A stretch of DNA of 17,200 nt from Octopus sinensis. Lineage: Eukaryota. Below are positions 1-17,200 of this stretch, piece by piece. Made by a program: the position numbers and the translations under genes. The stretch spans positions 1-17,200 of the forward strand of contig NW_021824612.1 of the NCBI RefSeq assembly GCF_006345805.1, written 5' to 3'. The notes under the pieces were generated by a model. The model saw nothing but the letters and a program-made list of their open reading frames with translations. It was not told the origin of the DNA and made no database searches. How positions within the stretch are numbered: the stretch's first letter is position 1; each line of letters opens with the position of its first letter.

Positions 1-229
1 CGTGACAGAAGAAGAATTTAGCAACTTTGACTTTTAACTACCCACTGAAAATCTCAAAGAATAAGAACCATAAAAGATTTGGGATATTGTCACAAACTAT
101 GGCTTCATGATTGTCGTTTAAATTACATTTTTACAGGAATGCCACACTTATTAAGCAGGGGAAGATTGTGTTTTATTTCACATCCATCCAAGCTGTGCTA
201 ATCCATTAATAGCATCTAAAAAAGAATTT

Positions 230-332
230 TGTCTGAAATAAAAAAAATATGGCTAGAACTAAACAAACTGCTCGAAAATCTACTGGAGCAAAAGTTCCAA
301 GGAAACAATTGTCTGCAAAATCTGCTCGCAAG
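230..332 (+). other. Captured histone H3 5'UTR + codons 1-28 (tail through K27)
   Basis: Near-identical to the reverse complement of ~11920-12021 (H3 gene). Identity stops right after ...gctcgcaag. Upstream 1-229 does not match the H3 promoter. Confidence 0.95.
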
Positions 333-2061
333 CTGTCTGCACTAAGAAGACTATGCAGAAGTGGAGGCGTTCCCGCTTCGCACTCCCCGGAGGACAAGAC
401 GGTTCAGTGTGCCACTACGATGAACTGCCGGAGCCGTGGTTCACCGCCACGTGCTTCCGGCTATTCTAGTGGTGTTTTTAATTCTTTAGGTCAAAGCAGG
501 AGGTCGAAGCCTGGACCCTCCCAGATGGGTTCAGCACTCACTGAAGACTCTTCTCCCTCTGCTCCCCCTTTGGCTGGTGTCGGGGGAGCAGCAGCTGCAA
601 CAGGTACTAATTGTTTGGTAGCCACGACAACCGCACAGCATGCTGGTTCGCCACGTGTTTGCGGTTTGTCTAGTGGTGCCAAACCCAGCCAACTTAAGTC
701 ATTTAATGCTAACAGGGTGTCGTCTCCTGGCCCGCTCCGGTGGGTCCGGCAGGAAATAAGGTTCCCCCGAGGACGGTTGGCACACGGTGGGGAAGCCGAA
801 ACGTGTTGTGGCCGTCCAACCCCTAATGTTTTAGGTACTGGGTGTGCGTCCGCTCAGGTGGATGCACACCCAAAGAAGACCACTGGCGCGGGGGGTAGAA
901 TTACCTTGGTGCTGTGGCACGACTTGAGGTCCTCCCTACAAGTGGGAAGGCCTCGGTCGTAAAGATCTTAGGTACGTTAGACTCTATCCAGCCTTCAAAG
1001 CTGTATAGAGTCCTGAAGAGGGAGCCCACCCAATTCCTGCTTGGGTGGGGAGAAGGAGGAGGACTTCTTCAGCTTTAAAGGAGAGCTGGAGAAGTCCAGC
1101 CCGTTCGGTCCTGGCATGCATCGGCTTGTCAGGATTGAACAAAAGGTAAGGCAGGTAAGAGTCCTGCTCCTCGGGGTCCCCCGGGACTTCGAGGATAATG
1201 ACCTTTTAGGACACATACAGCGGGAGTAACCCAGTGCCTCTGCCCTTGCACGCTTCAAGCAGGGTAACCGCCCTCTTGAAGTGGTGGAGGTCATCCTGGG
1301 ATCTCCTGCGGAAGCCGAGCGCCTAGTACTTCTGGGTACTAGGATCGGCTACATTAGGATGAGAGCTGCCTGGCCCCGCCCGAAAGCCACCCAATGCTTT
1401 CGGTGTCAGGGGTTCGGGCACATCTCCACAAAGTGCCCAGATAAGGCGAAGTGCCTTATTTGCGGTGGGGAGCATGGTCGCAAGACGTGCCCCTCACCAT
1501 CCAAGGAGAGGCAGTGTGTCAACTGTGGTAAGTTGGGACACACTGCCAACTTCAGAGGTTGCCCCAAGTTCAAGGAGGCAACCCGAAAGGTAGGTGGGGA
1601 TGTAATCCCAACAGTAAGTCGCCCGCGTCGCGTCGCGCGCCCTGCGCCAAAACCTGGCAAGCAGGCGATACTGGCCAAACCTTCCAAATCCGTTTGGGTG
1701 GCGAAGACAGTGGAACTGTGAGCCATGCTACGTGTGGGTCGGTGCAGCCTTCGTCGACAAAGTTGGCAAAGCAGGTGAAAGCTTCCGAGTCCGCTTGGTT
1801 GCCTAAGCCGGCAATGCCTTCTGAGGCGGCTACGGCGGCGCCGTCCGGCACAACCTGGGGCTGAAAAGGCGTCCTCCATACGTGGAGATGCCATTGCACT
1901 CAGCCCCTGGCGAGCGTGTACCGCAGGACAGTATTAATCCTGCGGTGCAATTATGCGTTTCCCTATTAAAATTTTGTAGGGAGATGAATTGCAGTGTAGA
2001 GGAAATGCTACACTGCAACGTTGCCGAGGCCAAGAAGATCCTTGGCGAAGAACCGATATGA
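249..2061 (+). CDS. Family A ORF1 (gag-like nucleic-acid-binding protein) with N-terminal histone H3 tail + H4 peptide; split by several single-base indels
   Basis: Starts [41 protein letters not shown]. Knuckles CFRCQGFGHISTKC, CLICGGEHGRKTC, CVNCGKLGHTANFRGC (~1395-1562). Ends ...KKILGEEPI* (TGA 2059-2061), read by comparison with copy 2, whose indels fall elsewhere. Confidence 0.8.
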
Positions 2062-4660
2062 TGCTCAACATCATATCGGTGAACGCGCGTTCCTTGGAAG
2101 GAAAAAGGGACGCCGTTCAGAGGATGTTGGCCACCACGAGTGCGGACATTCTGGTGGTCAACGAAACGAAGGTAAAGGGGGGTCCGTACGTAGTCGATGG
2201 CTACAACTGTCGTCACATACCCTGGAAACAGGGGTCAATATGTGGCACAGGAACTAGCCTCTTCTACAAGCCCTACCTTGCCTTGCAGAGTCCAGGTATA
2301 TGTTCATGTAGCTTGTGTGAATTCCTCCAAGTGAGAATTCGCATAGGCGAGTTAACATTTTACCTAGGCGGGATGTACTCGAAGAACTTTACGGCGTGCT
2401 CCTGGCACGTACGGGAGTTCTTTGAAAAGCATCCGAAGGCCATGGTTGTTGGGGACCTGAATGCCAAGCATCAAGATCTTGGTTTCAGGGTAACCAACTC
2501 GCATGGTTTGGCTCTGAAGACGCTGGTTGAAGACCTCGGGCTGGAAATCCGGACTTCGAGCGAGCCAAACCACGTCGACGCGAGGGGAGGACGTGACTGG
2601 CTAGGGCTTGCTCTGGTCAGTCCCGGTCTTCTAAATTGGGTTAGTAAAACTATTTTATTGTCCGATATTGGGAGCGACCATCTGCCTCTATTGCACGAAC
2701 TCCGTGAGCCAGTTCCTCAAAGGGTCCCAGGATACTTTGACCTCCGGGTGGGTTCCTGGGCTAACCTGGAGAGTTTCATGGCCAGCAGGTTGCCCTCACT
2801 TCTGGTGGGGAATACCTGCGCCAACATACGTGAGTTGGAGGCGCTTGATAATGGAATCAATGCTGCCCTGACTGATTACATGCGAGATAATTTCAAACAG
2901 AACTCAGTGCAGGGTCAGTCACATTCCACGCTCCCTCACCGGATCTTAAATAAAATTAGGTTCAAGCGCCGGCTATCCAGACTACGGGACAAATGCGTTT
3001 ACGAGGAGAACCGTGTTTGGTTTCGTGGCTGGATTAGCCGGCTTCAGAGGAGATCCGAAGAGAAATCCGCGAACTCGAAAGTTCGCGGTGGGAGAGGGCC
3101 TGCCGAAGGGTGGACCCTCGCTTTCCGGACTTCTGGAAGCAGTTGAAGAGCCTGTCGGGGAGAAGGGGGGCTAAGTCAGTGCGCCTTAAACGCTCTGATG
3201 GAAACCTCGCTTCGGACCCGGTTGAGGTGGTTGAAATACTTTCAGCCCATCTCAATGGCATCTCGGGAACTGACGGAAGTCAGTTCGTAGAGACATCGTC
3301 CTTTGATACTGTCCAGCAGATATTGTCGTGGGACAAGCGCTGCCAGCTGGGCATATCAAGGAACGATGCAGGCGAAATTACTGAAGCGGAGATTCTGGCA
3401 GCAATCTCCCGAAGTAAGAACACCGCGGCGGGTTTGGATCGGATCCCGATGGCCATCTTTAAGAAGGCCCCGCCGCGGTTAATCACTGCACTAAAGGTTT
3501 TATTTAACGGGAGCTTGCGACTTGGGATGATTCCCTCCAGGTGGAAAGTGGCTGAGGTAATCCTTATCGGAAAGCCGGGAAGCCACATGATGTCCCCGGG
3601 GGATATAGGCCCATTTCCTTGCTCCCCGCAATATCTAAAATCCTAGAAAGAATTATGCACCAAAGGCTCCTGGAGGAGCTGATGGTTGCAGACGCCCTCC
3701 CTGAGTTCCAATGGGGCTTCAGGGAGGGCCGCTCATGCGGGGACTGCCTTCACAAGGTGTCGTCTGGTATGAAGAACGCCCTCCAGAAAAGGGAATGCGG
3801 TATTTTAGTTAGTCTCGACATTGAAAAGGCCTTTGACTCGGTGTGGCACGACGGCCTCCGGAGTTCCCTTCACGTGTGGGGTCTCCGTGTCTAAGGCGCT
3901 GGCTGTCGGGGTTTCTTGAATCTCGCAGGCAGGTCGTGCGGCATCAGGGGGTCTTTTCTAAAGTCGCAACAGTCCTTCGCGGGGTCCCTCAGGGCTCTGT
4001 GCTCAGTCCGACACTATTCAATGTGTTTATGGCCACTGCGCCTATGCCAGTCAATGCTCGTACTGAAATGGTAATCTATGCAGACGACATTATCCTCTGG
4101 GATCACTCAATGAAACCGGAGTGTGCGTGTCGTAGGCTTCAGGTTGCTGTGGATGGACTTGCAAACTGGTGTGGGAGTAGGGGTCTGAGAATGTGCGCGG
4201 ACAAGTGCAGTGTCCTTAAAGTCTGTAAAAGACGAGGGGTTACACTAATTTTGTTCCTAGGTTATTGCTGAGCGGGTCAGCAATCGCTGCAGTGATCGGA
4301 TGACTTATTTGGGCGTGCTCTTTAAGCCGTCCGGTAAGTTTGATGATCACATTGCACGTACGAAAATGCGTGCAATGCAGCGATTAGGTGCGTTGCGTGC
4401 TTTCCGCTTGAGCAGAGGTGCCTGGTTCCGCGTGTTAACGCCATGGTGTTACCCGTCTTGACCTATGGCGTCCACGCTTGGTACCTCTATGAGGACAGGG
4501 ATAAGCATGTTGACGTGCTTAAAAAATAAGAAGACGAGCCATAAGGCTAGCCTATGGCTTAGGATTCCGGACTGAGCTCTCCGACGCCCAGGAATCATCT
4601 CTCAAAGGCCTCTCTGAGGTCCTAGAGAAGATTATTTCTGGATGGCAGGTAAGGCGGTAA
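2058..4660 (+). CDS. Family A ORF2: APE endonuclease + reverse transcriptase (frameshifted in this sequence)
   Basis: MMLNIISVNARSL, VVNETK, VGDLNAKH, GSDHLP (APE). AAGLDRI, WKVAEVILIGKPG, KILER, QWGFREGRS, LDIEKAFDSVWHDGL, GVPQGSVLSPTLFN, IYADD (YADD 4077-4088), YLGV (RT). Stop TAA 4658-4660. No RNase H or C-terminal CCHC recognised. Confidence 0.9.
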
Positions 4661-4755
4661 GTCTTAACCTGTGGTTGTGTGTAGGGAGGCGTGTGTGAGA
4701 TGGAGACTGAAAAGGCAGCGATGCCGAAGGTCTACTTAGTTAGTTTTTAACTCCC

Positions 4756-4798
4756 TTAACTTATAATGTTTTTTCCCCCCCGCCTGAAACTGTTTTGT
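4756..4798 (+). promoter_or_regulatory. Diverged H3-like core promoter (TATA + leader) upstream of element B ORF1
   Basis: ttaacttataa-N15-gcctgaaactgttttgt versus the H3 upstream ttaactatataa-N14-gcctgaaacttgttctgt (reverse complement of ~12019-12062). Confidence 0.55.
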
Positions 4799-4821
4799 TA
4801 ACCAAACTGTTGGTTCAGAGA

Positions 4822-6167
4822 ATGGCACCTAAGAAAAACTCAAAAGAAAACGCAAAAGCAAACACTGAAGGACAAAAAAGAACAAAAGTTCCAAGGAAAC
4901 AATTGTCTACAATAAGAAACCTATGTCGAAGTGGGAGTGTTCTGACGGATCGGACGGCTCAACATGTTTCCATCAAAGTTGAAGAAGATTCCACCGAACA
5001 ATTTGGAGGTGCTCCGACGGTCCAGATGGTTCAAGGAGAGCCCTCCAAAGTTGAAGAATCCACCGAACCCCCGAGGTCTGACCTTAACAGCTCAGGCCTC
5101 ACATTCACTCTGAGCATTAATAACCCGGCACTTGGAAAGATCAAGAGGTTTAACCTCCTATCCAAGTCGCCAACTGCCTCCAAAGCACGGATTACATTAC
5201 AACGCTCAGGCTCCTTCACTCTTGAGTTCAGGAGCCCCGGAGATGCTGATGCATTCTCGGCTGAGCTTGCAAGATTGAACCCGTTTGGCGAAGGCGGCCA
5301 TAAACTTGCCTTAGTTACTCCGCAAAAGTCAGCACTAGTCCTAAAGGGGATTCCGCGATGGATCTCCAATCGGGACCTAGAGCTGCACCTGAAGGAAACC
5401 CTCAGTTCGGTGTTCGTTCTCGAGCGATTCACGCGAGATGGTCTCGACATCCCAGTTGCTAAGCTGACGCTTGACTCACGAGCTGAAGCTACTTCTTTGA
5501 TCCGCACCGGAATCACAGCTGGTTTCTGCCTTATCACCTGTGAATGGTTCAGGCCTCCTGTCGTCCGATGTTTCCATTGTCAGAGATTCGGACACCTGTC
5601 CCGTAACTGTCAAGAAAAAGCCCGGTGCTTATACTGCGGCAAGGACCACGACCGGAGGGAATGCCCAGGCAGCAAACAAAGTCCAGTGGAGCCCTGCGGT
5701 CGGCATTGTATCAATTGTGACCGCCCCGGCCACCTCGCTTCGTATGGTGGATGCCCGACGGCCAAAGCTGCAACAGCAGCTAAATGGGCCGCCCGCGCAG
5801 AAGCAATGCCTCGGTCTCCTAACCCAACCCGCATGGAAATGGTAAAAGCTAAGCCGGTCACGCCTATCTGGAAAGTACGGCCGCTAATAACCCCGTGTGT
5901 GGCGGACGCCCATACCCAGACGACGCAAGTCGTTGAGGTTGGTGCGCAGAGCATGCAGGCCCCTGTCGCCGAGGCTGTGAAACCGAGGCCCGTCAGCCCA
6001 ATAAGGAACGGTACTCAGCAGCCAAAACGCAGGCGAAGGTATAGACTCACAACAAGGATGCTCTGTTGGAATTTTACCAACGCTGTGTCGACTCACTGCT
6101 GAAACTGGGAGTCAAACCCAAGAAGCTAGAGGAGCTCCTATCAGAGAGGAGCTCGCCAGCAAAATGA
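4822..6167 (+). CDS. Element B ORF1 (gag-like, 3x CCHC) with H2B/H3/H4 mosaic N-terminus; one late frameshift
   Basis: MAPK..GQKR (H2B-like), KVPRKQLS (H3), TIRNLCRSGSV (H4-like). Knuckles CFHCQRFGHLSRNC, CLYCGKDHDRREC, CINCDRPGHLASYGGC. The alternative frame ends ...ERSSPAK* overlapping the ORF2 ATG. Confidence 0.8.
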
Positions 6168-6716
6168 CCACGCCACTAAAAATCATCGCTGTGAATGCCC
6201 GATCTGTCAAGAGACGGCACCTCGACTTCGTTGAGATGGTAAACAGCGGCCATCCTGACTTAATCGTCGTCAACGAGTCTAAGCTGAAAGAAGGTCAATG
6301 CTTCGAATTGCCAGGATACTGCTCCCTTGACCTGAAATGGAGAAATAACTCTACGCCTGGGACTGGGACGACTATCTACTACCTGCAAAATCTCAAGACA
6401 CGTAACCTCAAGACTATCGAACGGAACCTATGCGAATTTATCTCGCTAGAGATTAAAACCCAGCGCTTTTGGTTAAAAGTGGGCGGAATATATTGCAAAA
6501 ACCTTGCTCCATGCATCGGTCTTATCGAAGACTTCTTTGTCAGCTCAAATCATTGCCTCCTCATCGGTGATCTAAACTCCAAACACACGGCATTTGGTTG
6601 TCGCGTGACCAATCGGGACGGCCGGTTACTTGAAAGAGCGGCAGGTAGGCTAGACGTCTGTGTCCGCACCTCGAAAGCCCGGAACCACCGCTCCCCATTC
6701 GGCTGGGACAACCTTT
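6164..6716 (+). pseudogene. Element B ORF2 fragment: APE endonuclease N-terminal part
   Basis: LKIIAVNARSV, IVVNESK, IGDLNSKH, TNRDGRLL; homologous to family A APE; truncated before the SDH motif. Confidence 0.85.
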
Positions 6717-7999
6717 GCGTAGCACCCCAGTAGGGTCAGGGCTCCTACACAACAGCGGAAGCATTCCAGTTGGGAATCTCTGTTGTGTAGGTCCTGATCC
6801 GAGAGGGGACCTCTTTGTGACAAAGCTTTGTCACGGTGGGTTTTTCTCCTCTTATGAGGGACAGCCGAGCGGACCACTTCTGAGTTATGGCACTCATTAG
6901 TGGTTGTCTTCGAGTTTGTGATTGTGCTGGGGGCCGGCGACGTCTGAGTAGAGACATCGACTTTGGACGGACTTGGAGGAGCCGCTTTTGTCCAGACTGA
7001 TTTCATCGGTTCGGCTTTTACCCAGCGTACTGGGCTTTTTGTCTGTGGGCTCTTCGCAACCCTTGAGGCTGCTGTTGCTGCTTTGGCAGACGGACATCCA
7101 CCGTAGCAAGCCAAGTGCCCAGTGTTCTTGCAGTTAATGCAAGTTTTTGCAGCTGGGACACTCGGTTTCGGCTTGAAACCCGGGCAGTTTTGGTGCCTGT
7201 GTTCTTTACCGCAGAGGAGACAACGGAGTTTTTCGGAGCATCTGTAGGACGTATGTCCGAACTGATTGCAACGGAAGCATCTCGTTGCTGACGGCTTGTG
7301 CCATTCGCAGCGGATATGGCTGAAGCCCGCAGTTATTCCAAAGTCCGATTCTAGACTTTCTCTCAAGTGGAGGTTAAGATCCTCTGTCGAGATCCAATGA
7401 GGGATTCCTTTAAGGACCAAGACTGAGGCCTTCTCAGCTACTGAGGCAAGTTTATGGCCGCCTTCGCCAAACATATTCGATTGAGACAGCTCTGCTTTGA
7501 AAGCAGCAGCATCCTCGGGCGAACTGAATTTTAGAATGAAGGTGCCGGACTTCTGTAAAGTTATCCGGGCTTTCGAAGCAGTTGGAGACTTGGATAAAAG
7601 GTTAAACCTCTTGATCTTTCCAAGTGCCGAGTTTTCGATACTCAGAGAATATGTGAGGTTTGAGCTGTTAGGCTCAGTTGTCGTCTGATGGCATTGGGTC
7701 TCAATGTGTTTTTGAGTCACAGCAGGGTTCGGATGTTCGGTGGGATATTCATCTTTTATGGGTTCGCAAAAGGGCTGTGGCTTTGCCGCTGTTCGTCTTT
7801 GAACATGGGAGCAAGCTTTGATTGATGAGAGATTTTGTTTATTCTTTGACATCCCAAGTTGATTATGTACTGTCTTTAAAATTTTCATAAGATATATGGA
7901 AAAAGTTTTCCTTTTCTTTTTTTTCTTTGTAGCAACAGAAACATTTTTGTTTTTTATAGGAGCTCTTTTTTGTCCCTTTGTGCTAACTTTAGGTGCCAT
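6650..7999 (-). CDS. H2B(1-52)-ORF1 in-frame fusion protein (last ~20 codons run into antisense element B)
   Basis: Uninterrupted frame from the H2B ATG (7999): MAPKVSTK...HNQLGMSK|NKQNLSSI...CFRCNQFGHTSYRC...CLLCGKEHRHQNC...CINCKNTGHLACYGGC. About 31-aa in-frame deletion relative to B. Confidence 0.75.
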   Translation of the reverse strand: MAPKVSTKGQKRAPIKNKNVSVATKKKKKRKTFSIYLMKILKTVHNQLGMSKNKQNLSSIKACSHVQRRTAAKPQPFCEPIKDEYPTEHPNPAVTQKHIETQCHQTTTEPNSSNLTYSLSIENSALGKIKRFNLLSKSPTASKARITLQKSGTFILKFSSPEDAAAFKAELSQSNMFGEGGHKLASVAEKASVLVLKGIPHWISTEDLNLHLRESLESDFGITAGFSHIRCEWHKPSATRCFRCNQFGHTSYRCSEKLRCLLCGKEHRHQNCPGFKPKPSVPAAKTCINCKNTGHLACYGGCPSAKAATAASRVAKSPQTKSPVRWVKAEPMKSVWTKAAPPSPSKVDVSTQTSPAPSTITNSKTTTNECHNSEVVRSAVPHKRRKTHRDKALSQRGPLSDQDLHNRDSQLECFRCCVGALTLLGCYAKVVPAEWGAVVPGFRGADTDV

Positions 8000-8054
8000 T
8001 ATCCACAAAATTTGCAAGTTCTGAAGGGAAAAAATCTCATATAATAAAAAAGTA
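6713..8054 (-). mobile_element. Element C: relative of B whose ORF1 is fused behind H2B 5' flank and 52 H2B codons; 3'-truncated
   Basis: Shares ALGKIKRFNLLSKSPTASKARITLQ and three knuckles with B. 7842-8054 matches H2B 15150-15362. Confidence 0.85.
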
Positions 8055-8065
8055 CTTGAAAGAGC

Positions 8066-11000
8066 GGCCATAAACACATTGAATAGTGTCGGACTGAGCA
8101 CAGAGCCCTGAGGGACCCCGCGAAGGACTGTTGCGACTTTAGAAAAGACCCCCTGATGCCGCACGACCTGCCTGCGAGATTCAAGAAACCCCGACAGCCA
8201 GCGCCTTAGACACGGAGAAACCCCACACGTGGCAAGGGAACTCCGGAGGCCGTCGTGCCACACCGAGTCAAAGGCCTTTTCAATGTCGAGACTAACTAAA
8301 ATACCGCATTCCCTTTTCTGGAGGGGGCGTTCTTCATACCAGACGACACCTTGTGAAGGCAGTCCCCGCATGAGCGGCCCTCCCTGAAGCCCCATTGGAA
8401 CTCAGGGAGGGCGTCTGCAACCATCAGCTCCTCCAGGAGCCTTTGGTGCATAATTCTTTCTAGGATTTTAGATATTGCGGGGAGCAAGGAAATGGGCCTA
8501 TATCCCCCGGGGACATCATGTGGCTTCCCGGGCTTTCCGATAAGGATTACCTCAGCCACTTTCCACCTGGGGGGAATCATCCCAAGTCGCAAGCTCCCGT
8601 TAAATAAAACCTTTAGTGCAGTGATTAACCGCGGCGGGGCCTTCTTAAAGATGGCCATCGGGATCCGATCCAAACCGCCGCGGGTGTTCTTACTTCGGGA
8701 GATTGCTGCCAGAATCTCCGCTTCAGTAATTTCGCCTGCATCGTTCTTGATATGCCCAGCTGGCAGCGCTTGTCCCACGACAATATCTGCTGGACAGTAT
8801 CAAAGGACGATGTCTCTACGAACTGACCTCCGTCAGTTCCCGAGATGCCATTGAGATGGGCTGAAAGTATTTCAACCACCTCAACCGGGTCCGAAGCGAG
8901 GTTTCCATCAGAGCGTTTAAGGCGCACTGACTTAGCCCCCCTTCTCCCCGACAGGCTCTTCAACTGCTTCCAGAAGTCCGGAAAGCGAGGGTCCACCCTT
9001 CGGCAGGCCCTCTCCCACCGCGAACTTCGAGTTCGCGGATTTCTCTTCGGATCTCCCTCTGAAGCCGGCTAATCCAGCCACGAAACCAAACACGGTTCTC
9101 CTCGTAACGCATTTGTCCCGTAGTCTGGATAGCCGGCGCTTGAACCTAATTTTATTTAAGATCCGGTGAGGGAGCGTGGAATGTGACTGACCCTGCACTG
9201 AGTTCTGTTTGAAATTATCTCGCATGTAATCAGTCAGGCAGCATTGATTCCATTATCAAGCGCCTCCAACTCACGTATGTTGGCGCAGGTATTCCCACCA
9301 GAAGTGAGGGCAACCTGCTGGCCATGAAACTCTCCAGGTTAGCCCAGGAACCCACCCGGAGGTCAAAGTATCCTGGGACCCTTTGAGGAACTGGCTCACG
9401 GAGTTCGTGCAATAGAGGCAGATGGTCGCTCCCAATATCGGACAATAAAATAGTTTTACTAACCCAATTTAGAAGACCGGGACTGACCAGAGCAAGCCCT
9501 AGCCAGTCACGTCCTCCCCTCGCGTCGACGTGGTTTGGCTCGCTCGAAGTCCGGATTTCCAGCCCGAGGTCTTCAACCAGCGTCTTCAGAGCCAAACCAT
9601 GCGAGTTGGTTACCCTGAAACCAAGATCTGATGCTTGGCATTCAGGTCCCCAACAACCATGGCCTTCGGATGCTTTTCAAAGAACTCCCGTACGTGCCAG
9701 GAGCACGCCGTAAAGTTCTTCGAGTACATCCCACCTAGGTAAAATGTTAACTCGCCTATGCGAATTCTCAATTGGAGGAATTCACACAAGCTACATGAAC
9801 ATATACCTGGACTCTGCAAGGCAAGGTAGGGCTTGTAGAAGAGGCTAGTTCCTGTGCCACATATTGACCCCTGTTTCCAGGGTATGTGACGACAGTTGTA
9901 GCCATCGACTACGTACGGACCCCCCTTTACCTCGTTTCGTTGACCACCAGAATGTCCGCACTCGTGGTGGCCAACATCCTCTGAACGGCGTCCCTTTTTC
10001 CTTCCAAGGAAGCGCGTTCACGATATGATGTGTTGAGCATCATATCGGTTCTTCGCCAAGGATCTTCTTGGCCTCGGCAACGTTGCAGTGTAGCATTTCC
10101 TCTACACTGCAATTCATCTCCCTACAAAATTTTAATAGGGAAACGCATAATTGCACCGCAGGACTAATACTGTCCTGCGGTACACGCTCGCCAGGGGCTG
10201 AGTGCAATGGCATCTCCACGTATGGAGGACGCCTTTTCAGCCCCAGGTTGTGCCGGACGGCGCCGCCGTTAGCCGCCTCAGAAGGCATTGCCGGCTTAGG
10301 CAACCAAGCGGACTCGGAAGCTTTCACCTGCTTTGCCAACTTTGTCGGCGAAGGCTGCACCGACCCACACGTAGCATGGCTCACAGGTTCCACTGTCTTC
10401 GCCACCCAAACGGATTTGGAAGGTTTGGCCAGTATCGCCTGCTTGCCAGGTTTTGGCGCAGGGCGCGCGACGCGACGCGGGCGACTTACTGTTGGGATTA
10501 CATCCCCACCTACCTTTCGGGTTGCCTCCTTGAACTTGGGGCAACCTCTGAAGTTGGCAGTGGTGTCCCAACTTACCACAGTTGACACACTGCCTCTCCT
10601 TGGATGGTGAGGGGCACGTCTTGCGACCATGCTCCCCACCGCAAATAAGGCACTTCGCCTTATCCGGGCACTTGTGGAGATGTGCCCGAACCCCTGACAC
10701 CGAAAGCATTGGGTGGCTTTCGGGCGGGGCCAGGCAGCTCTCATCCTAATGTAGCCGATCCTAGTACCCAGAAGTACTAGGCGCTCGGCTTCGCAGGAGA
10801 TCCCAGGATGACCTCCACCACTTCAAGAGGGCGGTTACCCTGCTTGAAGCGTGCAAGGGCAGAGGCACTGGGGTACTCCCGCTGTATGTGTCCTAAAAGG
10901 TCATTATCCTCGAAGTCCCGGGGACCCCGAGGAGCAGGACTCTTACCTGCCTTACCTTTTGTTCAATCCTGACAAGACGATGCATGCCAGGACCGAACGG

Positions 11001-11527
11001 GCTGGACTTCTCCAGCTCTCCTTTAAAGCTGAAGAAGTCCTCTCCTTCTCCCACCCAAGCAGGATTGGGTGGGCTCCCTCTTCAGGACTCTATACAGCTT
11101 TGAAGGCTGGATAGAGTCTAACGTACCTAAGATCTTTATGACCGAGGCCTTCCCACTTGTAGGGAGGACCTCAAGTCGTGCCACAGCACCGAAGGTAATT
11201 CTGCCCCGGGCGCCAGTGGTCTTCTTTGGGTGTGCATCCACCTGATCGGACACACACCCAGTACCTAAAACATTAGGGGGGGTTGGACGGCCAGCCGCAC
11301 GTTTGGGTTTCCCCACCGTGTACCAACCGTCCTCAAGGGCAACCTTATTTCCTGCCGTACCCACCGGGACGGCCTCAGGAGACGACACCCTGTTGGCATT
11401 AATTGACTTACCTAGGCTGGGTTTGGCACCACTAGACAAACCGCAAACACGTGGCGAACCAGCATGCTGTGCGGTTGTCGTGGCTACCAAACAATTAGTA
11501 CCTGTTGCAGCTGCTGCTCCCCCGACA
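8066..11527 (-). mobile_element. Family A copy 2, truncated at both ends (equivalent to 578-4034 of copy 1): partial ORF1 11527-10040, ORF2 10043-8066 ending before YADD
   Basis: Near-identical reverse complement of copy 1, with a cluster of substitutions at ~11290-11420. Confidence 0.95.
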
Positions 11528-11590
11528 AAAAATTTAAAAATTGTCTCAGAATTATCCAAACAATAAATCATTTTTTATTTAAAATACAAA

Positions 11591-12002
11591 TTATGTTTTT
11601 TCACCTCGAATTCTTCTCGATAAATGCATATCGTTTGGCATTATAGTTACTCTTTTTCCGTGAATTGCGCACAAATTACTATCTTCAAAAATTCCAACTA
11701 GGTAACTCTCTGCCGCTTCTTGGAGAGCGACAATCGCTGACGATTGAAAACGCAAATCAGTTTTGATAAACTGAGCGGTTTCTCTCACGAGTCTCTGGAA
11801 TGGAAGTTTTCGTAGTAACAAATCAGTGCTCTTTTGATATCGTCTAATTTCTCGCTTGCTGCAACAACTCCAGGTCGAAATCGATGAGGTTTCTTTACCC
11901 CTCCAAATTGTGAAACAGACTTGCGAGCAGATTTTGCAGACAAATGTTTCCTTGGAACTTTTGCTCCAGTAGATTTTCGAGCAGTTGTTTAGTTCTAGCC
12001 AT
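11591..12002 (-). CDS. H3: Histone H3, divergent (apparent indels near the 5' end)
   Basis: MARTK...[38 protein letters not shown]...[39 protein letters not shown]...RRIRGEKT*. Confidence 0.95.
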
Positions 12003-12063
12003 ATTTTTTTTATTTCAGACAGAACAAGTTTCAGGCTAGTTATTTTTGTTTTATATAGTTAAA

Positions 12064-12119
12064 CAAAATTATTCCGAATTTTTCGAGTGATGCAAAAAAG
12101 TATCATTCCGAAAATTTTT
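12064..12119 (-). promoter_or_regulatory. Histone upstream motif (AAAATTTTCGGAATGATACTTTTTTGCAT) plus degenerate second copy, ahead of the H3 TATA
   Basis: The same motif pair recurs upstream of H4 and H2B. Confidence 0.7.
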
Positions 12120-12280
12120 GGTTAAATCACTCATCATTTTTAAAATTACAAAAATTATATTTTTTAAAATAATATTTTATCAGCACCATCAAATAATTGT
12201 AACTATTGCTTAAATTGATGAATTTTTCGAGATTACAGACTAAATTACTAGTGAACTAATTAAGAAAAAACAGAGAACGA

Positions 12281-12470
12281 TCAGATCCGGTCAAAAGAAT
12301 AGCTTGGTGTTGCCGCGCATGATTGTACCAGAGATCCTCTGTCTTAGCCAAGAAGATTCGCTTGCATCCATGTTTCTCCGAGCGATAAGGAGGCAGACGT
12401 GTTTTAAGAACTTGGATGTTTGCGGGACAAAGCTGCGGAGATCTGAATGCCAAAGGGACCAATTACTAGT
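12281..12470 (-). mobile_element. 3' remnant of a restriction-like-endonuclease (CRE/R2-type) non-LTR element, duplicate copy
   Basis: ...FVPQTSKFLKHVCLLIARRNMDASESSWLRQRISGTIMRGN resembles the REL C-terminal 'L.QRLS..I.RGN' motif. Confidence 0.55.
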
Positions 12471-12531
12471 TGCATTTGGATTGTTGAAATAGTTATTTAA
12501 AGAAATAAATAAAACAATTATTTTTAAAGTG

Positions 12532-12859
12532 TTATTTTGTATTCGTGTACTTAGTAACTGCCTTTGCACCCTCTGTAAAGGCATGTTTTGCCAATTCACC
12601 GGGAAGAATCCGACGAACTGCAGTCTGTATTTCACGTGAGGTAATGGTAGCCTTCGAATTCTGATAGACTAGATTTGATTTTGCCTCGGTTTTATTTTGT
12701 CATAAACATCAAATGTGAAAATGTCCATAGCCACATAGCCTTCTTTGACATCCCAAGTTGATATGTACTGTCTTTAAATTTTCATAAGATATATGGAAAA
12801 AGTTTTCCTTTTCTTTTTTTTGTTTGTTGCAACAGAAACATTTTTGTTTTTTATAGGAG
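12532..12859 (-). pseudogene. H2B: Histone H2B, lacking the first ~12-13 codons, with multiple indels
   Basis: Reverse-complement match to 15242-15570; the 5' end is replaced by Tc1-like sequence. Confidence 0.9.
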
Positions 12860-13131
12860 TCGGCAATAGACGCAAAGAGCTTTTTTCAAGTAAAATATCG
12901 AATTACTACTATGGCCAACACAAAGCCCAGATTTAAACCTTAGAGAATGTTTGGCCTTTATTAAAGAAAAAATCAAAGGAAGAGAATTTTTGAAAAAGGA
13001 ACATTTATTTGCAAAAAAATATCATCCATTTGGAATTAACTCAAAATAGATACGCAAAAAGTCTTATTAATAGCATGCCAGGCCGAATACTAGATGTAAT
13101 TAGAGCTAATGGAGGACATAATAGATATTAA
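12860..13131 (+). mobile_element. Tc1/mariner-superfamily transposase C-terminal remnant
   Basis: IELLLWPTQSPDLN..ENVW and KSLINSMPGRILDVIRANGGHNRY* match Tc1 WPxQSPDLNPIENxW and SMPxR...GGxTKY. Candidate right ends are ...ccgTA (13183) or cactgTA (13320-13326). Confidence 0.85.
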
Positions 13132-13546
13132 ATAAATTTGTTCATTTTTTGGGTTCTGAATTATGAATGAATGGAAAACCGTATTATAAATATAATTTTT
13201 TAGACAAACTAAAAAATAAAGCAAAACTTTATTTAATTTTATAAATCAATAGATGTTATTTTTTAAATATTGTTTCATAGTAAATCATGAGAAAATGCTT
13301 TTTCAGTTTTTATTTTGTTCACTGTATATATTTACTATTTTTTGGGATAATTAGCCTAAGTAAATAAATTATATTGGACTAAAAAAATATTTCGCCAATG
13401 ATAAAATAACACAGTATTGCGATATTTTATCTATAATTACTTCTAAATGTTTATTCGTTTTGTGTTTGAAATTTTTTGAATTCGTTAAAAAAACTTAACT
13501 GGTTGATCTATTGTATTCGAAAACAATATTACAAAATAACAGTGCA

Positions 13547-13920
13547 TTATTCAAATAATAATTTAAAGTTAGAAGTTGGTTTAGGAGTTTCTGCAGTTTT
13601 GCGAATCATAAATCCACCAGATGAAAAATAGCTTTCTGAGTTTATTCTTTAATTCGTCGTCATTTCCAATTGCAACGACAATGTGACGTGGTTTAATTCT
13701 TCTTTTTCCACATTTTACTGCTGTATTTCCAGCAAGTTCAAGCATTTCAGCCACAGCTATTCCAATACTGCGCACATATATACTGCGGAAGGATTCCTAC
13801 TCGCATTCGGGTTCATGACGGAGACACCGGTGAATGCGTACACTGGAAACTGTAACCCGGCCCGAACGGATTTGCTTTTAGCCTTTGACCGTACTTTCCT
13901 CCTTTTCCTCTTGAAGACAT
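13547..13920 (-). CDS. H2A: Histone H2A, strongly divergent, several indels; 3' end approximate
   Basis: MSSRGKGGK..KAKSKSVRAGLQFPV.RIHR...AVYMCAVLE..AEMLELAGNTA...KRRIKPRHIVVAIGNDDELK...GG. Confidence 0.85.
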
Positions 13921-13979
13921 TATACTCTGCTAACTATTTTTATTTACATAATAAAAAAAATGGCATCGAAATTTAGTTG

Positions 13980-14047
13980 AAAAATTTTTCGGAATGGTCC
14001 TTTTTTGCATTAGTCGAAAAAATTTGGCAATGATACTTTTTTTGCAT
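13980..14047 (+). promoter_or_regulatory. Tandem histone upstream motifs in the divergent H2A/H4 promoter
   Basis: aaaatttttcggaatggtccttttttgcat followed by aaaaatttggcaatgatactttttttgcat. Confidence 0.7.
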
Positions 14048-14084
14048 AGGTTGAAAATAGTGTTTATTTAGAGAATTTTTCCTA

Positions 14085-14393
14085 ATGTCTGGACGTGGTA
14101 AAGGTGGCAAAGGAGGAAAGAGTGGTGGCAAAACGATTTCGAAAGATATTAATGACAATATACAAGGAATTACTAAGCCAGCAATAAGAAGACTATGTCG
14201 AAGAGGGGGGTGTTCGAAGAATTTCTGGAAAAATTTACGAGGAGACACGTTCTGTCCTTAAGATTTTTATTGAGCAAACTGTTCGTGATTGTATTTCTTA
14301 TACTGAACATGCCAAAAGAAAAACTGTTATCGCAATGGACGTTGTTAATGCCTTGAAACGTCAGGTAGGACAATTTACGGATTTGGTGGATAA
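14085..14393 (+). CDS. H4: Histone H4, divergent (compensating indels in G runs)
   Basis: [11 protein letters not shown]...[38 protein letters not shown]...[30 protein letters not shown]. Confidence 0.95.
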
Positions 14394-14622
14394 ATTATAC
14401 ATAATTTTTTTAATAAAATACATTGATATTCCTTACAAATTAACCAGATAAAAATTAGCAATTTCATAAATATACTAACTAGCTACCAAACGACGGTGAA
14501 ATTACTACGATTGCTTTTTTAATTGGTAAGAAATCTTGTGAAATAACAAAAAACAAAAAGTATATTTATACAGTAAATTAGAGTTATATCGTTTGAAAAA
14601 TTTATTTTTTTCTAATAGTTTA

Positions 14623-14670
14623 TTTTTTTGCATCTGTTTATAATTATGTTTATTTAGAGAATTATTGCGA
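14623..14670 (+). repeat. Diverged duplicate of the H4 proximal promoter/5'UTR (~14037-14084)
   Basis: ttttttgcat...tgtttatttagagaatt-N7-ATG in both places. Confidence 0.7.
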
Positions 14671-14913
14671 ATGGACCCCAGAGCTCCGGCCAATCGGGCA
14701 ATGGACGATTATTTCTCCGAACATGGAGACAAATATCGGGGAAGACCTAGATCCACTCTTCCGACAGTTCTTGAAAGGGATCTCAAACTTCATGGCAAAA
14801 GTTTCAAAAACTGGGACGACCTAGAATCTTTACGGGATCTCGCCCGCAACAGAAGGGCATGGACAAGGATGGTCCAGAAGATTGTTTCGCTTGTGACACG
14901 TGTGGGATTATAA
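14665..14913 (+). mobile_element. 5'-truncated RTE-like non-LTR retrotransposon C-terminus (80-aa ORF from ATG 14671)
   Basis: LRMDPRAPA...RGRPRSTL...ERDLK...LARNRRAW resembles the RTE-clade C-terminal (GHxLRM...RGRP...DL...A.DR..W) region. Confidence 0.7.
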
Positions 14914-15097
14914 CTTTGTTTATGTTCCTACGGAATGTGTTATAATAACTAAAAACATCAAAATTGATATTAATTCGGATTTATTTAAAATTGATTTGAC
15001 GTATTAATTCATTCTTTTTCTTTTTGAGCCATTCCTTAGCTCTTTAACTGCAATCTCTTGTCGACCATCACCAATCTGATTTCAATCGTCAACTTCA

Positions 15098-15160
15098 AAA
15101 ATTTTGGAATTATACTTTTTTTGAATTACTCAACAAAATTTCGGAATGATACTTTTTTAT
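15098..15160 (+). promoter_or_regulatory. Tandem histone upstream motifs before H2B
   Basis: aaaattttggaattatactttttttg and aaaatttcggaatgatactttttt, followed by TATA-like tattata. Confidence 0.7.
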
Positions 15161-15204
15161 TATATGAGATTTTTTCCCTTCAGAACTTGCAAATTTTGTG
15201 GATA

Positions 15205-15570
15205 ATGGCACCTAAAGTTAGCACAAAGGGACAAAAAAGAGCTCCTATAAAAAGCAAAAATGTTTCTGTTGCTACAAAGAAAAAAAAGAAAAGGAAAACT
15301 TTTTCCATATATCTTATGAAAATTTTAAAGACAGTACATAATCAACTTGGGATGTCAAAGAAGGCTATGATGGCTATGGACAGTTTCACATTTGATGTTT
15401 ATGACAAAATAAAAACCGAGGCATCAAATCTAGTCTATCAGAATTCGAAGGCTACCATTACCTCACGTGAAATACAGACTGCAGTTCGTCTGATTCTTCC
15501 CGGTGAATTGGCAAAACATGCTATTACAGAGGGTGCAAAGGCAGTTACTAAGTACACGAATACAAAATAA
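15205..15570 (+). CDS. H2B: Histone H2B, intact, 121 aa
   Basis: MAPK...[40 protein letters not shown]...[35 protein letters not shown]. Confidence 0.97.
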
Positions 15571-15635
15571 CACTTTAAAAATAATTGTTTTATTTATTTG
15601 TTCTTTAAATAACTATTTCAACAATCCAAATGCAA

Positions 15636-15827
15636 CTAGTAATTGTCCCTTTGGCATTCGAGATCTCCGCAGCCTTTGTCCCGCAAACATCCAAGTTCTT
15701 AAAACACGTCTGCCTCCTTATCGCTCGGAGAAACATGGATGCAAGCGAATCTTCTTGGCTAAGACAGAGGATCTCTGGTACAATCATGCACGGCAACACG
15801 CAAGCTATTCTTTTGACCGGGATCTGA
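15636..15827 (+). mobile_element. 3' remnant of a REL-endonuclease (CRE/R2-type) non-LTR element in the H2B downstream spacer
   Basis: GC-richer island translating IVPLAFEISAAFVPQTSKFLK...WLRQRISGTIMHGNTQAIL. Confidence 0.55.
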
Positions 15828-16170
15828 TCGTTCTCTGTTTTTTCTTTAATTAGTTCACTAGTAATTTAGTCTGTAATCTCGAAAAATTCATCAATTTAAG
15901 CAATAGTTACAATTATTTGATGGTGCTGATAAAATATTATTTTAAAAATATTTAATTTTTTAATTTTAAAAATGATGAGTGATTTAACCAAAAAATTTTC
16001 GGAATGATACTTTTTCGAAAAAATTCGGATTATTATCAGCACTGCCGAGAACACATAAAAAACCAAAATCAATTTAGTTCCTTTGTGTCGCGCAGACTAC
16101 CCTTTGCACAAATCGTATTCAAAGCCCTTTCCGTTTCGTTTTAGCAAAGAATTTCTATTGCCATTCTCGA

Positions 16171-16933
16171 TTGAAGGCTGGATTGAGTCCAAGGTACCTA
16201 GGATCTTTACGACCGAGGCCTTCCCACTTGTAGGGGACCTCAAGTCGTGCCACAGCACCAAAGGTAATTCTACCCCCGGCGCCAGTGGTCTTCTTTGGGT
16301 GTGCATCCACCTGAGCGGACGCACACCAGTACCTAAAACATTAGGGGTTGGACGGCAGCAACACGTTTCGGCTTCCCCCCACCGTGTGCCACACCGTCCT
16401 CGGGGGGAACCTTATTTCCTGCCGGACCCACCGGAGCGGGCCCAGGAGACGACACCCTGTTAGCATTAAATGACTTAAGTTGGCTGGGTTTTGGCACCAC
16501 TAGACAAACCGCAAACACGTGGCGAACCAGCATGCTGTGCGTTGTCGTGGCTACCAAACAATTAGTACCTGTTGCAGCTGCTGCTCCCCCGACAACCAGC
16601 CATAGGGGGAGCAGAGGAAGAAGTGTCTCCAGTGAGTGCTGAACCCACCTGGAGGGTCCAGGCTTCGACCTCCTGCTTGACCTAAAGAATTAAAAACACC
16701 ACTAGAATAGCCGGAAGCACGTGGAGGTGAACCACGGCTCCGGCAGTCATCGTAGTGGCACACTGAACCGTCTTGTCCTCCGGGGAGTGCGAAGCGGGAA
16801 CGCCTCCACTTCTGCATAGTCTTCTTAGTGCAGACAGCTTGCGAGCAGATTTTGCAGACATTGTTTTCCTTGGAACTTTGCTCCAGTAGATTTTCGAGCA
16901 GTTTGTTTAGTTCTAGCCATATTTTTTTTATTT
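16171..16933 (-). mobile_element. Family A copy 3: 5' portion only, again starting with H3 5'UTR + H3 tail + H4 peptide (ATG at 16920)
   Basis: Reverse-complement match to ~236-998, with its own substitutions. Confidence 0.95.
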
Positions 16934-16934
16934 T

Positions 16935-17200
16935 GGGAGGGCCGCTCATGCGGGGACTGCCTTCACAAGGTGTCGTCTAGTATGAAGAGCGCCCTCCAAA
17001 AGGGGAATGGTATTTTAGTTAGTCTCGACATTGAAAAGGCCTTCGACTCGGTGTGGCACGACGGCCTCCGGAGTTCCCTTGCCACGTGCGGGGTTTCTCC
17101 GTGTCTAAGGCGCTGGCTGTCGGGGTTTCTTGAATCTCGCAGACAGGTCGTGCGGCATCAGGGGGTCTTTTCTAAAGTCGCAACAGTCCTTCGCGGGGTC
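16935..17200 (+). mobile_element. Family A RT fragment (matches from 3722), running off the window
   Basis: Matches the ...LDIEKAFDSVWHDGL... coding region with a few substitutions. Confidence 0.9.

Follow-up and report, generated by a model that had tools for sequence, protein, structure and literature searches.

How did the first open reading frame (ORF1) of a mobile element come to start with parts of two histones, and does the element make use of them? The question is raised by position 230 of the stretch analyzed here, a 17,200-nt piece of the Octopus sinensis assembly referred to throughout as the window. A preliminary description had read the sequence from this position as the 5′ untranslated region (UTR) and tail of histone H3, ending at K27 and joined to a peptide from helix 1 of histone H4.

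Composition of the head

That reading was borne out. The match to H3 is exact from 19 nt before the ATG (249) through the K27 codon, and alignment with the H3 gene of the window itself (12024-11915, minus strand) gave 96% identity from 227-230 to 332-336. Positions 230..248 (plus strand) are the 5′ UTR of H3 paralogue 1 and form the 5′ end of the element; 249..332 (plus strand) hold the H3 ATG, which is the first ATG of ORF1, and the codons up to K27. As had been stated, K4, K9, K14, K18, K23, and K27 are all kept in the translated head, and H3 chains in the PDB match its residues 1-30. The residues LSA (333..341, plus strand) preserve L20-S21-A22 of an earlier H3 head, with parallels in RQLSA of H2B-headed copies and in KQLST and EQLSA of family B. 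The GCA at 339-341 is common to H3 A22 and H4 A33.

The H4 relic, residues 33-43 (ALRRLCRSGGV; 339..371, plus strand), matches codons 33-43 of clean H4 at 27/33 nt; the window's own H4 read contains one extra G, as described. Two differences, I34L and R40S, are nonsynonymous, and those at C38, R39, G41, and G42 are synonymous. The earlier count of four synonymous differences in six holds against clean H4 but becomes three in five against H4 genes with GGA at G41, and the synonymous share alone is not significant in either case (P = 0.058 and P = 0.14, respectively). The match itself exceeds chance: in controls scored against the four histone genes, the best of 2,000 base shuffles reached 22/33, the best of 2,000 codon shuffles reached 25/33, and no other 33-mer of the element, out of 397, scored above 21/33.

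Simple insertion of the element into an H3 gene after K27 was considered and rejected on two grounds. The AT-rich foreign flank at 1..229 is not the promoter of an H3 paralogue, as it lacks the histone promoter motif TTCG[GC]AAT and matches nothing else in the fetched loci. In addition, none of 40 family-A 3′ tails precedes H3 from S28 on. To judge from its surroundings, the copy at 230 is one that has moved away from a histone promoter.

The head belongs to a LINE

The remainder of ORF1 (372..2060, plus strand) comprises a low-complexity linker, a gag-like core, and three CCHC knuckles, and domain matches place an APE endonuclease and a reverse transcriptase (RT) in ORF2 (2058..4660, plus strand). 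The Pfam-type domains are zf-CCHC in ORF1 and Exo_endo_phos_2 and RVT_1 in ORF2. Both frames are broken by indels in the window copy; ORF1 is open in L084 and L096, and ORF2 is open over 870 aa in L032. By domain content, the head is the beginning of ORF1 of an APE-type LINE (non-LTR retrotransposon), designated family A. Other hallmarks of LINEs are a 3′ tail (AATAAA plus a simple repeat), 5′ truncation, and target-site duplication, the last in families B, B2, and E and not in A. Members of the Jockey/I group have a three-knuckle ORF1 and an ORF2 of about 900 aa without RNase H. The present elements fit this pattern and, from architecture alone, may be called Jockey/I-like. PRE_C2HC occurs in 44% of the members of one Atlas neighbor cluster. 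ORF2 of family A is 88% identical to that of its sister family F and 32% identical to that of family B.

The 3′ tail of the first family-A copy (4762..4781, plus strand) is here the core promoter of H2B paralogue 2, from TATA box to start. It is followed by an H3-start tag (4782..4798, plus strand), the 5′ end of a family-B element. The head of that element (4822..4941, plus strand) has an H2B-like start, a relic of H3 13-21 (4880-4912), and the H4 helix-1 relic; its ORF1 and truncated ORF2 extend over 4822..6722 (plus strand). On the minus strand lie a family-B2 ORF1 fused in frame to the H2B TATA region, 5′ UTR, and 52 codons (6723..8054), a second, 5′-truncated family-A copy (8063..11527), and a third family-A copy with the same H3-H3-H4 head (16171..16933). 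The H2B-B2 fusion, present as a single copy, is by its structure a new head capture.

In the family-A subfamily concerned (window 4762-4781; L028, L009, and L029), the H2B paralogue-2 core promoter replaces AATAAA at the 3′ end. Such a terminal copy could restore promoters to displaced histone genes. A GG following the A tail was tried as a cap-derived addition from template jumping and rejected, being native H2B paralogue-2 sequence.

Origin of the DNA and its histone genes

Dicyemids are tiny parasitic worms that live in octopus kidneys. We infer that the window derives from a dicyemid co-assembled with its cephalopod host, on the basis of an innexin match, introns of about 30 nt, and the presence of two H4 classes. 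An intronless innexin adjoining the elements has its best match in innexin 1 of Dicyema koshidai (53%). Two RBBP4-like genes with introns of about 30 nt lie on small contigs, and a third lies on a chromosome-scale contig. Within the assembly (G000), a divergent H4 class on small contigs stands against an 81%-identical class found mostly on chromosome-scale contigs. The contigs may accordingly be flagged as parasite DNA within a host assembly. The 67.5-Mb genome of D. japonicum has a mean intron of 38 bp and 49% repeats, including LINE ORF2 copies (PMC6736024); the main text of that report makes no mention of histones.

Sequence matches locate the histone genes at 11591..12125 (H3 with promoter, minus strand; gene 11591-12002, ATG 12002-12000), 13560..13920 (H2A, minus strand, divergent from H4), 14085..14393 (H4, plus strand, with indels in the window read), and 15090..15570 (H2B with promoter, plus strand; gene 15205-15570). 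The putative dicyemid histones encoded there (11591-15570) are strongly divergent: H4 is 81% identical to that of the host, carries A38C, and lacks one residue of the tail, and H3 reads S28-V-S-Q-F. An H2B in the database (P0006), labeled as ant and carried on a 2.3-kb contig, is 75% identical to the dicyemid H2B over its full length and far closer to it than other animal H2Bs are; it may reflect contamination or a related parasite.

All four histone promoters contain, 60-100 nt upstream of the start, a tandem element of the AAAATTTCGGAATGATACTTTTT type (window 13970-14050, 15085-15160, 12060-12125, and 15980-16030), which is a candidate site for a histone-specific regulator and a candidate targeting anchor. 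Between the H2B 3′ end and the H3 promoter lies a segment of about 250 bp (segment X; window 12250-12500 and 15660-15900) that is conserved at 85-97% identity in both cluster types, with no Rfam match and no clear ORF; it is possibly a small gene or noncoding RNA on the far side of the H3 promoter. Another conserved segment, between H4 and H2B (segment Y; window 14660-14910), contains an 80-aa ORF resembling a LINE C terminus and, upstream, a duplicate of the H4 start region. Rfam gave no match anywhere in the window.

Heads are exchanged and renewed

A census of heads covered 567 kb of fetched contigs and six small loci. A histone head is present at each of the 37 intact family-A starts, being H3 to K27 in 29 and H2B in 8; the H2B heads contribute 25 codons and are followed by RQLSA. 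Beyond these 37, at least eight ORF1s start with H4. A shortened A subfamily bears H4 codons 1-53 (six copies by pattern and two more in the map), and family F bears an H4 1-50 head (two copies by pattern). An open in-frame fusion of histone and ORF1 exists for every head type, although in-frame joins were favored in sampling because the H4-headed fusions were found through a listing of long ORFs. No histone-like segment was present among the best 150 of 13,997 ORF1 relatives, and none of seven matches to the head contained a retroelement Pfam domain; the four of these that were inspected are ordinary or frameshifted H3.

The sequences upstream of the heads vary among copies, from which it follows that heads travel with the element. 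They are also current. One of two H3 paralogues is matched at all five diagnostic sites by 24 of 25 heads, and both paralogues (p1 and p2) occur on both bodies (A1/p1, 5; A1/p2, 6; A2/p1, 1; A2/p2, 13). Since heads equal present host sequence and every combination exists, they must have been replaced repeatedly at the same junction. The K27 end itself is, as its sequence reads, one microhomology junction inherited by all H3-headed copies and not a repeated choice. Of the earlier suggestion, the old H4 capture and the recent H3 refresh are supported, and protein-level constraint on the H4 part is made likely but not firm, by the paralogue and subfamily data, which also extend it. Synonymous differences between an H2B head and the window H2B were tried as a sign of selection and set aside, as the head matches a second paralogue.

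Where the heads begin bears on how they arose. Among H3 heads, 24/29 start 9-30 nt before the ATG, 3 extend into the H3 promoter, and 2 scored zero; among H2B heads, 7/8 start in the 9-to-30-nt interval. Such mRNA-like positions are what template jumping would produce, in which the RT, while copying LINE RNA, changes over to a free histone mRNA and continues as far as its 5′ end, promoter-linked copies arising later by recombination. Microhomology at junctions agrees with it, as do two heads that combine the UTR of one paralogue with the coding part of another (L086 and L004). Template jumping leaves unexplained, however, why non-histone mRNA heads are lacking, with none among the 37 family-A starts.

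The 29/37 share of H3 among family-A heads, its repeated refresh at one junction, and a free N terminus carrying the tail with all six lysines could instead mean that the H3 tail is a selected function, the ORF1 protein (ORF1p) displaying K4, K9, and K27 as a decoy or as a handle for chromatin readers and writers. Nevertheless, copies of the same body headed by H2B (8) or by H4 (at least 6) also propagate, all that remains of H3 in family B is 13-21, and F, B2, and E are without H3. No selection can be read from the head because it is essentially identical to the host gene. Interchangeability of the tail weakens the case for H3-specific mimicry, which we consider improbable; the special role for the H3 lysines that the preliminary description implied finds no support in a body that also bears other histones.

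Older heads persist as relics behind newer ones. Family B reads H2B-like start, H3 13-21, H4 33-43, and the H3-H4 motif recurs 33 residues later, so that full-length B copies contain it twice; the second copy preserves the original join, in which H3 QLSA and H4 AIRR overlap on GCAA. Families A and B have the H3-H4 junction in common at the DNA level together with the R40S change, and because their ORF2s are only 32% identical, the head most likely passed between them. Such sharing is what exchange of heads between neighbors at the same sites would yield. The relics suggest an order of capture in which H4 helix 1 is oldest, followed by H3 to A22 and then by H3 to K27 or H2B. Behind the fresh H4 head of family F lies a second, much older putative helix-1-like relic, AITRL[AS]RGG, which is synonymously diverged. 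A decayed B2-like element (L092:4914-5130) has an old, diverged H2B head, indicating an earlier H2B capture in the B2-like lineage also.

The heads differ in what they provide for translation. In H4-headed ORF1s, no Met apart from that of the head precedes the gag core, and B2 and E use an ATG of their own. The head ATG of family A may be dispensable, given an internal one at window 420.

Insertions are concentrated at histone gene starts

Insertion sites were surveyed in the best 40 of 167 candidate A tails, chosen by tail similarity alone. A sense histone start window is abutted by 24/40 (23/40 once a likely chance 9-mer is dropped; about 17/31 with tandem duplicates collapsed), against a background of 5.3 to 6.0% in two sets of 20,000 random windows; 17/40 lie elsewhere than at a sense histone start. 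The insertions are found preferentially at the starts of H2A, H2B, H3, and H4 genes, mostly in sense orientation and about 10-35 nt before the ATG, and part of the abutted starts are histone-derived tags of neighboring elements rather than genes. For family B, 9 of all 34 tails, with 6 unparsed tails entered as misses, lie at a sense histone start (8 after removal of one chance match) and at least 25 do not; three are antisense in the H2B promoter, and about 11/34, counted by eye, stand in front of a different dispersed repeat. Histone starts are also where families B2, E, and F end. A LINE tail lies upstream of 24/76 histone starts, a share biased upward because contigs were fetched for holding elements or histones.

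In five cases, a headless element is flanked by a histone promoter and its gene. Four have target duplications of 12-16 bp, corresponding in these sister families to the first 12-16 nt of the start region, and the fifth has a 2-nt overlap only; of the four, one contains a tandem repeat and one stands before an H3 pseudogene. These short duplications belong to B, B2, and E, and none comes from family A, whose promoter-linked junctions have a different anatomy: a head-length duplication in C10250, a deletion of about 1 kb from H4 codon 53 to the H2B start in C2131, and a duplication of about 1 kb from the H2B start to H3 codon 27 in C8744. Later recombination in tandem clusters could also have produced the family-A anatomy.

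For every head type, at least one copy lies behind the promoter of the matching histone: H3 p1 (C8744:158270), H3 p2 (C10250:7516 and C2287:7607), H4 on A (C2131) and on F (C9339), H2B on A (C8884, with a 40-nt promoter deletion), and H2B on B2 (in the window, TATA region only). Template jumping leaves these promoter-linked copies without explanation, as it does the tails at histone starts and the 12-16-bp duplications there, and we regard it as unlikely. Copying of the head from the 5′ end of an H3 mRNA, as first proposed, is disfavored on the same evidence; the short UTR is more readily understood as the leading end of a chimeric RNA that would have begun at a histone promoter.

The four start regions have no long motif in common at the junction but do have in common an upstream TTCGGAATGATAC-type repeat, a combination that suggests tethering to promoter-bound factors rather than sequence-specific cutting.

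Family B has a second hotspot, at the same position at the start of a dispersed repeat of about 95 bp (169 candidates) that has a GC-rich inverted-repeat part. Both B subfamilies use it, at L189:47-141 (G000:C7757:106074-106168) and at roughly 10 more 3′ junctions of the family. Members of different families also lie tail to tail, oppositely oriented, at a single insertion site, A with F in L061 (G000:C9068:295-419) and A with B in L057 (G000:C12598:122304-122388).

A model for head capture

We propose that these LINEs target histone transcription starts, use the host promoter, and gain or refresh heads when the 5′ junction resolves inside histone sequence, and we assign this reading a probability of roughly 0.7. 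The first strand would be nicked at the histone start, where the tail would pair with the pyrimidine-rich start. The usual 5′ join would fall 12-16 nt downstream and leave the element behind an intact promoter, an outcome seen for B, B2, and E. The histone promoter would then transcribe the element, giving RNA that begins with a histone 5′ tag; both the transcription start and the chimeric transcript are predictions from the junctions. More rarely, as the anatomy of junctions suggests, the join would lie 80-170 nt into the histone gene, through microhomology or through homology to a head already in place, and would create or refresh a head of 5′ UTR, ATG, and 25-53 histone codons. Joins in frame would survive because they supply the start codon of ORF1. 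Heads would thereafter move with the element, and successive captures would leave nested relics.

The assembly is indel-rich and has many inverted duplications. The fusions could therefore be by-products or artifacts, with LINEs piling up in histone clusters that are unstable and the parts joined by ectopic recombination or by chimeric assembly, and the many inversions, tandem units, and indels fit such an origin. Against it, the same junction recurs in 29 copies with many flanks, some on contigs without a histone gene in the fetched stretch, motif variation among subfamilies is synonymous, and the target duplications are clean; this explanation is very improbable. The system of head-bearing LINEs is real and multi-copy, and it has probably been active recently.

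Possible constraint on the H4 helix-1 relic

Among A subfamilies, the 4 changes counted in the H4 relic are all synonymous, with 0 nonsynonymous, one singleton C-to-F change aside. In the adjoining linker, 27 are nonsynonymous and 12 synonymous (omega of about 0.8; Fisher P = 0.015 against the relic, with small numbers and a region picked post hoc), and omega in the gag core is 0.17. This pattern suggests that protein-level selection has retained H4 helix 1, in contrast to the interchangeable outer tail.

Helix 1 of H4 binds RbAp46 through I34, L37, A38, R35, R36, R39, and R40, of which R39 and R40 are named as crucial (PMC2572730). The relic overlaps this RbAp46/48-binding segment and retains L34, R35, R36, L37, and R39; position 40 is serine in A and B, and B also has R36N. 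On the side of the candidate partner, both RBBP4-like genes attributed to the dicyemid (L181 and L182) have the DGPPEL loop, and the N-terminal F-L pair is kept in L181 (by script) and L182 (by eye), so that the pocket looks intact.

It is conceivable, if doubtful, that helix 1 in ORF1p, often beside an H3 tail, is a real ligand for an RBBP4/7-type chaperone. Helix 1 is present on every full 5′ end of A, F, and B, joined by the older putative relic in F and doubled in B, and the A subfamily without the relic has regained helix 1 through its H4(1-53) head. Points against a chaperone ligand are R40S and the fact that B2 and E reach the same sites without the motif, which means that helix 1 is not required for targeting in cis. 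If the ligand is real, ORF1p might be carried to histone promoters by complexes that contain a chaperone, or might weaken silencing complexes. The parasitized genes would then furnish the element with a promoter, a start codon, timing to S phase, and a peptide for targeting or against silencing, all renewed with each insertion, and the retrotransposon would contain a self-refreshing histone mimic.

Relation to known elements

Promoter-borrowing, target-specific LINEs are known at rDNA. Elements of the R1/R2 type have no promoter of their own, are co-transcribed from the host unit, form the 5′ junction with the aid of homology to the upstream target, and occupy one fixed site in rDNA or snRNA genes. 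The histone LINEs would resemble them in promoter borrowing, with which their anatomy is consistent, and differ in using four histone gene types at positions of about −3 to −60, with about 40% of A insertions elsewhere. Tx1-clade elements reportedly occur in histone H2B genes, which would be a precedent for histone targeting and not for head capture; the literature searched yielded neither that report nor any description of a histone-headed ORF1 or a LINE targeting histone starts.

The tags of HeT-A, an element of Drosophila telomeres, are noncoding, whereas those described here are translated as the N terminus of ORF1. HeT-A tags derive from upstream sequence whose promoter began the RNA, and the elements form tandem arrays (bioRxiv 10.1101/782904); the nested relics of the histone LINEs resemble such strings of 5′ tags, and tandem arrays are likewise present. 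HeT-A borrows the promoter of a sibling element at telomeres, and here the promoter is that of a host gene. TRE5-A, a non-LTR element of Dictyostelium, and also Ty3 and DGLT-A insert, in compact genomes, at a defined position with respect to the starts of genes in one multicopy class (PMC5006619), as do the histone LINEs, for which start-distance targeting is a preference and not exclusive. Those three elements insert upstream of the start of tRNA genes transcribed by Pol III, with no coding heads ascribed to them in that source, and the TRE5-A ORF1p has been implicated in binding promoter-bound TFIIIB (PMC5006619). Unlike TRE5-A and Ty3, the present elements use Pol II histone genes, insert between promoter and gene, and take up 5′ UTR, ATG, and codons. 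PMC5371812 and PMC4455052 added nothing pertinent to the comparison.

Promoter-borrowing, target-specific elements are already known at tRNA genes and telomeres (PMC5006619; 10.1101/782904); what appears to be new, within the literature searched, is a promoter-parasitic, target-specific LINE with translated, renewable histone heads. Many histone genes have been severed from their promoters, which would imply conflict with the host if the proposed reading is right. In that case the system also offers a LINE targeted to Pol II start sites with 12-16-bp duplications, of relevance to promoter-directed insertion, a layered record of how a transposable element renews its 5′ end and N terminus, and a direct test case for a transposon protein that uses a histone-chaperone ligand. 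It may represent a new way of switching on and aiming mobile DNA.

Other mobile sequences in the histone clusters

Remnants of a Tc1-like transposase joined to 5′ parts of H2B were found at window 12860-13130 and in L208-L211. The latter were tried as LINE heads and rejected, since in all four a Tc1-like remnant interrupts an H2B gene; a LINE tail nevertheless lies at the start of every one of them, as it does in the window. A tandem-repeat insert following the H2B start (L093:6360-8081, minus strand, and L085) is open as a long repetitive ORF, occurs once behind an H2B head, and may be a non-autonomous element carried along by family B. Further long ORFs within the clusters, at L179:3057-4388 (minus strand, 444 aa), L170:5839-7743 (635 aa), L080:1984-3210 (minus strand, 409 aa), and L084:2133-3914 (minus strand, 594 aa), apparently stem from additional mobile elements.

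Follow-up and report, generated by a model that had tools for sequence, protein, structure and literature searches.

Histone-derived heads on a clade of LINE-type elements that appear to insert at histone gene start sites

The stretch analysed here (the window) is the entire 17,200-nt contig C1083 of assembly G000, filed under Octopus sinensis as NW_021824612.1. It holds H2A, H2B, H3 and H4 genes mixed with APE-type non-LTR elements, and it raises the question of how the first reading frame of one of these, element B, came to open with pieces of three different histone genes. A preliminary description of the DNA explained the mosaic by serial template jumps among histone mRNAs. Its origin from host histones stands; as its main cause we favour DNA insertion at histone start sites. 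Our reading, to which we give a probability of about 0.68, is that elements A, B and C form one promoter-parasitic clade of APE-type LINEs whose heads are accreted and refreshed from the genes in which they land.

The start of the element B ORF1 is a genuine H2B-H3-H4 mosaic, with the following layout in the window:

4822..6725, plus strand: element B, comprising ORF1 and the start of ORF2, with its 3' side cut off
4794..4821, plus strand: copy-specific leader ('junk'), of which there are 7 different versions among 9 B copies
4822..4882, plus strand: H2B-derived start of B ORF1 (MAPK...GQKR), degenerate and containing an additional A-rich insert, about 24 nt long
4883..4912, plus strand: H3a-derived piece (KVPRKQLS), 26 nt of it exact
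4909..4941, plus strand: H4-derived piece (IRNLCRSGSV)
4997..5009, plus strand: remnant of a second 99-nt unit, in which a 27-nt deletion after 5003 gives QFGG

As first described, positions 4883-4908 match the A head (289-314) exactly over 26 nt, and 4909-4941 match an intact H4 copy at 28 of 33 positions; against the H4 of the window itself, with its extra G, the figure is 25 of 33 without gaps. The reported H2B matches also exist (4821-4832 equals 15204-15215 and 4870-4881 equals 15229-15240), but single 12-mers of this kind are not significant. In a composition-matched control based on dinucleotide shuffles of 4821-5009, the H3 and H4 matches survive, the scores of H3a, H3b, H4 and H4b being reached by 0 of 500 shuffles. 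H2B alone fails, with the H2B1 score reached in 149 of 500 shuffles and the longest word in 16 of 200, but the two H2B pieces chained in register from the start codon pass (9 of 2000 shuffles for H2B2, 26 of 2000 for H2B1). The mosaic might also have been copied whole from one host gene, as the preliminary description itself had considered. A search of assembly G000 with the exact 20-nt B head pattern gave nine matches on six contigs, all nine heading B elements, so no single host gene carries the mosaic and this source is ruled out. The A-rich insert of B was in none of six diverged or partial H2B sequences inspected; these were among 41 matches obtained from 40 of 67 candidates. Short reads also cover the B head, in a contig of depth 696 that runs across 4821-5151. 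B ORF1 measures 426 aa in the window copy and 457 aa in intact copies, and the Pfam matches to the B zf-CCHC (E 0.0013) and to the truncated APE both fall below the curated cut-off. Elsewhere, a minisatellite array in or beside a truncated B copy (L071:6326-8102) gives rise to long open frames.

The QFGG patch, previously taken for a further H3 match, does equal H3 at 11911-11900 over 4998-5009, but it is a 27-nt deletion scar instead of a fourth histone layer. Eight other full B heads consist of two 99-nt units, each opened by the H3/H4 joint, with the second QLSAIRNLCRSGG unit intact; in this second unit of other copies the H3/H4 overlap is a 4-nt microhomology, GCAA. The scar is private to the window copy (one of nine) and absent from the short-read contigs, of which the one over the site keeps the 27 nt; it may thus be an assembly error. 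In a post-hoc test, 44 of 12694 enumerated deletions created a new histone 12-mer, and the scar is therefore either such an error or templated by H3, as it may have been. The outermost H2B layer of B is more decayed than the exact H3a piece inside it, the reverse of simple outward layering. Internal patching from histone templates would explain this, and it is in this form that the template-jump idea of the preliminary description survives.

The joint between H3 and H4 sequence is common to families A and B. The corresponding part of the window reads:

236..333, plus strand: H3a-derived head of element A, with a 5'UTR piece, ATG at 249 and H3 codons 1-28, in frame with ORF1
334..4781, plus strand: element A, with a CCHC-knuckle ORF1, an ORF2 with APE and RT, and a T/C tail ending at 4781
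334..372, plus strand: older H3/H4 joint of A (LSALRRLCRSGGV), to which the B joint is homologous

Both ORF1 and ORF2 of this A copy are frameshifted. That A and B alike join LS to the H4 peptide and have R>S is confirmed at the nucleotide level, the joint and the D-TVQ motif that follows it aligning between the families as DNA. The remainder of their ORF1s is indeed very different: the cores are 37% identical, and the bodies have a single 24-nt blastn match in common. ORF2 identity is about 32-34% between A and B and 59% between B and C. A quick tree, which holds no named clade references, places A as sister to (D,(C,B)) with A-D as one clade (SH-aLRT 99). C heads have a faint trace of the joint at most, none of it recognisable, and as C is the sister of B plain inheritance is unlikely. 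The earlier suggestion that the leader was inherited or exchanged can thus be narrowed to exchange between families: descent of the joint from an A/B ancestor is rejected by the ORF2 divergence, the tree and the lone body match, and on comparison of the sequences transfer is far more likely.

Heads are interchangeable within family A, where H3, H2B or H4 sequence may precede the body in frame; among the A loci examined, 29 of 30 are headed by H3 sequence, in its H3a or H3b version, and the remaining one by H2B. Open fusions include H2B(1-24)-A with 579 aa, H4(1-53)-A with 513 aa, H2B(1-52)-C with 449 aa, known from a single locus in the window, and B with 457 aa. In one case an H4(1-50) head sits on an eroded joint, HAITRLSRGG. 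All head types present at several sites (H3-A, H2B-A, H4-A and B) are in frame; an out-of-frame join, MAPKVSKK followed by a stop, was found on C13428 in two copies that represent one event. An H3-headed A ORF1 that is open throughout was not found in this indel-rich assembly, the longest having 277 aa. No 5'UTR is constant among the copies, which open with start-site sequence from the host, and there is microhomology at the head junctions. That heads occur in H3a/H3b and H2B1/H2B2 versions as well as mixtures, with the junction unchanged, indicates that they are being refreshed from host genes. Outside these families, no convincing histone-tailed ORF1 was found among 150 ORF1 relatives, and among 32 candidates over 485 aa a single Willaertia protein, with no Pfam domain listed, has an H3 tail; both counts are weak evidence of absence. 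Two further ORF1 families with an identical species label (P0139, P0141) are without histone heads.

The remaining features of the window concern the sites at which these elements lie:

4782..4793, plus strand: 12 nt identical to the putative start site of an H3a gene
6726..7846, minus strand: part of the ORF1 of a family C element, joined in frame with H2B codons 1-52
7842..8054, minus strand: H2B promoter, 5'UTR and codons 1-52 heading C, with junction microhomology GTCAA(A)GAA
8063..11527, minus strand: second A copy, truncated at both ends
11594..12130, minus strand: host H3a gene with promoter
13551..13990, minus strand: host H2A gene, frameshifted in the window contig and divergent from the H4 gene
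13991..14420, plus strand: host H4 gene with promoter
15091..15570, plus strand: host H2B1 gene with promoter
16171..16933, minus strand: third A copy, 5' part, H3a-headed

At the A-B boundary of the window the A tail is followed by 12 nt from an H3a start, then by the leader and the B ATG, and from this arrangement 4782..4793 may be read as a target-duplication remnant of the B insertion that was later hit by A. More generally, the 3' ends of A, B and C are often found at the 5' ends of H2A, H2B, H3 and H4, where a TATA-like box precedes them by 21-25 nt. A TATA-like 7-mer starts 21-25 nt before the junction in six of seven targets scanned, with H3c missing the pattern, and the boxes of H4 and H3b are poor TATA matches. 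The target flanks (H2A, H2B1, H2B2, H3a, H3c, H4 and a repeat) differ and have no one conserved target sequence.

For A, 41 matched rows from 40 of 171 candidates were scored, duplicates being merged by eye. In 14 rows, or 10 of 32 distinct events, the A sequence is followed immediately by a histone 5'UTR or promoter; three of these were called by eye, and in two the sequence reached is the H3 head of a different A copy. Nine more (seven events) open with a start-site remnant of 8-18 nt before another sequence, and 18 of the 41 lie at unrelated sites. Random control positions gave 0 of 400 matches of at least 20 nt and 16 of 400 of at least 8 nt in a 5'UTR. The 3' ends of B, scored for all 34 candidates, comprise six in sense at histone starts, three in antisense at H2B promoters, two clear and two weak remnants, 10 at unrelated sites and 11 that share a single position in a dispersed repeat, where TATATA is present at -24/-22. 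Of 18 rows with C-type tails, 17 lie at a histone start or a remnant of one, in a histone-biased sample that includes duplicates. Two-sided insertions that keep the promoter upstream were found for B at H3a, C at H2A (where the duplication includes the ATG), C at H2B2 and A at H3b, and the target duplications of clean insertions measure 3-17 nt. At L116 successive stacked elements are each followed by an identical 12-nt H2B start. The A-tail/H2B junction recurs in a short-read contig; two runs from other studies (X4 and X7) cover only the 3' part of A and a little of B ORF2. Together, the junction pile-ups suggest that the insertion sites are transcription starts. Histone genes behind the junctions run on into intergenic spacer, and an end-to-end jump from histone mRNA is rejected as the origin of the 3' junctions because these genes reach spacer and have promoters upstream.

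Several observations extend the picture of the targets. The dispersed repeat used by B (L146:1760-1852; L174-L183; 168 candidates, 40 scored) ends in a GC-rich hairpin, contains a TATA-like box and may be Helitron-like. An identity as snRNA or SL RNA was rejected, with no Rfam match in 501 bases and the site internal to the dispersed repeat. A (TTACC)n-tailed family has its tail at this same site in two of 10 copies examined. At L075 (C12461:52.5-56.7 kb) a full B with an 8-nt duplication lies just before an ATG opening MPAYDIYQNPES..., possibly the start of a single-copy gene, which hints at general start-site targeting. The start of a truncated H3 variant (MARTQQTAQKSTGAKFPRKQSARNSV..., 53 aa; C10250:46206, C9339:43699 and, on the minus strand, C8884:12226) is also targeted. 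At L132, L133 and L050, A is joined tail-to-tail with B or A2, corresponding to opposite-strand insertions at one site. A twin 36-37-nt motif upstream of histone genes (window 13970-14042, 15085-15158 and 15980-16015) is likely a shared regulatory element and a candidate tether site. At 14601-14960, behind an H4-like promoter, a short ORF (MDPRAPANRAM...) that resembles the C-terminal end of another LINE is a fixed part of the histone repeat unit. Over 14085-14394 the host histones are unusually divergent (RRLCRRGG in H4, and H3 likewise), with AATAAA-like signals and no canonical histone stem-loop seen by eye.

These data can be accommodated in a model in which a host factor, through TBP/TFIID-like tethering, rather than sequence would pick the insertion site. 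An element placed behind a histone promoter would be transcribed from that promoter and its progeny would open with the host 5' end. A 5' junction formed by microhomology within histone coding sequence, or within the histone head of a resident element, would put the histone ATG first, and the reading frame would act as a filter, in-frame fusions alone yielding ORF1 and spreading. Repeated rounds would have built the H3-H4 joint, passed it between A and B and then added the H2B cap in B. Homology between heads and host genes would allow other paralogues to renew a head and a promoter to be regained. Against the model stand the A and B ends at unrelated sites, and a captured histone 5' end could also serve as an internal promoter itself. 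As the elements insert into DNA at histone start sites, histone sequence adjoins their 5' ends. However, duplications of 3-17 nt are too short to supply 90-160 nt of coding sequence, and the head-forming step itself is thus not among the observed insertions; three routes could account for it: the target may supply the sequence through a long duplication or through annealing of the cDNA, the reverse transcriptase may jump to another RNA template, or part of the cluster may be deleted. Template jumps probably contribute to heads.

Whether such jumps are the main source of heads is a separate matter. Heads could be made chiefly at the RNA level, the reverse transcriptase jumping from element RNA onto histone mRNA at microhomologies with help from nascent histone RNA at the target, so that start-site targeting would be genuine and merely supply the donor. 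The junction microhomology is as expected, template jumps onto histone mRNA are a possible fit to both the QFGG patch, where the deletion recreates an H3 12-mer, and the fresh internal H3a piece beneath its decayed H2B layer, and template switching has been proposed for the snRNA heads of SINEU, those of Tx1 being alike (PMC4494074; here and below, PMC numbers refer to the available excerpts of these papers). We consider it unlikely all the same, as no copy has a histone head that is certainly RNA-derived rather than target-derived, two-sided DNA insertions with a promoter exist, and the scar, in one of nine copies and in no short-read contig, may be an assembly error. Fusion by deletion or unequal exchange in element-laden histone clusters, through microhomology end joining that would proceed independently of retrotransposition, followed by amplification of in-frame products, is less probable again. 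Histone clusters are heavily rearranged, H2B(1-52)-C exists at one locus only, and copies on C8744 with an equal 3' junction differ in whether an H3 promoter lies upstream, which suggests DNA recombination via the head; start-site precision, short duplications and stacking are left unexplained, so that rearrangement could cover the head-forming step only. Assembly artefact or chance likeness is the most improbable reading and largely refuted, for although the window contig has many indels and long inverted duplicates and the H2B 12-mers alone are not significant, nine B copies on six contigs have an identical head type, the deep short-read contig spans the head and no shuffle reached the H3 and H4 scores, which leaves QFGG alone as a feature that may be artefactual.

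The organism behind these contigs is probably a dicyemid parasite of the octopus, judging from base composition and gene structure. C12461, which also bears B, holds an axonemal dynein gene with six intron-like stretches of 20-28 nt, picked by eye, and 19 of 20 sampled stretches have a GC content of 30-41%, with the element-rich L116 at 43%. These short introns and GC values fit those of Dicyema, with a mean intron of 38 bp and 36.7% GC (PMC6736024), hence the suggested origin; no dicyemid-labelled record was among the database matches. Over the C-terminal two thirds, the window H2B agrees with an octopus-labelled database protein at every residue, but its identity to the H2B of ordinary animals is only about 60%. 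The ant-labelled H2B P0006, found on a contig of 2.3 kb, is 75% identical to the divergent window H2B, far above other animals, and is probably foreign DNA in that record. Parasite contigs would then be hidden inside a host-labelled assembly.

With start-site insertion and head capture as the preferred reading, A, B and C can be set against known systems. They have the LINE features of a CCHC-knuckle ORF1 and an ORF2 with APE and RT (Pfam; full ORF2s in other copies), a simple 3' tail, 5' truncation and target-site duplication. With regard to a possible place in the I/Jockey group, matches outside the clade show only 22-29% identity; several of them contain RNase H, and one bears the name jockey. 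By the features tested, they belong to none of TRE5/Ty3, R2, SINEU/Tx1, L1 and HeT-A. In Drosophila the LTR retroelement 297 inserts in the H3 TATA box with a preference for TATA-like sequence, and we know of no promoter capture or fusion in its case.

Like TRE5/NLTR-A of dictyostelids and Ty3 of yeast, the elements keep a fixed promoter distance across unlike genes; Ty3 inserts at the start site, and in TRE5-A, an APE-type LINE, ORF1 binds TFIIIB, TBP included (PMC5911963). TRE5 and Ty3 use Pol III genes, whereas the targets here are histone genes and a dispersed repeat without an Rfam match; TRE5 also inserts 44-54 bp upstream, oppositely oriented, and brings UTR modules of its own (PMC5911963). 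Unlike both, A, B and C are mostly in sense at protein-coding histone genes, and host coding sequence joins ORF1. R2 relies on being co-transcribed with its multicopy target, needs no promoter of its own and is aided in integration by the co-transcribed target sequence (PMC4494074), a leaning on the host promoter that A, B and C may share. R2 and R1 differ in having one conserved target in a non-coding RNA gene, compared with at least seven unlike targets and protein fusions here. The R2 nuclease is restriction-like. SINEU and Tx1-Mar resemble the present families in recurrent host 5' pieces that form layered heads common to several families, and differ in that these are non-coding U1/U2 snRNA heads with a Mariner target (PMC4494074); A, B and C heads are histone 5'UTR plus in-frame codons from the target genes themselves. 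As in mammalian L1, young 3' bodies take new 5' ends and families exchange them, but L1 recruits internal promoters, is not target-specific and has no histone coding sequence (PMC3600994). Head-to-tail stacks with a promoter upstream of the transcribed copy recall HeT-A, TART and TAHRE, in which the promoter comes from the neighbouring telomeric element and not from a host gene (PMC5537684). In the excerpts compared, target-seeking retrotransposons use RNA genes, telomeres, microsatellites or other transposons. Our literature search, whose scope excluded most subscription journals, Repbase and supplements, found no precedent for a histone-targeting LINE, and the available excerpt of PMC8869645 does not mention histone targets.

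A bolder proposal, which we regard as doubtful, is that a promoterless LINE clade homes to Pol II starts via TBP/TFIID with captured histone tails at work in ORF1p. Such tails might be putative nuclear-import signals, or bait for chromatin readers or chaperones that would steer the particle to histone loci. If true, target choice, promoter and protein N-terminus would form one self-reinforcing loop. Should the preferred reading of start-site insertion with head capture be borne out, it would represent a new safe-haven strategy of landing at protein-coding starts, with apparent borrowing of promoters and uptake of N-termini. It would also make a candidate tool for directing insertions to promoters, and the elements preserve a visible trace of how LINEs gain and exchange their 5' ends, a question still open for L1.

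Follow-up and report, generated by a model that had tools for sequence, protein, structure and literature searches.

The 17.2-kb stretch of DNA analysed here, an entire contig of 17,200 nucleotides referred to below as the window, carries near its end what we read as an inverted 5' piece of a non-LTR retrotransposon with APE and RT domains. The family to which this piece belongs, family A, inserts at the starts of histone genes and carries a histone 5'UTR and N-terminal histone tail in frame with its ORF1. The piece, copy 3 (16171–16933, minus strand), was likely produced by twin priming, and its histone head would then be the 5' end of the RNA that was copied; we place the probability of this reading at roughly 0.7. 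New here are the inverted structure of copy 3 and the correction of an earlier argument for selection that was built on four synonymous sites.

The window holds two other family A elements. Copy 1 (236–4781, plus strand) is full-length, with ORF1 at 249–2061 (three CCHC knuckles), ORF2 at 2061–4660 (APE and RT) and a 3' tail at 4762–4781, and copy 2 (8063–11527, minus strand) is cut at both ends and nearly identical to copy 1 from 960 on. On the intact natural 868-aa ORF2 frame of one copy (L012), APE (PF03372/PF14529) is followed by RT (PF00078); ORF1, located upstream, contains three CCHC motifs (PF00098), and open head-to-knuckle frames are found on contigs C10696 and C8744. The 3' end of the family is fixed, with a T-run and a variable C/TCC tail in 46 ends, many copies are 5'-truncated, and there is no LTR. 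Exact matches across the genome number 33 for the head-ORF1 joint and 44 for the 3'-end 19-mer, and the DNA fetched around all of them amounts to 662 kb. Judged by its sequence, family A is an APE-type non-LTR retrotransposon (LINE). Membership of R2 was considered and is excluded by the two ORFs, the APE domain and the histone targets, as opposed to a single ORF, a restriction-like endonuclease and the 28S site. The search for target-site duplications in dispersed full-length copies gave only 6–7 nt matches at chance level; insertion without such duplications is also known in LINEs (PMC4494074). The best relatives are 23–32% identical and almost all unlabelled, the profile search gave no match to an RNase H domain, and the proteins resembling ORF1 include PRE_C2HC X-element proteins.

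Directly behind copy 1 lies an element of family B (4822–6735, plus strand), whose ORF2 is 32% identical to that of family A and which has its own H2B/H3/H4-like head. The ORF1 of a family B' element (6736–7999, minus strand) is fused in frame to H2B codons 1–52 (7842–7999); other B' copies (L106, P0156) start without a histone head. In a public run with another organism label (X16), 1292 contigs, mostly 90–99% alike, match 29 of the 30 bins of L012:400-5700, which looks like a related, active-looking family in another sample. Among the matches listed for runs X5, X8, X9 and X16, no piece bridges the head-ORF1 joint. Seven other runs under the same species label contain next to none of the family's sequence words, which we do not count as evidence. 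No RNA run is listed among those containing these words, which speaks neither for nor against expression.

Copy 3 and its inverted structure

Read on the minus strand, copy 3 comprises the H3 5'UTR, the head and ORF1 codons 1 to about 253, with neither 3' end nor tail. The 5'UTR (16921–16933) stops about 14 nt before the ATG at 16920 and is followed by H3 codons 1–28 (16838–16920), which have the paralogue-1 haplotype of the H3 gene at 12002 and contain indels resembling read errors. Next come the LSA joint (16829–16837), a remnant of an older H3 QLSA that is identical in H3- and H2B-headed copies, and the H4-derived ALRRLCRSGGV (16799–16831). The initial annotation had described the H3-LSA-H4-ORF1 joints as those of copy 1, and indeed the same elements occur in the same order and with identical joints. 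Over its length, the piece aligns with copy 1 positions 236–998 at 95.9% identity, with 16 mismatches and 16 gap bases. As assembled it has no open frame, with 12 deleted and 5 inserted bases against majority columns. The rate of 16.7 gap openings per kb resembles that of the adjacent H2A gene (16.9) and H4 gene (12.9), and most of the indels are therefore probably read errors.

The four substitutions in the ILGTLDS codons (16184–16204, minus strand) on which the initial annotation had relied (tta>cta, acg>acc, tta>ttg and tct>tca) do occur, fall in the ORF1 frame and are synonymous, but they are not the whole difference between copies 1 and 3. There are 14 codon differences, 6 synonymous and 8 non-synonymous, plus indel codons. 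Five of the eight non-synonymous differences (M93V, E99G, S101T, P103S and L108M) are common to 16–24 of the 33 other copies, and the remaining three are private and look like indel artefacts. Likewise, three of the four ILGTLDS alleles occur in 7–8 of the 33 other copies and serve as subfamily markers; tca alone is private, at a distance of 13 nt from the break. In its body, copy 3 differs at 8–10 positions from six H2B-headed copies and at 13 from copy 1. The RT piece at 16935–17200 shows no difference to five copies of the same subfamily and 5 to copy 1. Copy 1 is itself a haplotype mosaic that switches to another subfamily from about 900 on. Since the body and the RT piece of copy 3 share a subfamily from which copy 1 departs at about 900, the ILGTLDS changes mark a subfamily boundary beyond the crossover in copy 1.

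Copies 1 and 3 have different flanks and different body haplotypes, which rules out that they are alleles or segmental duplicates of one insertion. In this respect the independence claimed for copy 3 stands; it is weakened by the observation that, alone among the H3-headed copies examined, copies 1 and 3 have one 601–900 haplotype block in common. Because they share this block, conversion or cross-polishing between the two is possible.

Read along the plus strand, the flank is followed first by the inverted 5' piece (from 998 down to 236 in copy 1 numbering) and then by a direct RT piece (16935–17200), which matches copy 1 positions 3722–3986 and runs off the contig end. The flank (16030–16170) continues uninterrupted on contigs C6330 and C8899, where the insertion site is empty. 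Copy 3 thus presents an inverted 5' piece beside the flank and, attached to it, a direct 3' piece from the same element and subfamily, as in the layout of twin-primed, 5'-inverted L1 copies (PMC2912911). The point at which the inverted piece stops, about 14 nt before the ATG, falls within the 13–17 nt before the ATG at which most dispersed family copies begin. Inversions of this kind are rare in the family: five opposite-strand junctions were found in the fetched 662 kb, and only that of copy 3 has a head. Most 5'-inverted L1 copies show microhomology at the flank junction (PMC2912911). None was found at 16170/16171, and the expected 5-nt overlap at the inversion joint (16933/16935) is present only imperfectly, with two differences. 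No contig contains the far side of the insertion, the present one stopping at 17200. Taken on its own, a twin-priming inversion from a single insertion is the fairly probable origin of copy 3. Provided that both primings used a single RNA, its 5' end was the H3 head, and in this sense copy 3 offers a structural argument for the head as the 5' end of the RNA.

Copy 3 could instead be what is left of an older full-length copy, cut and inverted at some time after its insertion when an unstable histone cluster was rearranged at the DNA level. This would fit the other inverted and truncated blocks in the window, the head-to-head and tail-to-tail joints found elsewhere and the lack of microhomology at 16170/16171. 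It would, however, have to place one break exactly at the usual 5' end of the family and the other at a clean site that is empty on two contigs, with both pieces drawn from one subfamily, and we regard it as unlikely. Were it correct, the picture of the family would stand, and copy 3 would be uninformative on the RNA 5' end.

An assembly artefact, either in copy 3 as such (a chimeric long read at the contig end) or in its haplotype mix (polishing with reads of other copies), is less likely again. The contig is short, the 16.7 gap openings per kb are those of an indel-rich assembly, copy 3 mixes three haplotype blocks, one of which is also found in copy 1, and neither junction occurs on any second contig; cross-polishing could produce such indels and patchwork haplotypes. 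On the other hand, 11 of the 14 codon differences to copy 1 are not noise, being plainly synonymous or involving an allele that other copies also have, and the inverted and direct pieces agree in subfamily. Moreover, the family is independent of copy 3 (33 joints and 44 exact 3' ends), and pieces 90–100% similar to it occur in public runs under three other organism labels.

Histone heads and the inherited joint

The fetched DNA contains 36 copies with the LSA-LRR joint, 28 headed by H3 and 8 by H2B. In seven further copies the head is H4, about 50 codons long; six of these share one junction and one has another. Within the window, the H3 gene at 11592–12002 (minus strand) represents the source type of the copy 3 head, the H2B gene at 15205–15570 (plus strand) the source of the alternative head, and the H4 gene at 14085–14393 (plus strand) the source of the LRRLCRSGGV core; an H2A gene lies at 13570–13920 (minus strand). 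Twenty of the 28 H3 heads carry one gene haplotype and six the other, one is mixed, and that of copy 3 is unreadable by pattern. Among the seven H2B heads scored, six show one paralogue haplotype and one the other. The statement that the head is inherited with family A accordingly applies to the (Q)LSA-LRRLCRSGG core and the joint; the sequence in front has been exchanged among H3, H2B and H4 and between paralogues. In 17 of the 36 copies with the joint, the 400 nt upstream are free of histone-cluster DNA, which argues that the heads travel with the element.

The core is in turn a mosaic of H3 QLSA and H4, and family B carries the same core twice. In its H4-like part, 25 of 30 nt agree with the H4 of this organism, whereas 150 shuffles gave no more than 20 of 30; it also contains a Cys as this H4 does, where the chromosomal H4 has Ala. 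We take its likeness to H4 to be beyond chance.

That heads are made anew at each insertion, by long target duplication or by template switching to histone mRNA, is highly improbable: the heads carry no derived marker relative to the present-day H3 and H2B genes, as this would predict, but the joint is identical to the base in all H3-headed copies of both haplotypes, the head type and the downstream gene usually differ (e.g., an H3 head before H2B, H2A or H4), and the 17 copies mentioned above lack cluster DNA upstream. The same mismatch of head and downstream gene led us to reject the head as a long target-site duplication. Reverse-transcribed histone mRNA behind the element was also rejected, as the downstream genes run on into genomic spacer.

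Further histone-like starts were seen in related sequences. The family B head (window 4822–4945; L109, L054) is a mosaic of an H2B-like start, H3 KVPRKQLS and H4 IRNLCRSG; most family B copies repeat QLSAIRNLCRSGG further in, and the window copy is without that repeat. At C9339:69490 (L047), another ORF1 starts with MAPKV and contains an H3-like KQRARESTGGK stretch, which we read as an older, decayed head. Repeated H3 pseudogene-like starts (MARTQQTAQKSTGAKFPRKQ) at C8884:12226, C9339:43699 and C10250:36505 break off after about 28 codons and lie behind a promoter-like motif. Among the best 150 matches to ORF1, no relative has a histone head; the positive control recovered the H2B and H4 parts of family A and nothing in family B. 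Three close ORF1 relatives carry the same host label and have no head.

Insertion sites, selection and source of the DNA

The 46 family A 3' ends were sorted by script into 37 groups, and merging three pairs by eye left 34 distinct junctions. Thirteen of these (38%) are located at histone 5' ends; the share expected for the fetched 662 kb is 0.8% (P about 4e-19). Twelve have the ATG of a histone or of a head within 70 nt, and one continues into 25 nt of H2B 5'UTR; the other 21 junctions fall in spacers of the clusters, in other repeats or in unrelated DNA. Each of the four core histones is targeted, with insertions 7–60 nt before the ATG of a histone or of the histone head of another element. 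H2B insertions recur at −23, which makes H2B the commonest precise target; those at H3 and H4 fall at −17 to −19, and the remaining ones are spread between −7 and −60. The same end positions are used by families A2 and B and by a third family. A target-specific LINE has been defined by more than 20% of flanks being of one sequence type (PMC4494074). With its share above this value, family A is classed from its junctions as a target-preferring LINE.

The 3' tail of copy 1 (4762–4781, plus strand) reads TATAATG-T6-C7 and matches the TATA-to-start stretch of H2B paralogue 2. Twelve of the 46 tails read TATAATG, a T-run and a C-run like this stretch, and six more differ by one base.

Several loci show particular arrangements. 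At C8744:152674-163732 (L013, L014), tandem units consist of an H3 promoter, a family A element, an H2B gene and spacer, the element replacing H3 in each. At C9339:29279-35702 (L020), a full-length copy is bracketed by two occurrences of an H2A gene with about 700 nt of downstream spacer, an arrangement that resembles a very long target duplication. Two family A pieces are arranged head-to-head at C12441:35509-36684 (L059) and at C10743:19741-23021 (L035, L056), with 3' ends at the starts of different histone genes or heads. Such pairs look like two opposite-strand primings joined at their cDNA ends. The C12441 pair ends at an H4-headed element and at H2A, and the shared divergent promoter is missing. 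Two dispersed copies (C8901:257986 and C8750:76520) occupy almost identical positions in one repeat, with opposite orientations, and downstream sequence is common to the C12605 and C8853 copies and to the C12814 and C12418 copies.

The 33 exact joint matches in the genome, together with pN/pS ratios well below 1 in both ORFs, bear out the earlier view of a real, selected family rather than a one-off chimera. The reasoning by which that view had been reached does not hold, as the four synonymous ILGTLDS sites were hand-picked and mark an older subfamily split beyond the crossover point in copy 1. Selection rests on the family, not on the four sites. For variants shared by at least two contigs, pN/pS is 0.33 in ORF1, computed against natural open frames, and 0.24 in ORF2. 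Within ORF1 the ratio is 0.19 before the knuckles and 0.11 in the knuckles, both in the folded part, and 0.55–0.62 in the low-complexity, poorly conserved N- and C-terminal ends, which are weakly constrained; along ORF2 it stays at 0.19–0.27. Between pairs of subfamilies the values are 0.19–0.28 for ORF2 and 0.18–0.36 for ORF1. The comparison of copies 1 and 3, with indel neighbourhoods masked, yields a dN/dS of 0.36 (158 codons, 6 and 6 changes), or of 0.18 when confined to the 136 codons after the head, and has too few sites to be read alone. In the head and core (codons 1–41), nine shared variants are synonymous and none non-synonymous. Five of the synonymous variants fall in codons 1–28, where they mirror histone paralogues and are uninformative on selection of the head itself. 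The four synonymous and zero non-synonymous variants in codons 29–41 give a weak hint of constraint there.

All matches to the family lie on unplaced contigs and none on the chromosome-sized contigs, which hold a second histone set. This chromosomal set is 79% identical to the divergent set at H3 and H4 and has stem-loops at 12 of 12 loci. The scan used the known pattern of the histone 3' stem-loop. No such stem-loop was found in the divergent set in the 498–662 kb scanned, and the divergent genes (window 11592–15570 and related clusters) instead show AATAAA-like signals. The unplaced contigs also carry a second, compact chaperonin gene set, three of these contigs bear family A as well, and candidate GT-AG introns of about 20–30 nt were read by eye at exon gaps of the compact genes. 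Introns this short have been reported outside myxozoans only for Dicyema (PMC13644364). An innexin gene adjoins one family copy, and Octopus sinensis is the label of the public proteins that match this DNA. We take a co-assembled parasite, probably a dicyemid, to be the likely source of the DNA. An H2B that is 75% identical and shows the same unusual motifs carries the label of the ant Vollenhovia emeryi, on a 2.3-kb contig (P0040, P0122); it possibly reflects a related cobiont or contamination.

Proposed mechanism and known systems

Lacking a 5'UTR of its own, the element starts with that of a histone, and copies are located behind intact H3, H2B and H4 promoters. It is likely that histone promoters are borrowed for transcription of the element; the copies behind an intact promoter would be the transcribed masters, and the dispersed copies would be promoterless. 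Deletions and duplications between neighbouring histone genes are seen around insertions. The end of the cDNA may anneal to the nearest matching histone gene, much as the 5' junction of R2 forms by annealing of target sequence at the RNA 5' end with 28S DNA (PMC11331408). Annealing to the resident histone gene would explain why heads are identical to resident paralogues and why cluster DNA is deleted or duplicated. The in-frame joining of a 5'-truncated cDNA to a histone gene would create a new head, and joints out of frame would not spread. At the other end, the C-rich tail and a few read-through histone bases could pair with the nicked strand and reinforce the choice of target; in R1Bm and SART1, downstream target bases in the RNA aid priming (PMC7265360). 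A tentative and rather doubtful extension is that the lineage is a parasite of histone promoters that has taken both of its ends from its target. The translated histone 5'UTR and tail would be under selection, perhaps as a histone mimic or an import signal that returns the particle to histone loci, the 3' end would have been copied from the H2B core promoter, would guide priming through base pairing and may give a TATA box back to the displaced gene, and copy 3 would be a frozen intermediate marking the RNA 5' end.

Among the literature matches listed, and as judged from those listings, no histone-targeting or histone-headed LINE was found; most subscription journals and Repbase Reports were outside the coverage. 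Tf1 and the Drosophila element 297, in an insertion in the H3 TATA box, reportedly integrate near host transcription starts. TRE and Ty at tRNA genes (PMC5006619) likewise integrate near the transcription starts of host genes. As far as the compared accounts go, such promoter-targeting retrotransposons (TRE, Ty, Tf1, 297) differ in keeping their own promoters and taking no target coding sequence.

HeT-A and TAHRE (PMC5537684) are similar in their head-to-tail arrays and in upstream sequence driving a downstream element, and the nearest Atlas lead for ORF1 is of the PRE_C2HC / CCHC type, as in HeT-A and TAHRE. HeT-A, as described there, has its own 3' promoter at chromosome ends, whereas the promoter of family A would be that of the host histone gene. 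Fusions of transposable element proteins with chromatin domains (bioRxiv 10.1101/2021.11.30.470311) also combine host chromatin-related sequence with element proteins. The domains named there are readers and enzymes (PHD, Chromo, SET, SNF2) rather than histone tails, and its supplementary table 6 could list histone fusions. SINEU and Tx1-clade families such as Keno (PMC4494074) share recurrent host-gene 5' heads, target preference and tandem stacking. Their heads are non-coding snRNA on non-autonomous elements, and the word "histone" is absent from that paper. The 5'-inverted L1 copies (PMC2912911) resemble copy 3 in their flank, inverted 5' piece and direct 3' piece of one element type. Copy 3 differs from them in lacking flank microhomology, in showing no target-site duplication (the far side lying beyond the contig end), in being a non-L1 element and in that its inverted piece reaches the very 5' end.

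The R2 and R1/SART-type elements (PMC11331408, PMC7265360, PMC4494074) are alike in targeting a multicopy gene family, in the lack of an identifiable promoter of their own (R2), in 5' junctions annealed from target sequence at the RNA 5' end and in the use of downstream target bases in priming (R1Bm, SART1). R2 has a restriction-like endonuclease and one ORF, in contrast to the APE and two ORFs of family A. Family A furthermore targets four Pol II protein-coding genes over about 7–60 nt rather than one base, and its captured target sequence would form the translated beginning of ORF1. In the literature compared, target-specific LINEs insert in RNA genes, microsatellites, telomeres or other transposons; family A uses protein-coding gene starts and would translate captured host codons within its own ORF1. 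It would thereby give a direct view of how a LINE acquires and exchanges its promoter and 5' end, a long-standing issue in the evolution of these elements, and a testable case of a natural histone-tail fusion in an APE element that prefers promoter-proximal sites.
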